Shown: one piece after another, positions 1 to 64,000 of the stretch
How positions within the stretch are numbered: position 1 is the first letter of the stretch
Layout of the letters: the number at the start of each line of letters is the position of its first letter
Program-made: the position numbers and the translations under genes
Notes under the pieces: model-generated
What the model was told of the DNA's origin: nothing
Database searches by the model: none
The model's input: the letters and a program-made list of their open reading frames with translations, nothing else
DNA from: a virus
Virus record (IMG/VR): IMGVR_UViG_3300035698_007508
Span: 62,755-126,754 of that record
DNA: 64,000 nt
Reading direction: 5' to 3' (one strand)

Positions 1-3000
1 CCAATGGGGTAATATGTTGTACCAGGCGAGCGCCCCGCTTATCGCACACGCACTGGGATACGATAACGCCGTGTTTGCGCCGCAGATGGGCGGCGGTATC
101 AGTGGTTTTAACGCGGAGTATAGCGCTGGCTTCACAACACCGTACAGGCGGGTCGGCCAGCAGCGTGCAGCGCAGCAGACGGCTATGCAGTTCGGCAATG
201 ACTTCGCGGCGGTCGCGAATCGGTTAGGCTTCCGGCCTAAGGATATGTCGGCGGGTGAGTTCCAGGAAGCGATCTCTAACTTCGCGGGCGGGACATGGGG
301 ACAGGTAGCTGCGGAGTTCGCGGTTCAGTCGCCGATGGTGCAGAGCCTAATGGGTGGTAATCCCATCGAAGCCTATAACCTAATGGCCCGAGCGGGAGCC
401 GGCGCCATCTCACCCGCGGGCTCTGTACTCGATATCGTGAGCCCTACAGGCGAACTCAATGCCGCGTTACCGTTGCAAATGGAAGAACACCGCTGGGAAT
501 TGTACAGCAAGCTGTCCGACGCTGTGTACGGCTACGACCAGGCGTACGAGGATCCTAAGACTGGCGAGATCAAAACAAGGCGTGCCAAGGGGACGACGCC
601 TAACATGGGGTTCACCAAGGGCTTTCGTACTGAAGACGTGATAGGCGGCTTGCACGAATACATGACCAAGCGTGATTTCGGGTACATGACCGAAGACGGG
701 CCCAGGATGTACCGCAGTATCAAGCAAGATCCGGACGCGACCCCGGAGGAGAATAGTGCGCGGTTGGTTGACCAACAGGCCGAGATGACCTCGGAACACC
801 TTGACATGCTAGGCGCGGCCCGAGACGCGTTCGGATCCGAGAGCGTGGCCCAGCTGACGGCCAACCTTGAAAAGTTCACGCGGGGCGGGGTTAACCGGAT
901 TGATCCAAAGCGGCTGAAAGAGACGATCGACAATATGACCGCTACGGCTATGGCGCTGGGTATCGAGGGTACCACGTTCCTGGAGACCGCACTTGAGGTA
1001 CAGACTATGTTGAGCGGAAGCGTAGGTCTAGCATTAGGCGGCAGCGCCGGGGCGATGCGCACAGCGTCCGGGCGGACGATCGGTGGTTGGGGCGCCACAA
1101 GCGTAACACAGGGTTTTATGAACCAGGTTGGCGCTATGGCATCGCTGCGTGGTGACATGACACGCAACGGACTGCTGGATGCTGCGGCTGACCAACAGGC
1201 GTTATTTAATCTCGGTATGTCTTCGGTGCAGGGTAAGGATATCCAATTGATCGAGTGGATGCGTGAGAATGGTATGGTGGACGAGAGCGCGTACGCCGCA
1301 CATCGTGAAGCCATTCAGTTCGCCGACAAGTCCGCGCAAGATGCGGCGGCGGGAGCGATTTTCAGAGCCAGCCCGTTCGGATCATTGCAGGACGCCCGCG
1401 CAGCTATGCGCGATCCGGGCTTCGCGATCGCGATCGGCCAGGATATGGAAAAGTCCGGCGCCGGTAGTTGGAACATTAAACAGGCATTGGATACCGCACA
1501 GCAGCGCGAAATGCCCGAACGTACCCGTCAAATGACGGTACAGCGCGAACGTAATCAGGTAGAGCAGTTGCTCCGACTTACCGGTATACGCATGCCGCGT
1601 GATGGCGCGGCGGTTGAAGCACGTGTTGAAGCCATGGCTGAAGCCATACTGGACGCTGGTGGTACTGAGGCCGATGCTAATTTGCTCAAGGAACAGTTCA
1701 AGAGCCAGGGTATGTCCGGTGTACGGGCGTTGATGGCTGGTGAGGAGTATGCAGAATATCGCGGTGCGGCCGAGCAGGCTGGGCAGCACGCGTATGACAT
1801 GGCAACGTTAGACTACTTGAACGAGCGCGTAGGGGATCGGTCCCGTGGTTCCCAGGCCAGCGAGATCCTGGCGCAGTTGCCGCAGCTGCGCAAGTTACTC
1901 GGCACGAACATAACAACGGACCAGAGGCGGGCCGCCGCGGACGTTACGAGCAAGCTTAAAACCGGCGATATTGCGGGCGCGCAGGCCGCGCTGGACATAA
2001 TGAAGGCTGGACCCGGACTTACTGATACGCAGTCGCGATCGGTAGCTGATGCAAACCAGCGAGGCCGTGAGCGTTATGCGCAAATGGCTAACGCCGTAGA
2101 CGATACTGGAGCAGTATATAATTTACAGACAGTGCGTGACGAGATCGAAGACCGGAACCTGTACGCAGCACAGGCCATGGAAGAGTACATGGCGGTTGCT
2201 AAGTTCGATAGTGTGGATCAGGAGACCAAAGCTAAGATTGCGGCACAGATTGACTCCAAAGATTATGAGCAGGCACGGCACACAATCAACGCTCAGCGCG
2301 AAAACTTGACCGAGGGCGAAATACAACAGCTCAACGAGTCCATCATGGGTATTGTGACGCCAGAGGCCACTATTGAGCAGATTTCAGCTGCGACGGGGTG
2401 GACTGAGACCCGGCCAGAATTCGGTATAAGCGAGGAAGAGGTCAGGCGACTCGGTGGTCAGAATTTATTGGCCAAGACGCAGGCTGGCGCCAAGGCCGGT
2501 GTTCCTGGTAGATATGACACGTCGGAGACACAACGTAAGGCCGACCAGCTATTAGCCGGTGTGGCGAAGCAGGCGGACAAGCTGGCGCCGTTACTAAGTG
2601 ATAGGCGGGACGCGACCGACAAGTATCGCCGCAACCTGGGTCAGAGGATCGTCGATTGGGGCGCGGGTCGCAACGATACTACGGTACTGGACATAATGTA
2701 TATGCGCGCTCCCGATGAATTGACAGACGAGCAGCGAGCCGTTATGTCGGACGCGGATTTGGCTAAACATCAGAAATTGGTCGATGAGTACCAAGAGGCT
2801 GACGACAAGTTCGGTGATTTGGATCTCGATACGCTATCAGGTATGACTGATACGCAAATTAAAGAGCAGTACGGGGACGACGCCGACAAGATAAAGGCGT
2901 TGAAGTTCGCTACCGAACACGGCCCGATAGCCAAAATGATCAAACTGCAGAAGGCTGCTAAGACTGATTCGATCGCAGACAAGCCAGCTATTGACGTCGA

Positions 3001-3286
3001 GAGCACGGCGATAACTGCGTCAGAGCGTAGCTTAGGCGCCGCCACGCAGGGTGAAGATCCGTTCCTTGCATCCGTGGGCGGCGCGATTGGCGCAGTACGT
3101 GGTTTCCTCGGTACCGGCGAAGAGCCGTACGTTAAGCGCGCCGACAGGGCTGACGACGAGAAGGATGTCAAGCGTCCCAAGCAGCCAGAGAAGATGGAGA
3201 TGTCCGGGACGGTCACTATGATCAATAAGGCTGGCACACCTATCGGCACAATGGACGTCGGTGGTGCGGCGGCGAGTAGGGGATAA
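1..3286 (+). CDS. Tape-measure-like protein, C-terminal part (5'-truncated by the window)
   Basis: Frame is open upstream of the ATG at 14 (caa tgg ggt aat atg). Over 1090 aa of Ala/Gly/Gln-rich, low-aromatic, helical-type sequence directly upstream of baseplate genes. Confidence 0.6.
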   Translation, partial: QWGNMLYQASAPLIAHALGYDNAVFAPQMGGGISGFNAEYSAGFTTPYRRVGQQRAAQQTAMQFGNDFAAVANRLGFRPKDMSAGEFQEAISNFAGGTWGQVAAEFAVQSPMVQSLMGGNPIEAYNLMARAGAGAISPAGSVLDIVSPTGELNAALPLQMEEHRWELYSKLSDAVYGYDQAYEDPKTGEIKTRRAKGTTPNMGFTKGFRTEDVIGGLHEYMTKRDFGYMTEDGPRMYRSIKQDPDATPEENSARLVDQQAEMTSEHLDMLGAARDAFGSESVAQLTANLEKFTRGGVNRIDPKRLKETIDNMTATAMALGIEGTTFLETALEVQTMLSGSVGLALGGSAGAMRTASGRTIGGWGATSVTQGFMNQVGAMASLRGDMTRNGLLDAAADQQALFNLGMSSVQGKDIQLIEWMRENGMVDESAYAAHREAIQFADKSAQDAAAGAIFRASPFGSLQDARAAMRDPGFAIAIGQDMEKSGAGSWNIKQALDTAQQREMPERTRQMTVQRERNQVEQLLRLTGIRMPRDGAAVEARVEAMAEAILDAGGTEADANLLKEQFKSQGMSGVRALMAGEEYAEYRGAAEQAGQHAYDMATLDYLNERVGDRSRGSQASEILAQLPQLRKLLGTNITTDQRRAAADVTSKLKTGDIAGAQAALDIMKAGPGLTDTQSRSVADANQRGRERYAQMANAVDDTGAVYNLQTVRDEIEDRNLYAAQAMEEYMAVAKFDSVDQETKAKIAAQIDSKDYEQARHTINAQRENLTEGEIQQLNESIMGIVTPEATIEQISAATGWTETRPEFGISEEEVRRLGGQNLLAKTQAGAKAGVPGRYDTSETQRKADQLLAGVAKQADKLAPLLSDRRDATDKYRRNLGQRIVDWGAGRNDTTVLDIMYMRAPDELTDEQRAVMSDADLAKHQKLVDEYQEADDKFGDLDLDTLSGMTDTQIKEQYGDDADKIKALKFATEHGPIAKMIKLQKAAKTDSIADKPAIDVESTAITASERSLGAATQGEDPFLASVGGAIGAVRGFLGTGEEPYVKRADRADDEKDVKRPKQPEKMEMSGTVTMINKAGTPIGTMDVGGAAASRG

Positions 3287-3288
3287 GC

Positions 3289-3828
3289 ATGTCTGAAATA
3301 TTTGGAAATGAATCTGGATCCCGAGGTTGTTTTAGGGTGTTCCTATTGAAGGCTGACGCATCGCGTGGCGCTATATTAGAGATGCCGAGCGGTGAGTACC
3401 CCAAGCGAAATAACTACGCTGATCCGTTTCTTGTCGTAGGTTTCTCAGCTGCGCAAGCCGAGGCTGTCAGCTTTACCAAGGTGTTCGGTGGACGAGTTTA
3501 TACTTACGCATTCGGACACGATCCGAATGCTAGTTGGTTAAATGTTGATATACTTGGTTTCCTGACCGGAAAAGGTATCGTAGCGCAGAAAGGTACGTCC
3601 GGGGGTACTGACACTTCTGGCGACGTGATGCAATCATTGATGTACAACGCGTACGCTAATGATCGTGTATCTGTGTCGCTTCAGTACGCGAAACTAGGAT
3701 TAGGGTCGGGGGCTAACGCGACCCCCATGCGCGGCTTTGTGGTCGGTATCTCGACGCAGACCGCGGACCCCATGCACAGTTTACAGCGTTTCACCGTGCG
3801 ACTCGCACTTGTGGAGGCTCAAGGATGA
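3289..3828 (+). CDS. Hypothetical virion protein (tail/baseplate module)
   Basis: 179-aa ORF tightly packed after the tape-measure-like gene; ATGA overlap with the next gene. Confidence 0.6.
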   Translation: MSEIFGNESGSRGCFRVFLLKADASRGAILEMPSGEYPKRNNYADPFLVVGFSAAQAEAVSFTKVFGGRVYTYAFGHDPNASWLNVDILGFLTGKGIVAQKGTSGGTDTSGDVMQSLMYNAYANDRVSVSLQYAKLGLGSGANATPMRGFVVGISTQTADPMHSLQRFTVRLALVEAQG

Positions 3829-4688
3829 TCAATCACGCACGCACACTGTTACTCAATCAGAACGACCTGGCAGGTGGATTGCAATCGGGTACACCCGGCG
3901 CCGAGCTGGTGGACCCTGACTTCCAGCCGCAGACTCTCCCACAGATCCTGGTGGACGTCCGTACCGCTATGCTGCCGGTGGGTTACACAGCTTACCAGCG
4001 CAACATGACGTTGGCCTATGTCATGCGGTTACTGCACGCCCCGGAACTGGAGCCGTTCACATTGGCGCCCGATACCCGTATAACGTACGACCTGGACGGC
4101 GATACAGCGTCACGGTTACGCGATAGTGCGATTACCCTACACACATGGCAAGCTCAGGCGTGTGATGTGGAGCTGCGTTACGCGATCTCCGCAACCGAGC
4201 GATGGACGAGCCTTGGTACGATCATGACCTGGACTATCGCCCATACAGATGACAGTCCTGATCGTGTGACTGTCCAGTGTAATGATGCAGAACCGATATC
4301 GGTACCCGCGATGTTCAGCAATAACTATACCGCTACCATTGAACTGATACCCGGCTACTTGACGTGTAAGCTGTACTCACCGACCAACCAACTGTCGGGT
4401 ACGTTCAAGTTCGATCTCGTATTCTATGCCCCAGTGGCAGTCGATATGCCGGCGTTACTGGAGAAGTATCAGCATCTGGACTTGCGTCAAACTTCGGCAC
4501 GCATCATCTTCGATACGTACACCCCGTACGAACAGCAGCTTATCGAGCTACAGCGCATCTGGCAGTATTCGCCGGAAATGACGCTACGGGTAGGTGCTTA
4601 CACATTGGGGCTCGTATACCAACTCGAACGGCTGAGACTCGGACTCGGGCTGCCGGTCACACGTTCAACACTACAGCGGGTGTCGTAA
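3825..4688 (+). CDS. Hypothetical virion protein
   Basis: 287-aa ORF coupled to both neighbours by stop/start overlaps. Confidence 0.6.
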   Translation: MINHARTLLLNQNDLAGGLQSGTPGAELVDPDFQPQTLPQILVDVRTAMLPVGYTAYQRNMTLAYVMRLLHAPELEPFTLAPDTRITYDLDGDTASRLRDSAITLHTWQAQACDVELRYAISATERWTSLGTIMTWTIAHTDDSPDRVTVQCNDAEPISVPAMFSNNYTATIELIPGYLTCKLYSPTNQLSGTFKFDLVFYAPVAVDMPALLEKYQHLDLRQTSARIIFDTYTPYEQQLIELQRIWQYSPEMTLRVGAYTLGLVYQLERLRLGLGLPVTRSTLQRVS

Positions 4689-6256
4689 TGTCGATGGAGC
4701 AATATGCATACGCGGTCGTAAAAGGCTACGTGAAAGTTGGTGGTAATATCCATCCGGTGTCGTCTTTTCAACTATCGCTGACACATAATGGGATACCATC
4801 ACTACGTCTGACCATTGATCCGGTACACACCGGGGTGGGTAACGTGGTGTCAAGCCTGGACGGCGACGCTGCACCAGCTGTGATCTCGCAGTTCATCAGT
4901 AAGTTCGATGCACTCAACGCGCTGACCACGAAGAAGACCGGGCGCGAAGCCACCTTTACGTTTAGCATGACGAGCAAGGACGACAACCAGGAACTGAAGT
5001 TGGAAGACTGGCTACTTGTGGCTGTAGGATACGCCGGTATCAGCGCGTCGGGTGCGTTACAAATGAACCTGGATATCCAGCACCCGGTGCGTAAGTTGGC
5101 CGAGGGTAACATTCATCTGATAGGTAGCCATGTTGACCAGAAGTGGGGGACGGACGTCTTGGCTAACGCTCCTAATGTACTGGCCGGTATCGTAATTGCG
5201 TTGCGTGAGTATGCGAGTATGGAACCGACGAATCCAGCACCGCTGTTTTTCGATGAGCTGCGAGATCGTACACTGGGCCTTATCGACGCGTTGGAGACAC
5301 ATTTGAAATGGGAGGACGGCCCGGGCTGGCCAAACATGCCGTTTGATATACTGCAGGCCTCTATACCGCACACGCTACAGGCTTACGTGGCGAACATCCA
5401 GGGCCGCGTACCGTGGGGCTGGATGATGCAGGACGTACTGTCCGACTGGTACGCGTCGACACGGTGTACGTATTGGAAGGATAGTTTGACATTAACACCG
5501 TATACGCCGTGGGAGAAACCGCAAATCACCATAACGGATGCGGATGTAAGTGACTTCTCGATACCAGCGGTAGACCCACGTCCGATCGCCGGCGTTATCA
5601 ACCTGTACGACGGTACACTGCTGACAGGCTATACCGCGCTGGCGTGGCGTGACGCCATATCCAAGATCTTCAGCGATGGGCAGTCCTACATCGAACCGGA
5701 CCTGCCCGGCACCGTTGACCATCTACGGCTACCGGAGTGGGTACACGGACTTGTCGGCATAAATCATAGCGTCGGGGCTGGTACTTCAGCGTTCAGCGGA
5801 CAAAATGGGATGAATATGCCACTGAACTCGCCTGACGCGCTCGGTGGACACGGTCCTGCTGATCCTGTCAGTATCGAGTTCTTGACCGAAATCCGGACTG
5901 CGCTTGAGTATTTCTGTAAGCAGACGTTCTGCCTTGGCTTTAAGCAGATGACTCAAGTATCTTTGCGGTGTCGATTGATGTTGAACGCGGCGGGCGGCGT
6001 GGATGGCCATATCGCACCCGGGTACGTGTGTGAGTTTAAGTCAGATCCCAAGGCCGCAACAGAGGCAGGCTTGAAGTCCGGTGGTGGCGGTGGTACACTA
6101 TTGAAGTTCTTTGTGACTAATGTGTCGCACGAGGTTGACTGTGTTAACCATACCGCCGTGACAAATGTGAGTGGACGTTATTTGCATCGGGATGCCGGGC
6201 CAGACCTGGTGGCGATCAAGGGCGGGATAGCGCCGAATTACCTGTATTCAGCATAG
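4688..6256 (+). CDS. Putative baseplate hub / tail protein
   Basis: 522 aa, beta-rich. Position between tape measure and wedge genes and a C-terminal '...FFVTNVSHEV..' motif typical of hub (Mu gpP/gpD-like) proteins. Assignment is positional. Confidence 0.4.
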   Translation: MSMEQYAYAVVKGYVKVGGNIHPVSSFQLSLTHNGIPSLRLTIDPVHTGVGNVVSSLDGDAAPAVISQFISKFDALNALTTKKTGREATFTFSMTSKDDNQELKLEDWLLVAVGYAGISASGALQMNLDIQHPVRKLAEGNIHLIGSHVDQKWGTDVLANAPNVLAGIVIALREYASMEPTNPAPLFFDELRDRTLGLIDALETHLKWEDGPGWPNMPFDILQASIPHTLQAYVANIQGRVPWGWMMQDVLSDWYASTRCTYWKDSLTLTPYTPWEKPQITITDADVSDFSIPAVDPRPIAGVINLYDGTLLTGYTALAWRDAISKIFSDGQSYIEPDLPGTVDHLRLPEWVHGLVGINHSVGAGTSAFSGQNGMNMPLNSPDALGGHGPADPVSIEFLTEIRTALEYFCKQTFCLGFKQMTQVSLRCRLMLNAAGGVDGHIAPGYVCEFKSDPKAATEAGLKSGGGGGTLLKFFVTNVSHEVDCVNHTAVTNVSGRYLHRDAGPDLVAIKGGIAPNYLYSA

Positions 6257-6261
6257 GAGCA

Positions 6262-6966
6262 ATGATGAACTACCCAGAGTATGACAGCTGGCAGGCGGAC
6301 CCCACCCCCGAGAACCTCGGTGCGGTCATGCGCGCAGTTGATCCCGTGCTCGTCAGCGAGGTCCAGCGTTATGCTGGGCCCAAAGACATTTTACACGTCA
6401 AGGCTAAAGGCCTGGCGATCAAGGCCATCCGGTCTTACGACGCGACCAAGGGCGCCAACCTCCGGTCATGGGTCACGACCCAGTTGCAGCCATTGTCCCG
6501 CTACGGCCAGCAGCTGCAGCCTGTGCGCGTGCCGGAAGCAGTACGGCGTCAGGCTGCGGAAGCGCACACCCAGTCAGAGCGCTTGCACGACGACCTGGGC
6601 CGTATGCCTACCGATACGGAGCTGGCGGACCACATGGGCCTGTCGGTCGCCAAGATCCAGAAGCTACGCAGCCGGGTGCGCGCAACCATGTCTGAATCGC
6701 AGATGACCGCGCCGAAGGGCGGCGTACCGGGCGCCATGCCGGCAACTCAGTTCCCATCCGGAGCCGACTATGCGTTCGAGGCTGTGTACCAGGACTTGGG
6801 GCCGCGTGAGAAGGTCATTGTCGACTGGAAGACAGGCTCCCACGGTAAAGAGCAGTTGAGCAACCAAGAGATCGCACAGCGGCTGGGCGTTTCACCCGCC
6901 CTGATTACGCAGATCACCGGCCGACTGGTGGCGCAAATTCAGGAGGTAGCGAGCCATGGCGTTTAG
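6262..6966 (+). CDS. RNA polymerase sigma factor, sigma70 family (FliA/SigB-like)
   Basis: Region 2 (KAIRSYDATKGANLRSWV), region 3 (LGRMPTDTELADHMGLSVAKI), region 4 HTH (LGPREKVI...LSNQEIAQRLGVSPALITQI). GGAG RBS. Confidence 0.85.
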   Translation: MMNYPEYDSWQADPTPENLGAVMRAVDPVLVSEVQRYAGPKDILHVKAKGLAIKAIRSYDATKGANLRSWVTTQLQPLSRYGQQLQPVRVPEAVRRQAAEAHTQSERLHDDLGRMPTDTELADHMGLSVAKIQKLRSRVRATMSESQMTAPKGGVPGAMPATQFPSGADYAFEAVYQDLGPREKVIVDWKTGSHGKEQLSNQEIAQRLGVSPALITQITGRLVAQIQEVASHGV

Positions 6967-7348
6967 CGAAGCTGTTGGATTTGTAAAGGGCTACTTGGAG
7001 AAACACGAGGAGCAGTTGCGTACTGGTACGCGTCTGGAGTGGGCGATGAACGCTGACGTCGCGGACATCGATACCCAGTTCTCCAGTACGGCGGAGAACG
7101 GGGAGTGGGCCGGGATGTATGCGCAATCCCGGCCAGACGTGAACAAGCTTATCGGTGTGCGTACCAAGATTGCATGGTTGGCCGGAGCACGCCGTGATAT
7201 GCGTACCCAGTTCGCGTGCGGCAGGCTCTGTCGGTTACGCACACAGCAGGACCACGATCGCATAGCCCTGTCCCAGTACACCTGGGCCGCTAAAGGGCTG
7301 CAACGCTTATTGGGTATTGTCAACATCGAGCGGAGCCAGAAAATATGA
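6956..7348 (+). CDS. Hypothetical protein
   Basis: 130-aa ORF overlapping both neighbours in operon fashion. Confidence 0.6.
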   Translation: MAFSEAVGFVKGYLEKHEEQLRTGTRLEWAMNADVADIDTQFSSTAENGEWAGMYAQSRPDVNKLIGVRTKIAWLAGARRDMRTQFACGRLCRLRTQQDHDRIALSQYTWAAKGLQRLLGIVNIERSQKI

Positions 7349-7839
7349 TGAGGGCTTACACAGCAGATTACGCAGATCGTCAGATCGACCTGGAGTTTAT
7401 GCAGTCGATCTTACGGCCCACCGGTACCACGGCGCTGGACCTGTCGTTTACGGCCCAGGACGCTCGGGCTGTCACCGGTATGCAGAAATTGGCGCAACGG
7501 TACACCATCTTACTGCTCACGCAGCTTACGGACGTGCAATTCGCCACGGATCAGGGAACTACGTTTTGGCAGGATATGCTACGTGGTGCGGCTCAGAACA
7601 GCGGGCAGGTTGCGATGGCGTTCAACTTCGCCAGTATTGACGCCGTGACGCAGATGCAGGTTGAGGATGGCGACGACACGTTCGGGCCCATCCCGGACGA
7701 TGAACGGATTCAGACAGCAACGCTATTAGATTTCGATGTTAATGTGGTTACCGCGACGTTGTACCTACGCGTATTGTTGCGTAGCCGCACGGGTGACGCG
7801 TACACATACGTACTGCCTACCACGGTAGCGAGGAGATAA
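7345..7839 (+). CDS. Baseplate wedge protein, gp25/GPW-like
   Basis: 164 aa with 'VTGMQKLAQRYTILLLTQL..V.F...GT.F' pattern, immediately upstream of baseplate J. Confidence 0.6.
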   Translation: MMRAYTADYADRQIDLEFMQSILRPTGTTALDLSFTAQDARAVTGMQKLAQRYTILLLTQLTDVQFATDQGTTFWQDMLRGAAQNSGQVAMAFNFASIDAVTQMQVEDGDDTFGPIPDDERIQTATLLDFDVNVVTATLYLRVLLRSRTGDAYTYVLPTTVARR

Positions 7840-7841
7840 TT

Positions 7842-9497
7842 ATGACTACAACACTTAACAATGTGACCCAAGCCACGTTTGAGCAGGCCGAGGCCACTGT
7901 GATCGCACTTATGCGTGAGGCATACCCGGCCTTGGACTTACGCCGTGGCACCGTCCTACGTGAGTTGCTGGTACGTCCGGCCAGCGAATTCTACGCATTG
8001 GAGGATGACCGTTATAACCATCTGCAGTTGACACGTTCGTTGGCGGAGATTGCGGCCAACCCCGGTGAGGCCACTTCGGACGACGTAAACCACGTACTGG
8101 CCAATTTCAATATGACCATGCGGGTGGGCTCCACCGCACATGGTACGCTGCTGGTCAGGGTCCAGTACGACCGGGGTTACTACATACCTGCTACGTTCCT
8201 GGTCGAAGTATCAGGCGGTATCCAGTACAAGGTGGAGCAGGCGTACAACGTCAGTTCGGATACCAGTGTGGCCGCGGGCCATATTCAGCTGCAGGGGCCC
8301 ACGACCGACCAGTCTTACTACTTCCTACTGCCTGTCGTGGCTGTTGCGGTAGGCGCGACTGCTAGCATTACGGCCGGTACCGCGGTGGATGCGGTCACGG
8401 CCTTTCACGGTTTCATCGCTGCTGAGGCATATACTGACTTTACGGGCGGCACCGATCCAGAGACCGTGAACCAGCTGATCACGCGTATGCCGGCCGCCAT
8501 TTCCAACCGAAGCTTGGATAGCCGTAATGCGATCGAGGCTATCTTGCGCAGTCCGGAAGGCGGCGGATTCGACGACACGTTGCAGGAACTGTCTGTACAG
8601 GGTTATGGTGATCCAGGCCAGCTGCGTGATAAACACAACGCGCAAGGCGTGGCTATGGGCGGTAAGGCCGATATCTATGTCCGGACGTTCCGGCAGCCCG
8701 CGACGGTTGTACTGGAGAAGACAGGTACGCGTATCGCGTCAAATACGTACCAGTTCACGCTCGGCCGTGACGAGGCGCCCGGGTTCTATGCTGTACGCAT
8801 GGTGACTGATGCCGGAGTAGCTGCGTCGCCGTTTCTGGATTTCCAGACGTTGCCGGCGGTGGGCTCTTACGCGCTTCTCGACACCCGTGGCAGCTCTGGC
8901 CTGTCTGCCACCATTCATGATATCGACGCGACCAACTCGATCGTAGAGACGGCCGGCACTGTCTTCCAAACCAGTACCATTACTGTGAGTCACGTCGCTA
9001 CCGGCACCGAGGATATGCATGACTTCCGAGTCGAGCTCTACGTAGCGCCGGAACTGGCTGCGATTCAGGACTACGTGGATCTTGATACCGTACGCAGTGT
9101 GAAGGCCGACCATCTAGTCCGGTGCCCGTTTATCTGTCTGGTAGGTGTGCGCGCTACCGTGACAGCTGCACCAGGCGCTGCGTTAGACCTCACAGCCATG
9201 CGGACAGCGGTTGCCGACTACATCAACAGTCGTAGCTTCGTAAACGAGTTGACCGAGAGTGAGATCCTAGGCGTGCTACACACGTTCCAGATTGCCCGAG
9301 TGGATACCAGCGACGATACCCAGCGGGGTTTCGAGCTGCAAGGCGTCATCCGTGATGCCACGGGTACGGTACACACGCTGGGCGGCCACACATTGGATAT
9401 CGAAGCTTATGCCGATGCTCAGAACCTCATCTTACCCGCGACTTGTGTATTCGCCGCACACGCGGAAGACATCATCATCAACGTGAGTAGCACATGA
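7842..9497 (+). CDS. Baseplate J-like protein
   Basis: 'LDLRRGTVLRELLVRP', 'FTGGTDPETVNQLITR...ISNRSL' motifs typical of J/gp47-like wedge proteins. AGGAG RBS. Confidence 0.8.
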   Translation: MTTTLNNVTQATFEQAEATVIALMREAYPALDLRRGTVLRELLVRPASEFYALEDDRYNHLQLTRSLAEIAANPGEATSDDVNHVLANFNMTMRVGSTAHGTLLVRVQYDRGYYIPATFLVEVSGGIQYKVEQAYNVSSDTSVAAGHIQLQGPTTDQSYYFLLPVVAVAVGATASITAGTAVDAVTAFHGFIAAEAYTDFTGGTDPETVNQLITRMPAAISNRSLDSRNAIEAILRSPEGGGFDDTLQELSVQGYGDPGQLRDKHNAQGVAMGGKADIYVRTFRQPATVVLEKTGTRIASNTYQFTLGRDEAPGFYAVRMVTDAGVAASPFLDFQTLPAVGSYALLDTRGSSGLSATIHDIDATNSIVETAGTVFQTSTITVSHVATGTEDMHDFRVELYVAPELAAIQDYVDLDTVRSVKADHLVRCPFICLVGVRATVTAAPGAALDLTAMRTAVADYINSRSFVNELTESEILGVLHTFQIARVDTSDDTQRGFELQGVIRDATGTVHTLGGHTLDIEAYADAQNLILPATCVFAAHAEDIIINVSST

Positions 9498-11143
9498 ACC
9501 AAACACCGTCATTGCCCATAGCAGACCTGGCCCCAGCCGGCGACAAAGCGTTCGACTGGTTGGGTAAACTGTGGACATCTATCTTCGACGACAGCGACCT
9601 GATCCGTAACTGGACGACGGCGCAGGCCCTGCTATCGACACAGCTGTATCTCAACTTCCTGGAGACACTCCAGCTGCCCGACCGTACCAAATCGCCTGTG
9701 TTCCACCGGGACCGCTGGCGTATGCTGACGATCAAACAGTCCGAGCAGAACACCGGACCCGCTGTGGCTCTACGCCTGGGTAGCACGTACACGCCCGTGG
9801 TAGGCCCACAGGTCAGCGCGCCGTTCACGCCCGGGACTACGCCGCAGATCGGCGGCCACGCCGCTATTACAGGCCTCACGGCCTACCCGCTGGATACAGA
9901 TATCACACAAGTTTCTACGGTCATTGTCGACGATATCGTGACACCGACCAAGGTACTGGTCAGCGGCGTGGACTTCCGTATCGAAAATGGTACGATCCTG
10001 TTCTACAACTACAATGACCCGTTCACGCTGGGATTTCCATCCCGTGCGATCCACACTGCCGCAGGTGATGACGTGGAGATCGCTTTGTGGGCCGGTGACG
10101 CGCTCGTAGACCGCGACTACGTGTACAAGCACCTTGGGTACGTCCTGGGCCTGCGGGATGTGTCCAGCGAGTTCTACAGCACGTATCTGAATGCACTGTG
10201 GGACGTGTATAATAACGGCGCCAGTATCGCATTGTTCCGCAGCGGTGTGGCGGCGTTACTCGATGAGCCCTACATTCAGGAGCAGTGCGAGATAGTGCAG
10301 CAGGTGCTGACCAGTCCCCGCCGCCAGGTCATCACGGACAAACACGTATATAAAATTCCGCAATCTGCGACTTTAAGGGCCCAAATAGTCCGCGGCGCCG
10401 TACTACATACCGGTGAATTGCTGACCGAAACACTACACATTTGGGACAATTTGGATCCAACCCGACTGTCGGCCGACGCCCAGGACGCGGCGCAGCTCCG
10501 GGCAGATGTACCGGCCTTCTTCCTACCCTCTGGCTTCTTCCGTGCCGAGCTCAAGCACGGCCTGGGTGTGACCTGGGAGCTCACACCACTCACGTATAGT
10601 GGTCAGGACACTAATGGCAATCCGAAGCTGCGATTCACTGTTTACGGAGCAGATTACGACATCGAGGCGTTTTGGTCCGACTTCGATGCGTACTGCGAAA
10701 CACATAACATATCAGGTCAGACTTGCTTTACGGATGAGCTGCATGGTACATTGACTCCGGTAGTTGGGGCAGAATGGGGAACGGTATCCCCGTTCGAGTA
10801 CTTCCTGTCCAATTACTTGAAAGCGAATCTGCTGATTGTGGCGGTCGATTCGGATAAGCTGAGTGCACAGGGTCGTCAGACACTGCATCTGCTGGGTAAC
10901 CTGCAGAACGGGATACCGGCACACACTTGCTTTTTCGTGGTGGACCATCAGAGCGTCGGACCAGACCCTTACGACCTGGCTGAGCAGACAGAAGATAGTG
11001 TGCTGCCGATACTGGCAATGCCGCTGTACGAAATGGCCGGCACAGGAGTGTACGTTAAGACTAACCTGCGGTACGGTGATGCGAGACCACGCATCGCCTG
11101 GGTACCAAAATGTCGGAGAGAAACGGATGAAGCGAATACATGA
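9494..11143 (+). CDS. Baseplate wedge/tail protein
   Basis: 549 aa following J, ending with an '...IPAHT' motif typical of J-partner (gpI/gp7-like) proteins. Confidence 0.5.
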   Translation: MNQTPSLPIADLAPAGDKAFDWLGKLWTSIFDDSDLIRNWTTAQALLSTQLYLNFLETLQLPDRTKSPVFHRDRWRMLTIKQSEQNTGPAVALRLGSTYTPVVGPQVSAPFTPGTTPQIGGHAAITGLTAYPLDTDITQVSTVIVDDIVTPTKVLVSGVDFRIENGTILFYNYNDPFTLGFPSRAIHTAAGDDVEIALWAGDALVDRDYVYKHLGYVLGLRDVSSEFYSTYLNALWDVYNNGASIALFRSGVAALLDEPYIQEQCEIVQQVLTSPRRQVITDKHVYKIPQSATLRAQIVRGAVLHTGELLTETLHIWDNLDPTRLSADAQDAAQLRADVPAFFLPSGFFRAELKHGLGVTWELTPLTYSGQDTNGNPKLRFTVYGADYDIEAFWSDFDAYCETHNISGQTCFTDELHGTLTPVVGAEWGTVSPFEYFLSNYLKANLLIVAVDSDKLSAQGRQTLHLLGNLQNGIPAHTCFFVVDHQSVGPDPYDLAEQTEDSVLPILAMPLYEMAGTGVYVKTNLRYGDARPRIAWVPKCRRETDEANT

Positions 11144-11765
11144 TATCGGTCCCGGGTGCACGGGACGCATTGAAGTGAAGTTGGTGGATGCACACGGCAA
11201 CTTTCGACCGTTTCTACGACGTTCGAATACCATTGCGTACTCCGCTGCGGACCTGATGGCTCGTGCGTTAGGCGGAGACGACACGTACCTACCGCGACAC
11301 ATCGGCTTCATCTACGGGACCGGGGCATCGCCGCTTATGGATGACCCGGATCTACTGCCGGCCGCAACACGCCGGAACCATGACTGGGCCAAGATTGCGA
11401 GTGACGTAGCTGCGATCGGTGGCAACATCGCCATCTGCCCATACGCCATGGCGCCATCGCTGTCACTAGACGGTAACTCCGGGCTATACACGGCCAACGC
11501 TGTGACGTTCACCGGTCACACAGGACTCGTGCGGGAGTACGGCTTCTCGACGACAGGTGCGACGTACGCTGCTGACATAGACACTGTTACGGCCAGTGAC
11601 CCCGACGCACTCTATTTCTACCAGGCGGTACTGCTGAACAGGTGGCAGTCGGGCACCGCCATCACGTATACGCCGTTTGCGCGTGCTGCCCTCGGATCGG
11701 CACCTTTTACGCCGAAGCCAGACAACTTCGAGCTGGCAGTCTATTGGACCATCACGTTCAAGTAA
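11127..11765 (+). CDS. Hypothetical tail/baseplate protein (start revised from 10863 to 11127)
   Basis: GGAG at about 11115 precedes ATG 11127 (MKRIHDIG...). The longer ORF-track start overlaps the upstream gene by 280 nt. Confidence 0.65.
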   Translation: MKRIHDIGPGCTGRIEVKLVDAHGNFRPFLRRSNTIAYSAADLMARALGGDDTYLPRHIGFIYGTGASPLMDDPDLLPAATRRNHDWAKIASDVAAIGGNIAICPYAMAPSLSLDGNSGLYTANAVTFTGHTGLVREYGFSTTGATYAADIDTVTASDPDALYFYQAVLLNRWQSGTAITYTPFARAALGSAPFTPKPDNFELAVYWTITFK

Positions 11766-11774
11766 GGAGTCATC

Positions 11775-14700
11775 ATGTCATTGTGGGTACAAGTAATCGG
11801 ATTTGCGAATGGCGAGTACGTTGAGGAGGATACGCTCAACCGGCCTGTGATTCAGCTGCGTGAGCGTACGGATTTCTTGTACGGCCGCATGCAGGACCTG
11901 GCAGGTGCGGGCAATTTCGAAGCACTGCGCCTTGTGGACGTCTCGCTGGCCAGCGATCAGGACGCGCCGGCAGTCAAGGATATCGTGTACCTGGACCCGG
12001 CGACGCGTCTATACACGAAGGCTGTGGCACGGGCCACGATCGAGAGCAACGTGTTTCAATTGGCAAATGACTCGGCATACGCCGTAGGCATACTGGTCAG
12101 TAAGTCCGGGGACCGCGGTACGGTGCTCGTGTCAGGTAAGCTGGCGCTGACCGATACGGGGCCCTGGGATCTGTCTACGCTGGTAGAGGATGGCGAAGAG
12201 TTTCGTCCCGGCCCGTACTACCTGTCCGCACAGACGCCCGGCAAGATGACTGCGTACCCTAGCGGTATGGCCATTTACATCGGGTACTTCACAGACGCGG
12301 CGGCCACGCCCGGCTCGGGCGGTGTCGCACTAATTAGCCCGCAGTACAAGGATGTGGGCGAGGCTCACTTGCATCGTGCATTCGCGCTCGCAGGGCAGCC
12401 TGCGGGTACACAGGTGATCACCGGCAGCATCCCGAACGCACAGCATACGCTGGTCGGCCATGACCCGCGCAGTACGAGCCAGAGCGTACACAGCGCGCAT
12501 ACAGGCGCTGACGCTGCTACCGTGCTATTCGACGGTCTGTTCAATTTCACGCTCGCCAACTACATCGGCCTGCTCGTCACGAACGTGACCACTGCCGAAT
12601 CCAGCCGCGTAACGGACAATGACACCGACGAGGTCGAGACCGCTGACGATATCCTGTGGGATACTGGCGATGACTGGTACATGAGCCCACGTGTGCGTCT
12701 GAGCATTCTCGGACCGTTCACCGGCAACGACAGCACGAGCTACACGCTGACCCTCACCGATTCTACCGGGTTGGCGGTTGCCGGCTCCAACGCGCCTGGA
12801 AACGGCACGTACGGCTTTGCGGACGCATACCTTAAGTGGGTATCCAGTGACCCTACCGAGGGCGATGGTATCGTACGCCTGGTCGGCTACGAAGTACCCG
12901 TACCGTTTGGTACCAAGGGTTGCCGTGCGGTCCTGGAGAACGCACTGGAGGACAGCGGCGTTGCCGATGAGCTGTGGAATTGGTGTGAGGCAGCTACGGA
13001 GGACCTGTCGCGGCGTCAGTGGACCGTTACGGTGCCCGATGACACGCGGGGCTGGCGCGCACGTAAGTTCCGCCAGTTTGCCGCCAATAACCAGGCTGTG
13101 AACGGTGGCTTTTCGCTCGTAACCTTTGGGACGTACGCCAACACGGGCGACCGTCTGGAGGAGGAACTCATGATCGTTGCCTCACGGCTGTACAAGCTGG
13201 TATACGCCAGCAACCCCGTAGACGGCGACACGATCACAGTGGGCGACGCTACCTATGAGTTTGACGATGATGGTACAGTCAGTGACGCGAACCATATCCA
13301 GGTCGTGATTGACTATGCCAGTGCGGATGATACCTACGCTGCGCTGCGCGACGCTATGCTGGCGTACGGCGCCGAAGGTACGCACGTAGCCACGGATGAA
13401 GATACCAACGCGCTGTTCATCGCGGTACTGCCGGCCGAGACTGTTGCCCTATCCGGTGGTTTCACCGGCACGACCCTGACGCTGCTTGCGGCCGGTACAG
13501 CGACTGATATCAGCGCCGGAACCCCGATGCTACTGGTGTACGACACCGACAACGTATCACAGGTTCCGGGCGCGCTTGGCTACTGGAATAACGTTCAGTA
13601 CTTCGTACCGGTCACACTCAAGAACGGCGTCAAACTCATGTTCACCCCGTTCGACCAGTCTGGTACGGACGTTACGAGTTCGGCGGTTGCCGGTGGCGAC
13701 TATTGGACCGTGGAACTCGTCGACGAAGCGCCTGGCGCACTGTTCGAGTACGCGCTGGACATGGACAGTGCGCTGCGTCAGTACTACCCGCCTGTCCCTC
13801 TGGCAGCGGCTGCCATGGTCGTCAACGGCGTCGAGATGGAGAGCTATGCCACGCATCCGGCCAACCCGGCTTGGCGTCCGGCCTACGGCGGCCTGTATTG
13901 GTACGACGACACATACGGCCGCGTACCGTGGCCTGTGGATTGGGTCTCAAGCGCCGTACCCGGCATCTACCCGACGTTGACTACACTGTACATGGTGCAC
14001 ATGCGCGTACAGGACACGTCGGTTGTCACGAGTTTGCAGCCAGCCCCGGGCTCACCCATCAGGGTCACACGCTGCGGTACGACTGATCCGGCTACTACAG
14101 GCGATCTGATGCTGGATGTTGAACTTACGCTGTCCGAGGAGAACGCCGGGCTGGATGATTATCTGGTACTTAAGCGTGTACAGGGTACGAAGCTGTTGAA
14201 GGGCCCCGTGGTCTCCAAGATCCGCCAAGGTGCGGGTATCGCCATCAGCTCACCGCCAGGCGTGCCTGAGGGTGCTGGCGAAGTCACGATCAGTCTATCA
14301 GACGCGCAGGACTACGCTGGTGACTTCGGAAAGCTGGCGTACCGCAATGCCAAGCAGGAACTGATCGGTATGTTCCCGTACACCCGCTTACTGGGCTGGA
14401 CCACCGGCAACCAGAACGTACCTTCCGGCCTTGTTGCCCAGTTCCAGGTGCCGTACACGGTACAAGGTGAATACCAAGTGTTCGTGTACATGACCGTCTT
14501 CGGTGAAGAGGACATTCCGTTAGTAATCGGCGCAACCAATGCTGTCAAGTACGTGGGCCTGACGTTCGGTTACTCGGTGCTGCGTGACTATAACCCGTAC
14601 ACCGCGCCGGACAATGATACGTACGGTACGATGCTGGACAACGTCATCACGCCTGCCAACGGCGCGGCTCAAGTAGAGATACCGTTGGGTATAACTGGCG

Positions 14701-15017
14701 GTACCGCGTACGTAGACGCTGATGGTGGCAGCAGCACGAAGGTATACGGCGCGTACGATCCGATGGTGGTACACAACAACCCTAATGAGCCCGACGTGGC
14801 GGGGCGTATCGTGCGTATCCTGGATACGGCGTTCCCCAGCGTGGGCGATCTCAAGGGTAGTGTAGTCACGGATGCACCGCTGTCCAACGTGACGGTGCAG
14901 GCTGGCAGCATGGTCGGTATCGAGATACAACGTGCGGGCGTTGCCAGTGCCGCTTCCGAATACACAGGCGCGTTCGGCATCATGCAACTACGGTGGCGCC
15001 TAACCCGTGTTGACTAG
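11775..15017 (+). CDS. Large virion protein, tail fibre/baseplate-associated
   Basis: 1080 aa, AAGGAG RBS, N-terminal 'RPVIQLRERTDFL' fibre-type motif, Thr/Asp/Gly-rich beta content. Confidence 0.55.
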   Translation: MSLWVQVIGFANGEYVEEDTLNRPVIQLRERTDFLYGRMQDLAGAGNFEALRLVDVSLASDQDAPAVKDIVYLDPATRLYTKAVARATIESNVFQLANDSAYAVGILVSKSGDRGTVLVSGKLALTDTGPWDLSTLVEDGEEFRPGPYYLSAQTPGKMTAYPSGMAIYIGYFTDAAATPGSGGVALISPQYKDVGEAHLHRAFALAGQPAGTQVITGSIPNAQHTLVGHDPRSTSQSVHSAHTGADAATVLFDGLFNFTLANYIGLLVTNVTTAESSRVTDNDTDEVETADDILWDTGDDWYMSPRVRLSILGPFTGNDSTSYTLTLTDSTGLAVAGSNAPGNGTYGFADAYLKWVSSDPTEGDGIVRLVGYEVPVPFGTKGCRAVLENALEDSGVADELWNWCEAATEDLSRRQWTVTVPDDTRGWRARKFRQFAANNQAVNGGFSLVTFGTYANTGDRLEEELMIVASRLYKLVYASNPVDGDTITVGDATYEFDDDGTVSDANHIQVVIDYASADDTYAALRDAMLAYGAEGTHVATDEDTNALFIAVLPAETVALSGGFTGTTLTLLAAGTATDISAGTPMLLVYDTDNVSQVPGALGYWNNVQYFVPVTLKNGVKLMFTPFDQSGTDVTSSAVAGGDYWTVELVDEAPGALFEYALDMDSALRQYYPPVPLAAAAMVVNGVEMESYATHPANPAWRPAYGGLYWYDDTYGRVPWPVDWVSSAVPGIYPTLTTLYMVHMRVQDTSVVTSLQPAPGSPIRVTRCGTTDPATTGDLMLDVELTLSEENAGLDDYLVLKRVQGTKLLKGPVVSKIRQGAGIAISSPPGVPEGAGEVTISLSDAQDYAGDFGKLAYRNAKQELIGMFPYTRLLGWTTGNQNVPSGLVAQFQVPYTVQGEYQVFVYMTVFGEEDIPLVIGATNAVKYVGLTFGYSVLRDYNPYTAPDNDTYGTMLDNVITPANGAAQVEIPLGITGGTAYVDADGGSSTKVYGAYDPMVVHNNPNEPDVAGRIVRILDTAFPSVGDLKGSVVTDAPLSNVTVQAGSMVGIEIQRAGVASAASEYTGAFGIMQLRWRLTRVD

Positions 15018-15025
15018 GAGACATT

Positions 15026-15919
15026 ATGGACACGGTTTACCAGGAATGGTTGAATCAGAATGCGTATCGTGCGTACCCGCTACGTGAGGACACGTCGCGG
15101 GTATCGACAGATGTCATGCAGATCACGCTACCTACGTACCTGTTGGTCGACTTCATAATCACGGTGCCTGGCGACAGCACTTTTGAGCTGACACTCGGTA
15201 AGCTGGCGTTCGTCGGCGGGTTCCTGACGTGCCTGTTCGTTGACGACGATGGCGTGACTGTGTGTACGTTGGCCGTGGATACGAGCAGCCACACGGCCTA
15301 CCAGGCGTACGAGCTCGTAGGGCAGGGGGCGTATGAGGATTGCCGCGGTAAGGCCGTCCTGGGTGACCTGGCGAAACTCAGGAACGATGTACCCGACGGC
15401 GCCTATACGTATAACGACACCGTGCTGGAGGCCAGCGTCGTGCGGCCTGATATCCGGGGTGTGCGCTCGTTACAGACGGCCAGCGGTGATGTATTGTCCG
15501 AGCGTATTTTCGGGCATGTACGCCTGATCGAAGGCGCCAATATCCGGCTCACGTACCTACCGGATCAGAATGGTATCCGCATCGACGCCATCGACGGCGC
15601 AGGCTTTAACGAAACGTGCGAATGCGACGAACAATACCAGCTCCCGGACTGCGTGCGACGCGTTGGCGGTATCAATGCTGAGGACGTACAGATTGTCGGC
15701 GATGGTAAGTGCGTGGATGTCTCGGTGTCTGGTAATACGATCACGATCTCTGATACGTGCTCGGAGCCGTGTTGCGGTTGCCCCGAACTGGAGTTCATCA
15801 CGACTCACCTCGACTTGCTGCAGTCCACCCTAACCCGCGTAGAGGAGTATGCCGATGTGTTACGCAACCGCACGCTCGAATTGATCACGAGTATGCTGGC
15901 AGCAACACGAGGTGGTTAA
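15026..15919 (+). CDS. Paralogue 1 of a five-gene virion protein family
   Basis: N-terminus YQEWLNQNAYRAYPLRED; internal 'IFGHVRLIEGANI'; Cys-rich C-terminus. Confidence 0.7.
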   Translation: MDTVYQEWLNQNAYRAYPLREDTSRVSTDVMQITLPTYLLVDFIITVPGDSTFELTLGKLAFVGGFLTCLFVDDDGVTVCTLAVDTSSHTAYQAYELVGQGAYEDCRGKAVLGDLAKLRNDVPDGAYTYNDTVLEASVVRPDIRGVRSLQTASGDVLSERIFGHVRLIEGANIRLTYLPDQNGIRIDAIDGAGFNETCECDEQYQLPDCVRRVGGINAEDVQIVGDGKCVDVSVSGNTITISDTCSEPCCGCPELEFITTHLDLLQSTLTRVEEYADVLRNRTLELITSMLAATRGG

Positions 15920-17247
15920 TGTCGAAATTAGGTCTTGAATTCCTAACATCCAACGCAGGTACAGCATTCCCGTTCGCGGAAAACGCAACGGGTGTGGCGT
16001 ATTCTGCCGATATGGTAGCGTATGCTGAGGACACCGTGTTCTTGGGGGCCGGTCGTATACCCGCAGAAGCTTTCGTCGATGCCGTCCTGATAACGCCGCC
16101 GGATGTGACTGGCGTGTACCTGTACAGTATCGCGCCCACAGGTGCTGGTGGCGCACCCTATACGTTTCGATTTGACAACCAAGACGGTGCGGAGCTGCTG
16201 ACTACCACGCTCGCTGCGTTACCCGACCTGGTGAACGGGCACGGGCTCGTGACGTTCGAAGGCGAAGAGTGCGTGATCAGGCTTGTAGTGGGTCAGGCGT
16301 TCAACGATTACTTGGCCGGTATGACGCGCATCACTGCATTCGTGACGCGGTTACCATTCGAAGCCGCCACGGTTGAGACCCGTCCGGCGCGGCTGCAGTC
16401 GGTCCAGATCTATGCAGCCCCGGACGTCGCCAAGTACCCCGAACGCTACACTGGTGACGTACAACTCGTGGCGGGTTACAACGTCGAACTGGACGCCGAG
16501 GAAGCCGAGACAGATACCACAACACTCACGATGGTGGCACTGCCAGGTACAGGACAGGGCGTAGCGCCTTGTGAGGTGCACCAGGCGGTCACCGGCCGGA
16601 CCCAGCGTATGCTGAGCCTCGTGCCCGACGCCGCAGGCAACATCCGCATTGTAGGGGATGACTGCTACGAGATCGTGCCGATCCCGGGCCTGAACACGAT
16701 TCGCATTGAGGGTAACTGTTACGCATGCTGTCAGTGCGAGGACTATGTAGCTACGGCGCGTGCGGTACAGCAGCTGATGGAGCGTACCGACGCCATGCGG
16801 CTCGAATTGATTGATATCCACGAAGAGTACTCGGAGCGCCTGGTCCACTACGAGACGGTGCACATCCCGACGCTCCAGACCCTGTATGTGCATACACACG
16901 GTGTGCGCGGTATCGCCGTACCTGGCGAGATCGGCGGGGCCAGCCGGCACGGGCACTTCACGATGCAGGTTACGAACGAGAGCGCAGAAGAGGCTACGAG
17001 CGTGCGTGTCACTCTGAGCCCGGTAGGCTGTGCCATACTGGCCGGTGCCGCCAATACTAAGACCGGTGGCGAGACCATGTTGGGCTCGTGGTCGGGTACG
17101 ATCGGCCCGGGCGATTACGTTAACGTCGTTATCCGGGTCCGTTCGGACCAAACTCCGCCACAAGCTATGGAATGGCGTGTGACCTGGTCGATGTGGGATA
17201 CGGCGCACGAGAAAGCAGGTACAACGCTTTTCACAGGGGCCAACTGA
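15919..17247 (+). CDS. Paralogue 2 (start revised to 15919)
   Basis: TAATG overlap. N-terminus LEFLTSNAGTAFPFAEN; 'YTGDVQLVAGYNV', 'LVPDAAGNIRI', CYACCQC motif. Confidence 0.7.
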   Translation: MSKLGLEFLTSNAGTAFPFAENATGVAYSADMVAYAEDTVFLGAGRIPAEAFVDAVLITPPDVTGVYLYSIAPTGAGGAPYTFRFDNQDGAELLTTTLAALPDLVNGHGLVTFEGEECVIRLVVGQAFNDYLAGMTRITAFVTRLPFEAATVETRPARLQSVQIYAAPDVAKYPERYTGDVQLVAGYNVELDAEEAETDTTTLTMVALPGTGQGVAPCEVHQAVTGRTQRMLSLVPDAAGNIRIVGDDCYEIVPIPGLNTIRIEGNCYACCQCEDYVATARAVQQLMERTDAMRLELIDIHEEYSERLVHYETVHIPTLQTLYVHTHGVRGIAVPGEIGGASRHGHFTMQVTNESAEEATSVRVTLSPVGCAILAGAANTKTGGETMLGSWSGTIGPGDYVNVVIRVRSDQTPPQAMEWRVTWSMWDTAHEKAGTTLFTGAN

Positions 17248-17933
17248 TGCAATCGAACTACATAGAGTGGTGCAATGAGAACGAAGACCGCAGCTATCCT
17301 CTCGAAGAGGGTACTACGCAGCGTGCCCTGTCGGGCCGGCAGTTACCGACCGACATCATTGCCGACATGGGTATCCTGGTACCTGCCAGCTACACTGACA
17401 TCTACGTCTCGTCCGTACGCGTGACGCCCGCTCTCTATAGCGTGTGCCTGGCCAGCGGTACGGCGCCGTTGTTGGTCTGCGCTGTCCCGACCGCCGGTTA
17501 CACACCGTACGAGGCCGTAGCCATGGACCCGCAAGTCGAGGACGTGACAGGCTGGGTGGTATTCGGTAACCATAGAACCACGGTAGCGGAGCAATACAGC
17601 TTCACCGATGCCAATGCCAGCGGTCTGGCGAGTCGGGCTGTACGTGTGGTCGACTCGCTGCCGGTGCGCCGTATGCTCAAGTATGGTGGATCCACCGCGC
17701 AATACATTGATAGGCTGGTCAATCTGGTAGGTGGCAACGCGCTACGGATCTACCAAGACCCGACAGACGATTCGAACATCATACTGGAGCTGGACGCCAG
17801 CAAGTGTGACTCATTTTTAGGCCCGTGCGACGTCTACCCGGATGCCGGTGGCTGTGAGCTCCCGCCGATCCGCGACATCAACGGCGTAGCCGCCAATTCC
17901 AGTGGTGTACTGACGCTGAGGTTCACAGGATGA
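17247..17933 (+). CDS. Paralogue 3 (start revised to 17247)
   Basis: TGATG overlap. N-terminus YIEWCNENEDRSYPLEE; C-terminal 'IRDINGVAANSSGVLTL'. Confidence 0.7.
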   Translation: MQSNYIEWCNENEDRSYPLEEGTTQRALSGRQLPTDIIADMGILVPASYTDIYVSSVRVTPALYSVCLASGTAPLLVCAVPTAGYTPYEAVAMDPQVEDVTGWVVFGNHRTTVAEQYSFTDANASGLASRAVRVVDSLPVRRMLKYGGSTAQYIDRLVNLVGGNALRIYQDPTDDSNIILELDASKCDSFLGPCDVYPDAGGCELPPIRDINGVAANSSGVLTLRFTG

Positions 17934-18967
17934 ACACGTACTACCAAGAATATCTCAACCAGCACGAGCATCGGAAGTACCCATTTACGGACGATGCGCA
18001 CATGCTGAGTACCAGTGGGCAGCAGTTGAGCGTAGATGTTGTTATCGACGCCATGCTGTACCCGCTTGATGTGTCAGGGCCGATCCATTTGAGTCTGCTG
18101 GACATGGGTGGACGTAGCGTGCAGTTCCAAGCCGATGGCGTGCTGTGCGCTACCGGCACCTGGGAGACCGGTGATAGTACCGTGGACCTGTACGACACGA
18201 CCGGGTACGAGCGGCATGTCGGTGTCCTGGTATTGGGCGCTGGGGCACTGAATCTGACGGCCGAGACGCCTATGGAGTTCGATGCCGCGGCTACCCCGCT
18301 CGTACCTACTTGTGCGATTGAGCTGAATCAGACGGGCGTACGCGGCTTCGTGACCGATGATGCCAAGCTGACTACCGGTGTTGTGAGTCTGGAAGGCCGT
18401 AACGGTGCGGAAGTAACCTCGTACTACGACACACAAGGCCGCGCCGTCATTCGCGTTGACGTGTATGGCTGCCCGCCGCCGGCGAACGTGGATTGTGATA
18501 AACTGCCGGACATTACGACCATACGCATCGAGAACCGTGACTGCCCGCCCGTACTTGCATCGCCTGGTACCGACGGGGTAATCAACATCACCGGGGCGCC
18601 GGGATTCGGTGCTGATGCGCTGTGTAAGGCCAAACGCATACCCGCTGACGATGGGGAGACACCGGGTGAGGTCGATACCTGTGACGAAGACGGTGATGCC
18701 CCGGTTGCGTTTGTATGTCCACCCGATACCAGCTACAATGTGCCGGTGCATGGTGGTCGGATCATGTTTGTTGCGCCGGGCACACTGGCGTCAGACAACC
18801 CGATCAAGATCATGAATGAAACGACGCCCGGTGAGACACCAGAATTGTCTAGGCTCGACGGCATGCGTAATTTGGATGCCGTGCAACGCCGCGTCAAGCA
18901 GTTATGGGGGCTTGGCATCCGTGACCGCGGATTGGTCACATTCAAGTTGAAAAGGAGTAAGTCGTGA
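17930..18967 (+). CDS. Paralogue 4
   Basis: N-terminus YQEYLNQHEHRKYPFTDD; 'LTTGVVSLEGRNG'. Confidence 0.7.
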   Translation: MNTYYQEYLNQHEHRKYPFTDDAHMLSTSGQQLSVDVVIDAMLYPLDVSGPIHLSLLDMGGRSVQFQADGVLCATGTWETGDSTVDLYDTTGYERHVGVLVLGAGALNLTAETPMEFDAAATPLVPTCAIELNQTGVRGFVTDDAKLTTGVVSLEGRNGAEVTSYYDTQGRAVIRVDVYGCPPPANVDCDKLPDITTIRIENRDCPPVLASPGTDGVINITGAPGFGADALCKAKRIPADDGETPGEVDTCDEDGDAPVAFVCPPDTSYNVPVHGGRIMFVAPGTLASDNPIKIMNETTPGETPELSRLDGMRNLDAVQRRVKQLWGLGIRDRGLVTFKLKRSKS

Positions 18968-19773
18968 CACCTACCATTCAATGGTTGAACGCGAACCGTT
19001 ACCGTAATTACCCGTTCCGGGAGGACTGGGTGACGACTATGACCGGTACGGTCGCTGTGCGTGAGCTCCCCAGCGCTGTGTTTCTCGACCTGCAGTACGT
19101 CGTGTACGTGCCCATTGTACCCGACTGGGCACGCCTGTGTTGTAGCACGATACAGGCAGACTCGGCATTCAACACACTGACATTCAGCTTCAGGTTGAGT
19201 ACGGGAACCTTCGGAAGTATTGTCGTTCCGCGTACAGTTACCACGTCGCCCATGACGCTGATAAGCCAAGGCATTCGGCTGCAAGTGGTCTTCGGGTCTG
19301 ACGGTATCAACGAGCTCCTGGATGCAATGGAGGCCGATGGTGATACCAGCGTACACAACATGGCCGCAAATGACCGTGACATGTTCGAGGCGTCCACGTT
19401 GATCCGACAGGACAAGCATCGTGTGACCAGCCTGGTGGGCGATACCGCCGGGTCTGTCCCGGTGTCCGGCGACGTGTACTGGCAGGAAGGGTACAATACA
19501 CGTGTGTTCCTACAGCCTAGCCCGCGTCGTCTGACGATCCTGGCCGAACCCGGCGCCGGCCTGGGCCGCTACTGCGTACGGCGCGAACCCACGCGGGTGG
19601 GTTGTGACGAGCTGCTTTTGGCCATCAATGAAGTGTACGCTGATGGGTACGGTAAGTTCCAACTGGTGGGCACCAACGGTATCGAGATCATTCCGGAGCC
19701 GAGTCACAACCGAATCACGGTGAAGACTCACGTGGATCCTGTAGAAATAGATTGTGAGGTGGCCGATGCCTAG
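18964..19773 (+). CDS. Paralogue 5
   Basis: GTG start. N-terminus IQWLNANRYRNYPFRED; 'VSGDVYWQEGYNT', 'LLAINEVYADGYGKFQL'. Confidence 0.7.
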   Translation: MTPTIQWLNANRYRNYPFREDWVTTMTGTVAVRELPSAVFLDLQYVVYVPIVPDWARLCCSTIQADSAFNTLTFSFRLSTGTFGSIVVPRTVTTSPMTLISQGIRLQVVFGSDGINELLDAMEADGDTSVHNMAANDRDMFEASTLIRQDKHRVTSLVGDTAGSVPVSGDVYWQEGYNTRVFLQPSPRRLTILAEPGAGLGRYCVRREPTRVGCDELLLAINEVYADGYGKFQLVGTNGIEIIPEPSHNRITVKTHVDPVEIDCEVADA

Positions 19774-21226
19774 ATCAGCATTTGTGGGTCTGCCCGATGG
19801 TTGCCCACCGTTGAGTTTCGACATCAATATCACGCCGGTGAACTTCACAATGTGTGCGGTTCCGGACGTGACGATAGCTACCCAGTCCCCGATGACGTTC
19901 CACATAGACGTCCCGGATTTGGTGGTACCGCCATTCTGCGCCTGCATCCCGACGCAGTTCTTCTCCCGTGACGATTTCACCATCAACATGCACACCCAGA
20001 TGGTGGGCTTGTACTACACGCTGCGCCCCTTCACGGAAGACCCGGACTGCTGCGATCCTGATTTCACGATGAAGTTCAGCCTGGTCATCCCGTGCCTTCC
20101 GCTGGACGTTGAGAGTACCGGTACGTTCCAAATCGTCAAGAATGATGGCAACGTGAACATGTGGCTCTCCAAGCGTACAGAGACGTGCGTCCTTAAGCTG
20201 GAGTACAACTTCAATATACCGTGCCTGCCGTTCAGCATGCAGTCCACCGGTACGATCAAGACCACCCAGGCTAAGCAAGGTGACGTGAGCCTGCGCATCA
20301 CGCGCCAGGATGCGTTGACGTGCGGGTTCGAGTTCAACCTGGATATCAAGGTACCGTGCAACCCGTTTGAACTCAAAGCCACAGGGTCCGCCAAGTTTGT
20401 GAACAACACTGACGACATAAAGGTGAGCTACTGGTTTTCCAAGGTACCGGACACATGTATCTTGCAGATTGACGACCTGAACTTCAACTTCGACATGCAG
20501 ATCCCGTGTCACGCGTTCTCGATCAGCGCCATCGGTAGCGCCGCATTCGTGCAGAATAATGACGACATCCAGCTCAATTGTCGGTTCGAGAAGGAGCCAG
20601 AGACGTGTATACTTCAAATCGACAAGTTGAAGTTCAATTTCGATCTTAAGATTCCGTGTACCACGTTGGACATGCAGTCCACAGGTACGGCTACGATCAT
20701 GGGCGAAGACATGCACGTGTCGTACTGGATGTCGCAGATACCGGATACGCGCATCCTCCAGGTCGACTCGCTGCGTTTCAATTATGACCTGAATATCCCC
20801 TGCATGCCGTTGAAGCGTGAGGTTACGGGTACGGCGTACATGGATAAGGACACAAAGGTCCCTGATATCGCGATGCTGCTGACCAAGCGTGAGCCGTCTT
20901 GCGTCCTTATCCTGGATTACAATGTACACATCCCGTGCTCGCCGGTCGTGATTGCGGAAGTATCGAACGACGAGCCTGCTGGCCTGAACGGTAAAAAAGA
21001 GACGGTACTGTTCACAGCGTATATGGATGAACATTGCACTATGAGGTGGGGCATCCAGCTGGCACGCGCCGGGTTTAACGGTAATCACACGTACGCACGC
21101 GCCCTCAAGTGGGAGAGTAATTGCTTGAAATGGCGCTACGGTATCAAGTACTATGTTGACGGTCGGTGTTTCTCGGTCTACCAGGATAGCGCTTGGCACG
21201 ACCTGATTTGCGCCACCTACTGCTAG
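19766..21226 (+). CDS. Cys-containing tandem-repeat virion protein (IPC...TC repeats)
   Basis: About seven 43-50 aa repeats starting IPC/VPC and containing 'STG..' and 'TC.L'. Start revised to ATG 19766. Confidence 0.7.
   Translation: MPRSAFVGLPDGCPPLSFDINITPVNFTMCAVPDVTIATQSPMTFHIDVPDLVVPPFCACIPTQFFSRDDFTINMHTQMVGLYYTLRPFTEDPDCCDPDFTMKFSLVIPCLPLDVESTGTFQIVKNDGNVNMWLSKRTETCVLKLEYNFNIPCLPFSMQSTGTIKTTQAKQGDVSLRITRQDALTCGFEFNLDIKVPCNPFELKATGSAKFVNNTDDIKVSYWFSKVPDTCILQIDDLNFNFDMQIPCHAFSISAIGSAAFVQNNDDIQLNCRFEKEPETCILQIDKLKFNFDLKIPCTTLDMQSTGTATIMGEDMHVSYWMSQIPDTRILQVDSLRFNYDLNIPCMPLKREVTGTAYMDKDTKVPDIAMLLTKREPSCVLILDYNVHIPCSPVVIAEVSNDEPAGLNGKKETVLFTAYMDEHCTMRWGIQLARAGFNGNHTYARALKWESNCLKWRYGIKYYVDGRCFSVYQDSAWHDLICATYC
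20080..20950 (+). repeat. Protein-level tandem repeat array (IPC...TC)
   Basis: IPCLPLDVESTG / IPCLPFSMQSTG / VPCNPFELKATG / IPCHAFSISAIG / IPCTTLDMQSTG / IPCMPLKREVTG / IPCSP. Confidence 0.8.
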
Positions 21227-21234
21227 GAGACGAT

Positions 21235-21630
21235 ATGCAACTCACAGTCAGATACTACGGTCCGGATCGCACGGACGGATTACAGAGCTACGACCTGCGC
21301 GTAGTCGTAACGGACGCTGTCGACATGTCTGACGCGGTGTTTGTCTGGCAACGCAAGGTCCCGTCTACAACCGATGCTGGTGCTAATGCGCTTGGCGACG
21401 AGTTCGTCAGCATCGCTGATCCGGTGGATATGGAGCAGTACCCGGCCAACGCGCCAGACCTGTTCAACGACGTGCCTTACTACCGCACGAACAATGTGAC
21501 ATTACGCTTTCGCAGCATGGCCGAACTGGAGGACGTACGCACGCGTATGGACGCAGACCTGGACGAGCTGGTAGATGCACTCAAGATTGCGGCGACACTC
21601 GTCGTCATGGAGGAGAAGACATATGTCTAA
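21235..21630 (+). CDS. Hypothetical protein (start revised to 21235)
   Basis: AGGAG RBS before ATG 21235; 131 aa. Confidence 0.65.
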   Translation: MQLTVRYYGPDRTDGLQSYDLRVVVTDAVDMSDAVFVWQRKVPSTTDAGANALGDEFVSIADPVDMEQYPANAPDLFNDVPYYRTNNVTLRFRSMAELEDVRTRMDADLDELVDALKIAATLVVMEEKTYV

Positions 21631-21943
21631 CGACACGCAGGTGTTATCAAGGGGGATAGTACGGAAGCTACTGGCTGACCAAACCTTTTACAAGCAGTTT
21701 CCGGAGTTCCGGCAGCTTGAGAACAAGCTGCGGACTATGAACGTAGATCTCAATACTGGCCGTGGTTGTAAGGGATGTAAGGGCAGGCGAGTCGAGAACA
21801 ATTTGTTCGGCGACTTCCTGGCAATTCTACGCTCGATCGCGCCAGACCGTCTGGCAAAACTGAAGCAGCATTTGGGTATCGGTGGGTTGATGTACAGTGT
21901 GCAGGACCCGCGTACCGGTGCTTACGAAACGAAAGTGATATAG
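21623..21943 (+). CDS. Hypothetical protein with CxxC (start revised to 21623)
   Basis: GGAG RBS; 'GRGCKGCKGRR'; 106 aa. Confidence 0.6.
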   Translation: MSNDTQVLSRGIVRKLLADQTFYKQFPEFRQLENKLRTMNVDLNTGRGCKGCKGRRVENNLFGDFLAILRSIAPDRLAKLKQHLGIGGLMYSVQDPRTGAYETKVI

Positions 21944-21951
21944 GAGCTGCC

Positions 21952-24297
21952 ATGAGTGACCGAATACAAATGATTCCGCCGCACACCGTCCGTTCACGGG
22001 TGCAAATTCTCGCCGAGAAGCAGGACTACAACCACAAGCTGATGAACATTCCGGCGATGTGGGCGCGCACGCGGGGCAAAGGCATCAAAGTTGCGATCCT
22101 CGACACTGGCCGCCCGAACCATGTGGACCTCAACCCGTCCGGTAGTTGGACGGCGTACCCAGGTTACACCGAGGACGCCAATGGCCACTCCACCCATTGT
22201 GGTGGTATTGTCGCCGCTATCGCCAATAACAGTATGGGCGTGGCCGGTATCGCCCCGGAAGTCGAAGATTACTACGGTGCTGTGCTGGATAGTGACGGTG
22301 CCGGCGATATCCAAGCTATCGCAGACGGTATCCGATGGGCTGTGGACGAGCTCGGCGCTGATGTGATCAGCATGAGTCTAGGTATCTCCGCCGGCGCCTC
22401 GGTGTTAAGCCAGTGGGAAGATGCTTGCGACTACGCCGTTCGCCAGGGTGTGGCAGTCTTCGCCGCGGCCGGTAATGAGTACGGCGACGTCGGGCAGCCG
22501 GCACAGTACGACTCGGTCATTGCGATCGCTGCAGTCAACAGCCGTAGGGATCACGCGAACTTCTCCAACACGGGCCCGGAAGTTGACTTCGCGACTGGCG
22601 GTGTGGACGTATATTCGACGTATTTGAACAACTCATACGCCAAACTGAGCGGTACGTGCCTTGCTGGCGGTACTAGGGTATGGACAAACGAGGGATTGAA
22701 GTGCATCAAAGATATGGAAGAAGGAGACTTCGTATGGTCTCTTGATGAATCTATGAACCTTGTGCCTAGGCGGTGCGTGGCAAGGATTAGCAACGGAATT
22801 AGGGAGACACACACAGTAAAGACCGGTAACCAGACAATTGATGGAGTTACGGAAAATCATCCTTTTCTTGTTGTGCGGCGTACTCCGAAAAACGACAGGG
22901 ATCTGGATGGCCACGTGTGGAAATTCAGCGGGAGACGCTATGATGTTGTGGCGCGCTGGATTCCCCTGTCTGACATGGTTGAGGGGGATATGGTTGTTGT
23001 GCCAAAGTCTCTTCCAGGTGGTAATGAATTGAATGTTGTTGGTCTAGCCAGAGAATGCGGAATTGACTGCGACAGTATAGACGGGGTGGCACTGTGCCAG
23101 GTTGTGGGTGCATTTATCGGCGATGGATCATATGTCCGTGACAACAGGAGAGCAAACACCCAAGGAATCACATTGGACATCGGACTCAATGATCCGGAGT
23201 TGGCTGACAGGTACAAGGCGCTTATTGATGACTTGTTCTGCGTCGAGTCTCACAATTACGATGGTGACGTAAGAGTTTATTGTGTGGCTGCAGCCCAATT
23301 CCTCGCAGGGTTAGGACTAACAGACGGAGCACACGGGAAAAGGTTACCACAATGGATTTGGAGTCTGAAATCCAAGTACCGTAAGGCAATGCTTGCTGGA
23401 ATAATCGATAGCGATGGAACTATAGGTAAAAACGGACGAGCAGTGATTTCGATGTGTAATTTGGAACTAATCCACGACATCAAAGCGCTCGCCCAGGGTC
23501 TGGGATTCTTGGTATCTAATGTCTTATCCAGAGAGCGAAGGAACCCATTCCTTGATGATGTTAGTCGAGCAGGGACGGAACAAGTTGAATGGGTAAATGA
23601 GCATACAATCAGTTTGTCGAATCCAGGACGGATAGCTGAATTGCCGATGTTATCTTCTTCAAAGAAGCGGAGGGCAATGTCTGCTAGGCATATGGATTTC
23701 CGGTGTTTTTATCGTAATTTCCATTTTCATATGGATGATGTTTGTCTGAAAAGAGTGACTGAGATTTCCTCAAAAGGGGCGGAAGAAGTATTCGACATAA
23801 CTGTGGAAGGTTCGCACAACTTTATTGCTGAGGGGATTTTAGTACACAATAGTATGGCGTGCCCGGCCGCGGCCGCCGTGGGGGCCCTGATCCTGGCTGA
23901 CGCGCTACAGGGCGGTAAGAAACTATCGCCGGCTGAATTGCGCGCTAAGCTGCGCAAAATCGCGTATGACGTAGGCGCAGACGGGTTTGATGAGGTATAT
24001 GGCCACGGTATCCCGATTTTCGGGTCCGGCGGTGACCCATATGACTCTGACAATGTGCCAGAAGGGCCGGTAGAGGTTCCTGACGCACCCGACACAGGTA
24101 AGAAGTTCGGTATCAGGTCTGACTGTGCTACCTGGCGACTGGCGCAGACGCTGGTATTAGGTATGGCGTATGACCTGAACTGTGGAAAGCATATTGACCA
24201 GGCGTGGGCCCGTGCTATTAAGCAGTTGGCGGGCGATATGGCTGGCCTGGATAAGTTGATTCGCGCACGTGAAGCGGTACTCGACCGCAAAAAGTAA
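21952..24297 (+). CDS. Subtilisin-family (S8) serine peptidase containing an intein
   Basis: Catalytic Asp (VAILDTG), His (NGHSTHCGGIV), oxyanion Asn (AAAGN); GT|SMA motif split by the insertion. Confidence 0.92.
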   Translation: MSDRIQMIPPHTVRSRVQILAEKQDYNHKLMNIPAMWARTRGKGIKVAILDTGRPNHVDLNPSGSWTAYPGYTEDANGHSTHCGGIVAAIANNSMGVAGIAPEVEDYYGAVLDSDGAGDIQAIADGIRWAVDELGADVISMSLGISAGASVLSQWEDACDYAVRQGVAVFAAAGNEYGDVGQPAQYDSVIAIAAVNSRRDHANFSNTGPEVDFATGGVDVYSTYLNNSYAKLSGTCLAGGTRVWTNEGLKCIKDMEEGDFVWSLDESMNLVPRRCVARISNGIRETHTVKTGNQTIDGVTENHPFLVVRRTPKNDRDLDGHVWKFSGRRYDVVARWIPLSDMVEGDMVVVPKSLPGGNELNVVGLARECGIDCDSIDGVALCQVVGAFIGDGSYVRDNRRANTQGITLDIGLNDPELADRYKALIDDLFCVESHNYDGDVRVYCVAAAQFLAGLGLTDGAHGKRLPQWIWSLKSKYRKAMLAGIIDSDGTIGKNGRAVISMCNLELIHDIKALAQGLGFLVSNVLSRERRNPFLDDVSRAGTEQVEWVNEHTISLSNPGRIAELPMLSSSKKRRAMSARHMDFRCFYRNFHFHMDDVCLKRVTEISSKGAEEVFDITVEGSHNFIAEGILVHNSMACPAAAAVGALILADALQGGKKLSPAELRAKLRKIAYDVGADGFDEVYGHGIPIFGSGGDPYDSDNVPEGPVEVPDAPDTGKKFGIRSDCATWRLAQTLVLGMAYDLNCGKHIDQAWARAIKQLAGDMAGLDKLIRAREAVLDRKK
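22657..23850 (+). mobile_element. Intein with LAGLIDADG homing endonuclease (398 aa)
   Basis: Starts CLAGGTRVWT, block B 'TENHPFLV', LAGLIDADG motifs 'VVGAFIGDGS' and 'MLAGIIDSDG', ends 'VFDITVEGSHNFIAEGILVHN' followed by Ser. Visibly AT-richer than flanks. Confidence 0.95.
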
Positions 24298-24414
24298 AAA
24301 AAGACTTGACCTACAGATTCAAACACTGCAATTTGTACAGTGGTTGGAACGATCGGCCCTGATTTTCAGGTGTCGGAACGGCGTGCGCTCCTCTGCAAGG
24401 CCGTTTAGCTCTGT

Positions 24415-24454
24415 GACCCGCCTGCTTCCTCCGGCAGGCGGGTCGCTCCTTTTT
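24415..24454 (+). terminator. Rho-independent terminator ending the tail module
   Basis: 11-bp stem gacccgcctgc/gcaggcgggtc with 8-nt loop, followed by gctccttttt. Confidence 0.7.
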
Positions 24455-24561
24455 GTCCCCAAAAGTATCACTATTTCTGACTAAATCAGGCCACTAAATC
24501 GGTTATAACTAACTAATAGGGAAGGACTTCCATTGCGGCACCCCGATTTTGGGGATCGTGA

Positions 24562-24590
24562 TTGAAATCTGACCCGATTACCTGTATATA
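24562..24590 (+). promoter_or_regulatory. Candidate sigma70-type promoter
   Basis: TTGAAA-17 nt-TATATA in an AT-rich intergenic region upstream of the gene at 24776. Confidence 0.4.
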
Positions 24591-24775
24591 GTATGACGTG
24601 AAACGAGTTTTCACTCAAATGGAGGTACTATCATGCTACCGCAGGGCTAAAAACCCGCACATTGACGCACCTCAGGCACTGATTTTGTGTGAAATCGGTG
24701 CCTGCGGCTCGTGTCAAGCCGCTCTCTTTTACCTATTGGACACCCGGATCAGATCCTGGTACTATTGGAGGCATC

Positions 24776-25201
24776 ATGAATTGTAGTTTCATCAACCCAG
24801 CACCGATCGGCGTCAATCCGCCGCTCGATTCCGCCCGCAGACCCATCTATCGGGTCACCGCGGGTGACGAAATCAGGCTCGAAACCAAGGTCCAGCTGCA
24901 CAACGGTGTGGATGCGACGCCTGAGAACTCGCTCGCCAACTTCGAACTGCACGATCAGCGCTTCGAGACCGCCGTAACATGGACGGGACAGTGGCGTAAC
25001 GGTATCGAACTGCGCGATGACGGTATCACAGAGATCCTGTTACCCCAGGCGGTTGCTGATATATTGCGGCGCGGGGCGTTCGTATTCAGTATGACCATCA
25101 GCGACGTGCATGGTAATCACCGACGCACGATCATGTCCGGCTCATTACTGGTCGAGTACCAACCGACGTCACCGCATCACAGTATTCCGTACAAAGACTA
25201 G
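24776..25201 (+). CDS. Hypothetical protein, possibly BppU-N/Ig-like beta domain (start revised to 24776)
   Basis: GGAGG RBS before ATG 24776; 'IYRVTAGDEIRLETKVQ...GAFVFSMTISD' beta pattern. Confidence 0.55.
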   Translation: MNCSFINPAPIGVNPPLDSARRPIYRVTAGDEIRLETKVQLHNGVDATPENSLANFELHDQRFETAVTWTGQWRNGIELRDDGITEILLPQAVADILRRGAFVFSMTISDVHGNHRRTIMSGSLLVEYQPTSPHHSIPYKD

Positions 25202-25932
25202 CGCCGGCGCGCTGACTTGATCTGCGGTATCGGCTTGCGCGTTATCCCATGCTTGCGTTCGGCCATACGCTGGAACGTCGCGGACCGGCCACGCAGGCGC
25301 TTATACGTATCCGAACAGGTGCCGCGGTCGTGTTTTATCGCCACGGTGTCACAGATGCCCACTTTGAGCACCCCACGCGCACGTATGAAGAAGTCCAGGT
25401 GCTCTGATAGCTTCAATTCCGGATCCCACGGTACCAGGCGCAGTCGTTCGGTTCGCGCCATGAAGAAATTGGGGATCACCTCCACCACATCCATACCACA
25501 GCGTTGCTCCAGTATGGCCTTACGTAGTAGCATGTGCCGGCCACGACTCGGGTCTAACGTGCCGTGGAAACCAAACATCTGCCTCGGCACGTTCTCTACC
25601 TGCCCACCCACTATGTCGATGTCCGGATACGTGTCCAGCAGGCCGTGCAGCGTCTCCAGCTTGGTTTGGACCGTGAAAACAAAGTCGTCGTCGAGCATGA
25701 CAAGCCTAGGCGTGGTAACGAGCCGCACCAGCTCGTTACGCCCAGCGGACAGCCCACTGTCATACGGCAATGTGACGGTACGGATGCCTGGCCCGGACAC
25801 GCGTATAGGCGTATGACTGTCGTCGACGATCAGAATTGGTATATCCGGGTAGTAGTACCGGATACTCTGTACCAGTCTGTCCAGGTGGTGTGGGCGTTCG
25901 AAGGCTTTGATGCAGCATGTGACATCGCTCAT
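25198..25932 (-). CDS. Glycosyltransferase family 2 (B4GALNT-like GT-A)
   Basis: 'CCIKAFERP', 'IVDDS', 'GLSAGRN', 'MLDDDFVF' (DxD), 'EHLDFF'. Confidence 0.85.
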   Translation of the reverse strand: MSDVTCCIKAFERPHHLDRLVQSIRYYYPDIPILIVDDSHTPIRVSGPGIRTVTLPYDSGLSAGRNELVRLVTTPRLVMLDDDFVFTVQTKLETLHGLLDTYPDIDIVGGQVENVPRQMFGFHGTLDPSRGRHMLLRKAILEQRCGMDVVEVIPNFFMARTERLRLVPWDPELKLSEHLDFFIRARGVLKVGICDTVAIKHDRGTCSDTYKRLRGRSATFQRMAERKHGITRKPIPQIKSARRR

Positions 25933-27635
25933 TTACGATACCGCGTGTGTACTTGGGGTCCTCCGCCTGTCGTACGTCTTTGCTTGATCCTGGATTCGCG
26001 GGGCGGTATATGCACGTGATTCCGGCCGCTATGCGTTTGCGATGCACTCACTACACGCCGTGCGCGTGTAGTGTCCACACCACTCTCCGGCACGGGCGGC
26101 ATACCGCACTGAGCCCGGGCCTTGTTTGCACGTTGGCGTATGCACGCATATTGTGTAACGCCCGCCGGCTTCGTGATGGTTGTCAATCCATGCTTGCGCA
26201 TCATCAGCTCGGTCCCGATCAGGCCTTTACCGCCACGCAGCTTGCGATACGCCTGGTCGGCAGTCTTAATCGCTTTGTCGTGCCCGATCACACATTTGGC
26301 CGTGTATCCTACCCGCAGTTTACCGCGTGCGCGTAGGAAAAAGTCTAGGTGTTCGGCCATTTTGAGGTCCGCGTCCCAACGGTTACGCCGTACCGCATCC
26401 GTCTTGGCTATAAAGAAGTTGAGCACGAGATCATACACCTGATAGGTGCCGTGATCCTCCCGTGGATCTGGCGTGACAGTCAACTGCGACCCGGTGACGT
26501 CAATCAGCCCTTCATAGCTGCGCAGACGCCGCGTACCGGTCGTGTCCTGAACTGCGCCACCAAGTAAGTCCAGATCTGAACCCACCAATGTGTCGTACAT
26601 GTGCTGTAGATTGGTATCGGGTGTGATGATGAAGTCGTCGTCGAGCAGTAGGAAGTACGGTGTGGTTACCTTGTCCAACATGAAGTTACGCCCGGCGGCC
26701 AGTCCCGTATCGTATGGCAATGCGTGCCAATCTACGTCCGGTTGCGGGCGGGGGTGCTGGCTGTCGTCGCTCACGATGATCGCCATATCTGGGTGCGCGG
26801 CTTTTAATGACTGAATCAACCGAGCGGCCACGTGCGGCGCTTCGAACGTCTTAATAATAGCCGTGACATTCTTTTCCCAGTGGGTATCCATGCTGGATAT
26901 GATCGCGGCCGGTGGCGCGCTGGTGACCGCTCCAGTATGCTCCTGCACTGTGGCACGTTCGGCTTTGGTCAACACGCCGGGCGGCTTACGCTCGAATGCG
27001 CTGCCGGTCTTGAGTTTGAACGTCTGGCGATGCGCGTCCACGATGGGCAGGTCCAGCCAGCGTAGTAAGGCTTGCGCTGCATCCCAGTCGAATGTACCGT
27101 AGTCAACGCTATACGTGGTGTCCGGGTATTGACTGGCGTGCGCGGCGAATGCCGTGCGTGCCGCTACCCACTCATGGCACCATTGAGCAGTCACAGTAGG
27201 ATCGAGTGTACCGCGGTAGAACTTGTATTTGACGCTGGTCAGTGTCTCGTACGGATCGCGCAGGATCGTGACGATGCGGCCTTCCGGGTACATGGTGTGC
27301 AGGTAGTCCAGCATTTCCGAAGAGTTGTAACGCACTTCCTTGCAACCCCAGTTGGTGGCCTGCTTGAACATGCTGGTGAGGTAATCACGGTGCGTCTGGA
27401 GCAGGCTCTGCTTGGTCCAGCGGTTACACCACGGGTCCCACTTGGTCACATCACCCGGCTTGTCGATACGTCCGCCCATGGCGAGCAGGTCAGCATAGGC
27501 ACGCCGTGTGTTGTGCATGAAGCCGTGATGTTCGCCCGTAAGATATGTATCCGGGCAGGTATTGATCAGGCGCTGTACCAGTGTCGTACCGGAGCGCGCA
27601 GGGCCTAACACCCATATTGGTCGTTCTACTTGCAT
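25929..27635 (-). CDS. Sulfotransferase-GT2 fusion (start revised to 27635)
   Basis: N-terminal PAPS-binding loop 'LGPARSGTT', 'WGCKE', 'ILRDP...S'; C-terminal GT2 'IIKTFEAP..SDDS..GLAAGRN..LLDDDF'. GAGGA RBS. Confidence 0.85.
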   Translation of the reverse strand: MQVERPIWVLGPARSGTTLVQRLINTCPDTYLTGEHHGFMHNTRRAYADLLAMGGRIDKPGDVTKWDPWCNRWTKQSLLQTHRDYLTSMFKQATNWGCKEVRYNSSEMLDYLHTMYPEGRIVTILRDPYETLTSVKYKFYRGTLDPTVTAQWCHEWVAARTAFAAHASQYPDTTYSVDYGTFDWDAAQALLRWLDLPIVDAHRQTFKLKTGSAFERKPPGVLTKAERATVQEHTGAVTSAPPAAIISSMDTHWEKNVTAIIKTFEAPHVAARLIQSLKAAHPDMAIIVSDDSQHPRPQPDVDWHALPYDTGLAAGRNFMLDKVTTPYFLLLDDDFIITPDTNLQHMYDTLVGSDLDLLGGAVQDTTGTRRLRSYEGLIDVTGSQLTVTPDPREDHGTYQVYDLVLNFFIAKTDAVRRNRWDADLKMAEHLDFFLRARGKLRVGYTAKCVIGHDKAIKTADQAYRKLRGGKGLIGTELMMRKHGLTTITKPAGVTQYACIRQRANKARAQCGMPPVPESGVDTTRARRVVSASQTHSGRNHVHIPPRESRIKQRRTTGGGPQVHTRYRK

Positions 27636-28729
27636 GCTATCATCCTCACTACTTGCGGATTTTCGGTCGCGGTACACGCCCAATCAGCGCTTACCTGATT
27701 TGAGAGTACCGTGAACCCAGCTGCCTGTACGCGCTTGGCGAACTGCGGGGTGCGCAGGAACCGGCGATAGTGATCTGTGTGACGCGCATCATCCGGCAAT
27801 TTAAGTCCATGCGCGTACAGCGGGTCCCGCACCGTACGCGCCTCGACCAGCAGTTTTCCGCCGGGCTTGAGCAGCTTGTGGAAGCATGCCAATGCGCGGA
27901 CCTCGTTACCGAGCGTCACGCTGTGAAGCGTGAATCTGGCATAGACGGTGTCGTACGTGCCGTGCTCTTCGGGATAGTGCAGGTGCGTGAAATCATCCCA
28001 GCGCCAGATACCATCGGGCAGGTGCTCGCACAGTTTTTGAACGCCTTGCCTGGACTGCTCGATACCAACCACAGTCATACCCTTGGCCAGGAAGTAGCGA
28101 GCGTCACGTCCGTTACCCGGGCCGCACTCCAGCAACTTACCTGTAGCGTGACCAGCCTCGTAGCACCACTGCGCGAACGCCGATGGCTGCATCGGGGCAG
28201 TGTCGGTACCGTAATACGTATCCCAATAGTCGGGTGCGGGTGCCTGGTCGATACACTTAGGGCTGCTACTGTAGTTCCACTCCCGTACTGGTATGTACCA
28301 TTTACTGCCGTACTGCGTTTGCAGCATGTGCAGCGGGTTACGTGGGATCAGGAACTCACGCCCCAAGAACGTAGTTGGTATCAGATCGAACGTGTCCCAC
28401 ACGTACTGTAATTTCCGGCCCCTGCGGTACAATGGGAGCGTTACGTGGCCACCCGCCCGCTGGTGGAAGAACAGGTCCAGCTTTACACCAGCCATACGCA
28501 TGGCCAGTACAGCTGGATTGGTATGCACGTGCTTCGTGTCTTGGTAAAAGCCGTGCGCGGTCAGGATGTCGACGAACGGGCGCTGTGCATCGCGGCGCCA
28601 TAGCCCGATGTCCAGGTCGAGGTCATGGTACAACAAGTCGTTGTTACGGTAGTAACCGAGTAGTACGCCGCACGACAACCAGAACGGGATAGCAGCCGCT
28701 GTCAGAGCGTCGTGCGCACGCAGCAACAT
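27626..28729 (-). CDS. LicD-family nucleotidyltransferase fused to class I SAM methyltransferase (start uncertain)
   Basis: 'FWLSCGVLLGYYR...HDLDLDIG', 'KLDLF', 'LQTQYGSKWYIP' (LicD); 'LLECGPGNGRDARYF', 'YARFTLH', 'LLKPGGKL' (methyltransferase). Start placed at 28729 because upstream ATGs overlap the real GT gene. Confidence 0.8.
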   Translation of the reverse strand: MLLRAHDALTAAAIPFWLSCGVLLGYYRNNDLLYHDLDLDIGLWRRDAQRPFVDILTAHGFYQDTKHVHTNPAVLAMRMAGVKLDLFFHQRAGGHVTLPLYRRGRKLQYVWDTFDLIPTTFLGREFLIPRNPLHMLQTQYGSKWYIPVREWNYSSSPKCIDQAPAPDYWDTYYGTDTAPMQPSAFAQWCYEAGHATGKLLECGPGNGRDARYFLAKGMTVVGIEQSRQGVQKLCEHLPDGIWRWDDFTHLHYPEEHGTYDTVYARFTLHSVTLGNEVRALACFHKLLKPGGKLLVEARTVRDPLYAHGLKLPDDARHTDHYRRFLRTPQFAKRVQAAGFTVLSNQVSADWACTATENPQVVRMIACK

Positions 28730-28751
28730 GGTGTGCTTAACGTTATACCGG

Positions 28752-29339
28752 CTAAGTTCCTTGTGCGTTGGTCGGTCGGTGCCATTGGTGGAAGAGTCCC
28801 CTGACCCGGTCGCGATGTATCGTGGTGTGTGTGGATGCTCGTGCGTAGAAGTTGGCATCTTCAGACCCCCATTGTTGGTATTCGTCCCATGTGTTCGCTT
28901 GTTCGTACACCCGGCGTGTAACCGCCGCGATGCCTTTTCCATTATCTCGCCACCTACCAGCTGAGTGGTCAGGTTTCGTGTAAGACCAGCAGATCGGGAA
29001 GTATGCGGCGCCATTGCGCGTTGTATCCACGGCCTGCGTGATCACATCAGAACAAAATAGCATATCAGTGTCAATGAAGAAGAGGCACGGGTAGCGCGCC
29101 AGGCACGCCGCACTGTTCAGCCCTCGCCCGCGGGAGAAGGGCTCGTTGCTCGGTAACTGCAACAGTGTGTAGTCAATGCGGGATCCGTGCAACAAACCAG
29201 GTAGCCAGCCAAGCCGATCGTCCGTACCCCAGTCGGCTACGATCAGTTCTGCCGGTACGTACGTGCTGGCCGCAAGCGACCGTACGCAGTTCGCGAATAG
29301 CGAAGACCGGTTCTTCGATGTTACGCAGAATGAAATCAC
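28752..29339 (-). CDS. Glycosyltransferase (GT2 N-terminus, GT7/galactosyltransferase-like C-terminus)
   Basis: 'IVADWGTDD', 'FSRGRGLN', 'FIDTD', 'WGSEDANF', 'HQWH'. Confidence 0.85.
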   Translation of the reverse strand: MISFCVTSKNRSSLFANCVRSLAASTYVPAELIVADWGTDDRLGWLPGLLHGSRIDYTLLQLPSNEPFSRGRGLNSAACLARYPCLFFIDTDMLFCSDVITQAVDTTRNGAAYFPICWSYTKPDHSAGRWRDNGKGIAAVTRRVYEQANTWDEYQQWGSEDANFYARASTHTTIHRDRVRGLFHQWHRPTNAQGT

Positions 29340-32089
29340 GAGATCAACCTCAGACGTTTCTCAGGCTCGTCGCGCTCTGTTCTGAGCACGCGTAACTGGC
29401 CCAAGCCTAGTACCCGAGATTCCCAGATGTCCGGACGCAGGCACCACATATGCGGTTGTCCTTCCGCGGTGGTGAGTCGGTTGTACTGGTCTACGGTGAA
29501 GCCCCGCTCACGTAGTTCGGTAACCACCGCGTTGCGTGTGATAGTGATTCCGTGTCTGGCCTTGAGGTACGTGTTGATCGTCGGTAACAGCCGCGTTTCA
29601 ACCAGGACGACGTGCTCTGTGACGTACACTGCCGCGGTACGATCCGCGACGCGGTCAGGCAGCCCGTCTATGATCGTGTATTGCTTCTTGGTCCTGAGCA
29701 CGTGTTGTAACCCCATGAAGAAGTAGTCAATGATGTTGGCGTTGTACTCCAGGTAGTGCGGTAGTACCAACTTGTCAACGGCGTCCGTGACATCCGCTCC
29801 CATCAGGTCCGCCACGTAATGGTAGGCGGTGACGGCGGGTACCGGTGCGTCCATCAACAGATCGTAAGGGATGTCCCAACCGCGCATCAGTACGAAGCGT
29901 AGGAAGTCCGACATGGTACGTCGCATTGCTGCAATACTGGCGTGGCTGACCGCCGACAATCTTAACTCAGGTGTGTTCGTGAGCGCGATGAACGCTGTAC
30001 GCGGCATGTCGCTGATGGGTGCGGCCTGTAGATTGGTGCATGTACCGATCAATGAAGTGCGAGCACCGCGTATCATTTGCTGCATGGAGCGAGGCGAGGC
30101 TGAGCAGATGTTGATAGGCAGTGGGAGTGCACCCAATCCCGAGTAGTTCCGTAAGGTATTCTGATCTACGAACGCAAACGCGTCAGGCGATCCTGATATC
30201 AACTCCGTGAACTGACTGTGGACCGGCTCCCAGATGTACTCCGCGGGGTCGGCCAGGAACAGGTGTCGCACGGGAGGTACCTGGTCGCGGCGCCTGCAAC
30301 TCAGGTCCTGTAGTATACACGCCAGCATGTGCGAGATACAGGCGCTAAGCGCATTGGCGTGTACCGTTTTGGCCTGCCAGAGATTCTTGAACGTCACGAT
30401 AGCATCCGACCGCTGCTGATACGCGTGAATGCCGGCGTATACCGGTGTGCACGTAGGCGGTACCAAGATCTTGGTTTGCTGCAGAATCTGTGTACCCTGG
30501 CGGGTAATCACCAGATTCGGGAGTTCCAGCTCCAGATCTGGGGATATGCCGAACTGGCGCAGCTCGTCATTGACCGCCGGGCGGTCGTTGAATGCAGCAC
30601 GGATCTCACGCCACTTGAAACCGGCTGTCTCGTAGATGCCGACGTGTGCATCGACACCTTCCGCGGCATACGCGCTGGCTACGGCCCGTTCGAGTGTTTT
30701 GGCGCTGGCGAAGTCACGGTCGATCATGGTAGCACGTACCGGATCGCAACCCTTGGCGCGCACAGCCATGCGGTAGTGCAGGACCCCGCGCCGGTTACGG
30801 ACAATCTCTAACGTATCGAATCTGACGTTGCCTAGTCTGATATTCGCGTCGCAACCCCGTGTTTTGGCACCTTTGAACCCTGTATCCGTACGGTAGACTA
30901 TGTACCCGTTGGCCAACGTCGCGCAGTCACCGCGGTAGGCGCGGGGTGTTACCACCAGATCCACCAGTTCGTCCGGGACGTGTCTACGGCGCAGGGCACT
31001 GGCTAGTGACGCATTACAGTGCGTCAACGGCGGAACCGTACTCAGCAGTCGTATGACACTGGTCAGCCCGTCGTGTGCGTACAGGTCATGTAATTCACGT
31101 GCTACCCAGGATTCGAGCGTCAGGGCCGCCTCACACAACCGGCGTAGCCCGGGTACGGTCGGTACCTCGCCTTGCGTGTCGATGACCCGGATCTCCGGAC
31201 GGTACGCGGTACCGGTCACGACCTGGTCAGCTGTGAGGTACATGAACGCCTTGGCGAGGGTTAGCGGTCCCCGTGGGTGCGTGATCAGGTACAGTTTTCG
31301 GAGCCCGCGGTATTCGAAGGGTAGTGGCAGATCGTCGACGGACGTGACGGGTACGGGCGCCCCAGTGTAGTGGCGGTGGAGTGAGAATACGCCTGTCGCA
31401 AGTCGTTCGGACTGTGTGACATACAGTACAGGCTCCTCGCAGCTACGCCGATCGACCATGTACATACCGCCTGGCGCCAGCCGGATGTATTCACGGCGCT
31501 CAGGATGCAGTAGTGGCTCGACGGCCACTCCCGTCACCTCACCCGCGTATGTATAGGCATAGAGAAGGTGCGGTTCGTGCCGGTACGCGGCGCGCTCCAG
31601 GCTACGTAGTTCCTGCGGTAGCCCATCCTGCAATAGGACGCCCAGATCGGACGGTACGGCGCTTTGCAGTAATTTGTCCGTGTGCTGTAGGTGCGTTCGG
31701 CACATATAGCCGTCAGTCGAGGTGCCTTGCAGCGCCTGATGCGCACGCAGAATGTAGGCCTTGATAAGCGCTTGACTCTGGCGGCGGGTAATGTATTCTT
31801 GCTGGTGACACTCGGGACAGTCGTCTGCGAAGGTCGTGCTGAATTCACGTCCGGGGCTGAAGAGCTCTAGCGCCTGACTGAATTCCAGTTGACGGACTTG
31901 TGCCACCAACTGAACGGCATCGCCTTCGAACGCACAAACTGTACAGTAGAAGCGGTGAACGCCGGCAGGGTCAAGGACGTGAAGTGATGGTGAGACATTA
32001 TGGCATAACGGGCACGGCTGGGGGTCGTCAACGCCTCCAGTTATATCACAACCCAGTGCCTCCAAGAATGTGTCAAAACATACTCGCAT
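29336..32089 (-). CDS. Large protein with N-terminal CHC2-type (primase) zinc finger
   Basis: 'CPLCHNVSPSLHV...FYCTVCAFEGDAVQLVAQVRQLEFSQALELF'; remaining about 850 aa show no recognisable catalytic motif. Confidence 0.7.
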   Translation of the reverse strand: MRVCFDTFLEALGCDITGGVDDPQPCPLCHNVSPSLHVLDPAGVHRFYCTVCAFEGDAVQLVAQVRQLEFSQALELFSPGREFSTTFADDCPECHQQEYITRRQSQALIKAYILRAHQALQGTSTDGYMCRTHLQHTDKLLQSAVPSDLGVLLQDGLPQELRSLERAAYRHEPHLLYAYTYAGEVTGVAVEPLLHPERREYIRLAPGGMYMVDRRSCEEPVLYVTQSERLATGVFSLHRHYTGAPVPVTSVDDLPLPFEYRGLRKLYLITHPRGPLTLAKAFMYLTADQVVTGTAYRPEIRVIDTQGEVPTVPGLRRLCEAALTLESWVARELHDLYAHDGLTSVIRLLSTVPPLTHCNASLASALRRRHVPDELVDLVVTPRAYRGDCATLANGYIVYRTDTGFKGAKTRGCDANIRLGNVRFDTLEIVRNRRGVLHYRMAVRAKGCDPVRATMIDRDFASAKTLERAVASAYAAEGVDAHVGIYETAGFKWREIRAAFNDRPAVNDELRQFGISPDLELELPNLVITRQGTQILQQTKILVPPTCTPVYAGIHAYQQRSDAIVTFKNLWQAKTVHANALSACISHMLACILQDLSCRRRDQVPPVRHLFLADPAEYIWEPVHSQFTELISGSPDAFAFVDQNTLRNYSGLGALPLPINICSASPRSMQQMIRGARTSLIGTCTNLQAAPISDMPRTAFIALTNTPELRLSAVSHASIAAMRRTMSDFLRFVLMRGWDIPYDLLMDAPVPAVTAYHYVADLMGADVTDAVDKLVLPHYLEYNANIIDYFFMGLQHVLRTKKQYTIIDGLPDRVADRTAAVYVTEHVVLVETRLLPTINTYLKARHGITITRNAVVTELRERGFTVDQYNRLTTAEGQPHMWCLRPDIWESRVLGLGQLRVLRTERDEPEKRLRLIS

Positions 32090-32139
32090 TTGCGCCTCTT
32101 TCGTCGTATGCTGTTAAATATCAATAAGGAGAACATGTA

Positions 32140-33336
32140 ATGGACGTCCTTCACGACAACAGCTTTCGTACTTGGACCAAAATCGCGTCCGTAGTCGGGG
32201 AAGCCAATATCCCGGATTACGTACGACAATATACACCGCCAGATGAGCAGACTGCAAGCGCTATGTCGGACTCCGACTTTGCTGACCCGGGCAAGCGGGC
32301 CTGGCCGATCGACAGTCAGGCTGCTACGTGGCTATCTGCGGCGTACATGTTAGAGAAGGAAGCAGGACCTCTTGCTGCACTCATTGCACGCAGCTTTAAT
32401 AGGCGAATCGTCAAACCAGTTGGGGCCAAGTTGAAGCAAACAATACGTGACTGGCTCGCTACGCCCGCAGTTGAGCCGCCATCTGATGTACCCGTGCCTG
32501 GTACGGCGTCTGCGAAGATTGCAGAAGCCGTGCTAGCGTGGGATATCAAAGATGACGTGCTCAAATTGGCCGAGGCGTTCGTGGCGCGTACAGGGCAGAC
32601 CAAGCAGGCAAGCGCTGTTGAAGCCAACTACGGCTGGATCCTCAAGGACGCATCCGGAGCTGTCACAGCCCGTCGTTACGGCGTGTTTGATGTACTGGGC
32701 CTGGGTAAGGCTGCGACCTATTTTGACGCCAACCGCCGGCATTATCCGCTCGCTATCAGGACCGGTATCGCCCGATTCCTCATGCAGAAGGCTGCGGAGT
32801 ACGCGGTCGAGTACGAACAGTTGCCGACCAGCGTGTTGCGCGAAGCCGGGTACGGTGTGCCCCGTAAGTCCGTGATCATGCGCGAACTTAACGAGCGGGC
32901 ACAACTTGCCAAAGATGCCGAATGCGGGATCCTACTAGCCAACGTAAACCGATTGATCGGTACCGGCACGGATGCGGAAGTCGCTGAGAACCTGGACAAG
33001 ATTGCCGAAACAATTGACGCGTTTGATCAGGCAGAAGACCTTACACGTTACTACGGTAAGCGCATCACGCACCCGTCTGACTTCCTATGCAGCGTGACCT
33101 TCAAAGAGGCTGAGGCCTTCGTCGAGAACACGGTGACATTGCGGAAACTATCGTTCGACGTGCGCAAGCTACATACGACACCTGCGTTCCATAAGGCGGC
33201 TCAAACCGCCATGGGCGACGACTTCGATAACGCGTTGCGGGGACTCGACGTGGCTAAGACCGCAGCACTGCTGCGTGCCCTACCACTGGAAGACCGCGGT
33301 GCGCTGGAAGACAGTATAGTTGCGCTGTGTGATTGA
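32140..33336 (+). CDS. Hypothetical head-region protein with DUF6582-like motifs
   Basis: 'SDSDFADPGKRAWPID' and 'KAATYFDANRRHYPLAIRTGIARFLMQKAAEY'; AAGGAG RBS. Confidence 0.55.
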   Translation: MDVLHDNSFRTWTKIASVVGEANIPDYVRQYTPPDEQTASAMSDSDFADPGKRAWPIDSQAATWLSAAYMLEKEAGPLAALIARSFNRRIVKPVGAKLKQTIRDWLATPAVEPPSDVPVPGTASAKIAEAVLAWDIKDDVLKLAEAFVARTGQTKQASAVEANYGWILKDASGAVTARRYGVFDVLGLGKAATYFDANRRHYPLAIRTGIARFLMQKAAEYAVEYEQLPTSVLREAGYGVPRKSVIMRELNERAQLAKDAECGILLANVNRLIGTGTDAEVAENLDKIAETIDAFDQAEDLTRYYGKRITHPSDFLCSVTFKEAEAFVENTVTLRKLSFDVRKLHTTPAFHKAAQTAMGDDFDNALRGLDVAKTAALLRALPLEDRGALEDSIVALCD

Positions 33337-33362
33337 CAATAGGTTGACAACATGGAGGCCGC

Positions 33363-34013
33363 ATGTCGGAAGAGACCGCAACTCGTGAACTCTTGGAATC
33401 ATCCCAGACGGTGGCGACGGTCGTGCACGCTATCCTACGGCAAAAGTACGGCGAGGAAGCTTATGACTGGGATCTGGTCACTATCCTCATGGAGGTGCAG
33501 GATGACTACAGGGTAGACCTGTCCAGTGCATGCTCTAACCGTTGGGCTGCGATCCAGACCATCATGACCACCGACGCGTTCTTTAAGCGTCCCGACGCCT
33601 TTCTGGCCATCTGTAATACGCTGGCGACTGGTGATCCCTACTTTACGATATTCGACCCGGTCACTGTAGAAGAGGCCGCGTGGGCGATCAGCGAAGTATC
33701 CCTTAACCGGGAGATGTTGCCATTCAGCTACCCGATTAAGCAGTATCTGCGTCACATCCTACGCGCTGATGGGTATGGTACCCATGACACCCCGGATATC
33801 TTCGACGCTGTGTTGGAGCCCGGGAAGGATGTGACATCGGTACGTGAGCAATTACGACTGGTGCAGGAGACGCCTAACCGCAACAATGTGGAGGCGTACA
33901 TCGAGGATCAACTCCGGGATATGGCATCCCAGTTCAACAAGATCCCGTCGCTAGCAACCGTCGACAACATGTTGATGGCGGAGGGTTCTGAAGCGTTAGT
34001 GCGAAACCTGTGA
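33363..34013 (+). CDS. Hypothetical protein
   Basis: 216 aa, GGAGG RBS. Confidence 0.65.
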   Translation: MSEETATRELLESSQTVATVVHAILRQKYGEEAYDWDLVTILMEVQDDYRVDLSSACSNRWAAIQTIMTTDAFFKRPDAFLAICNTLATGDPYFTIFDPVTVEEAAWAISEVSLNREMLPFSYPIKQYLRHILRADGYGTHDTPDIFDAVLEPGKDVTSVREQLRLVQETPNRNNVEAYIEDQLRDMASQFNKIPSLATVDNMLMAEGSEALVRNL

Positions 34014-34019
34014 GCACGT

Positions 34020-34379
34020 ATGGCAGGAACATCCGACAACGTCGCAGACAAGGCCGAGTACAGGGGGATGTTGGACGAGATCTGTGAGGATTATTGTCCG
34101 GCTGAACAGTATTGTTTACTGAAGGAGTTACTGATTGTGCAGCATCCTGCGCGTCGGATGCTGGTGCAACTGAAGTGCATTGACAAGTTCAAGTTTGAAC
34201 GCAGTCAAGCCCAGGCCCGGGATATCGGATGGTCGGTGGCGATGCAGGCGTGGGTAGGCGGCGGTTATGCCGCCGCCTTCGCTGCGGCCTACTCCGAGAA
34301 AGTCCGCTTCCGGGATATTTACAGACGTACGCTCGCCGCGGTTGACGAGCGCCAGAAAACGAAAGAGGAGACAGAATGA
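34020..34379 (+). CDS. Hypothetical protein
   Basis: 119 aa, ATGA overlap with the next gene. Confidence 0.6.
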   Translation: MAGTSDNVADKAEYRGMLDEICEDYCPAEQYCLLKELLIVQHPARRMLVQLKCIDKFKFERSQAQARDIGWSVAMQAWVGGGYAAAFAAAYSEKVRFRDIYRRTLAAVDERQKTKEETE

Positions 34380-34681
34380 GACCGATCTATACCACACCAG
34401 AGTTCTGGGCCGCGATTATCGGTAATATCGTGAGCCTGGTTGTCGTGTTCGGCGGGTTGACCGCTACACAGGGCACAGAGATGACCACAGCGTTGCAGAC
34501 GATCATAGGTGCAGTGCTCTCCGTGGCTACAATCCTCGGCTTCATCGGCGGACAGGCCAAGCGTAAGATCGCGGCCGCAAGCCTGATGATGGCGCGAATC
34601 CAGGGTAACGGCGGTGACCCGATCAGTACGCTGACCATAGGTATGGACGCTGAAGCTAAGCAGTTGCTGGCGCAGCTGTAA
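34376..34681 (+). CDS. Small two-TM membrane protein, holin-like
   Basis: 'TPEFWAAIIGNIVSLVVVFGG' and 'IIGAVLSVATILGFIGG' hydrophobic segments; GAGGAG RBS. Confidence 0.45.
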   Translation: MRPIYTTPEFWAAIIGNIVSLVVVFGGLTATQGTEMTTALQTIIGAVLSVATILGFIGGQAKRKIAAASLMMARIQGNGGDPISTLTIGMDAEAKQLLAQL

Positions 34682-34689
34682 GGAATACG

Positions 34690-36156
34690 ATGACACGTAG
34701 CACGCAAGATCCACCGGGCATCCCTCAGCGAGGCGAAACAGGCGACCCGACTACAGGGTTAAAACCTGGCCTGGTGGACTTCGTGCTTCAGCATCATCTG
34801 ACCCAGCGTAACCCTACGCGACCTCACTACGACTTACGACTCGGTACCCCCGACACCGGCCTGTTCTCATGGGCGGTGCCGGGGGCCCGGCTTCCCGAGG
34901 AGCGTGAGAAGGTGCTGGCGCCGCAGACAGATCTACACGATTACGCCTATGGTAACTACCAGGGCAACATCGCCAGCGGGTACGGCGCCGGCCAGGTACG
35001 GTTACACGAGCGCGACCAGGCGGAGATCACTAAAGTCACGCCCAAGACGATCAGTTTCACGCTGGCCAATACCCGTAATCCCGGGCGATACTCGCTGATT
35101 CATATCGGCACCGGCAAGCGTGGCCGCGACTGGCTGTTGATCAAGCGGCCAGACGTACCAGGCGGCCCGGTAAAGATGATGCCTATCGATGCCGGTAGCA
35201 CGGCCGAAGCTATAGAGCAAGTGAAGGAGGGTACGGTGAGTAAAGCGAGTAAGAAAGACGTGTGCCCTAAGTGCGGGAAGACACTCGGCGGGTGTGCCAA
35301 GTTTGCTGTCACTGACGGCGAGAAGTTCTTCCACCCATGGTGCTTGAAGAAGAAGGCCCGGATGCAGAAAGAGTCGCAGGCGAACACACCGCCATGGCTT
35401 GATGATTTCACCAAACGTTTGTGGATGCGTGAAAATGCAGGACGTACAGGCTACGACCCGGTCAAGCGCGTATGGGGTTCCTACAAGGATATGAACAAGG
35501 GCAAGGCTTTACGCGCCGCGTACGGCCCAGGCGTGGTAGCGCCGGCAGGGCAGACGTTCACGCAGCAGCAGCTGGACGCGCTGGTCCGTAAAAGCGTGCT
35601 CAAGCATTGGCAAGACACACAACGCGTGTATCCCGGTGTCGCTACCAAATCACCGCACGCACAGCAATTGATGGCCGATCTCGTGTACGCAGGTGCTGGC
35701 ATTGACCCGAAGACAGGCAAGGCCGCGTACCCTAAACTGTGGGAGGCGATCCAGGCACGTGATGGGGCGGGTGCCGCGGGCCAGTACCATGTGAATTTCA
35801 CCCCGGAGGGCGGGACCAAAACGCCCAACGTCCGACGTAACGCCATGAATCTCAAGGATTACGTGACGCCCATGACCAACGGCTGGAATGCGGCTACGCA
35901 GCAGCTGGAAAAGGGCGGCGCAGACCACCTGACGCTGAACAAGCTTTTGACAGCCGCCGGTAAACTGACAGATAAGCACCCGAGCCCGGAGCAGGCCGAG
36001 GCTGGTAACTACCAGAAGGGTCACGTCAGTATGCATGGGTTGGATATCTCGATTGAGAATCCACGAGGTAGTACGCGCAAGGGCGTGAGCGCTGACGGTA
36101 CCGAATGGTCCACGCGTATGGTCGGAGCACATTACGGATACATAATTAAAGGATGA
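34690..36156 (+). CDS. Polyvalent protein, 5' part: LigD-type 3'-phosphoesterase, Zn ribbon, lysozyme-like domain, N-half of InPase-like domain
   Basis: 'FVLQHH...HYDLRL...SWAVP...GYGAGQV' (LigD PE); CPKC..HPWC; 'LWMRENAG..YKD..AYGP...ADLVY..RRN'; 'ISIENPRGSTRKG...W...HYGYI'. Confidence 0.8.
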   Translation: MTRSTQDPPGIPQRGETGDPTTGLKPGLVDFVLQHHLTQRNPTRPHYDLRLGTPDTGLFSWAVPGARLPEEREKVLAPQTDLHDYAYGNYQGNIASGYGAGQVRLHERDQAEITKVTPKTISFTLANTRNPGRYSLIHIGTGKRGRDWLLIKRPDVPGGPVKMMPIDAGSTAEAIEQVKEGTVSKASKKDVCPKCGKTLGGCAKFAVTDGEKFFHPWCLKKKARMQKESQANTPPWLDDFTKRLWMRENAGRTGYDPVKRVWGSYKDMNKGKALRAAYGPGVVAPAGQTFTQQQLDALVRKSVLKHWQDTQRVYPGVATKSPHAQQLMADLVYAGAGIDPKTGKAAYPKLWEAIQARDGAGAAGQYHVNFTPEGGTKTPNVRRNAMNLKDYVTPMTNGWNAATQQLEKGGADHLTLNKLLTAAGKLTDKHPSPEQAEAGNYQKGHVSMHGLDISIENPRGSTRKGVSADGTEWSTRMVGAHYGYIIKG

Positions 36157-36497
36157 AGATAAAGCTAACATGTGTAGATTGTGGGGCCGCACGGGAGTTT
36201 TACCCTAGCGAGTTAAGCGGTATAAGCCGCGCACCGTATCCCGAGGTCTGGTCGCCGGTCCTACGCCGACGGGTACGTGAGCGCGACAACTATACTTGCC
36301 AGCTGTGCGGTACCGCCTATTTAGGCGGGCGTAAGTTATCTGTACACCATATCGATTATAACAAAAACAACTGCGCGGATGCTAACTTGATAACATTGTG
36401 CCTACCGTGCCATACTAAAACGAATTTCAATAGGGAAGAATGGACAATATATATGCAAAGACTACTACAATCGGAGGCGTATCATGCTGTCGCGTAG
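36153..36497 (+). CDS. HNH endonuclease inserted into the InPase-like domain
   Basis: 'RERDNYTCQLCG...LSVHHIDYNKNNC..NLITLCLPCHTKTN'; AT-richer than flanks; overlaps both flanking ORFs. Confidence 0.9.
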   Translation: MKIKLTCVDCGAAREFYPSELSGISRAPYPEVWSPVLRRRVRERDNYTCQLCGTAYLGGRKLSVHHIDYNKNNCADANLITLCLPCHTKTNFNREEWTIYMQRLLQSEAYHAVA

Positions 36498-38223
36498 CCC
36501 GATTGGTAAAGATGGAGATCACGTGGACGTGTTCATCGGCCCATACCCGGCTTGCACGATGGTTTTTATTGTCGATCAGCAGAACAAGGACGGCACTTTT
36601 GATGAACATAAGTGCATGCTTGGATTCAGGGACGAGGCAGAAGCCCGCGCTGGCTACCTCGCCAACTACGAACCGGGGTGGACAGGCTGTGGACCCGTGA
36701 CAGCCCTATCCATGGGCGAGTTCAAGGAGTGGCTGGACAGCGGTAACACGGGTAAGCCGTGTGCTAAGCAGTTCAAGAAGCAGGCTGACAGCGAGCTAAA
36801 CCTACGTCATATCCTGACGCTAGTCAAGCAGGCCGCAGGCATCACAGGCTGGCACGGAATAGATTTAGATGGGACTTTGGCAACATACGACAGCTGGAAG
36901 GGCGATGACTATATCGGGCGGCCGATCAAACTGATGGCTGACCGGGTCAAACGGTGGCTGGCCGACGGCCAAGCAGTGAAGATCATGACCACGCGGGGCG
37001 GCAACGGCCAACAGGCGATCGATGCAGTACAGGATTGGACTTACGCCCACTTCGGGGTCCGGCTGCCCGTCACGGACACCAAGGACAAGGACATGATCGA
37101 TCTGTACGACGACCGGGTGCACCGGGTCCAGAAGAACACGGGCGTCAAGCAGGCTAGTAACAAGGCCTTCCAGACGGCGCTCGACGCGTCGGACATACCT
37201 GGTGATATCTACTTCTACACCGATGGAAAAGAGCGGTGTACCGCGTGCTTCGGTGACTGGCACGAGCGCGAAGATTGGGATGCCGCAGCTAAGCTGGCCA
37301 AGAAACACTTCTCCAACTGGGAAGAGCCTGACGATTCGGAGATAGGGCGCCCCGACTGGGTTACCAAGTCATACAGCAGCAAGAACATGGCGAAGGACGC
37401 CGGTATCCGCCGGGTGATCAAACGCGCCGCCATAGAGCTCGACATCGAGATCGGTGACACACTGCTGTTTGGCAGGTACAAGAACAGCCCCAAGGTGGTC
37501 GAGGACATCGGCACAGACGCCAAGGGCCAGCCTACCGTCAACGGGATGAAGCTCCTGGCCTGCCGGATCGAGAAGAAGATGGCAAAGAAGGCCGAGTACG
37601 TGATCAATGATTGCCCGACGTGCGGCGACACTACTAAAGACCGTCGCAAATTGGATCCAGGCGAGAAAGTGGTACATACTGCGGATGTTTGTTATGCGTG
37701 TAAGACCAAGCAGGCGGAGAGCAAGCAACGGCTGTTCAAGAAGGACGAGCCTTATCCCGCTGTCGAGAACTGTGAGACCTGTGAGCGCTTCGGCCCGACT
37801 AAGGACGCCGCTATGGTCAAGAACGTACCACTCAAGGTTGTCACGGCCGACGAACAAGTGCGAACAAAGCTCGTGGCTGAGCTGGCTGACACGCCGGATA
37901 AGCGTACAGTTGGCCTGTCCAAGCGCGCCACGCTACCGCCAGGTACCGGTATGCTGTTCGATATCCCAGGCCCGTTCTGGATGAAGGACGTTAAGTTCGC
38001 GCTCGACATCGTCTATATGGACAAGCAAGGTACCGTCACTGAGATCGGACACATGCCGGCGCCGCCTCGTTACGTCCCGGACAGACTGATGCCGCGGTAC
38101 CAGTCTAAATCTGCGTCCACCGCCATCGCTTTGGAAATGCCAGCCGGGTGGGCGAATAGCGTGAAGCTACAGCCCGGCGATCGACTAGAGATTGACAAAC
38201 ATGACGATACTGCAGTACATTAA
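36484..38223 (+). CDS. Polyvalent protein, 3' part: C-half of InPase-like domain, HAD phosphatase, small domains, DUF192
   Basis: 'GKDGDHVDVFIGP...VFIVDQ...FDEHKCMLGF' ; 'GIDLDGTLA...IMTTR...LYDDR' (HAD); 'ELADTPDKRTVGLS...GMLF..FWMKDVKFALDIVY...ALEMPAG' (DUF192). Own GGAGG RBS. Confidence 0.85.
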   Translation: MLSRSPIGKDGDHVDVFIGPYPACTMVFIVDQQNKDGTFDEHKCMLGFRDEAEARAGYLANYEPGWTGCGPVTALSMGEFKEWLDSGNTGKPCAKQFKKQADSELNLRHILTLVKQAAGITGWHGIDLDGTLATYDSWKGDDYIGRPIKLMADRVKRWLADGQAVKIMTTRGGNGQQAIDAVQDWTYAHFGVRLPVTDTKDKDMIDLYDDRVHRVQKNTGVKQASNKAFQTALDASDIPGDIYFYTDGKERCTACFGDWHEREDWDAAAKLAKKHFSNWEEPDDSEIGRPDWVTKSYSSKNMAKDAGIRRVIKRAAIELDIEIGDTLLFGRYKNSPKVVEDIGTDAKGQPTVNGMKLLACRIEKKMAKKAEYVINDCPTCGDTTKDRRKLDPGEKVVHTADVCYACKTKQAESKQRLFKKDEPYPAVENCETCERFGPTKDAAMVKNVPLKVVTADEQVRTKLVAELADTPDKRTVGLSKRATLPPGTGMLFDIPGPFWMKDVKFALDIVYMDKQGTVTEIGHMPAPPRYVPDRLMPRYQSKSASTAIALEMPAGWANSVKLQPGDRLEIDKHDDTAVH

Positions 38224-38599
38224 GGACCTCAGACACAGATGGCGCCGAGACAACAGCGTGCGTATTCGCATGGCCAGTTACCGGCGCGAACGTAGCGGAA
38301 TAGTGACAATATGTCACTCTGAGTACCAGTGGCGCAAGGTCCGGAACGAGCACGTACGCGACGAGCCTGTGTGCCAGGCATGTAGCACGGACAAGAAGTT
38401 ACAGGTACACCATATAGAGCCGTGGCACGTATGCGTTGCCAAGCGTTTCTTACGCAGCAATCTGATTACGTTGTGCCAGTCCTGCCACTTCCGGTTCGCG
38501 CATCTGTTGAACTGGAAGAATTGGAATGTGCAGATCAGATCGCTTTGCGCAATGATGCGTATACAGCTCGATATTGCAAAGGAGACCCGACATGACTAA
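38201..38599 (+). CDS. HNH endonuclease
   Basis: 'WRKVR...CQACS...LQVHHIEP...NLITLCQSCH'. First ATG at 38201. Confidence 0.85.
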   Translation: MTILQYIKDLRHRWRRDNSVRIRMASYRRERSGIVTICHSEYQWRKVRNEHVRDEPVCQACSTDKKLQVHHIEPWHVCVAKRFLRSNLITLCQSCHFRFAHLLNWKNWNVQIRSLCAMMRIQLDIAKETRHD

Positions 38600-41500
38600 G
38601 TGGATCATGACGATTTGTGCAGCCCTGGCATTGACGACCGGCGCACTAGCGGCGGATGTCAGTACGCGCAGTAACCCCAGCACCATACTCATTCAGCTCG
38701 GCGTGGACGGTGTTACGGAGACAGGCGGCACGAACGGCGCCAATCGACTGGTCAAGACCGACTCGGACGGCCTGCTGGACATATCGCTCGTACCCAGTAC
38801 CGCCACGACTGCGCCCAATCTCACTGGCGCTATCTACATCGACGCAGGTATGGGCGCCGATACGGGTACCGGCGCTATCACCGCCCCGTACAAGACTTTC
38901 GCTGCCGCGGTGGCGGCCGCTACCGACGATCCCATGGTGTACGTATTCGGTGCGGGCTCGTACAGTCCGCCAGCCGACATCACGACCGTAGCCAAGTCGC
39001 ACATGACACTGGTAGCGCTCGATCCCGATCCTACGGCCACTGCCATCACAGGCAAGATCCGCTTCAATACTGGCGCGGCCGCCGAGATCCACATCTATGG
39101 TATGCAGGTATCGACGGTGCGCCGGGTTGACGCGAACGACATCACAGTCAACTTGTACAATCGCGCTGCGCTCACGACCCTGGAGACGGGTATCGTGTCC
39201 CCCGCGTTCGACATGATCGTGAACCGGGATCCGACCGTCAGTACCGTACCCACCGGATCAGACGTCGACGTATTTGAGCTGCACCGCGCTGCGGACCTGG
39301 GGTTCGCACCTACTACGGTCGGCCGCAAGCTACTGACGAATGACTACTACACGATCGCAGCGGCTCTGGAAGCCTTCCTCACCCAAGAGTACATGCCGGC
39401 CGGTACGAACGGGGGTCAGCTCGCATACTGGGACGGTACCAACTGGATGTCCGTAGCGAAAGGCGCGCTCGACGAGGTTTTGATTGGCGGGGACGTGCCA
39501 CAATTCTTCAAGCTGGTGATCAGCGGCGTCGTGACAGGTGAGTACGATAACGTTGTATTGATCCCTGACGCCGTGACCACCACCAACATCCAGGATGGCG
39601 CTGTCACGGCCGCCAAGACGGCCCCAGGCATCGATGATGACGACACCGACGACCTGACGCTCACGGCCAACTTCGGTGGTGATGTCACCAACACTTATGA
39701 TGACGTCGTGGTGATCCGTATCCACCAGCTACCTGTCGTGGTGCCAACCGCCGGGCAGGACAGTATGGCCTTGACGTACATAGCTGCATCCAATCACCTG
39801 GGCTGGGCGGCGTACATGCTCACGTCCATCTATGATGTGGACACCAACGGCATTATAGACATCGCCGAGACCATGGCCGGAATCACCAACTACTACACCA
39901 AGGCCGAGGCAGACGTTGCATTCGTCGATACCAACGAACTGGTCGTAGCACTGGCCGACTACTACATGACCGGACAGGTCGCTACGATCTTCATCGATAC
40001 CAATGAGCTCGCACTGGCGCTGGCTGACTACTACACCCAGGTGCAGATCGACAGCATGTTCTGGACGACAGGCGAGGTCTCAACACTCTTTATCGACACC
40101 AACGAGCTGGCGACGGCTCTGGCGTCGTATTACACGACGGGGCAGGTACAGACAATCTTTGTCGATGCTACCGAGCTGGCCGCGGCACTGGCTGACTACT
40201 ACACGACCGGACAGGTACACAACGTCTTCGCTGACCTGACACAGCTGGCGCTCAAGTATGATAAGACAGGCGGCACGGTCACGGGCGATATGACCGTGCT
40301 GGGAACCATCACGGGGCCTACCGGTGTGTTTGACAGGGTGACACTGGACGGTATGACACTGACCAAGCACGCGTCCGGGTACTTGCTGCGCGACGGTAAT
40401 CAGGTGTGGGATGAAGCCTCATTTGATCCGGGCGCCGCCGGTTTCTGGATTCAGAGCACAACCAACATCGCATCAACCGCCATCGGTTGGTACACGATCG
40501 CTACCGACTTCGAGTCCGGTTGGGTCACGCCGTTCAAGATCGCAATCACCAACGACTCGTGGTCCAGCGCAGAAGTCCTGTATTTCGACATCCTGTGGCA
40601 CGGTGACCAGCCGGATATGCCTATCGCCCAGATCAAGTATTACGGGTGGGAGCAGACTGGTACGCAGCAACTGATCCATGACGACGGTATCAAGATCGTA
40701 CGGAACGGCACCGACAGCTATCTGGCCATCCGGTTCCTCACCATTGACAACGCGATGACCATCGACACGTGGGGCCCGCAGACTACGATACCTGCACTGG
40801 CCCTTACAGTAGGCGAGCCGGCAGGCACTGAGTCCATTTCCGTAACGTACAGCGACTTCAACGATGCCTGGCGCTGGAACGGTAAGCTGTACATGTATGC
40901 GGAAGACTGGACGAACCTGATCTACGACGCGTTCCAGACTGACGGCTCTACCGTAATGGCGGCCGATGGTTCCTTCGGTGGGTACGACCTGACTGATGTG
41001 GACCAGCTGTACGTCAACGGGCTGCGCGGTACGAACGGTACACTGCACTTCAATTTCGAGACGCATACGGCCGGGTCAGGGCTGTGGACTGACCTGGATG
41101 CGGACTTGCTTGATGGTCTCCATGCCAGCTCCTTCTACCAGGCGGGCGTACCGTTCGTCGCTGATCTGCTGTTGGGTACCAACGATATCCGACAAGTGGC
41201 ACGTATCTATGATTGGACAGCCACACAAGGTATCGATATCGAGAATCACGCCAGCCTGAGTACTACGCTGTGGACCAACTGGAACGCGGACCTGCTGGAT
41301 GGTATCGACAGCACGGCGTTTATGCGTCACAGCCAGCTCACCGAGGGGTATGTACGCCTCAACACCAATGACTTGCGTGGCATCAAGCGTGTCTACCTGG
41401 ACAGCATCGCCGAAGGTATCGATATCGAGAATCATGCCAGCCTGAGTACTACGCTGTGGACCGACTGGAATGCGGACCTGCTCGACGGTATCGACAGCAC

Positions 41501-43205
41501 GGGCTTCCTGCGTAGCGGTACTAATGCGATAGATCTCATTATACAGACTGTCGGGTGGACTAACCTCAATGACGGCCTGGACTTCACGGACCACACGTCT
41601 CAGTCAACCAGCAAGTGGACGGACCTGAACGCGGACATGGTGGATGGTATCGATGGTGCTAACCTCTTACTCCTAGACGGCAGCATCCCGGCGCAGACGT
41701 TGGCTGCGGCCGATTGCGACCTGGACGCAGGTAACACCGGTTGGACTATAGGGGACGGCTACAGCCCGGATCCGTTTACGCTCGCCTACTGGAACGAGCA
41801 ACCGTATGCCGGCTATACCGCGGCGTTCATCCTGCAAGACAAGGCGTACTTCAATGGCAGCGCTGACACCGAGGGATCGATCAGCTACAAAGGCGATGAA
41901 CTGGCAACCTGGTACCGCCCAGGCCGGTATCTGCGCGTCCGGCTGCTGGCGCACAACTTTAACGCCACCACCTCGATACGCGTGTATTATGACACCGACG
42001 GCGGCAACATCTCCGGTGCGACTGAATACAGCACGTGGTCCGCTGGTGAGATCCCCGACGGCACTTATACAGCGTGGCGCTACTACTACCTCAAGGCACC
42101 GATCGAGGCCGATGACTTGCAGATCTACGTGTGGAACTTGACAGCCGGCGAGCTGGGGTGGATCGCTGACATCGACATGGACTTCTGCCAAATTGGTGAT
42201 ATGTACGTAGCTGGCACATTATACGCCGGTTCGGTTGAGACCACCTACGATACGGCTTACACGAATGTGTACGCGCCAACCATGACAATCTACAATGGCT
42301 CGCTAATCGTGCACGGCGATATCTTGACCGAGAGCGCGCTGTTCGTAGATACGATCCAGCTGGATGCGGCGAATGCTGGTTTCGATTACGATCCCGATGA
42401 CAGCGATCCGAACGATATCTGGACGTACGCGGGCGCAAGTACGTGGATCACTAACTACGCCACCTTCATAACCTTGGACGCGGATAACCCGGCAGTGGCG
42501 TTCACCAACACCGCGACCGCAGAGTGGACTACTGGTACGGTGTCGCACACCATCGCGGATCTGGGTACGTACTTCGAGGTGGGTGACACGCTGAACGTCA
42601 CTTTCGATTATTACTCGTTCCCGGGATACGATACTAATGCCAACTGGTACGTAACGTTCTCGCTTGGCGGCGTTACACAAGAGTTTGTGTACGCGTCATC
42701 GATTGGTGACCCTAGCGGCTTACTTAGCGCTACCAACAGCATCACGCTATCGAACGTCGTGGATAACACCTTTGAAATACGAGTCGTCAACAAGCGTACC
42801 GGCACCCCTGACTGGTACTGGTTCATCGTGGACAACCTACAGTTTGAGGGCGAGGCGGGTACACCACGCACGGTGTCCGCAGGGCAGGTTGCCACAGATA
42901 CGCTGTCGCCGCGCACGGGTACAGATCTGACGTTCACGGGTAACCTACTACCTAACGGGTCCAACACGCTGGATATCGGATCGGCCGCACTACCGCTCAA
43001 AGAGCTACACGTAACCGATCTGTACGTCAGTGCATCGACGTTGTACATTGGTGGCGTGGCAGTCAACCCGCCAATTATGGTCGAAGTCCCTGCGGCGGTT
43101 ACTAACTCCGGCGTGCATGGCAGCATGGCCGTCGGCGCTGACTATATCTACTTTTACAGTGAAGATCTCGGCGAATGGCGGCGAATACAAGGTTCGACGT
43201 TCTAA
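38592..43205 (+). CDS. 1537-aa tail-fibre-like repeat protein with N-terminal signal-peptide-like sequence
   Basis: GGAG RBS before ATG 38592; 'MTKWIMTICAALALTTGALA|AD'; 'ADLLDG' trimeric-fibre motifs and internal repeats. Confidence 0.7.
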   Translation: MTKWIMTICAALALTTGALAADVSTRSNPSTILIQLGVDGVTETGGTNGANRLVKTDSDGLLDISLVPSTATTAPNLTGAIYIDAGMGADTGTGAITAPYKTFAAAVAAATDDPMVYVFGAGSYSPPADITTVAKSHMTLVALDPDPTATAITGKIRFNTGAAAEIHIYGMQVSTVRRVDANDITVNLYNRAALTTLETGIVSPAFDMIVNRDPTVSTVPTGSDVDVFELHRAADLGFAPTTVGRKLLTNDYYTIAAALEAFLTQEYMPAGTNGGQLAYWDGTNWMSVAKGALDEVLIGGDVPQFFKLVISGVVTGEYDNVVLIPDAVTTTNIQDGAVTAAKTAPGIDDDDTDDLTLTANFGGDVTNTYDDVVVIRIHQLPVVVPTAGQDSMALTYIAASNHLGWAAYMLTSIYDVDTNGIIDIAETMAGITNYYTKAEADVAFVDTNELVVALADYYMTGQVATIFIDTNELALALADYYTQVQIDSMFWTTGEVSTLFIDTNELATALASYYTTGQVQTIFVDATELAAALADYYTTGQVHNVFADLTQLALKYDKTGGTVTGDMTVLGTITGPTGVFDRVTLDGMTLTKHASGYLLRDGNQVWDEASFDPGAAGFWIQSTTNIASTAIGWYTIATDFESGWVTPFKIAITNDSWSSAEVLYFDILWHGDQPDMPIAQIKYYGWEQTGTQQLIHDDGIKIVRNGTDSYLAIRFLTIDNAMTIDTWGPQTTIPALALTVGEPAGTESISVTYSDFNDAWRWNGKLYMYAEDWTNLIYDAFQTDGSTVMAADGSFGGYDLTDVDQLYVNGLRGTNGTLHFNFETHTAGSGLWTDLDADLLDGLHASSFYQAGVPFVADLLLGTNDIRQVARIYDWTATQGIDIENHASLSTTLWTNWNADLLDGIDSTAFMRHSQLTEGYVRLNTNDLRGIKRVYLDSIAEGIDIENHASLSTTLWTDWNADLLDGIDSTGFLRSGTNAIDLIIQTVGWTNLNDGLDFTDHTSQSTSKWTDLNADMVDGIDGANLLLLDGSIPAQTLAAADCDLDAGNTGWTIGDGYSPDPFTLAYWNEQPYAGYTAAFILQDKAYFNGSADTEGSISYKGDELATWYRPGRYLRVRLLAHNFNATTSIRVYYDTDGGNISGATEYSTWSAGEIPDGTYTAWRYYYLKAPIEADDLQIYVWNLTAGELGWIADIDMDFCQIGDMYVAGTLYAGSVETTYDTAYTNVYAPTMTIYNGSLIVHGDILTESALFVDTIQLDAANAGFDYDPDDSDPNDIWTYAGASTWITNYATFITLDADNPAVAFTNTATAEWTTGTVSHTIADLGTYFEVGDTLNVTFDYYSFPGYDTNANWYVTFSLGGVTQEFVYASSIGDPSGLLSATNSITLSNVVDNTFEIRVVNKRTGTPDWYWFIVDNLQFEGEAGTPRTVSAGQVATDTLSPRTGTDLTFTGNLLPNGSNTLDIGSAALPLKELHVTDLYVSASTLYIGGVAVNPPIMVEVPAAVTNSGVHGSMAVGADYIYFYSEDLGEWRRIQGSTF
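39891..40260 (+). repeat. About five 23-aa repeats (YYT.GQV.TIF.DTNELA.ALAD)
   Basis: Visible in translation and as recurring 'gactactac...ttcatcgatacc aacgagct' DNA. Confidence 0.85.
41227..41502 (+). repeat. Two near-identical 90-nt direct repeats (41227-41316, 41413-41502), part of four W.D.NADLLDG repeats
   Basis: aaggtatcgatatcgagaatca.gccagcctgagtactacgctgtggacc... copies differ at about five positions. Confidence 0.9.
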
Positions 43206-43262
43206 ACGAAGGAGAGAAGATGAAGCAGGTACTAATTGCGGGCCTCGATGTGAGTATCAAGA

Positions 43263-43925
43263 GTGAGTGACGTGCGTAATGCACTGCCGGCCGTCCAACC
43301 GGTCAGCGTCTCACAGTTTAAGGACATCGTGCGGGTAGGCGACATCTTCCTACCTGTTTCGGCGGGTCAGCACACAGGGGCGTTGATCGGTTGGGGCCAG
43401 CGCGCCATGCTCAAGCGGTTCGGGTACACTGCTGAACTTGCGCAGGCACTGGCGCGCTACGTCCATGCAGGCGTCATTACCGATGCCCGGAACTTGACAG
43501 GCTTCGAGGCTATACCTCCGATGATGGCCGACACCGACATCGTCAGAGATTACGGTAGCGTCGAAATGATGTTGCTGCGAGCGACGCCTGCGCTTACTAT
43601 GACTGAAACCGCCGCTGTGTTGCAAGGCATCAAGACATGGCGCGGCGTACGGTACGATCTCATGCAGTACGCGATCTATCCGTTCTACATGGCTTACGGT
43701 TGGGTGCCCGTCTGGTGGGACAAGTGGTGGAACGATCCGAACAAGCCTGTGTGCTCCGGACTCGCTTTACGGCTCTACCAGTGCGCTAATCGTCTGACCT
43801 ACATACGTGATTACGAGATGTACCCGCCGGTGCGTTTGCCGCTGGTGCGGGGCCTGACTACGGTCGGCCGCTACATCACCACGCCGAACCCACAGCTGCG
43901 GGCGAAGAAGCCCTGGTGGATCTAG
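43263..43925 (+). CDS. Permuted papain-like NlpC/P60 hydrolase (YiiX/YebB-like)
   Basis: Order 'VGDIF', 'VHAGVI', 'YDL', 'VCSGL' matches the permuted His-before-Cys arrangement. Confidence 0.7.
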   Translation: MSDVRNALPAVQPVSVSQFKDIVRVGDIFLPVSAGQHTGALIGWGQRAMLKRFGYTAELAQALARYVHAGVITDARNLTGFEAIPPMMADTDIVRDYGSVEMMLLRATPALTMTETAAVLQGIKTWRGVRYDLMQYAIYPFYMAYGWVPVWWDKWWNDPNKPVCSGLALRLYQCANRLTYIRDYEMYPPVRLPLVRGLTTVGRYITTPNPQLRAKKPWWI

Positions 43926-43965
43926 GTTAATACAACGCCCAAACGCGTTATAACATGGTAGCGAC

Positions 43966-45744
43966 ATGTCTGTCTCTTTGAACACCGTACACGACGTCCT
44001 GGCCAAAGCCGGTGACGGAACAATCCGTCCAGACGAGATCGAAGCACTGCTTGATGATCCCGACTTCCAAAAGCACATCCGTGGCGTTAAGCGCTCGGAC
44101 CTGCTACCAGCCATGTTCAAGATCCACGGTACGGAATACTCCCTTGCGGACTATCCGCAATTCTGTGCCTTGTACGATGCTCTTTACGTACCAGAGGTGA
44201 TCTTCATGTGTGGCCGGCAGGTTGCTAAATCAACCAACCTGTCGCGCTACGAAGTCATGAACTGTATGCAGATCCCTCACTTTCAGGTGCTGTACGTGGC
44301 ACCGCTGCAGTCACAAACGCACCGTTTTTCCAGTCTGTATCTACGGGAGTCAATCAACACCTGCCAGTACGCACGCTACTTGCAGGATGCCCGAGTCCAA
44401 GATGAAGACGCTGGCCCGATCATGAAGTCGGTTGGGCACCAGTCTTTCGGTAACGGTGCTGGTATCCAACTCACCTACGCCAAGACCAGCGCTGACCGAG
44501 CGCGTGGTATCTTTTGTGACGAGATCGACTGCGACGAGCTCCAGGACCACCTGGTGGACAACCTGGGTATTATCATGCAGTCGCTGACTCAGTCCAAGTG
44601 GGGTCTCAAGCGTTACACTGGTACGGCCAAGACTGTGGACAACACCATCGAGTTCTACTGGCAACAATCCAGCATGGCTGAGTGGGCGATGCCGTGTAGT
44701 TGTGGGTATTGGAACATCCCCAACATCGAGGGCAACGTGCTGGACATGGTCCAAGTACATGGCCCGTCATGCATCAAGTGCGGGCGCAGGCTTAATGTGC
44801 GTGCGGGTGAATGGATTCACGCCAAGCCTGACCTGTCTAATCGCTTCGTTGGCTATCACATTCCGCAGATCGTCGTTCCGGCCATTACCGAGGACCCACG
44901 TAAGTGGATGGAACTGCTAGACAAGGTTGGCCGATACCCGATAGCTACGACGTACCAGGAGATCCTGGGGATCAGCAGCTCCATCGGTGCCAGGCTGATC
45001 ACACAAGAGGACATCGAGAAGTACTCGACGCTCCCCTCCGTACTTGAACTCCAAAAGAAGTTGAAGAACTACCCGATTACCGTGAGCGGTGTCGACTGGG
45101 GTATCGCGGAACAAACATCTTTCACCGTCCATACGGTCATTGGGATTCGTCCGGATGGTAAAATACACGTCCTGTGGGCCAAGCGTTACATCGGGTTCGA
45201 TACCGATACGTTGCTCAAGGATATCGCACAGACACACAGGTTCTACCGTTGTAGGCTTATGTGTGCTGACTTCGGCGTAGGGTTCACCCAGAACACTATG
45301 CTATCACATCGGTTCGGAATACCGCTCATACAGGTGCAGTATACCCGACAGCAACAACTGATGACGTACAGGCCGCTACTGGGTTACCCACGCTGGGTGG
45401 TCGACAAGGTGGCGGCCCTGGAGTTGATGTACTTTTCCATTAGGTACGGACACATCTTCTTCCCGCCTCAGTCCGAGTTCAAACGGTACACTGACGACCT
45501 GTTATCGCCATATCAGGAAGTACGCGACGAGCGAGGCCTCGAAAACGTGGCCTTTGTTCGTAATCCGAATATGCCGGATGACTTCACACACGCACTATGC
45601 TTTGCCATGCTCGGCGCTATGCGGCTGGCCGGCAGCAGCCTACTTGAAGCTGTACCGCAGGGTGCGATGGGTGCAGATGTTCACACGGTGGTTCAACCCA
45701 CCACGGACAGCATCGACACTATGGAACTGTTGCGTCCGGCTTAA
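43966..45744 (+). CDS. terL: Terminase large subunit (GpA-like)
   Basis: 'MCGRQVAKST' Walker A, 'YVAP', 'CDEIDCDELQD', 'YTGTAKT', Zn-ribbon C.CG..C.KCG, 'GYHIPQI', nuclease 'GVDWG' and 'PDDFTHA'. Confidence 0.88.
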   Translation: MSVSLNTVHDVLAKAGDGTIRPDEIEALLDDPDFQKHIRGVKRSDLLPAMFKIHGTEYSLADYPQFCALYDALYVPEVIFMCGRQVAKSTNLSRYEVMNCMQIPHFQVLYVAPLQSQTHRFSSLYLRESINTCQYARYLQDARVQDEDAGPIMKSVGHQSFGNGAGIQLTYAKTSADRARGIFCDEIDCDELQDHLVDNLGIIMQSLTQSKWGLKRYTGTAKTVDNTIEFYWQQSSMAEWAMPCSCGYWNIPNIEGNVLDMVQVHGPSCIKCGRRLNVRAGEWIHAKPDLSNRFVGYHIPQIVVPAITEDPRKWMELLDKVGRYPIATTYQEILGISSSIGARLITQEDIEKYSTLPSVLELQKKLKNYPITVSGVDWGIAEQTSFTVHTVIGIRPDGKIHVLWAKRYIGFDTDTLLKDIAQTHRFYRCRLMCADFGVGFTQNTMLSHRFGIPLIQVQYTRQQQLMTYRPLLGYPRWVVDKVAALELMYFSIRYGHIFFPPQSEFKRYTDDLLSPYQEVRDERGLENVAFVRNPNMPDDFTHALCFAMLGAMRLAGSSLLEAVPQGAMGADVHTVVQPTTDSIDTMELLRPA

Positions 45745-45762
45745 TTTTGGGACAAAACAGGG

Positions 45763-45768
45763 TATAAT
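45763..45768 (+). promoter_or_regulatory. Candidate -10 element (TATAAT) upstream of the structured region
   Basis: Perfect TATAAT 19 nt after the terminase stop, in an AT-rich stretch. Confidence 0.45.
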
Positions 45769-45789
45769 AGGTTGTAGAGATATATACTA

Positions 45790-46850
45790 TTGCTATATCT
45801 CTTCGAAGGAGTTCTACGGCTCTCCAAGGTAACAAACGCCGTCGCCATACCATCACAGGCGTTAAAGGTGATCGACCGGAGCACGTCGTTAAACTGCCCA
45901 CCCCTCGCACGGTGTAAAACAAAGTGGATGCAATAGCGTCCGGCGCGTTTGACTACCGATACTAGTCCGTCATGACCAACTCAGACGTTAAAAGGCCTCG
46001 TCGTTTGGGCGACGTTAAACCAGGTTAGGCCCAAAGCGTCCACTGAAAAGTGGGGTCCGATTCCATCCTGGAAGGCAGGCAGGCGCGTATTGAGTTAGCT
46101 AGAAGCCCGAGGGTAGATAGCGGCCAATACGTAGCTGAGCTGTAGCTGTAGCCGTGGCGATGGGCCAAATCGGAAGTCTTGGGTACGACGTTAAATTACC
46201 TACTCTAAGCGGCACAGAGTATAAAGAGGCCGCACTACCGTCACCTGGTCACTCCTTGCGTAATTCGCAAGGGGTAAGTGGTGAGCCATAGGAATGGGCT
46301 TAAATTCCAGGCTGGGTCCGTGGCAACTCGCTCGAAAGGGCTATTGTGTGCCGGCAGCAAGGGGAAGTCTACGCCCCTTCAAGACCCCGGTTTAACCCGC
46401 GGTAAAGATAGGCTCGGCGTGGTTGGGTACGTCAACAGGGAAGAATAACCCGTCCAACTGGTGTCTGTAGCCACCTCAGTTACAGCGCGTCTGGTCCACG
46501 TGTACCAACGGACTCTCTACCAGCACGGAGTAGGATGCTGGCGTCGCTGTTAAGGTATTTGCAGCTGTGGTTATCCGGGGCACCGGGGTAACTCAACACG
46601 ACACAGGTGCCTTAACTTTACACGATGTACCGTGTTTATAGCTACTCCTAATGAATGGATAGCACATGGGTCACGCGGCGTAAGTTGTACGGCCCGGTAA
46701 GGTAGAAATGCACTACCTCTGGATAATCCCGTGGTTACGGGAAGTTGACGCCGTCGCCGGAGCCGTGTTAGGCTCTTTGGCGAAGGTAATAGGCTTTGTC
46801 GCCGAACCATTTCCGTTCGTACGCACAGGCCCAATCGGAGACTATTACAA
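45790..46850 (+). ncRNA. Candidate large structured non-coding RNA (boundaries and strand tentative)
   Basis: No credible ORF over about 1.1 kb; more than a dozen stem-loops including GAAA tetraloops; five CGTTAAA motifs. Confidence 0.5.
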
Positions 46851-47050
46851 TGAAAAGCAAGAATCCATTCCCGTACCTGAATGCCGGCGTAACCGGCTGC
46901 TGCTCCGTCGGTTTACGGCGTGAGCGTTACCCCACTTTCAAACCCCGATATCAAACAGGCAATATATTGTCACACCGCAGGAAACCGGCTCGGCCATGGC
47001 GCACCTGGAATGAGGGCGCCCGGTCGGCCAATCCGGATACATAGGAGGAC

Positions 47051-47254
47051 ATACTAGTTAATTGGATCGCGTTCGGACTCGCAACGTTGGCCGTTATAAT
47101 TCGCCTACGTAATGATCGCGTGCGTGCGGACTTGAGACACAAACTCGCACCACGCAAGACGCAACCGCAGCCGCAACCTGAACGGAACGTTCGTGATATC
47201 ACAGCAGTGGTAGAGATCGAACCCCCGCGACTGCCGGCGATTGGAATTGTGTAG
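47051..47254 (+). CDS. Putative 67-aa single-TM membrane protein with non-canonical (ATA) start
   Basis: AGGAGG at 47043-47048; frame reads ILVNWIAFGLATLAVIIRLRNDRVRADL...IGIV*; ends 6 nt before the next gene. Confidence 0.35.
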   Translation: MLVNWIAFGLATLAVIIRLRNDRVRADLRHKLAPRKTQPQPQPERNVRDITAVVEIEPPRLPAIGIV

Positions 47255-47260
47255 GCGGCT

Positions 47261-47749
47261 ATGCTAATAGAACTCATAGCTGTACTCATACTTGTGCTGA
47301 TCATTTTGGGCTCTGTAGCGAGCGGTACGTTGACCGTTTTGCTCGGAGCCATTATTTTCGCGACGATTGTACAGTTGATCTGGAAACTCCAGAGCAATTC
47401 CGCGTTGCGTCGTGAAGCAGCGGATGCGGAAGACCAACTGCAGGTCGATATCGAACTTCTGGAGGCTTGCCGGCGCGATCGTAAGATCAGCGAAAATCTG
47501 GCAGCCGAATTGGTACAGGAATTCGGACACATCCCCGATACGAGAGAGATTGGCCACGCCGTCCGGCTACGTCAGCGGAATCTGGAAGTGCTGCGTGGTA
47601 TGTTCGTACAGCAATCCGGGGCGCTGTACGGTAGTGCGATTCTCTTGGGAGTCGCTACATTTCTACAACCGCTGGCAGGCATCGGCCTGATCGGTGTCTA
47701 TGCGTTAACTCGCCTGCCGGCCATGCGTGTGCTGTTGCGCACGACATGA
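47261..47749 (+). CDS. Membrane protein
   Basis: Two hydrophobic stretches at the N-terminus and two at the C-terminus flanking a coiled region. Confidence 0.65.
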   Translation: MLIELIAVLILVLIILGSVASGTLTVLLGAIIFATIVQLIWKLQSNSALRREAADAEDQLQVDIELLEACRRDRKISENLAAELVQEFGHIPDTREIGHAVRLRQRNLEVLRGMFVQQSGALYGSAILLGVATFLQPLAGIGLIGVYALTRLPAMRVLLRTT

Positions 47750-47758
47750 CCGTACTTT

Positions 47759-47794
47759 GCCACCCCGCTCCTGCTTCGGCGGGATCGGGGTGGC
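47759..47794 (+). terminator. GC-rich UUCG hairpin, possible terminator or processing site
   Basis: gccaccccg..ctgc-ttcg-gcgg..cggggtggc; U-tract weak. Confidence 0.5.
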
Positions 47795-47839
47795 GCCTTC
47801 TCATACTTACGCTAACTTTTAACTATCAGAGGAAGAATC

Positions 47840-48733
47840 ATGTCGAAAGATCCAATCAACCGCGATCCGTACTGCGCCGTCCAACTTGCGAACGTCGAAT
47901 ACGGCGGCAAGGCTACCGACAAGTGGCTTGTCGAGATCGAAGACGAACAGGGACAGATGGTCCCCCTACCGGGCGTATCCGGTATTCACGGCGCTGGCTA
48001 TGCGCTCGTACCTAACCAGCAGATCCACGACATGGTGGGTGACGTCCTGACCCGTACCGGGCGGAAGTTTGCACCCGTGCCTAGTTTTGGTGACGGTCAT
48101 AGCAAGGCCGTGTTCTGGGATGGTGCCAAGCGCTACTCGTCCAAGTGGTACTGCGAGGACATTGCCGAGTCACTGCCGGGCGGTCACGTTATGGCTCTGG
48201 GTGTGGAAGCGGTGAACAGCTACGATGGCAGCCAGCCTGTAGGCGTGCGCTTCTTCGCCATGAGCATGCTGTGCTCCAACCAGTTCTACCTGTCCAACAT
48301 GCTGGGGAATTTCATCTTCCGGCACGTCAACAGGGAAGCCGGTATACTACTGCAGGATAACGTGGAAGACGCCTTGGCGCTGTTGCGCCAGCAGGCCGAC
48401 CGTTTCCTCCAGGTCGCGCCGGTGTTCAAGCAGCTGCAGGATACCAAGGTTGACGGCATGGCCGGCTACCTGAAGTACCGCCAGGCCCTGAACGAGGATT
48501 GCTGGAAGCGTACGCGTGACCCGGACGTACTGGACGAGCTGCATGGTTGCGGCGTCACCCGTTCCTACGGTATGCAGCAGACGGCCAGCCCCAACGACAT
48601 GTGGGGTATCCTGAACGCGTACACCGCCGTATGCACACACAGAATTGGCGGATTCAACGGCTCCGCAGCGTCTGACCGCGTGACACAGTTCACGATCGAT
48701 CAGGCCGGCATCAACGCGCCCCGAGGTATGTAA
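47840..48733 (+). CDS. DUF932-family protein
   Basis: 'YALVPNQQI', 'NSYDGS...RFFAMSMLCSN' motifs. Confidence 0.7.
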   Translation: MSKDPINRDPYCAVQLANVEYGGKATDKWLVEIEDEQGQMVPLPGVSGIHGAGYALVPNQQIHDMVGDVLTRTGRKFAPVPSFGDGHSKAVFWDGAKRYSSKWYCEDIAESLPGGHVMALGVEAVNSYDGSQPVGVRFFAMSMLCSNQFYLSNMLGNFIFRHVNREAGILLQDNVEDALALLRQQADRFLQVAPVFKQLQDTKVDGMAGYLKYRQALNEDCWKRTRDPDVLDELHGCGVTRSYGMQQTASPNDMWGILNAYTAVCTHRIGGFNGSAASDRVTQFTIDQAGINAPRGM

Positions 48734-48744
48734 GTTGTAAGGAG

Positions 48745-48766
48745 CCCGCCTGGGCAACCGGGCGGG
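48745..48766 (+). terminator. GCAA-tetraloop hairpin between genes
   Basis: cccgcctgg-gcaa-ccgggcggg; no U-tract. Confidence 0.35.
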
Positions 48767-48775
48767 TACTCTGCT

Positions 48776-49447
48776 ATGCCAGAAATGCGAGTATGCGCCG
48801 GGCCGTGTGGCCAGACCTTGCCACTAAGCCCCAAGTACTATCAGCAGCATCCTGACGGGTATTACGAGAAGCTTTGTAAGACCTGTACGGCGACACGCAG
48901 ACGCGAAAAGCGGATGAACCGTCGTACCGATGCAGCGGATGGAGACTACACCGACTGGGCATACTTCATACGGCGTTATCAACTCACTCAACGCTTTCGA
49001 GGTACACCCATATCGTCGAGGCAATTCGATTACGATATGTTGCGAGCTGTGATGTATCTGCAAGACTTTACGTGCCCTATGTCGGCGCAGCAGTTGAAGA
49101 CACCTGAGCGCGTATTCCCCGGTGATCCCGACTTTCCGGGATGGGAGAAATGGCGTGGTACCCTGACCATCGAGGAGCAGCAACGTACGCCCGTGATGGT
49201 GCGTGTGGACTGCTTTAAGGACTGGACGCAGGGTAATCTGGTGTACGTTGCGCACATGTGGGCGGAGCTATACGAACGGGCCGGCGGGTTACACGCATGC
49301 CGCGAAGAGTGCGGGCGGGCGGCGTTACTGGTAGGCGGGCGTCAACAAGAGTTCACGATACCGTCAGCTATTGCGATCGAGAACAAGGTCTGGGATATCC
49401 GGACCCAGCGCCATCGACAACTCCAACGGTGCGAAAGAGAGGTATGA
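48776..49447 (+). CDS. Hypothetical protein with N-terminal Zn finger, possibly a degenerate His-Me endonuclease
   Basis: 'CAGPCGQTLPL...CKTC' and 'CPMS...VRVDCFKDWTQGNLVYV'. Confidence 0.5.
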   Translation: MPEMRVCAGPCGQTLPLSPKYYQQHPDGYYEKLCKTCTATRRREKRMNRRTDAADGDYTDWAYFIRRYQLTQRFRGTPISSRQFDYDMLRAVMYLQDFTCPMSAQQLKTPERVFPGDPDFPGWEKWRGTLTIEEQQRTPVMVRVDCFKDWTQGNLVYVAHMWAELYERAGGLHACREECGRAALLVGGRQQEFTIPSAIAIENKVWDIRTQRHRQLQRCEREV

Positions 49448-49448
49448 A

Positions 49449-49994
49449 ATGGATGAACCGCACTTCTTCCTGTTTACGGACGGGTCGTGTGGGCGCGGCA
49501 AGGATGACCTTGGCGCGTGGGCGGCATTGGTCGTAGGGCGTAAAGAGCGCAAGCTGCTATACGGCTCGGCACACCCTACTACAGTCAGCCGCATGGAGAT
49601 GACACCCATCCTTGAGGGACTGCGCTGGATTCAAGGCGCAACCAAACGGGCCCGCGGGATTCGAGTGCGCGGTTATTCGGATTCCGAGTTCGTGGTAAAG
49701 ACCTTGGCCAGTGGTTACGACCCGTCCAAGAATCTCGACCTGTGGGCCGCCCTAGATGTGGTCAAGCAAGGGCTCAACATTGAGTACCGCTGGCGTGAGC
49801 GTAACAGTCATTTCTACATGCAACTGTGTGACGCCGTATGCTCTCGACTGCGTAAACGGGTAATTGCACAGGTTACCGAGATGCTCGGGGACTGGCGTGA
49901 GCCGGAGAAAATCATCCCGGTGCAGATATTACCTACAGAAGAAGAAGACATGATACAGAAAGGTTTGACAGATGCGTATAGTGCATTCAGCTGA
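49449..49994 (+). CDS. rnhA: Ribonuclease HI (start revised to 49449)
   Basis: 'FTDGSC', 'SRMEMTPILEGL', 'YSDSEFVV', 'NLDLW', 'CDAV'. Confidence 0.88.
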   Translation: MDEPHFFLFTDGSCGRGKDDLGAWAALVVGRKERKLLYGSAHPTTVSRMEMTPILEGLRWIQGATKRARGIRVRGYSDSEFVVKTLASGYDPSKNLDLWAALDVVKQGLNIEYRWRERNSHFYMQLCDAVCSRLRKRVIAQVTEMLGDWREPEKIIPVQILPTEEEDMIQKGLTDAYSAFS

Positions 49995-51114
49995 TTTTCA
50001 TCTCGGCTACAAGCAGTACGGCTTCGCTGACCGGCAAGCTGACTTCTTAGCTGCGGCAGCGCAAGTTTTCGACCAGGCGCTGCTATTGGGCGCAGACTAT
50101 GTCACCCTCGGTGGTGACCAGTTCCAGTCCGTACACCCACCGGCTAGCGCCGTGTTTGGACTGTACGAGACGGTACGTCAGTCCAAAGAGGCCGGTATCC
50201 AGGTGTACGGGATCGACGGTAACCACGATGCGTCAGGCACGCAGTGGCTAGAAGTTTGCGGCGTCCAGCCGTTGGAACTCTGGGCCTCAGACGGCACACC
50301 GATCGTGCAGGATCTCGTCAAAGGCGACGAGATAGTCCATGTTTTCGGACTTAACTCGGCACCGCCGACGATATTCCGCAAACGCCTGGCGGACATGGTC
50401 GCCGCGTGCAAGAAGCACAGCATGACGGTTGACATCCTGTTCATACACATGCCGCTTGCGGATATGTGGGGGATGGGCCTGGCCGACGTGTCCGCTATGG
50501 AGATCGCAACCGCGGTTAAAGACATCGGCACACGCCTGGTACTGATGGGCGATATTCACGACTACAAGGAGACTGTTATTGGCGGTGTACGTTTCATCTA
50601 CCCCGGTAGTACTGAAATGACGGCCAGCGATGAACAGCCCGCGAAGTCGTGTTCGGTGATCGACATTACACCTACCGAACTCAAGACGGCGATCCAGACG
50701 ATCCCGACGCGCCCGATGGTCGATGTGTACATCGACACCGAGCAAGCGCTGGATGATCTGATGACCGAGGTACAGCGTTCCACATCGGGCGATCGTAAGC
50801 CGATCGTCATGGTGGCATACGATCCTAAGCTCAAGGGCTTTGCCGCACGGGCAGAGTCGCTGCTGCGGGATCGAGCACTGTATAGGCTGATGCCGCGGCC
50901 CCACACGCAGGACGGTGATCTGTTTCAACAGATTGCGAATCAGGCGTTTGAACGCACGGGCGCGCTGCGCAACCTGCGGGACGTGCTCATACAGTCGTTT
51001 GACGAAGCTAGCGACGAATACAGCCTGATCCTCCAACTGTTGGAGAATCCGGATTCCGTTACGGATATCATCGTACAATATGCGAAGGCCCAAGGCCTCG
51101 ATATTGTCAACTAA
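49972..51114 (+). CDS. sbcD: SbcD/Mre11-like nuclease
   Basis: 'HSADFHLG', 'LGGDQF', 'IDGNHD', 'FIH', 'MGDIH', 'YPGS'. Confidence 0.92.
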   Translation: MRIVHSADFHLGYKQYGFADRQADFLAAAAQVFDQALLLGADYVTLGGDQFQSVHPPASAVFGLYETVRQSKEAGIQVYGIDGNHDASGTQWLEVCGVQPLELWASDGTPIVQDLVKGDEIVHVFGLNSAPPTIFRKRLADMVAACKKHSMTVDILFIHMPLADMWGMGLADVSAMEIATAVKDIGTRLVLMGDIHDYKETVIGGVRFIYPGSTEMTASDEQPAKSCSVIDITPTELKTAIQTIPTRPMVDVYIDTEQALDDLMTEVQRSTSGDRKPIVMVAYDPKLKGFAARAESLLRDRALYRLMPRPHTQDGDLFQQIANQAFERTGALRNLRDVLIQSFDEASDEYSLILQLLENPDSVTDIIVQYAKAQGLDIVN

Positions 51115-51123
51115 GGAACTATC

Positions 51124-51780
51124 ATGCCAATGGAAGCAGCACACATCTCAGGCGCGGCGGGAAATCCCGACGGTGCCAAGGCCCGTATCATATTCAAGAT
51201 CGGCGGGCAGTCCAACCAGATCCAGGCCAAGCAGGAAGAACGGGAGTTCAGTGACCCCATCGTGTTCATGAACCGATCGGCGATCTTCCCTAACCCACAG
51301 AACTTCGGCCTGAAGCTGACCGTCGTGGAGACCTCGTCACATCAGTGGCCAAAGCCTCCAAGCCCGATGAACCAGTTCTACGTCCAGCTGACCGTTGACG
51401 CGCAAGGCCCGGACATGGGACGGATCAACGAGTGGGCGCGACGCGTGAACCAGGCCATCAAGGTCTTTATGCCCAGTGCGTACGGTGCGACATCCGAGCG
51501 CGCCAAGCACTTGGAAGAGACTGGCCGCGCTAACCCCATGACACAGGGCGTGGCGAGTCCGGGACAGATACACGTTATCGGCGGCGGTGGCGAACGCGCA
51601 GCGCATTTGCGTGAGCGTGGTATCGATCAGCCGACCAAGGAAGGCGCACAGCAGCACGTACAGCGCGCACGTACGGAAGCCCAAGGGCCGCGGCCGCCCG
51701 TAGAGCCCATCCCGAACGACGTCTTGGACACACCACTACCAGGAGGGCAGGATGAAGCTAACCGCATTCCGGGCGCGTAA
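51124..51780 (+). CDS. Hypothetical protein
   Basis: 218 aa between sbcD and sbcC; AAGGA RBS. Confidence 0.6.
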   Translation: MPMEAAHISGAAGNPDGAKARIIFKIGGQSNQIQAKQEEREFSDPIVFMNRSAIFPNPQNFGLKLTVVETSSHQWPKPPSPMNQFYVQLTVDAQGPDMGRINEWARRVNQAIKVFMPSAYGATSERAKHLEETGRANPMTQGVASPGQIHVIGGGGERAAHLRERGIDQPTKEGAQQHVQRARTEAQGPRPPVEPIPNDVLDTPLPGGQDEANRIPGA

Positions 51781-53926
51781 CGTATTCCAGCACGAGCTGT
51801 TTGACCGCCAGATTGAGGGTAACCTGATCGGCATTATCGGTCCGAATGGGTCGGGCAAGTCCAACCTGCTTAAGGCCATCCAATTCACGCTGACGGGCGA
51901 GGTACCGGATAAGCGTAAGGAGCAGCTGCTCCGCTGGGGCGCCGAAGACGGCGGTGAAGCGACAGTCGAACTGATTCATGCCGGCGCCAAGGGGTCTGTT
52001 ACCCGGAGCGTGTCAGGCGGTAAAACCGGGTTCAAGTTCGGGCCCGGTGTAGATCTGACCGGCATCACCAACGTCAATGCAGGCGTGGCAGAGCATTTGG
52101 GGCTGGATCGGGACATCGCACGTACCGTATTCGTACCTCAGGCTGAGCTGGATAGCATCCTGTTCGATCAGGCGAGTAAGCGTGAACTGGCGTTTCAACG
52201 CATGTGTGGCATCGGCGAAGCCGCCAAGATCCAGAAACAACTGGGTCAAATTGTCACAACCAAGTTCCCGCCGCTCGCCGACTATGACGAGCAGATCGCG
52301 CTGGGCAGGGCCGAAATGGATCAGATGGAGCAGCGTACTGTCGCGCTGGAGTCCCAGCTGGCCGCGCTCGCCTCTCAACTGGCGCGGGTGGACGAAGAGT
52401 CCATCCGGCAGCAGCGTATACAGTACCAGGAGCTCGGGCAGGCCGCCCAGGCGGCTCTGCGTGCCTTCCAGCGCGGCGAGCAGCTCAAGAAGGCCATGCA
52501 GGGCGACCAGGAGACGTTACAGGCCATCCAGGCCAGTACACGGGGTATAGACATGGCTGCGGTGGACGGTAAGATCACCGAGGCTCAGGCTACGCTCATG
52601 TCGGCCAGGGAGTACCAGTCACGGCTCGCAACCTGGAACGAGCAGCAGAAGGCGCTGAAGGACCTTGGAGATCCGCCAGCGGCCTCTAAGGAGCTGGAGA
52701 AGCTATCTGCTGACCTTGCGACCATGCGGAACGCTGTAGGCGCGATACAGGGCAATCTTGGGCTATACAACGATCTGTTGCAGGCCATGGATAAGTCATA
52801 CCACGTTAAGGACGGCGATGCGACGTTCTGCCCGGTGTGCGGGGCTGCGATAATCGACTTCGATACCCTACGGCAGGCACTGAAGACCAAGATCGCAGGC
52901 TGCCAGGCCGCCCTGGGTAAATATGACGTGAATGGCGCAAACCAGCGCTACCAGATCCTCAACACCCAGACCACCAGCTGGTCGACGCGCCAATCGCTCT
53001 TGACGGAGCAGGAGGCTAAGTCTAAACAGCTGTTGGACGCGACGGAGCAGGTTGACGCGGATGTCAGTACGCTCCAGGCCGAGATCACCAACATGCAGCA
53101 GGTACGGTCCGAGCTGGAGCGTATGTTCCGGCAACTGGCTGAGGTACAGGCACGTTTGGAGCTCAACGGCAAGCAATGCGAGCAGGCAGCCAATGAACTG
53201 AGCGACGCAACTACCAAGATTGCACAATTCGGCGGCCAAGGCTCCGATTACGCGCAGTTGCAGCAGTCGTCGGTGCAGGGCCTGAGCCGGCTGGACCAGA
53301 CCATACAGGCTATCCAGCAGCAACGCCAGCAGCAAGCGGGCATACAGGGGCAGGTCGGTGAGCTCAAGGGCCGCATGGTTACCCTCAAAGCCAGTCTGGA
53401 TTCGCTCCAGCATCGGAGAGATCAACAAGGCACGTACAACAACGTGAGGGCAACGGTCGAAGGCGTACGGGAGTGGTTGCACTACTCCAACGGCCCCCAT
53501 GCCCTGGCGGTGTCCATCATGGACGGACTAACTGCGCACGTTAATACGTTCCTGCGGAAGCTGGATGCGCCGTTCGCGGCGCTGACGGATGACACTGACC
53601 TGTCGTACCGTTGCCCGTTCACGGATGGGCGTCCGATGCCTGTAGACGGACCACCGGATGCGGCGGAGCTATCGGGCGGGCAGAAGGTATTACTAGCCAT
53701 ATCGTTTAGACTGGCGAGCTACTGTATGTTCGCGAACAAGCAGGGCCTGCTGTGCCTAGATGAACCTTCTGCATTTCTGGACACTGATAATGTGTCTAAC
53801 TTGTGTAACCTACTTGAGAAGGTTAAGGAAGTTGCGCAAGCGATGGACCTGCAGATCTGGATTTCGACACATGAACGTGCTTTGATGCCGTTTTTCGACA
53901 CCGTGTTCGATTTTGGAGCGCACTGA
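51752..53926 (+). CDS. sbcC: SbcC/Rad50-like ATPase
   Basis: Walker A GPNGSGKS, coiled coil with CPVC zinc hook, LSGGQ signature, 'CLDEP' Walker B, 'ISTH'. Confidence 0.95.
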   Translation: MKLTAFRARNVFQHELFDRQIEGNLIGIIGPNGSGKSNLLKAIQFTLTGEVPDKRKEQLLRWGAEDGGEATVELIHAGAKGSVTRSVSGGKTGFKFGPGVDLTGITNVNAGVAEHLGLDRDIARTVFVPQAELDSILFDQASKRELAFQRMCGIGEAAKIQKQLGQIVTTKFPPLADYDEQIALGRAEMDQMEQRTVALESQLAALASQLARVDEESIRQQRIQYQELGQAAQAALRAFQRGEQLKKAMQGDQETLQAIQASTRGIDMAAVDGKITEAQATLMSAREYQSRLATWNEQQKALKDLGDPPAASKELEKLSADLATMRNAVGAIQGNLGLYNDLLQAMDKSYHVKDGDATFCPVCGAAIIDFDTLRQALKTKIAGCQAALGKYDVNGANQRYQILNTQTTSWSTRQSLLTEQEAKSKQLLDATEQVDADVSTLQAEITNMQQVRSELERMFRQLAEVQARLELNGKQCEQAANELSDATTKIAQFGGQGSDYAQLQQSSVQGLSRLDQTIQAIQQQRQQQAGIQGQVGELKGRMVTLKASLDSLQHRRDQQGTYNNVRATVEGVREWLHYSNGPHALAVSIMDGLTAHVNTFLRKLDAPFAALTDDTDLSYRCPFTDGRPMPVDGPPDAAELSGGQKVLLAISFRLASYCMFANKQGLLCLDEPSAFLDTDNVSNLCNLLEKVKEVAQAMDLQIWISTHERALMPFFDTVFDFGAH

Positions 53927-53932
53927 TAAGAA

Positions 53933-53960
53933 AGGGCGCCCTTCGGGGCGCCCTGCTTTT
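53933..53960 (+). terminator. Rho-independent terminator
   Basis: agggcgccc-ttcg-gggcgccct followed by gctttt. Confidence 0.85.
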
Positions 53961-54001
53961 ACACCATGATTTACACCGAAACACACTACACTGGAGATAC
54001 T

Positions 54002-54844
54002 ATGAGCTGGGACTTTGACTACGAGAAGGCGTGGAGTACACGTGCACGACCTATGCTGCTGGCCCTGCCGGCAGAAGTACTTGAGCTGATGCAACTTACA
54101 TCCGTAACGATGGAAGGCCAGCGCCAGAACGAGGCGCTGGGTATGGATTGGCCTGAGGATCCGACCCTGTTGGAGGCGTTCAACGCCATCGACAAGGACG
54201 TACTGTGGCGCGCACAGTCCATTGTGTACAGCTATGGGCACTGGTACTCGGGTAAGAAAGCTGAGGCTGACAAAGCCTGGCAACTGCCGGATGTACTGGT
54301 AGACCAGCATGGTGGGTACTGGAAGTTCCAGCACCTGGCCAAGCAGAACCTGATCGACCGTGAATGGTGTAGCCCGGAAGCCCCTGGGTGGGACATACCG
54401 GAACTACATGCGGATGCGCTGAAGCCCGATTGCTACACGCACACAAAGGATAGCGAGTACACGTCGGAAGAACTGAAGTACAAGTACATGAAGCTTGTGC
54501 CCGATATGGTGACCGTCCATGACGTCATCCACTGCAACTACAAGGTACAGGGCAATCCTGGCCATCCGTTCGTGATCGGGTCCCAGCACTTCCCAAAAGA
54601 CGGGGGTATGTACATCGATGTACATCAGGCTGGTTGCGCGTTCTCCGATCCAAAGCGCGGTATCCGCCATTGTGGCCTACCCTACGAGGATCACACTTCG
54701 GATCACGTGCTGGTACTCAAACTGCTACGCAATACCACGAACACCGAATTGGGCGCGGCGTGTAAGTCGTTAGGCGATCAGCTGGAAGCTGACGGCCTGG
54801 ACGGTATCGCATTCGTAGCCACCGGGTTCGAGGTGACTAAGTGA
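54002..54844 (+). CDS. Hypothetical protein (start revised to 54002)
   Basis: GGAG RBS before ATG 54002. Confidence 0.65.
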   Translation: MSWDFDYEKAWSTRARPMLLALPAEVLELMQLTSVTMEGQRQNEALGMDWPEDPTLLEAFNAIDKDVLWRAQSIVYSYGHWYSGKKAEADKAWQLPDVLVDQHGGYWKFQHLAKQNLIDREWCSPEAPGWDIPELHADALKPDCYTHTKDSEYTSEELKYKYMKLVPDMVTVHDVIHCNYKVQGNPGHPFVIGSQHFPKDGGMYIDVHQAGCAFSDPKRGIRHCGLPYEDHTSDHVLVLKLLRNTTNTELGAACKSLGDQLEADGLDGIAFVATGFEVTK

Positions 54845-55236
54845 TTGTAGTATATGTGGATGACACTAACGGGCGGGCTAGAGCCTTATCTGACGAACCC
54901 GAGTTACGCGACGAGCACATACATGTAATACGGCGCCTACGCGATGACGTATCGTCATCTATATCGGACCCAGCGGCATACATGGGCATCGAGGTGGCGC
55001 CTGATACATGGGCACACTGCGACGTACAGCAAGTAAATATCGAAATCACAGATGAGTTCAAGAGCTCGATAATGTGCGCGGTTGAAACGCACGACGACAA
55101 TGCGCTACAGGCTGTTATAGTATGCCGCGAATTAGTCGAAACGTACGACGAGGGTGAGAAGAATGGCGGGTCGGTTGAGTGGGAATCGCTTGACGCCGTA
55201 CACGCCCGCGCAGCCGGGCTAGTAAATCCAGAATAA
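54841..55236 (+). CDS. Hypothetical protein
   Basis: 131 aa, GTG start overlapping the previous stop. Confidence 0.55.
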   Translation: MIVVYVDDTNGRARALSDEPELRDEHIHVIRRLRDDVSSSISDPAAYMGIEVAPDTWAHCDVQQVNIEITDEFKSSIMCAVETHDDNALQAVIVCRELVETYDEGEKNGGSVEWESLDAVHARAAGLVNPE

Positions 55237-55239
55237 CGG

Positions 55240-55268
55240 TTGACTTCGTGCGGTCCGGGATCTATGGT
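55240..55268 (+). promoter_or_regulatory. Candidate sigma70 promoter
   Basis: TTGACT-17 nt-TATGGT directly upstream of an AAGGAG RBS. Confidence 0.6.
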
Positions 55269-55305
55269 ATCGCCTGGATCCTGGATCGAATACGAAGGAG
55301 AGACC

Positions 55306-55770
55306 GTGAAAGATGCGACCTTTAAGGTAGAGTTCATTCGACATGTCCTGGCAAACAGTGGACCGGACGGCAAGAAGTGCGAGTTTCAACGCACATCCGA
55401 CAACGCCCTGGTCTTCCAGCAGAGCTGGTGGCATTCCGCCTTCTTACGCGGTATAGATGGCGTAGATGATCTGCGTCACATCAAGCCCAGCGACATCTGC
55501 ATGGACTTGCAGGTAGAAGCGCCCACCGAGATCTACAGGCGTCGGTACGGTGCTAATCGCTATCGTATTCACGAGGCGATCATGCCGGGCACCATCGTTA
55601 CATTCAGCGCGATCGTTGACGACCGCATCACTGAATCCAATCTCACGCTCCTGCTGAGTCGAGTCGGTCGGTTCATCGGACTGTCCCCGTTCGGCCACAG
55701 GCTGGGCTACGGTATGTTCCGGTTACTGGACGTCACGGTACAGCCGAGCGAAGCGCAACGGAGAGTCTGA
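55306..55770 (+). CDS. Solitary RAMP/Cas7-like protein (start revised to GTG 55306)
   Basis: C-terminal 'HEAIMPGTIVTF...LLSRVGRFIGLSPFGHRLGYGMFRL' resembles the RAMP strand plus Gly-rich loop; no other cas gene in the window. Confidence 0.45.
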   Translation: MKDATFKVEFIRHVLANSGPDGKKCEFQRTSDNALVFQQSWWHSAFLRGIDGVDDLRHIKPSDICMDLQVEAPTEIYRRRYGANRYRIHEAIMPGTIVTFSAIVDDRITESNLTLLLSRVGRFIGLSPFGHRLGYGMFRLLDVTVQPSEAQRRV

Positions 55771-56045
55771 TGGGTACACCTTTGAAGATTGGCGGCAAGG
55801 ACGAGCGTTATTCGCGTGTCGAGGATCGTGCCAAGTTTGGCGCGCACTTCGACGAGATCGACTTTGGCCATGCTGAAGAAACACCCCACCCACGCGGCGG
55901 GAGGACCACTATCAAATACAGGAACGGCGAGAGGCTCGTTGTACGTGAGCATGGTAAAGTGTTACTACCGGAGGAAGTAGACAGCACTAAATTCATATCG
56001 ATGTACGACTTACTGGAGCAAGCTGGCCGCATTGAACAAGCATAG
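55770..56045 (+). CDS. Hypothetical protein
   Basis: 91 aa, TGATG coupling. Confidence 0.6.
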   Translation: MGTPLKIGGKDERYSRVEDRAKFGAHFDEIDFGHAEETPHPRGGRTTIKYRNGERLVVREHGKVLLPEEVDSTKFISMYDLLEQAGRIEQA

Positions 56046-56062
56046 AGGAGGACACCGGAGGA

Positions 56063-57595
56063 GTGAAAGTCCGTATCCACTGGGGTAACGGATACGCTAA
56101 GGTCGAGCCTGAGTTTCCAACCGAACTCACAAACGCACTACGTTACTGGCAGCGCCGTTTCGAGATGGATCCATCCACGTACCAACGGGTCGTGAAGGGT
56201 CAATACCGAGAGTGCTATCAGCTTGGTGCCGATTTCGACGATGCTGGTAACCCGCGTCGTTACCTGCTTACCATGCCGGGGTTCATTCACCGGATTAAGC
56301 AGGTATTGGACGATCAGAGTTACGAGTACGAAATCATCGACGAGCGTACACCGTTTCCCGAACCAAACTACCGCGATGCACTGGCCGGTCTACGCGACTA
56401 CCAGTTGGATTGCGCGTATACATCCATCGCTTCTGGCGGTGGTATATTTGCCTGTCCTACCGGATGGGGCAAAACTCATATAATCGCTGCACACATTCGC
56501 GCCTTCCCGTATGAAGAGCTGTGCGCACGCGACACACCTATCACGGTAATCACCTGCAAGGACCAGGAGATCTGTAGACAGAATGCAGAGAAACTGTCCA
56601 AGATCCTACCTCACCGCGATATCGGGCTAGTTATGTCCGGGGTGCGTAAGTTCAGTGACGACATACAAGTCGTGACGCTGGACAGCCTGCACTACATCAA
56701 GGCAAAAGAGGTCGGTACACTGATCGTCGACGAGGTGCACGAAGCCGCGACTGAGAAGCGTTCTGAGCTGATCAGTCAGATGGTCAATGCACGCCGTTGG
56801 GGTGCCAGTGCTACACCTACCGGACGATTCGATGGGTCGGACAAGCTGACAGAAGGCTTGATCGGTCCTGTGGTCTACCACCGTACATACCAGCAAGGCG
56901 TTGATGACGGGGCCCTGGTTCCGATCATGATCCTGTGGGTGAACGTGGCGGAGCCGCATATCGGACTCGCACGGTACCTGGCCTATAAAACACGCAAGGC
57001 CAAGTACGATCACGGTGTGGAGAAGAACGACAGCCAGATTGGGTTGATCACCGCACTGATGAAACGCATTCCTGACAGCATGCAGACGCTATGCATCATG
57101 CAGCATACGGCGCAGATGAACGCGTTGGTGCCGTATCTGCCGGGAGTCGAGTACGTACACGCCAAGACCGATGACGCGACACTGAAAAAGGCGCGACAGT
57201 ACGACCTGATGGCGATCAAGGCCAAGCGACGCAAAGAGATATATCGCGACGTACAGTCCGGCAAAATCCGCAAGATACTCAGCACCCACGTGTATAAGCA
57301 GGGTGTCGACTTCCCGGAAATGCAGGTCATGGTACAGGCCGGCGGTGGCGGTAGCGCTATCGCGGGTGCGCAAATCCCTGGCCGCGCCAGCCGCCCGAGC
57401 GAAGGCAAGGACATATCGGTAGTCATCGACTTCTGGCATCCATGGGATACCGTGGACAAGGATGGTAAGACTGTCTCCGGTCCGGTACTTGGCGACGATC
57501 AGGCGCGTGATAAGATCTACAAGAAGCTGGGATTCGAACGCCACTGGCTTGACAGCCTGGGCGAGATCCCGTTCCTGGAGAAAGCATGTCAATAG
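56063..57595 (+). CDS. Superfamily 2 helicase (UvsW/XPB-like)
   Basis: 'LRDYQ', 'CPTGWGKT', 'IVDEVH', 'GASATP', 'KQGVDFP', 'QIPGRASR'. Confidence 0.92.
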   Translation: MKVRIHWGNGYAKVEPEFPTELTNALRYWQRRFEMDPSTYQRVVKGQYRECYQLGADFDDAGNPRRYLLTMPGFIHRIKQVLDDQSYEYEIIDERTPFPEPNYRDALAGLRDYQLDCAYTSIASGGGIFACPTGWGKTHIIAAHIRAFPYEELCARDTPITVITCKDQEICRQNAEKLSKILPHRDIGLVMSGVRKFSDDIQVVTLDSLHYIKAKEVGTLIVDEVHEAATEKRSELISQMVNARRWGASATPTGRFDGSDKLTEGLIGPVVYHRTYQQGVDDGALVPIMILWVNVAEPHIGLARYLAYKTRKAKYDHGVEKNDSQIGLITALMKRIPDSMQTLCIMQHTAQMNALVPYLPGVEYVHAKTDDATLKKARQYDLMAIKAKRRKEIYRDVQSGKIRKILSTHVYKQGVDFPEMQVMVQAGGGGSAIAGAQIPGRASRPSEGKDISVVIDFWHPWDTVDKDGKTVSGPVLGDDQARDKIYKKLGFERHWLDSLGEIPFLEKACQ

Positions 57596-58185
57596 ACACC
57601 AGCCCGCGTGACAACGTAGCCATGAAATTGTGGGACGTGTTCTACACCGTCATCAAGGAAATTCACGGTAGGGCCCGACGTAAGGGTGAAGGCGTGTTTA
57701 CGCATCCGCAATACAAGGTCTTCGACATGATCGCGTGCTGGTGTATTGAGCACGAGGTCGACGAGGAGGACTACGTCCGGACGACCGCGGGGGTACTGCG
57801 AGCCACTGGCAAGTCGTTCTTCAAAATCGAGGACTTCGCGAAGGATGAACGCCTCGCCTATTACCTACGCCTGAAGGTCGGTAACGAGGGTGGCGATTCC
57901 CAGATACGCTGGAACATTCAAGAAACACATTTACAGACCACGGTCGCACGTGCGCCGGACATGTATCCGAATCCTTTGGATCCGCTGATCGTGTTTGATA
58001 CTCCCTTCGATCCGTGGTTCCGGGTCATGTACCCGGAGGAGCCTATACCGGTGATCGTCAGGATCTTCGGCGAACTGGCCTGGGATGACTTAGCGCATAA
58101 TGGCGCACTACGCCGATACATACGGCAGAAACGACCCGCAGCGCTACAGTTACTTGAACGGCAGTTCGGTGGCTTCGTAGACTAG
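57586..58185 (+). CDS. Hypothetical protein in the replication module
   Basis: 199 aa between SF2 helicase and DnaB. Confidence 0.65.
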   Translation: MSIDTSPRDNVAMKLWDVFYTVIKEIHGRARRKGEGVFTHPQYKVFDMIACWCIEHEVDEEDYVRTTAGVLRATGKSFFKIEDFAKDERLAYYLRLKVGNEGGDSQIRWNIQETHLQTTVARAPDMYPNPLDPLIVFDTPFDPWFRVMYPEEPIPVIVRIFGELAWDDLAHNGALRRYIRQKRPAALQLLERQFGGFVD

Positions 58186-58193
58186 GAGGGCCT

Positions 58194-59690
58194 ATGCAAA
58201 CACAAGCCTTTGGAAATGTGATGCTCGGCAAAGAGATTCAGCAACAGCTGATCTTGCACATGGCGCGGGACTACAAGGTCCTGCAATATGCGCGCCAGCA
58301 ACTCGCACTTGAAGATTTCGATTGGGAGATCTGTCAAGTGGTGGCCAAGGCACTCTACGACTATTACGACGCGTACAATCGGCTGCCTACGTTGGACATT
58401 CTGACGTACGAGATTCAGCAGGTGATACTCGGCGCCCGCGGCGACGTTATACCGCTCCACGACTCGGAGTACGACTATCTGGCATACTTACTAACCATGG
58501 TGCGCAACACGCCTACCAGCATGATCAATCCCGACTGGGCGTTCCGCTCGATCGGTGAGTACATCATGCAGGTCCGGGTCAAGCGCTTCAACATGGATGC
58601 CGAACAAGCGTTGCGTACCGGTATAGGTATCGAGGACGTTGCACGGCGCGGGGCGGATCTCGCAATAGATTCGTCGCCGGCGTCGCAGATCGAATTCAGC
58701 GATGCGTTCGATATCTCGGACTTCCCGGTGTACAACCATGAGGTACGACACATCACGACCGGGCTGACGCGTATGGACCGCGCAATGGTGGGCGGACCCA
58801 AGCCGGGCGAATTCGGGTTGCTGGCCGCATGTCAGGGTATCGGTAAGACCAATGCGATGATCAACCTACTGCTCAGTGCGGTAAAAGCGGGCTGGTACGG
58901 GTTATTCCTGTCCCTTGAGATGCCCGTGGTTCAGATCAAGCAGCGTACCGTAGCTATGGCGGCACACATCCTGGCCAGGCGTTTCCGAGAGGGTGCGCTT
59001 GAGAACTTCCGCAACGACGAGCTGCATCGACTGCAGATGGTCAACCAGCGGATGATGAATGGTCGGCTGAAATACGCAGACCTGTCAGCGCATACTGTCA
59101 CATTTGCCACGCTTGAGACGACCATAGACCGCTGGCTGGAGTGGTTGGACAAGATAGGGAAGCGCGATAAAGCGGGCCTGATCTGCGTTGACTACCTGGA
59201 CCTGATCTCACACGGACGAGCCGTAGGCCGCGGTAAGAGCGACTTGGACGCGGACGTGATGAAGCAGCTGATGGACAGCATCAAGAAGAAGATCGTAAAC
59301 CGCACGCAGGTGGCTACCCTCATTGCTACCCAAGCTACACGTGATGCAGAAGGTCAGCAGATCTTCCACCGCAAGCATGTGGCGTGGTCCTTCCACAAGA
59401 TCGACGCGATTGATTACGGTTTCGGTATCGCCGCGAAAGAAGATACTCGTTTGAATCACCTGGACAAGGGTGACGATGACTTGGGCGCCGCAGACGACGC
59501 CGGCATTACGCAAAACGGTCGGCACCTATCGTTCAGCTTCTTCAAGATGCGCGACGGTGACCCCCAGGCATTCAGTATTTACCAAGCACCCACACTGCGC
59601 CTGTACAATACGAAAAAAGAGTACACTACCACTACCAATGCCATTGACGGCGGTGAGTACGCACACCTATTCACAGGATTTACCACATGA
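58194..59690 (+). CDS. dnaB: Replicative DNA helicase, DnaB-like
   Basis: 'ITTGLTRMD..GG', Walker A 'ACQGIGKT', 'FLSLEM', Walker B 'CVDYLDLI', 'ATQATR'. Confidence 0.9.
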   Translation: MQTQAFGNVMLGKEIQQQLILHMARDYKVLQYARQQLALEDFDWEICQVVAKALYDYYDAYNRLPTLDILTYEIQQVILGARGDVIPLHDSEYDYLAYLLTMVRNTPTSMINPDWAFRSIGEYIMQVRVKRFNMDAEQALRTGIGIEDVARRGADLAIDSSPASQIEFSDAFDISDFPVYNHEVRHITTGLTRMDRAMVGGPKPGEFGLLAACQGIGKTNAMINLLLSAVKAGWYGLFLSLEMPVVQIKQRTVAMAAHILARRFREGALENFRNDELHRLQMVNQRMMNGRLKYADLSAHTVTFATLETTIDRWLEWLDKIGKRDKAGLICVDYLDLISHGRAVGRGKSDLDADVMKQLMDSIKKKIVNRTQVATLIATQATRDAEGQQIFHRKHVAWSFHKIDAIDYGFGIAAKEDTRLNHLDKGDDDLGAADDAGITQNGRHLSFSFFKMRDGDPQAFSIYQAPTLRLYNTKKEYTTTTNAIDGGEYAHLFTGFTT

Positions 59691-60727
59691 ACCTCGCAAA
59701 TCGCTTTGAACCAATAGTCCGGGCCAAGTTTGGTAACCGGTACAAGAAGGGCCGCAGCAAGAATGGCTTGGAGTTTAAGGTCTGCTGTCCGTTCTGTGTT
59801 CGGAATGGACTCAAGGCGGATCGCAAGTACAAGCTCTGGATCAACCCGGGTCAAGGTGTGTATCGCTGTTGGCGGTGCAATACTCGTGGCCAGGTCACTG
59901 ATCTATTCGGAGACATCGCCCGCCTTGTAGAGAACCCGTTTCAACCCACGCGGCCTACCGCGCTTACGCAGGTTGAAACCATGCCGGGCATGATTATGAG
60001 CCTGGCAGACCTTGACGAACATCATCCGGCCTACCGCTACATGCGGCGCCGTGGATTTGATCCTGTGGCCATGGGCCAATTCTATGGCTTGAGCTACTGT
60101 TACGAGGGTCGGGTATTCGGACGTGGCAGCTTCCAGTTCAACACCTTCAATACGATCATCTTCCCGATATGGATGCGTGGTCAGGTTGTGGGATGGCAGG
60201 CACGCCTTCTATACAACCCAGACGACATGGATGACAGGGATTGCGTGGCTATGCAGTACCCGCGGGACGAAGACGGCGAATTCTGCCGTCCACCTAAGTA
60301 CTTTACGTCACCTGGTTTGGAAAAGGGGCGGGTGCTGTACAACTACGATGTGGCTGCCAAAAGCCAGATCGGGGTCGTGACTGAAGGACCTACGGATGTA
60401 CTGGCCGCAGGGCCGTGCGCGGTGGGAACCCTCGGTAAGGGTATCTCAGACGAGCAGATGCGGCTGATCAAGAACACGTGGGACGCGGTGGTCATACTGC
60501 TGGATCCCGGTGATGCGGACAAGGAATCTTACCAACTGTATCGGTCTCTGAGCGAGACGGTACCAAACACGGTTGCAGTCAAGCTCTCTGGGTTTTCGGA
60601 CCCGGGTAGTGCACCGACTGCAGCTATCTGGCGGCAAATCGACGTGGCGGCACGTCAAAAAGGTATTGTGCTGGAGGACTTCAATTGGGGGCCCTACTGG
60701 TGCGATCAGATAATAAAAAGGAGTTAG
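59687..60727 (+). CDS. dnaG: DNA primase (Zn finger plus TOPRIM)
   Basis: 'CPFC...CWRC', 'YMRRRG', 'IIFP', 'VVTEGPTDV', 'LLDPGDAD', 'FSDPG'. Confidence 0.88.
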   Translation: MNLANRFEPIVRAKFGNRYKKGRSKNGLEFKVCCPFCVRNGLKADRKYKLWINPGQGVYRCWRCNTRGQVTDLFGDIARLVENPFQPTRPTALTQVETMPGMIMSLADLDEHHPAYRYMRRRGFDPVAMGQFYGLSYCYEGRVFGRGSFQFNTFNTIIFPIWMRGQVVGWQARLLYNPDDMDDRDCVAMQYPRDEDGEFCRPPKYFTSPGLEKGRVLYNYDVAAKSQIGVVTEGPTDVLAAGPCAVGTLGKGISDEQMRLIKNTWDAVVILLDPGDADKESYQLYRSLSETVPNTVAVKLSGFSDPGSAPTAAIWRQIDVAARQKGIVLEDFNWGPYWCDQIIKRS

Positions 60728-60728
60728 T

Positions 60729-61550
60729 ATGATACCGACAGGTATTCCGATATTGGACATGTGCCTCGATGGTGGGGCTGACATTGGCGTGCACGTCGTT
60801 ACCGGTGCACAACTCGACCTGCGGCGCACGATGCTGATGAACATGGCTGTGAACGCGGCATTACAGGGTGAACGCGTCCTGTACCTAGCAGTGGCCGACG
60901 ACGTCAAGACTGTTGAGACACAGTTGCGCTTCATGATGGCCGGTCTGGATCAGCGCATCCAGCAGCGCCCGGCATCCGAGTGGACGCCCGAAGAGTGCCG
61001 ACGCTTGGGTATGACCAGTCCAGGTACCGACCCGATCGCACGGATTGCGGTCCAGCCGCAGCCGCAGGATCCAGCCGATATCGCCAACACGATCGACACC
61101 TGGAAGACTGCCGGTCGTGTCTACAAGGTGACTACGCGTCTCGTAATGATCGAGAGCGCGGACGACATCGGCATCACGGCCACGGCCCGCTCCACACAGG
61201 CGGATATCAAGGCAAGTGTCGCGAACATGCTGGACGAACTGGCGCAGGGCCACTGCAGCCGAGATCTCACGGTCTGGGTCGGTATGGAGTCCGAGGTAAA
61301 AGCACGGGGTAACATTATCCCGTTGCAGCTGAGTGCTGATCCGAGTATCGTGGCTCTGATCGGTGTCACGGCTTCCACGCCGCACACCAGTCCGCCTGAC
61401 CCGTATACCCGCATGGTCCTGACGTCCCTAACGCTGTCTGCACCGGGTGCCGGTGATGAGCTCAAGGTCTGGCGCAGCCCGACCGGCCGTCTGTACAGTG
61501 ATAAGGACACGGCGCTGTACACCGACCGCCTGAATGGTCTGCAGGTATGA
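60729..61550 (+). CDS. Degenerate DnaB/RecA-fold protein
   Basis: 'IPTGIPILD..LDGG', 'MNMAVNAALQGERVLYL' but Walker A replaced by 'GAQLDLRRT'. Confidence 0.65.
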   Translation: MIPTGIPILDMCLDGGADIGVHVVTGAQLDLRRTMLMNMAVNAALQGERVLYLAVADDVKTVETQLRFMMAGLDQRIQQRPASEWTPEECRRLGMTSPGTDPIARIAVQPQPQDPADIANTIDTWKTAGRVYKVTTRLVMIESADDIGITATARSTQADIKASVANMLDELAQGHCSRDLTVWVGMESEVKARGNIIPLQLSADPSIVALIGVTASTPHTSPPDPYTRMVLTSLTLSAPGAGDELKVWRSPTGRLYSDKDTALYTDRLNGLQV

Positions 61551-61747
61551 AGCACGAAGCCCTGTGGTTACGCATAGCAGCGGCCGCGGTAAGCGGCTTC
61601 TGCGCCAACCCCACGGACAACTCGTGGAATACGCCCAAGACCACGGCTAGCGCCGCGGCCGCGATTGCCGATAAGTTCGTCACGGAATACGACGGGCGAC
61701 AGCAGTCTGCGGCTTGCGAGGCAGCAGTTATAACTGACGGAGGCTGA
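61547..61747 (+). CDS. Hypothetical protein
   Basis: 66 aa, ATGA overlap upstream. Confidence 0.55.
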   Translation: MKHEALWLRIAAAAVSGFCANPTDNSWNTPKTTASAAAAIADKFVTEYDGRQQSAACEAAVITDGG

Positions 61748-61748
61748 T

Positions 61749-64000
61749 ATGGTAGATACCATGGTATTTGTAGACCAGGACGCAGACGAACAGGTTACGT
61801 GGATCGACCATCCGCAGTCTGTAAACGGGGCGCTCTGGCTCAACGGCCTTGGTAACCTACCCTGCGACGTGATGTTCATTGGGGAGCACCCTGGCCGGGA
61901 CGAAACTAGATTCAGAAAGATCTATCATAGTCTGGCTGGGAACCTCCTCAAGGAATCTGCCGGGACTGCTGGCTTCAACATGGACACGTGTTACCTGACC
62001 CATCTGGTCAAGTACATGCCCAAGTCGAAGTCGATCAAGGCACCCGACATAAAGGTGTGTACGCCACTGCTCATGGAAGAGATCAAACGGGGCAACCCGC
62101 GATTGATCGTCACCCTGGGCGCGCACGCACTCAAATCCGTCATGGGGCGCGGTTACAAGCTAAGCGAGTACCGTGGAACGGTACTCCAACACCCCGAACG
62201 TGAGGGTACTAAAGTCTTCCCCATGTACAGTCCGTCGTACATCCTGCGCAAGCCGGACGCGATAACTGAATGGCAGGCTGACTGGCGCATGCTCGAATGC
62301 GTGTACCAGAATAAGTCCACAGAACGTGTGAAGCCGGAATACATGACGTGTCACTCTGTTGAGGAGCTGAACGTGTTTAGTGAGTTCCTGTTTGGGACCT
62401 TCCCCACGCCGTGCATCGTGCTCGACTGCGAGTGGCAGGGTGCGAACTACATGGCGGAGAACGCATACTTACGGACGGTCCAGTTGGGTTACGACCTGGG
62501 CAAGGTCATGATCTTAGAGTTCTTCGACGAGCACGGCCAGTGCATGTGTACGCGGCCGGGCTCCGCCGGGCAGATGATCCCATACATGGAACTACCAATG
62601 GACGAGCGACTGGACATCATGGCCGGTATGCTCAAAGGCCTCAAGCGAATACTGGAAGCCAAGAATGTGCACCTGGCCGGCCATCACCTACGCGCCGATG
62701 GGCAGTGGCTGATGTGGTACGGTATTGACGTCCGTGAGAACACGTGGTGGGATTCCATGGTGTGCGCGCATACGATTGACAGTCGTGGCCCGTTCAACCT
62801 CACCGCGCTGACAGTACAGAACACCAATATGGGTCGGTACGACTCCGAGCTGGTGGACTGGAAGGAATCGCATGCTAAAGCGTGTGCACACGGCTTTGGC
62901 CCTATCCCCGCATCCATTCTACTGCCTTACGGGGCGTGTGACGTGGATGCGCCGCGACGTATCATCGCCAAACAGAAAAAGGCCATCGCGCCATTTACTA
63001 TACCGCGTGGTAAGTACCCCAGTCTCTGGGACGTGAGCCTGTTCGCATCAAAAGCGCTGTACGAGCCCGAGAATGTCGGCCTGTTGGTCGACAAGCAACG
63101 GCTGGAGCAGCTTACGGTGATGTACAGCACGGCTCGTGACAAGGTAGAGAACAAGGTCATCCAGATGGCAGACATCATCGGCATAAAGGACTTCAACCCG
63201 GGTTCTGTGGACCAAGTTCGTATGCTGTTGTTTGACGCGCTGGAGATGACGCCTATCAAGACTACCAAGGCCGCGGGTAACAAGCCGTGGGACTGGGTGT
63301 TGGATCAAGGGGAGGAGTTACAGGAAGGGATTGCGGCGTCCACCGACAAAGACACACTAGCGATTCTAGCAGACGAGCCTGGTGCACATCCGATAGTAGG
63401 GTTGGTACGCGACTACCGCAAGGTGGAATACGTATGCAAGTCCTGGTTGGTTGATCCCGATACGGCGGCTAGGTTCGATACGGCGTCGCGTGGTGGCGGT
63501 ATCCTGTCCAAGATCTGGCCAGACGGTCGCTTACACGCCAGGTTCTCCCAGTTGAAGGAGACGGCGCGGTTTGGTAGTGCCAAGCCCAACGTACAGAACT
63601 GGATGAAGCGTGCTGAGGGCGAGCTCAAACGTATCGTAGGGCCCAAAGCGTTGGCGGCCGTGTTCGGCGAAGACGCTGTATTCCCGACCCTGCGTAGCAT
63701 GATCATACCTACACCGGGATACGTCCTGATGGAGGCGGACTGGAAACAGGCTGAGATGTTCGTGCTTGCCGTCTTGTCGGGCGACAGTAACATGTACGGC
63801 GCGCTCACCACGCCGGGTAAGGACTTACACACGACGACCGCGCTTACCGCGTTCGGGATAAAGACTGTTCTGTCGGACGGTCGCGAAGTACCTGAGGCCG
63901 AATTACTGGCCTTAGCCCAGCAGGATGTCGACAAGCACGGCACGTGCGAGGGACATGACTTCGAAGCGCTGCAACAGCAGCTTATCTACGTCGACCAACG
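61749..64000 (+). CDS. polA: Family A DNA polymerase with N-terminal UDG family-4-like domain (3'-truncated; absent from the ORF track)
   Basis: Translated by hand: 'VMFIGEHPG...IVTLG...MYSPSYILR' (UDG-like), 'IVLDCEWQG' (exonuclease I motif), 'LHARFSQ..TARFGSAKPNVQN', motif A 'EADWKQAE', 'DLHTTTA'. Confidence 0.92.
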   Translation, partial: MVDTMVFVDQDADEQVTWIDHPQSVNGALWLNGLGNLPCDVMFIGEHPGRDETRFRKIYHSLAGNLLKESAGTAGFNMDTCYLTHLVKYMPKSKSIKAPDIKVCTPLLMEEIKRGNPRLIVTLGAHALKSVMGRGYKLSEYRGTVLQHPEREGTKVFPMYSPSYILRKPDAITEWQADWRMLECVYQNKSTERVKPEYMTCHSVEELNVFSEFLFGTFPTPCIVLDCEWQGANYMAENAYLRTVQLGYDLGKVMILEFFDEHGQCMCTRPGSAGQMIPYMELPMDERLDIMAGMLKGLKRILEAKNVHLAGHHLRADGQWLMWYGIDVRENTWWDSMVCAHTIDSRGPFNLTALTVQNTNMGRYDSELVDWKESHAKACAHGFGPIPASILLPYGACDVDAPRRIIAKQKKAIAPFTIPRGKYPSLWDVSLFASKALYEPENVGLLVDKQRLEQLTVMYSTARDKVENKVIQMADIIGIKDFNPGSVDQVRMLLFDALEMTPIKTTKAAGNKPWDWVLDQGEELQEGIAASTDKDTLAILADEPGAHPIVGLVRDYRKVEYVCKSWLVDPDTAARFDTASRGGGILSKIWPDGRLHARFSQLKETARFGSAKPNVQNWMKRAEGELKRIVGPKALAAVFGEDAVFPTLRSMIIPTPGYVLMEADWKQAEMFVLAVLSGDSNMYGALTTPGKDLHTTTALTAFGIKTVLSDGREVPEAELLALAQQDVDKHGTCEGHDFEALQQQLIYVDQ

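Follow-up and report, generated by a model that had tools for sequence, protein, structure and literature searches.

The locus lies within a 64,000-nt stretch of a virus contig, referred to here as the window, whose source record also carries a terminase, a capsid gene and a prohead protease. Metagenomes are the sole source of this phage. An earlier sequence-only reading described two multi-module ORFs at this site with about ten modules; the ORFs were verified at 34690-36156 and 36484-38223, exactly as given, and about nine module types were found across them. The main features, including Lys-x-Ala tripeptides (K-x-A) at module junctions, are the following.

32140-33336, plus strand: DUF6582-type protein, 398 aa, strongly K-x-A-rich, in the same late gene block, three genes upstream
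34690-36156, plus strand: ORF1, 488 aa, read as the N-terminal half of a polyvalent protein
34816-35100, plus strand: LigD_N 3'-phosphoesterase, residues 43-137 (Pfam PF13298, E 2.1e-13, 50.8 bits)
35263-35343, plus strand: Zn-ribbon-like CxxC...HxxC, residues 192-218, read directly from the sequence and kept in P0090
35350-35358, plus strand: K221-K-A223, the sole junction K-x-A in ORF1
35368-35898, plus strand: lysozyme-like (GH24-type) domain of a rare family, residues 227-403
35989-36144, plus strand: N-terminal third of InPase, profile positions 2-52, ORF1 residues 434-485 (Pfam PF18823, 65.7 bits)
36153-36497, plus strand: free-standing HNH endonuclease gene, 114 aa (PF01844, E 7.6e-5; PHROG HNH families down to 1e-13)
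36484-38223, plus strand: ORF2, 579 aa, read as the C-terminal half of the polyvalent protein (AlphaFold model m570b13219c23)
36505-36735, plus strand: C-terminal two thirds of InPase, profile positions 57-134, residues 8-84 (100.6 bits; acidic motif DGDHVDVF)
36778-36834, plus strand: linker with K99-Q-A and K115-Q-A, pLDDT <50 over residues 100-120
36844-37146, plus strand: HAD-type phosphatase (fold matches; PHROG 1238, E 9e-5)
37147-37155, plus strand: K222-Q-A junction site; P0090 has an identical K-Q-A, and the sequences diverge beyond it
37159-37332, plus strand: small domain A with a CTAC...DWHE motif, recurring in P0092, P0099 and P0100 in other architectures
37393-37428, plus strand: linker with K304-D-A and K313-R-A, low pLDDT; P0090 has K-Q-A at the second site
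37429-37575, plus strand: small domain B, conserved in P0090 and at the N-terminus of P0095
37576-37593, plus strand: K365-M-A and K368-K-A junction sites; K-K-A in P0090
37594-37797, plus strand: two Zn ribbons (CPTC...CYAC and CETC) with K409-Q-A between them
37801-37809, plus strand: K440-D-A, directly ahead of DUF192
37816-38205, plus strand: DUF192, residues 465-570 (Pfam PF02643, 83.2 bits)
38192-38599, plus strand: second HNH endonuclease gene, on the 3' flank of ORF2 (PF01844, E 5e-7)

Judged by sequence, ORF1 and ORF2 are the halves of a single phage polyvalent protein. The unsplit ortholog P0090 is one uninterrupted protein of at least 971 aa, to which ORF1 is 70% identical (P0090 residues 1-373) and ORF2 52% identical over its full length. 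The modules follow in the order LigD 3'-phosphoesterase, Zn ribbon, lysozyme-like, InPase, Pnkp-like HAD, two small domains, Zn ribbons and DUF192. Five are enzyme-like (the LigD, lysozyme-like, InPase, HAD phosphatase and DUF192 modules), and the remainder consists of three Zn ribbons plus two small conserved domains. The proposed kinship to InPase-bearing phage polyvalent proteins also holds (Pfam InPase; PMC5512222). Scans against Pfam and PHROG detected no peptidase family, including the zincin-like MPTase, in either ORF.

The two-piece state of the polyvalent protein is due to insertion of an HNH gene, which the sequence-only reading had omitted, and not to proteolysis. This gene, in a different frame and with stops, divides the InPase domain between ORF1 and ORF2. 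Its ATG overlaps the ORF1 stop (ATGA), and a GGAGG serving ORF2 as a ribosome-binding site stands 6 nt ahead of its ATG, within the HNH 3' end. InPase is not a contiguous OB-fold domain here: its profile breaks at positions 52|57, leaving positions 2-52 and 57-134 on separate ORFs, with both parts scoring above the curated PF18823 cut-off of 26.8 bits. The domain is unsplit in the orthologs P0090 and L001, and an Rfam intron search at the insertion found none. This arrangement is read as that of a free-standing HNH homing-endonuclease gene inserted within InPase, with the two halves now translated separately. The two HNH genes, 35% identical to each other, are the only ones in the examined part of the genome.

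The individual modules of ORF1 are recognized by different kinds of evidence. LigD_N exceeds the PF13298 cut-off of 31.1 bits and carries a His/Asp/Arg motif, HH...HYDLRL, read straight from the sequence, which we take to be that of LigD; in relatives, this module is fused to an ATP-dependent DNA ligase. The Zn ribbon of ORF1 gives only sub-threshold Pfam zinc-finger matches. The lysozyme-like domain has no match in the Pfam scan and only 17 homologs among 1.84 billion representatives searched, some of them with LysM. Its family profile matches PDB lysozymes (E 2.6e-4), 25 of its 30 ESM Atlas neighbours are Phage_lysozyme clusters (score 0.92), and the Glu of its ENA motif is nearly invariant, with at least 90% conservation in that column.

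Within ORF2, the HAD module contains DLDGT at residues 127-131 (DxDxT motif I), read directly, and reaches the cut-off of no Pfam HAD family. The nearest structure in fold is 5uj0_B, the T4 Pnkp 3' phosphatase (prob 1.00, E 8e-3), with further matches to GmhB and KdsC. Small domain B is conserved yet unfolded in the AlphaFold model. In the Zn-ribbon region, an EPYP..CE.CERFGP motif recurs in P0007, P0100, P0102 and P0105, and C..C is the top over-represented pair of ORF2 (z 7.4). DUF192 scores above the PF02643 cut-off of 27 bits and is matched in fold by 3pjy (Foldseek E 1e-9, TM 0.79).

The ten boundary motifs originally listed include eight true K-x-A tripeptides; KAS and KES do not fit. 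The tripeptide occurs 13 times in ORF2 against 4.8 expected (p about 5e-4), and KQA alone 4 times against 0.16. Specifically, the low-pLDDT AlphaFold segments of ORF2 hold 7 sites against 1.6 expected with composition held fixed (p 2e-4), and the confident parts hold 5 against 2.9, which is not significant. Domains that are folded with confidence contain four ORF2 sites, of which three are in DUF192 and the fourth is at residue 270. A junction-location test for the ORF2 sites taken alone gives p 0.036. K-x-A appears only in frame, with ordinary codon usage, and within the 64-kb window it reaches p < 0.01 only in ORF2 and the DUF6582 protein. The boundary enrichment foreseen by the sequence-only reading is thus borne out in the ORF2 linkers and fails in ORF1, where K-x-A occurs 3 times against 3.7 expected and at only one of three junctions. 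On sequence statistics, K-x-A is under selection in ORF2.

Comparison with relatives adds a second line of evidence. Six junction K-x-A sites are kept in P0090 with x changing, the counterparts of K99-Q-A and K115-Q-A being K-F-A and K-T-A, and at the ORF1 junction P0090 has K-Q-A, shifted by a few residues. Of nine aligned relatives, eight have a K-x-A just ahead of DUF192, x being D, K, L, Q or H, and the tripeptide also stands after DUF192 wherever further domains come next. Among 113 InPase homologs, 66 (58%) carry K-x-A in the 30 residues that follow the domain, the background being 23%. The modules themselves are shuffled among relatives, a comparison that the sequence-only reading had proposed. 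The same syntenic slot holds InPase plus DUF192 in locus L001, and LigD_N plus ligase followed by a separate, stand-alone DUF192 gene in L019; P0092 joins LigD_N, ligase, an Acb1-like 2H domain and DUF192. Relatives also include fusions of InPase with Mu-F or portal domains, and some InPase relatives have SET (lysine methyltransferase) domains.

The same tripeptide marks the head-assembly proteins. The prohead protease, a 486-aa protein encoded outside the window, contains 16 K-x-A against 3.2 expected, and its 108 homologs average 15.2 against 3.6. It has the gp21 fold by Foldseek (prob 1.00), aligns with T4 gp21 by VIA-align (Z 12.3, rmsd 3.1, 148/164 residues) and with herpesvirus proteases (Z 5-6), and matches a PHROG head maturation protease (E 2e-5). 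A disordered hinge that links the protease to a helical domain contains its nearly invariant K223-x-A225; K38, K82 and K334 begin fully conserved K-x-A sites in confident helices and may be structural rather than cleavage sites in this predicted model. Two ORFs between the protease and capsid genes have 16 sites against 6.1 and 6 against 1.5. Enrichment extends to a 492-aa protein, with all its sites in the N-terminal half. In the capsid protein (Atlas 0.98), residues 32-34 form a K-x-A, as do residues 33-35 of its counterpart in a relative. The DUF6582 protein has 14 against 3.5 expected, with K.A first of 1600 pairs (z 6.5), and the counts in its orthologs are 12 against 3.0 and 13 against 3.4, at conserved positions with varying x. 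K.A is the most over-represented gapped dipeptide in both the protease and the DUF6582 protein, and the complete 190-kb relative G001 shows the same pattern in its head proteins. The K-x-A-rich proteins show no enrichment of R.A, [VLI].A, [ASG].E or [LI].E; no candidate substrate is enriched for either of the two Glu motifs, in contrast to K.A.

Because K-x-A is strongly over-represented in the capsid protease and scaffold-position proteins as well, it is probably a "cut here" signal, and one that has probably not been described before. We lean slightly towards a head-packaged polyvalent protein that is cut by the prohead protease at K-x-A. The polyvalent protein would be loaded into the prohead, where a protease of the T4-gp21/herpesvirus-assemblin fold would cut the linkers between modules at [L/F]-x-K-x-A-[S/E/A], while cuts at the same K-x-A sites would break up the helical C-terminal part of the protease itself, along with the DUF6582 protein and the proteins in scaffold position. 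The freed modules would be ejected along with the DNA. One of them would open peptidoglycan locally, and others would heal damaged 3' nucleic-acid ends and strip pyrophosphate or nucleotide-like signals, countering host nucleases and defence signalling. Packaging and delivery would fit, indirectly, with the InPase fusions to Mu-F or portal domains in relatives, the lysozyme-like module and the motif shared with head proteins. Several observations count against this reading: the polyvalent gene and the head gene block are about 50 kb apart, a search for a capsid-targeting signal found none, four ORF2 sites lie inside folded domains, and two of the three ORF1 junctions lack the motif. The original idea of a packaged polyprotein cut into effectors gains partial support from ORF2, where K-x-A stands at junctions and is shared with head proteins; ORF1 shows no enrichment and is separated from ORF2 by the HNH gene. 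For the wider proposition, the chances appear evenly balanced: an uncultured phage clade of about 190-210 kb would possess a gp21/assemblin-fold protease with Lys at P3 and Ala at P1 instead of Glu, and its polyvalent ejected proteins would use K-x-A between modules, replacing MPTase. Lys/Ala would be a new specificity, a point against the cleavage reading, because all characterised gp21-type phage proteases cleave after Glu (PMC5694885).

It is less probable, though a serious contender, that K-x-A is truly selected but is not a prohead-protease site, being instead a capsid-targeting or scaffold-binding motif, a lysine-modification sequon or the site of another protease. Many conserved sites of the protease family lie in helices of confident fold, the phage encodes an S8 subtilase (21952-24297), and SET domains accompany some InPase relatives, all of which would suit such a role. 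The most conserved protease site, however, sits in a disordered hinge, the ORF2 sites are in linkers, and the examined 60% of the genome contains no SET domain. Additionally, the sites are grouped in N-terminal halves and scaffold-position ORFs, like phiKZ-type cleavage sites (PMC10052503). Very improbable, and largely refuted by the present analysis, is the view that K-x-A in ORF2 is a by-product of Lys/Ala-rich linkers or multiple testing and that the protein works uncut. The linker excess persists with composition fixed, the sites are conserved across orthologs although x and flanks change, K.A is top of 1600 pairs in two further proteins, and the four comparison motifs are unenriched in the same proteins. 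In favour of that view are the unenriched ORF1, the p value of the junction-location test alone, and the whole-ORF p value of ORF2, which becomes only borderline once corrected for about 100 ORFs.

A further reading is that the HNH insertion damaged the polyvalent gene, leaving InPase dead and one or both halves heading for loss. The InPase catalytic residues are indeed distributed over two polypeptides and the ortholog P0090 is intact, yet decay seems distinctly unlikely: the halves remain highly identical (65% and 41%) to domains that are intact, the IENP and DGDHVDVF motifs are retained, neither open frame contains a further stop, and ORF2 has a strong RBS. Since each half retains its conserved catalytic motifs, the two pieces probably associate non-covalently to restore InPase. 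Decay would touch InPase only and is compatible with K-x-A cleavage of the other modules.

Polyvalent proteins are regarded as the phage's toolkit for the first minute of infection. If the proposed cleavage is true, a simple K-x-A motif explains how the modules are set free, and module boundaries and mature products become readable directly from sequence. It would also widen the specificities of the capsid-protease family of tailed phages and herpesviruses, and the mature head proteome would become predictable for a whole uncultured phage clade. The 3'-phosphoesterase and Pnkp-like phosphatase, together with the ligase and Acb1-like 2H domain of relatives, point to a counter-defence hypothesis of delivered nucleic-acid repair and anti-signalling.

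Compared with bacterial LigD phosphoesterase and T4 Pnkp 3'-phosphatase, the resemblance lies in a LigD_N domain above the Pfam cut-off and a HAD fold nearest to Pnkp; relatives of the polyvalent protein add the ATP-dependent ligase and a 2H/Acb1-like phosphoesterase, whereas ORF1 and ORF2 have no ligase, polymerase or kinase module. The split gene resembles that of Aeromonas phage Aeh1, in which nrdA is reportedly divided by mobE, a free-standing homing endonuclease. In both, an endonuclease ORF lies within a conserved domain with no intron or intein, and the halves are translated separately, the downstream half from its own RBS; the target here differs, being the InPase domain of a polyvalent protein.

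A phage polyvalent protein is a single polypeptide, encoded by a phage or a conjugative element, in which 2-15 effector or enzymatic domains of unrelated kinds are combined (Iyer et al. 2017, PMC5512222). The protein described here resembles this class in its many unrelated enzyme domains, including hairpin-less InPase and a lysozyme-like module, in an architecture varying between relatives, in its late-gene context and in its presumed delivery with DNA (PMC5512222). The word LigD is absent from the main text of that study. The MPTase, the zincin-like processing device proposed for polyvalent proteins, is frequent but not obligatory (PMC5512222); here it is missing, the junction motif is instead common to head-assembly proteins, and an HNH gene interrupts the coding sequence.

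Herpesvirus assemblin consists of a protease followed by a scaffold-like helical part, which is freed by autocleavage (PMC8537868). The phage protease shares both its fold (Z 5-6) and this order of parts. In assemblin, P1 is Ala and P1' is frequently Ser, in agreement with what K-x-A before S, A or E would require, and P3 is Val or Leu. The kinship is distant, the host belongs to another kingdom, and [VLI].A is unenriched here.

The prohead proteases of T4, phiKZ and SPN3US process head and ejection proteins at motifs of three residues, several per propeptide, and C-terminal autocleavage of the protease is known (PMC5694885, PMC10052503). The known motifs are L/I-x-E, S/A/G-x-E and A-x-E (PMC5694885, PMC10052503). 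Relative to T4, phiKZ, 201phi2-1 and SPN3US, the present system is alike in its gp21 fold, in a protease C-terminal part with predicted sites of its own, in several short motifs within propeptides or scaffold proteins, and in a capsid site near the N-terminus. It differs in being enriched for K-x-A and not for Glu motifs and, whereas the known cuts take off N-terminal propeptides, cleavage here would part modules along the chain.

The two open reading frames ORF1 and ORF2 form a genuine polyvalent protein of a known kind, whose gene is split by a free-standing homing endonuclease. The window that contains them is the second half of an IMG/VR virus record of 126.7 kb, whose completeness is put at 60%, and the split locus is organized as follows.

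34690-36156: ORF1, 488 aa, in the same frame as ORF2
36153-36497: HNH gene 1, 114 aa, Pfam HNH, between ORF1 and ORF2
36484-38223: ORF2, 579 aa
38192-38599: HNH gene 2, Pfam HNH, directly 3' of ORF2

The gap of about 330 nt between ORF1 and ORF2 is rich in stop codons in their common frame and is occupied by the 114-aa ORF in another frame. The start ATG of this HNH gene overlaps the ORF1 stop, and its 3' end contains the ORF2 ribosome-binding site, GGAGG, 6 nt ahead of the ORF2 ATG. The Pfam profile of the InPase domain is divided at this point, with positions 2-52 matching ORF1 residues 434-485 and positions 57-134 matching ORF2 residues 8-84. Both halves also match PHROG profiles (large virion, DarB-like and 'endolysin' proteins) at adjoining profile positions, indicating that no part of the domain is missing. 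P0090, an unsplit ortholog of at least 971 aa with 70% identity to ORF1 residues 105-485 and 52% to the whole of ORF2, is continuous across the break, as is a 608-aa protein of G001, the complete genome of a related 190-kb phage. An intein was rejected because the HNH sequence lies in a different frame and stops are numerous in that of ORF1. A group I or group II intron was likewise rejected: Rfam searches up to E 1 returned nothing relevant at the gap, which the HNH ORF fills. A search for flanking repeats or bypass signals at the split yielded a single 9-nt chance repeat. Within the 60% complete record, the only HNH genes are the two that bracket ORF2; they share 35% identity, and the G+C content of the first looks lower than that of its surroundings. 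A nucleotide search against known phages gave no match.

The list of modules proposed by a sequence-only reading is essentially right. Pfam places LigD_N at ORF1 residues 43-137 and DUF192 at ORF2 residues 465-570. The AlphaFold model of ORF2 (mean pLDDT 69.7) contains confident blocks at residues 11-99, 121-225 and 445-574, separated by low-confidence segments. The last block corresponds to DUF192 structures by Foldseek (E 1e-9), and the second, which carries a DLDGT motif, resembles small HAD phosphatases, above all the T4 Pnkp 3'-phosphatase (prob 1.00, E 8e-3). ORF1 residues 225-430 fall into a rare family (17 hits in 1.84 billion representatives) in which the Glu of an ENA motif hardly varies (conservation of at least 90%). 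By language model, 25 of its 30 neighbours are Phage_lysozyme clusters (score 0.92), and the family profile (A3) reaches lysozymes in the PDB at E 2.6e-4, although most matches of this profile are LysM matches contributed by some members of the family and the query domain itself has only the weaker lysozyme matches. A lysozyme-like identity is thus supported but not proven. The Zn-ribbon motifs and the two small ORF2 domains reappear in relatives, where their order differs.

Domain shuffling, which this reading had suggested comparing among relatives, is observed in a conserved gene slot consisting of a divergently transcribed primase-like gene, a DUF6582 protein, one to three small genes and the polyvalent gene. 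The slot encodes a nine-module protein in this phage, InPase and DUF192 in G001, and LigD_N with an ATP-dependent ligase in locus L019, where DUF192 follows as a separate gene. Another relative's protein, P0092 (971 aa), joins LigD_N, ATP-dependent ligase, an Acb1-like 2H phosphoesterase and DUF192 in one chain, showing that an anti-CBASS-type domain is present in the same slot family. In more distant proteins, InPase is joined to Mu-F, portal, RNA polymerase beta-prime, SET and ParB domains, a variety that agrees with phage polyvalent proteins as described by Iyer et al. 2017 (PMC5512222).

The same reading held that module boundaries repeatedly fall at a Lys-x-Ala (K-x-A) motif, which proves true of ORF2 and not of ORF1. 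ORF2 contains 13 K-x-A sites against 4.8 expected from shuffles (p about 4e-4), including four KQA against 0.16 expected, whereas ORF1 contains 3 against 3.7 and has the motif at one of three junctions. Eight of the 13 ORF2 sites overlap low-confidence AlphaFold segments, which account for 31% of its length; shuffling within these segments gives 7 observed against 1.6 expected (p 2e-4), compared with a non-significant 5 against 2.9 in the confident parts. Junction sites occur at residues 99, 115, 222, 304, 313, 365, 368, 409 and 440, and four sites fall within confident folds, one at residue 270 and three in DUF192. KAS and KES, also listed as boundary motifs, do not match K-x-A.

Six ORF2 junctions keep K-x-A in P0090, with different x and flanking residues. 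In a 17-protein alignment, 8 of 9 relatives have the motif immediately before DUF192 (x being D, K, L, Q or H), and it also follows this domain wherever more domains come after. K-x-A occurs within 30 residues after InPase in 66 of 113 homologs with sequence beyond the domain, compared with 23% of random windows. Across 186 broad homologs, the excess is just 1.23-fold (controls about 1.07); the motif is therefore specific to the clade and not general to InPase proteins. Five further phages with InPase, too few to show whether the junction motif goes with the protease family described below, all lack that protease; L002 lacks K-x-A after InPase, L008 has it, and InPase is C-terminal in the rest.

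Among 48 ORFs of the window, only ORF2 and the DUF6582-type protein are enriched in K-x-A at p < 0.01. Further enriched proteins are encoded in this phage's own genome outside the window; the main ones are listed here together with the major capsid gene.

32140-33336 (window): DUF6582-type protein, 398 aa, K-x-A 14 against 3.5 expected
G000:C1:46243-47700 (= L033:10244-11701): 486-aa protein, K-x-A 16 against 3.2
L033:11724-13076: 450-aa ORF, next after the 486-aa gene, K-x-A 16 against 6.1, all in the first 274 residues
L033:13089-13541: 150-aa ORF, after the 450-aa ORF, K-x-A 6 against 1.5
L033:14152-15123: major capsid gene (Atlas score 0.98), just downstream of the protease gene

The 450-aa and 150-aa ORFs sit between the gene of the 486-aa protein, a protease, and the capsid gene, and a PAKPA-type tract of low complexity is present in the 450-aa protein. 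The capsid protein carries K-x-A near its N-terminus (residues 32-34; 33-35 in G001). A 492-aa protein outside the window has 7 sites against 2.4, all in its first 265 residues, and a 950-aa protein is enriched more weakly. The complete genome G001 shows the whole of the same pattern. In two DUF6582 orthologs the sites are positionally conserved with variable x, and the 398-aa protein is a candidate protease substrate of head-internal or scaffold-like type. Of 1600 gapped residue pairs, K.A ranks first in both the 486-aa protein (z 8.3) and the DUF6582 protein (z 6.5). No enrichment is seen in these proteins for R.A, the herpes-type [VLI].A or the classical head-protease motifs [ASG].E and [LI].E. 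Derived from 139 sites, the motif is longer, with a 3- to 3.7-fold excess of L or F two residues before the Lys and a preference for S, E or A after the Ala. A DNA-level motif was rejected: AAR-NNN-GC is almost confined to the coding frame and codon usage equals background, indicating a protein-level signal.

On its predicted structure, the 486-aa protein is a prohead protease of T4 gp21 fold. Its AlphaFold model (mean pLDDT 85) comprises an alpha/beta domain (residues 1-213), a disordered hinge (214-229) and a helical domain (233-486). The N-terminal domain aligns with T4 gp21 over 148 of 164 residues (Z 12.3, rmsd 3.1; Foldseek prob 1.00), herpesvirus proteases come next at Z 5-6, and PHROG 'head maturation protease' is matched weakly. 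A conserved Cys cluster (C156, C163, C166, C179, H181) points to an inserted zinc site within the protease domain. The family comprises 177 proteins at E <= 0.001; across 108 homologs, K-x-A sites average 15.2 against 3.6 expected, with a minimum of 11, and six sites, including K223-x-A225 in the hinge, are conserved in at least 85% of them with x free. Some invariant sites are located in helical parts of this fold, where their role may be structural. Many homologs, of about 840 aa, contain a Hint/LAGLIDADG intein.

Other genes of this phage include the following.

21952-24297 (window): S8 subtilase with an inserted intein carrying a LAGLIDADG endonuclease (Pfam)
38574-43205 (window): 1543-aa fibre-like protein, no family match
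43966-45744 (window): large terminase subunit (PHROG 675, E 6e-50), downstream of the fibre-like gene
L033:284-3244 (outside the window): RNA polymerase beta-prime-like fragment with a LAGLIDADG/Hint intein

RNA polymerase domains in relatives are fused to InPase (P0094) or to the lysozyme-like domain (P0192). Together with the fragment, these fusions suggest that the phage has a multisubunit RNA polymerase, possibly carried in the virion.

Read most economically, K-x-A would be the motif of this clade's prohead protease, and the polyvalent protein would be a head-internal substrate, cut between its modules. The separate DUF192 gene in L019 fits the idea of modules acting as separate proteins. 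Herpesvirus assemblins cut after Ala, and on that basis Ala at P1 would not be foreign to the gp21/assemblin fold. The polyvalent gene lies about 50 kb away from the head gene block, and it is possible that K-x-A is read by something else, such as a targeting partner, a modifying enzyme or the S8 subtilase, which the phage does encode; the 60% complete record contains no SET lysine methyltransferase.

If the modules act as proposed, the lysozyme-like domain would open peptidoglycan locally, while the LigD phosphoesterase and Pnkp-like phosphatase, to which relatives add a ligase, would heal 3' ends. InPase, and the Acb1-like 2H domain of a relative, could remove pyrophosphate or nucleotide-like signals. 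Within minutes of infection, such combined activities could help the phage against host nucleases and defences based on signalling, and an early anti-host role for polyvalent-protein modules has been proposed in general terms (PMC5512222).

Two features of this system are unusual: the splitting of InPase by a homing endonuclease, and a conserved junction motif, statistically robust, that is common to the clade's head-assembly proteins. Mass spectrometry of head-protein processing in T4, phiKZ and SPN3US has revealed a motif ending in Glu (PMC5694885, PMC10052503). The layout here resembles these phages: the protease has a C-terminal part that would be cleavable, proteins rich in the motif are encoded between it and the capsid protein, sites cluster in the N-terminal half of some proteins, and the capsid protein carries one close to its N-terminus. 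In contrast to their Glu-ending motif, the one enriched here is K-x-A, and its sharing among these proteins predicts a new protease specificity.

Follow-up and report, generated by a model that had tools for sequence, protein, structure and literature searches.

A free-standing HNH gene within the predicted pyrophosphatase domain of a jumbo phage polyvalent protein: a gene probably expressed in two pieces

What becomes of a conserved enzyme domain when another gene comes to lie in the middle of its coding sequence? This question is raised by a 64,000-nucleotide stretch of DNA (the window) from the IMG/VR record of an uncultured jumbo phage (126.8 kb, ~60% complete), in which the two halves of an InPase domain are encoded by two ORFs, A and B, with a small HNH gene between them. 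The initial annotation had described an upstream ORF that ends in HYGYI-IKG and a stop at 36156, a downstream ORF that opens with GKDGDHVDVF, and a gap wholly taken by a 114-aa HNH ORF, whose start overlaps the upstream stop (ATGA) and whose 3' end supplies a GGAGG and an ATG for the second half. Each of these elements was found again where it had been placed, the middle ORF (36153-36497; 345 nt) having in addition a match to PF01844. The features on which the following argument is built are these:

34690..36156, plus strand: ORF A, 488 aa, upstream piece of the gene for the polyvalent virion protein (ORF call and Pfam)
35989..36144, plus strand: N-terminal half of the InPase domain, aa 434-485 of ORF A (Pfam PF18823, profile positions 2-52 of 135, 65.7 bits)
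36145..36156, plus strand: IKG tail (3 residues) and TGA of ORF A (alignment)
36153..36497, plus strand: free-standing HNH endonuclease ORF, 114 aa (Pfam, PHROG)
36297..36422, plus strand: HNH catalytic core, aa 49-90, with CxxC, HH, N and CxxCH (Pfam, alignment)
36473..36477, plus strand: GGAGG Shine-Dalgarno sequence for ORF B within the 3' end of the HNH ORF, six bases before ATG 36484
36484..38223, plus strand: ORF B, 579 aa, second piece (ORF call and Pfam)
36505..36735, plus strand: C-terminal half of the InPase domain, aa 8-84 of ORF B (Pfam PF18823, profile positions 57-134 of 135, 100.6 bits)

The host gene is located in the late region and encodes a polyvalent protein, that is, enzyme modules in a chain; such proteins of phages have been proposed to be packed into the virion (Iyer et al. 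2017, PMC5512222). It belongs to a same-strand gene run and sits directly upstream of a 1543-aa ORF, tail-fibre-like in look, for which no PHROG family was matched. ORF A carries a LigD-type 3'-phosphoesterase (aa 43-137), a Zn-ribbon, an unnamed middle domain and the N-half of InPase, and ends in ...AHYGYIIKG with its TGA at 36154-36156. ORF B starts with MLSRSPIGKDGDHVDVF, reading MLSRSPIGK and then DGDHVDVF, and continues from the InPase C-half into a HAD-like domain, a variable middle part and DUF192; its first 14 nt are shared with the HNH ORF. The insertion added very little at either end, with tails of 3 residues on A and 2 to 9 on B. A and B share one common frame, and since this frame contains ~10 stops across the insert, the host gene is truly in two pieces.

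Is this arrangement ancestral or derived? An intact homologue, P0001, spans both pieces in one chain, with the junction HYGYI-KRTESEA-DGDHVDVF, and is 70% identical to ORF A across aa 105-485; the IKG tail of ORF A corresponds to nothing in the linker (KRTESEA) of the intact relatives. The C-half of the window falls into a clade with P0001 and the likewise intact P0017 (SH-aLRT 99), and both of these nearest relatives are contiguous at the junction, as are 84 of the 84 other InPase loci examined; each of the best 60 of 471 isolate-phage records has InPase in a single piece as well. The alignment of uninterrupted homologues over the junction, by which the initial annotation had proposed to check its claim, thus shows the insertion to be the derived state. 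In a syntenic 211-kb phage (L089/L102) InPase is wholly absent. Otherwise the searches yielded little: no isolate phage matched the region at the DNA level, nothing close to ORF A turned up in IMG/VR, and metagenome and IMG/VR scans for P0001-type loci returned distant or syntenic loci only. One further locus with an HNH gene at a similar offset (L045) was ruled out as a relative, as it belongs to an unrelated AT-rich phage.

The inserted ORF fills the gap between the halves, measures 345 nt against the intact homologues and has a GC content of 0.44-0.52 as compared to ~0.58-0.60 in its flanks. Its PF01844 (HNH) match scores 23.2 bits (cut-off 21.4), and it matches several PHROG HNH families, down to E = 1e-13. 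In an alignment of 16 relatives and both HNH ORFs of the window every invariant column is kept, the inserted ORF retaining the invariant residues D45, C49, C52, H65, H66, N78 and C83 and the near-invariant C86 and H87. The relatives are of the homing-endonuclease type (NUMOD3 plus HNH), those of 170-280 aa bearing one to three NUMOD3 motifs or zinc-ribbon repeats. In the 114-aa protein neither module is recognisable, a point that is new to this analysis. Judged by its sequence, the protein looks like a reduced derivative, which has retained the catalytic core but shed the modules for DNA binding that its relatives carry; homing may therefore have become inefficient, and for want of a recognisable DNA-binding module it is doubtful whether the enzyme is still an active homing endonuclease. 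The first 17 residues weakly match the first 15 of an enzyme from another locus (L030), which faintly suggests an internal deletion. A habit of this HNH lineage to sit in InPase was not apparent, as its 80 best relatives in IMG/VR all lack an adjoining InPase half, and the flanks of five tightly wedged loci with HNH relatives do not hold two halves of one Pfam family. Neither target-site duplication, flanking direct repeats nor terminal inverted repeats were found to bound the insert. A promoter-like match within the HNH ORF (36387-36416) was no better than chance.

A second free-standing HNH ORF, also new to this analysis, lies at the 3' end of ORF B:

38201..38599, plus strand: second free-standing HNH ORF, ~132 aa from ATG 38201 (ORF call, Pfam)

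It could alternatively start at TTG 38192 (135 aa), is 35% identical to the first, overlaps the 3' end of ORF B and carries the AGGAG and ATG (38592) of the next gene. Thus placed between genes, it splits none.

How, then, would the interrupted gene be expressed? We propose, with a probability of about four in five, that insertion of the HNH gene has left the InPase gene in two separately translated, unspliced pieces, which most likely re-associate. The comparison with relatives shows that a free-standing HNH gene has entered the DNA for the loop between the HYGYI and DGDHVDVF strands of the InPase module, and the gene now consists of three tightly coupled cistrons. Ribosomes would terminate on ORF A at a UGA which overlaps the start codon of the HNH gene, and owing to this overlap translation of the HNH ORF is probably weak and dependent on reinitiation; no Shine-Dalgarno sequence was found for it at a working distance. 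ORF B would initiate at its own strong GGAGG-N6-AUG in the HNH 3' end. The arrangement GGAGG-N4-9-ATG/GTG occurs 18 times on the plus strand (14 of them opening ORFs of >=80 aa) and once on the minus strand, and this bias marks it as a genuine gene-start signal of the phage rather than chance. Judging from the sequence and from negative searches, splicing of neither RNA nor protein would be involved. The InPase fragments of A and B would most likely re-associate non-covalently, rebuilding the active site, and their association could also hold both proteins together for packaging.

The domain itself lends indirect support to reassembly. Both halves exceed the curated PF18823 cut-off of 26.8 bits, and the break falls exactly between profile positions, in Pfam and PHROG alike. 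The N-half ends in the HYGYI strand and the C-half opens with the metal-binding motif DGDHVDVF, such that A contributes five strands and B three strands plus the helices. AlphaFold modelling of an intact domain places the break in the most flexible loop, the one of lowest confidence (pLDDT 63 as compared to >=90 in the flanks); a model of an intact member matched only pyrophosphatases in the PDB, its fold being the OB fold of family I pyrophosphatases. The two halves retain 38 of 41 strongly conserved columns as well as the acidic metal-binding motifs DGDHVD and FDE, and in the comparison with P0001 no other segment of the protein is as well conserved (78% identity for the N-half and 74.7% for the C-half, as compared to 44-71% in other segments). 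Taken together, the position of the break, the retained columns and the conservation of the halves favour post-translational reassembly, as far as sequence and model can tell.

The alternative that survives best is that the insertion killed the InPase module and that A and B persist as independent multi-enzyme proteins whose halves do not reassemble; the phosphoesterase, HAD-like and DUF192 modules would work alone, and a head protease may cut such proteins anyway. Polyvalent proteins are built of modules, and relatives can do without InPase, as its absence from L089/L102 shows; moreover, the active-site residues are shared out between both chains, and the tails left by the insertion are tiny. 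The high conservation of the halves could also just reflect a recent insertion. However, 38 of 41 conserved columns are intact and the InPase halves are better conserved against an intact relative than the rest of the protein, while the HNH gene appears to have had time to lose its N-terminal modules; other lineages with a split in this loop also keep both halves. We regard a dead module as unlikely, albeit as the one serious competitor of reassembly.

Far less probable is a self-splicing intron of group I or II with an HNH ORF, from which a spliced mRNA would restore a single InPase frame. HNH genes are common in phage introns and A and B do share a frame, but the insert had no Rfam intron match at E up to 10, its folding energy is not better than that of shuffles (z = +1.09), and its 345 nt are all coding, which leaves no space for a ribozyme core of ~200 nt, in agreement with the initial annotation, which had seen neither an intron nor room for one. 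Moreover, A has its own stop and B its own strong Shine-Dalgarno sequence and ATG. Least credible of all are a split intein joined by protein trans-splicing and an assembly artefact, since, although genes fractured in this way, with split-intein halves on either side of a free-standing endonuclease, have precedents (PMC2677866), the non-homologous residues (3 on A and <=9 on B) are far too few for intein halves, and the precise overlapping start and stop signals at the junctions are not expected from chimeric assembly.

But is the loop broken in this phage only? An HNH-free homologue already split at this loop, which the initial annotation had named as a point against the insertion, does exist in L188, another viral contig; yet it belongs to a different lineage, and with the nearest relatives intact the insertion reading stands. 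There the loop is split by a different small ORF, which is not HNH and encodes a small zinc-finger-like protein. The L188 split is independent of that in the window, which is a new point of this analysis. The loop is therefore broken in at least one other lineage; probably three further lineages are split at the same loop, which would make five in all. A search for A-type pieces ending at HYGYI gave three proteins only, all intact, and IMG/VR yielded no genomic context for P0181 or P0128. Such recurrence of breaks in one loop points to a naturally permissive split site. More tentatively, and as a possibility on which we would not insist, the HYGYI-to-DGDH loop may be a recurrent break point, split independently by different genes in several lineages, with the barrel fragments kept because they re-associate; they would then act as a split enzyme and, at the same time, as a pair that docks two separately made multi-enzyme proteins to each other for joint packing into the virion.

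With this locus, genes in pieces made by an endonuclease are no longer limited to essential replication enzymes but include presumed phage-injected cargo proteins. As a small domain (~140 residues, predicted pyrophosphatase) that is easily assayed, InPase could become a model for the tolerance of a beta-barrel enzyme to being cut, and a permissive split site in it could serve protein-fragment complementation. The loop may also be a preferred landing site of mobile genes. In genome annotation, the two ORFs are better named as halves of a single domain than as two unrelated proteins.

Among known systems, the split-intein fractured genes described by Dassa et al. 2009 (PMC2677866) likewise have a free-standing endonuclease gene between their two pieces, whereas here intein halves are lacking and homology to the intact protein reaches to within a few residues of the junction. 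The ShiLan HNH in mycobacteriophage methylase genes (PMC11855218) resembles the present HNH in using another frame and in an insert length that is a multiple of three; there, however, the host frame is open through the insert, whereas here it meets ~10 stops. The PF18823 domain occurs in polyvalent proteins and portal fusions (Iyer et al. 2017, PMC5512222) and has been solved in the portal protein gp19 (PDB 9b41). The present domain shares with this family the multi-domain phage context and scores above the cut-off in both halves, but differs from its other members, one-piece in all 84 loci and the best 60 isolate-phage records, in being distributed over two genes. Endonuclease-associated splitting into two polypeptides is also known from T4 gp39/mobA/gp60 and from gene 43 of Aeromonas phage 25 (43A/43B), whose polypeptides must reassemble (PMC2988022). 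Different from these, the present locus has neither a translational bypass element nor an untranslated intercistronic spacer, and its three cistrons overlap.

Closest is the nrdA-a/mobE/nrdA-b locus of phage Aeh1, whose split pieces assemble (Crona et al. 2011, PMC3045599; reviewed in PMC2988022), and the parallel that the initial annotation drew with it is apt. In both cases a free-standing gene of the HNH family lies inside a conserved, active-site-bearing region that is contiguous in relatives, and two separately translated pieces arise without splicing of RNA or protein, here as predicted from sequence. The host gene of Aeh1 is an essential metabolic enzyme, whereas here it is the InPase module of a polyvalent virion protein; the NrdA tails are essential for activity, whereas those of A and B comprise only 3 and 2 to 9 residues. 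Moreover, the HNH protein is here trimmed to its catalytic core, and assembly is predicted from sequence and model. The split InPase is thus of the Aeh1 nrdA/mobE type, a clean new example of a principle that is already known.

The inorganic pyrophosphatase-like domain of the polyvalent protein (InPase, PF18823) is divided in the window between two separately encoded pieces with an endonuclease gene between them:

34690-36156, + strand: ORF A, 488 aa, C-terminus ...AHYGYIIKG, then TGA
36153-36497, + strand: HNH ORF, 114 codons, its ATG overlapping the ORF A stop as ATGA
36484-38223, + strand: ORF B, 579 aa, N-terminus MLSRSPIGKDGDHVDVF, overlapping the HNH ORF by 14 nt

The initial annotation had placed HYGYI at the end of the upstream piece and the DGDH motif at the start of the downstream one, and the Pfam assignments bear this out: ORF A carries a LigD-type 3'-phosphoesterase and InPase profile positions 2-52 of 135, and ORF B carries positions 57-134 of 135 and DUF192. 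PHROG profiles of DarB-like and minor-head polyvalent proteins also run from A into B, with 0-4 positions missing. The middle ORF scores above the curated Pfam cut-off for HNH; as had been noted, its start at 36153 overlaps the upstream stop and it fills the gap, which measures 345 nt. ORFs A and B share one frame, which contains about 10 stops across the insert. In the nearest intact relatives HYGYI and DGDH are joined by KRTES[ED]A; in the window almost nothing of this linker survives on either side of the insert, where the sequence is IKG and MLSRSPIGK (36142-36156 and 36484-36510).

The split is the derived state. Uninterrupted homologues, sought and aligned at the junction as the initial annotation had proposed, include the database protein P0001 (971 aa, N-terminally incomplete, from the longer-protein search), a single chain spanning both pieces with 70% identity to ORF A 105-485 and 52% to ORF B 2-579, whose junction reads HYGYI-KRTESEA-DGDHVDVF. 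In a tree of the InPase C-terminal half (n = 207) the window copy falls into a clade with P0001 and a second uninterrupted protein, P0017 (SH-aLRT 99). When both halves were located by tblastn, they were contiguous at 84 of 84 loci outside the window, 4 of them in isolate phages and 80 on IMG/VR contigs, the 345-nt gap being confined to the window. The intact domain as tblastn query matched 471 isolate-phage records, the best 60 of which all are single-piece. GC content over the insert is 0.44-0.52 as compared to about 0.58-0.60 in its surroundings.

The break is predicted to fall in a loop between two strands. AlphaFold models the uninterrupted domain of L117 (pLDDT 86, pTM 0.78) with HYGYI as strand 56-60, followed by a loop (61-71) and a strand with IDVFI (72-76); within the loop, block 61-70 is the least confident internal part of the model (mean pLDDT 63). 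ORF A accordingly carries five strands, and ORF B the other three together with the helices and the DxDxxD metal-binding motif. The only PDB matches of the model are family I inorganic pyrophosphatases, and the YG.I...DGD..D stretch of the InPase profile aligns with its counterpart in the Mycobacterium enzyme. The profile also matches a solved phage portal protein (PDB 9b41 chain L, gp19, 765 aa; residues 635-762, E = 1e-46), whose experimental structure could serve to map the split site. Of the InPase columns conserved to at least 90%, 38 of 41 are kept in the window's halves, one of the three differences lying in the new tail, and the halves show the highest identity to P0001 (78.0% and 74.7%; other parts 70.1, 71.1, 70.4, 43.5 and 69.8%). 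This sequence conservation argues against decay after the split; a recent insertion, however, would look the same.

Splicing signals are absent at the split. Read-through is incompatible with the stops in the shared frame. An intron, which the initial annotation had already discounted, is very unlikely: a search of 35000-39500 against Rfam gave no intron family at E up to 10, the RNA of 36120-36520 is no more stably folded than its shuffled versions (z = +1.09), and coding sequence takes up the entire insert. Split-intein halves such as those of Dassa et al. (PMC2677866) are excluded because the residues with no equivalent in intact proteins number only 3 on ORF A and at most 9 on ORF B. A transposon is dismissed, as no direct or inverted repeats flank the insert.

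The GGAGG and ATG proposed as start signals of the second half are present, with GGAGG six bases upstream of the ORF B ATG. The + strand of the window has 18 instances of GGAGG-N4-9-ATG/GTG and the - strand one, and 14 of the 18 open ORFs of at least 80 aa; the motif thus marks real gene starts and should help start-codon annotation of this phage. Neither of the two HNH genes has a Shine-Dalgarno sequence at working distance. The whole record has no HNH genes other than these two, which bracket piece B:

38201-38599 (from 38192 at longest), + strand: second HNH ORF, 35% identical to the first

The second fits tightly between ORF B and a 1543-aa tail fibre-like ORF, overlapping both, and holds the AGGAG and ATG (38592) of the latter. 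Since ORF B and P0001 end at the same place, it is intergenic and splits no gene.

Relatives of the HNH ORF in IMG/VR number 421, and none of the best 80 adjoins an InPase half. Mostly 170-280 aa long, they carry one to three NUMOD3 motifs or, as in L030, zinc-ribbon repeats before a C-terminal HNH module, an architecture that by sequence is of the homing-endonuclease type. The window HNH keeps all invariant residues of the module and lacks the N-terminal NUMOD3 or zinc-ribbon modules. Its residues 22-102 are 52% identical to residues 187-268 of the 278-aa zinc-ribbon-repeat HNH enzyme of L030, and its residues 1-17 (36153-36203; MKIK..C..CG..EFY) resemble residues 1-15 of that enzyme (L030:3440-3484; 10 identities, E = 0.021 for the single comparison). 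It may tentatively be viewed as an endonuclease gene that has lost about 170 codons internally, and its homing activity would be low or lost.

More than one break has occurred in the loop, and by different inserts. Of the 150 best representatives that match ORF B, P0128, P0181, P0257 and P0191 have a Met start 7-17 residues ahead of D.(D/E)H.DV. In the first three, metagenomic proteins on 5-31 kb contigs, Met lies 7-10 residues ahead of D.(D/E)H.DVF, and these three probably represent additional split alleles. P0191 could be traced to its DNA, in L188 (IMGVR_UViG_3300014491_000108, region 4870-10968):

4870-5739: first ORF, ending ...HDYGYIRTA, InPase 2-54
5736/5754-5999: middle ORF, about 81-87 aa, zinc-finger-like, phrog_14788 (function unknown), not HNH
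6001-10968: third ORF, starting MDDTIKEHGRRAPIGNDDMHIDV, InPase 57-134, HAD-like, topoisomerase IB and more

As in the window, the halves are in one frame, and L188 is a second, independent InPase split in the same loop. The tree, in which the window copy is nested among intact ones, requires at least two origins of split alleles. At their start the B pieces of the window and L188 share an R-x-PIG-x-D string missing from intact alleles, which could be convergent or have been brought in with the inserts.

The source record, 126,754 bases long with an estimated completeness of about 60%, is treated as an uncultured jumbo phage; the window is its bases 62755-126754. The split gene lies within a same-strand gene run whose last member is the tail fibre-like ORF, for which no PHROG family matched. 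A syntenic jumbo-phage relative (L089:7043-14578, Ga0315273_10000005, 211.6 kb; identical to L102) conserves the two upstream genes. Its polyvalent gene has a phosphoesterase and a ligase-like body without InPase, DUF192 is encoded separately by a 131-aa gene, and a 272-aa ORF of another kind, whose ...NIDHIVP... motif is HNH-like, lies directly upstream. This comparison suggests that the locus is a hot spot for endonuclease genes and module exchange.

We suggest that the three cistrons are translated in coupled fashion and that the InPase barrel would be reassembled non-covalently from its halves. The HNH-split InPase is a real finding of a kind of arrangement already known. The closest known case, as originally proposed, is nrdA of phage Aeh1, split by mobE, whose pieces give an active enzyme and in which the tails made by the insertion are essential (PMC3045599). 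Further precedents are T4 gp39/mobA/gp60 and split gene 43 (PMC2988022). ShiLan (PMC11855218) differs in that its arrangement is one of read-through, whereas in the window the host frame is closed.

Follow-up and report, generated by a model that had tools for sequence, protein, structure and literature searches.

Which element, if any, occupies the long gene-free interval between the packaging and the replication genes of this phage? The stretch analysed here, hereafter the window, makes up the final 64 kb of an IMG/VR record of 126,754 nt, which is classed as linear and ~60% complete. A sequence-only reading of it had proposed that a structured noncoding RNA (ncRNA) of giant size, recalling the GOLLD/ROOL class or representing a new one, lies on the + strand between the terminase and the replication genes. 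Part of this proposal stands, as the + strand does carry a structured RNA, the 62-nt Pistol self-cleaving ribozyme; a giant RNA filling the whole interval is not supported.

Gene setting and coding content of the gap

The gap comprises 1105 nt (positions 45745–46849), from the stop codon of the terminase gene to the start of a gene for a 64-aa protein. The gene for the terminase large subunit (43966–45744, + strand; phrog_675, E 5.6e-50) is the last one of a block of virion and packaging genes, while the genes downstream of the gap, on the same strand, are assigned to DUF932, RNase H, SbcD- and SbcC-like proteins, helicases, DnaB, and DNA polymerase. The PHROGs assignments on either side thus confirm that the gap is placed at the terminase-to-replication junction. 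The terminase has 414 homologues at E ≤ 1e-20, several of which are found on contigs of ~190–210 kb, which indicates that the phage is a member of a clade of large, uncultured phages.

The first gene past the gap (46850–47044, + strand) is preceded by GGAG 10 nt upstream and encodes a conserved basic protein of 64 aa (P0121). An ORF at the equivalent position of L059, the sole syntenic relative among the retrieved loci, encodes its homologue (P0122; 52% identity, tblastn E 4.6e-11). The ORFs 46850–47044, 47087–47254, and 47261–47749 share one common frame with two TAG stops between them; this arrangement is probably a coincidence rather than a case of amber read-through, since the L059 homologue of the first ORF stops at TGA. 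Further upstream in the window, the C-terminus of ORF 34690–36156 and the N-terminus of ORF 36484–38223 match adjoining parts of the same PHROG profiles, and the two look like a single gene interrupted by a 114-aa ORF (36153–36497).

The gap is noncoding. Its longest ORF has 87 aa, and scoring with the phage's own codon usage gave negative values in all six frames, against +0.1 to +0.3 for the flanking genes. The gap ORFs had no match in Pfam or PHROGs, and the 87-aa ORF, which is antisense, gave none when relatives were probed with it for spurious gene calls. A recoded gene was considered as well and rejected: no long frame appears when TGA, TAG, or TAA is taken as a sense codon. The longest stretch of the record without an ORF of at least 90 aa measures 1118 nt and lies at the gap, the runner-up having 593 nt. 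The initial impression that about 1.1 kb lacks a credible ORF was therefore accurate. Two other candidates were discarded, a decayed gene, for which tblastx gave nothing credible, and a mobile element, as terminal inverted repeats are absent. The window carries no tRNA, and the single tRNA-Gln of the record is far from the gap; the gap yielded no intrinsic terminator.

Close to the 5′ end of the gap, a TATAAT hexamer is present at 45763–45768 (+ strand), just upstream of the proposed RNA, as the sequence-only reading had it. Read from the sequence, it is a candidate −10 element with only a weak −35 sequence (TTAATT, 16-nt spacer). It was not called by the promoter scan, and the hexamer occurs nine times per strand in the record, which is about the chance level. 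Just 3′ of it, a perfect 9-bp hairpin (AGAGAUAUA/UAUAUCUCU) with a 9-nt loop is located at 45776–45802 on the + strand; this inverted repeat is formed in both the MFE and the centroid folds. The complementarity of its loop to GCAAUA before GCGUCC (45936) was set aside: it comes with no A-rich linker and is compatible with chance.

The pistol ribozyme at 45999–46060

A scan with 4227 Rfam families gave a single match above threshold in the window, the Pistol self-cleaving ribozyme (RF02679), at 45999–46060 on the + strand. It scores 50 bits, compared with a gathering cut-off of 34.5, spans the full model (positions 1–68 of 68), and has an E-value of 3.9e-6 when the 64-kb window is searched and of 1e-7 for 1.7 kb. 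No other pistol occurs in the whole record. P1 pairs 45999–46002 with 46011–46014 (CGUC/GACG), the pseudoknot pairs 46004–46010 with 46029–46035 (UUUGGGC with GCCCAAA), and P3, of six base pairs closed by a GAAA loop, pairs 46039–46044 with 46049–46054 (all on the + strand). The pseudoknot and P3 had been noted from the sequence alone as ttgggc/gcccaa and ccact-GAAA-agtgg, respectively. In the pistol family, cleavage is reported to take place at a junction past P3, usually GU, whose length is strictly 2 nt (PMC4604425) and which is followed by the 3′ strand of P2; the predicted cut here is between G46055 and U46056, in the 2-nt junction 3′ of P3.

We aligned the window copy with pistols of 21 further loci, all taken from contigs of other phages. 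In all 22 sequences, P1 and the pseudoknot are paired in 100% of the cells, and six of the ten P1/pseudoknot pairs show changes on both sides; in the slid controls, where the partners were shifted by 1–3 columns, pairing falls to 24–42% of the cells. The window pistol carries the consensus residue in 17 of the 17 columns that are invariant in this alignment. P2, which lies beside the cut, is composed of two standard and two nonstandard pairs; a 2-bp P2 is also seen in the nearest look-alikes, L099 and L152 (61–63 bits). An alternative 5-bp P2, formed by 46020–46024 with 46067–46071, 11 nt further on, would lengthen the strict 2-nt junction (PMC4604425). P2 aside, the window copy thus displays the features of the class that can be tested in silico, and it is predicted to be catalytic.

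With the family as described (RF02679; Harris et al. 2015, PMC4604425), the window copy shares P1, the 7-bp pseudoknot that joins the P1 loop to the P2–P3 junction, the highly conserved core nucleotides (A-rich linker and AGCGU), as well as P3, the 2-nt G-U junction, the association with phages, and a score above the curated cut-off. It differs by its two standard P2 pairs, by an extra hairpin and UUAAAA positioned 5 nt upstream, by the 1.1-kb gene-free spacer around it, and by its location, which is not, as is usual, directly past a stop codon. Indeed, the pistol starts 255 nt past the terminase stop and ends ~790 nt before the next gene, so that plain gene punctuation does not account for the length of the gap.

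Neither Rfam at E ≤ 10 nor descriptor scans for hairpin, pseudoknot, and AGCG, in canonical and permuted order, detected another pistol, be it complete, degenerate, or circularly permuted. Two long-range pairings of the pistol, 46047–46056 with 46929–46938 and 46014–46024 with 46386–46396, were also discarded, as the number of such pairings is at chance expectation; the former complementarity is not kept in L059.

Conservation and fold energy of the remaining gap

Alignment-based searches retrieved 36 viral and 56 metagenome loci with relatives of the terminase, all at most 65% identical, near records being left out. A single-protein terminase search of viral contigs gave no match, and neither did the genome collection. 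The closest terminase relatives are P0001 (89% identical) and P0002 (75% identical). An nhmmer search of these 92 loci with the gap returned the L059 leader only, and the same search of 1 Mb of pistol-bearing viral loci returned pistols only; blastn against 50,697 GenBank phages had no match. Pattern scans of IMG/VR for the start of the small gene, the hairpin at 46251–46275, and TATAAT followed by the 5′ hairpin yielded no homologue, the single match, L212, being unrelated. For the parts of the gap other than the pistol, no homologue was found in the phage loci searched, which are related or carry pistols and amount to ~1.8 Mb, and four complete relatives of ~200 kb have no pistol.

L059, whose terminase is 65% identical, has the same gene order, and comparison of the two loci delimits the extra DNA. 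In L059, the terminase stop is followed by ~35 nt, the same −35 box, and then the small gene, and ~980 nt of the gap (45745 to ~46727) are without a counterpart. The window has a sigma-70-type promoter sequence at 46745–46774 (+ strand), with a −35 box TTGACG, an 18-nt spacer ending in TGn, and a −10 box TAGGCT; L059 has TTGACG-N18-TAGGTT at the same position, with TGn before the −10. As both position and sequence are kept in L059, we assign the final ~120 nt before the 64-aa gene to a conserved host-type promoter and the leader of this gene.

The permissive cmscan of 45600–47300 at E ≤ 10 gave, besides Pistol, one chance snoRNA match only; GOLLD, ROOL, OLE, introns, RNase P, tmRNA, and tRNA are without a match in this interval. 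The Infernal/Rfam comparison that had been suggested for the large families and the introns therefore leaves Pistol alone above threshold. The MFE z-score of 45775–46740 is −2.19 for the + strand and −0.99 for the − strand. A coding control of the same kind, 966 nt of terminase sequence just upstream, gave −2.16, and sliding windows of 200 nt range from −2.5 to +1.8. By the fold-energy test that the sequence-only reading had itself set beforehand, the gap does no better than coding DNA. Every listed stem that we checked is found where it had been placed, and the claim that such stems amount to structure beyond chance is not confirmed, given the z-scores of −2.19 and −2.16 and the spread among the sliding windows. 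Three of the listed features are the pseudoknot, P3, and P1 of the pistol, and the last three lie in or beside the promoter and leader.

The gap is of large-ncRNA size, as are GOLLD (RF01998), ROOL (RF03087), and OLE (RF01071), and GOLLD and ROOL occur in phages, as does this gap. Unlike these RNAs, it has no adjacent tRNAs, no excess fold stability, no conservation, and no match at E ≤ 10. A giant structured RNA over the gap, whether of the GOLLD/ROOL class or of a new one, is unsupported, because no large-RNA family matches, the gap folds no more stably than the coding control, and the sequence is not conserved, ~980 nt of it being missing from L059.

Role and origin of the spacer

We interpret the gap as a spacer that is specific to this lineage and is transcribed from the packaging towards the replication module; the pistol would sever the transcript there, and the 3′ part supplies the promoter and leader of the next gene. 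On balance, we regard this account as probable. RNA that comes from the terminase gene, or that begins at the TATAAT at 45763, would fold the pistol during transcription, and the ribozyme would then cut its own RNA between G46055 and U46056. The upstream product would end in the compact ribozyme fold with a 2′,3′-cyclic phosphate and the downstream product would have a 5′-hydroxyl, which would uncouple the fate of the terminase message from that of the RNA running into the replication genes. We infer both the transcription across the gap and the self-cleavage. The other ~900 nt do not demonstrably fold into one RNA. RNA ligases able to join ribozyme products (RtcB, Rnl2) were not found in the record, which covers ~60% of the genome.

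Clustered ribozymes have been proposed, though not shown, to process long transcripts of phages, and an early transcript of a halovirus starts at most 3 nt from a hammerhead cut site (PMC3088659; PMC6765202); a review leaves open what self-cleaving ribozymes do in phage biology (PMC6765202). As in the ribozyme-punctuated operons of phages and prophages (Perreault et al. 2011, PMC3088659; PMC6765202), the window pistol is a coding-strand ribozyme between co-oriented genes at a module boundary, and its presumed role, the cutting of long transcripts, is alike. Unlike in those arrays, there is a single ribozyme here, it abuts no gene, and ~1 kb of noncoding DNA surrounds it. The giant-RNA call is in this way replaced by a testable pistol annotation at the late-to-early module boundary of a phage of the ~200-kb class, and a lone ribozyme where the packaging operon meets the replication operon is a clean place to test transcript insulation.

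The spacer could instead be an evolutionary leftover, in which cassette DNA, either acquired or decayed, is bracketed by a duplicated promoter and leader; the pistol would then be a relic, now without a role, of a former array of small genes punctuated by ribozymes. Such an origin would fit an imperfect direct repeat of the downstream leader, ~40 nt long (45815–45853, + strand; partner 46766–46810), whose copies lie near both ends of the DNA that L059 lacks. It would also fit the history of the junction, which was created by rearrangement, as judged from more distant relatives, in which the terminase gene is divergent from the DUF932 block; and the hairpin-CGUUAAA modules described below, other than that of the pistol, could be decayed pistol 5′ halves. 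The repeat is, however, short and only ~70% identical, and tblastx shows no trace of a decayed gene. Moreover, the pistol has lost none of the invariant positions and none of the pairs in P1 and the pseudoknot, and this intactness speaks for purifying selection rather than for a relic. We consider the leftover account unlikely.

Some features of the 5′ part of the gap are more in line with an RNA-level organization. Five CGUUAAA motifs (45860, 45887, 45986, 46013, and 46189, together 45860–46195 on the + strand) are each located just 3′ of a short hairpin; these modules span 45838–46195, and only the fourth one, at 46013, corresponds to P1 and the linker of the pistol. Five of the nine + strand copies of CGUUAAA in the 126.7-kb record fall within these 336 nt. 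Compact H-type pseudoknots are possible at three of the nine UAAA sites of the gap (45838–45871, 46176–46202, and 46201–46233, + strand), compared with 14 of 143 elsewhere on the + strand, a post hoc comparison with P of about 0.02. The third motif belongs to an accessory hairpin, CGUC-12 nt-GACG followed by UUAAAA (45968–45993, + strand), which ends 5 nt before the pistol. The same layout of hairpin, UUAAAA, spacer, and pistol is seen in the unrelated L152, L179, and L203, with CGCC/GGCG stems, and in L207, with GCC/GGC pairs only; since only two lineages have it, the support for the accessory hairpin is thin. The extra modules may derive from the 5′ domain of the pistol, by decay or duplication, or else belong to a composite RNA. 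The cluster of five suggests more RNA-level organization in the 5′ 400 nt than a transcribed spacer covers, and the P1-like modules and the shared accessory hairpin are small leads on the duplication and divergence of pistol domains.

Taken further, these features lead to a reading in which a novel ncRNA takes up the entire ~1 kb or only the 5′ 450 nt. It would have its own promoter (TATAAT, 45763), the 5′ hairpin, and the pistol as its maturation site, and would consist in part of repeated hairpin-UUAAA pseudoknot modules derived from the P1/linker domain of the pistol. The gap is the longest ORF-free stretch of the record, a perfect 9-bp hairpin follows the TATAAT, the CGUUAAA copies and the possible pseudoknots are concentrated as described, the + strand folds better than the − strand, and in the L138/L171 lineage, a pistol is followed by ~630 nt of conserved noncoding sequence. 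Against these points, the fold energy is equal to that of the coding control, Pistol is the only real Rfam match at E ≤ 10, the internal similarities are weak (E 0.2–2), and no homologue was found in any collection searched, the region being missing from L059; the module statistics are post hoc, and UAAA is in any case expected to be commoner in noncoding DNA. A long ncRNA of this kind is quite improbable in our judgment. Its more specific form, in which the 5′ 450 nt (~45775–46235) are a composite RNA, not described before, of pistol-derived hairpin-UUAAA pseudoknot modules around one active pistol, with its own promoter and maturation by self-cleavage, strikes us as very doubtful; if true, the 1-kb spacer would be a lineage-specific gene for a long ncRNA and not filler.

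A DNA-level site, such as an origin of replication, a site of packaging, or the junction of terminal repeats, is most improbable: the gap does adjoin the terminase gene ahead of the replication genes and has a slightly lower G+C content (0.52–0.54 versus ~0.57 around it), but the cumulative GC skew does not turn there, iterons and tandem repeats beyond a 22-nt GTAGCT run are absent, nothing in the gap recurs in the rest of the record, the terminase region is at least ~25 kb from the nearer record end in two complete relatives with terminal repeats, and a strand-specific ribozyme above the curated cut-off would be left unaccounted for.

Pistols of other phages show a variety of surroundings with which the transcribed spacer can be compared. 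Pistols are common in IMG/VR, where 83 of 117 pattern matches are pistols, with the pseudoknot complement and the AGCG core. Many phage pistols begin at or just past a stop codon, and some are found in tRNA arrays or in tandem pistol arrays. Together with the ribozymes of L207 described below, such layouts agree with the ribozyme-punctuated phage operons known since 2011 (PMC3088659; PMC6765202). In a crude survey, the median ORF-free stretch at phage pistols is 112 nt, and ~15% of these pistols lie in ORF-poor stretches of at least 740 nt.

An unrelated group comprises L138 (12190–13410, − strand) and L171, together with L211 and L194; L138 and L211 are ~130 kb long. Here, ~630 nt with 67% identity between L138 and L171 come after a canonical pistol and include a perfectly conserved block of 46 nt. 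The mismatches are even over the codon phases (78/69/70), which indicates that the stretch is noncoding. Pistol and stretch may together form a long ncRNA with the ribozyme at its head; the stretch has no similarity to the gap of the window. In L207 (2418–3320), a hairpin with a pistol and then two Twister-P5 ribozymes occur, all three ribozyme elements directly past the stop codon of a small gene, and the 15-nt string cctcgcagaggacac precedes both the pistol hairpin and the first twister. L117 (6258–7202, − strand) carries two pistols 873 nt apart, apparently flanking a gene, whose pseudoknots are fully compensated, with loop GGGC facing GCCC in one and GCAGC facing GCUGC in the other.
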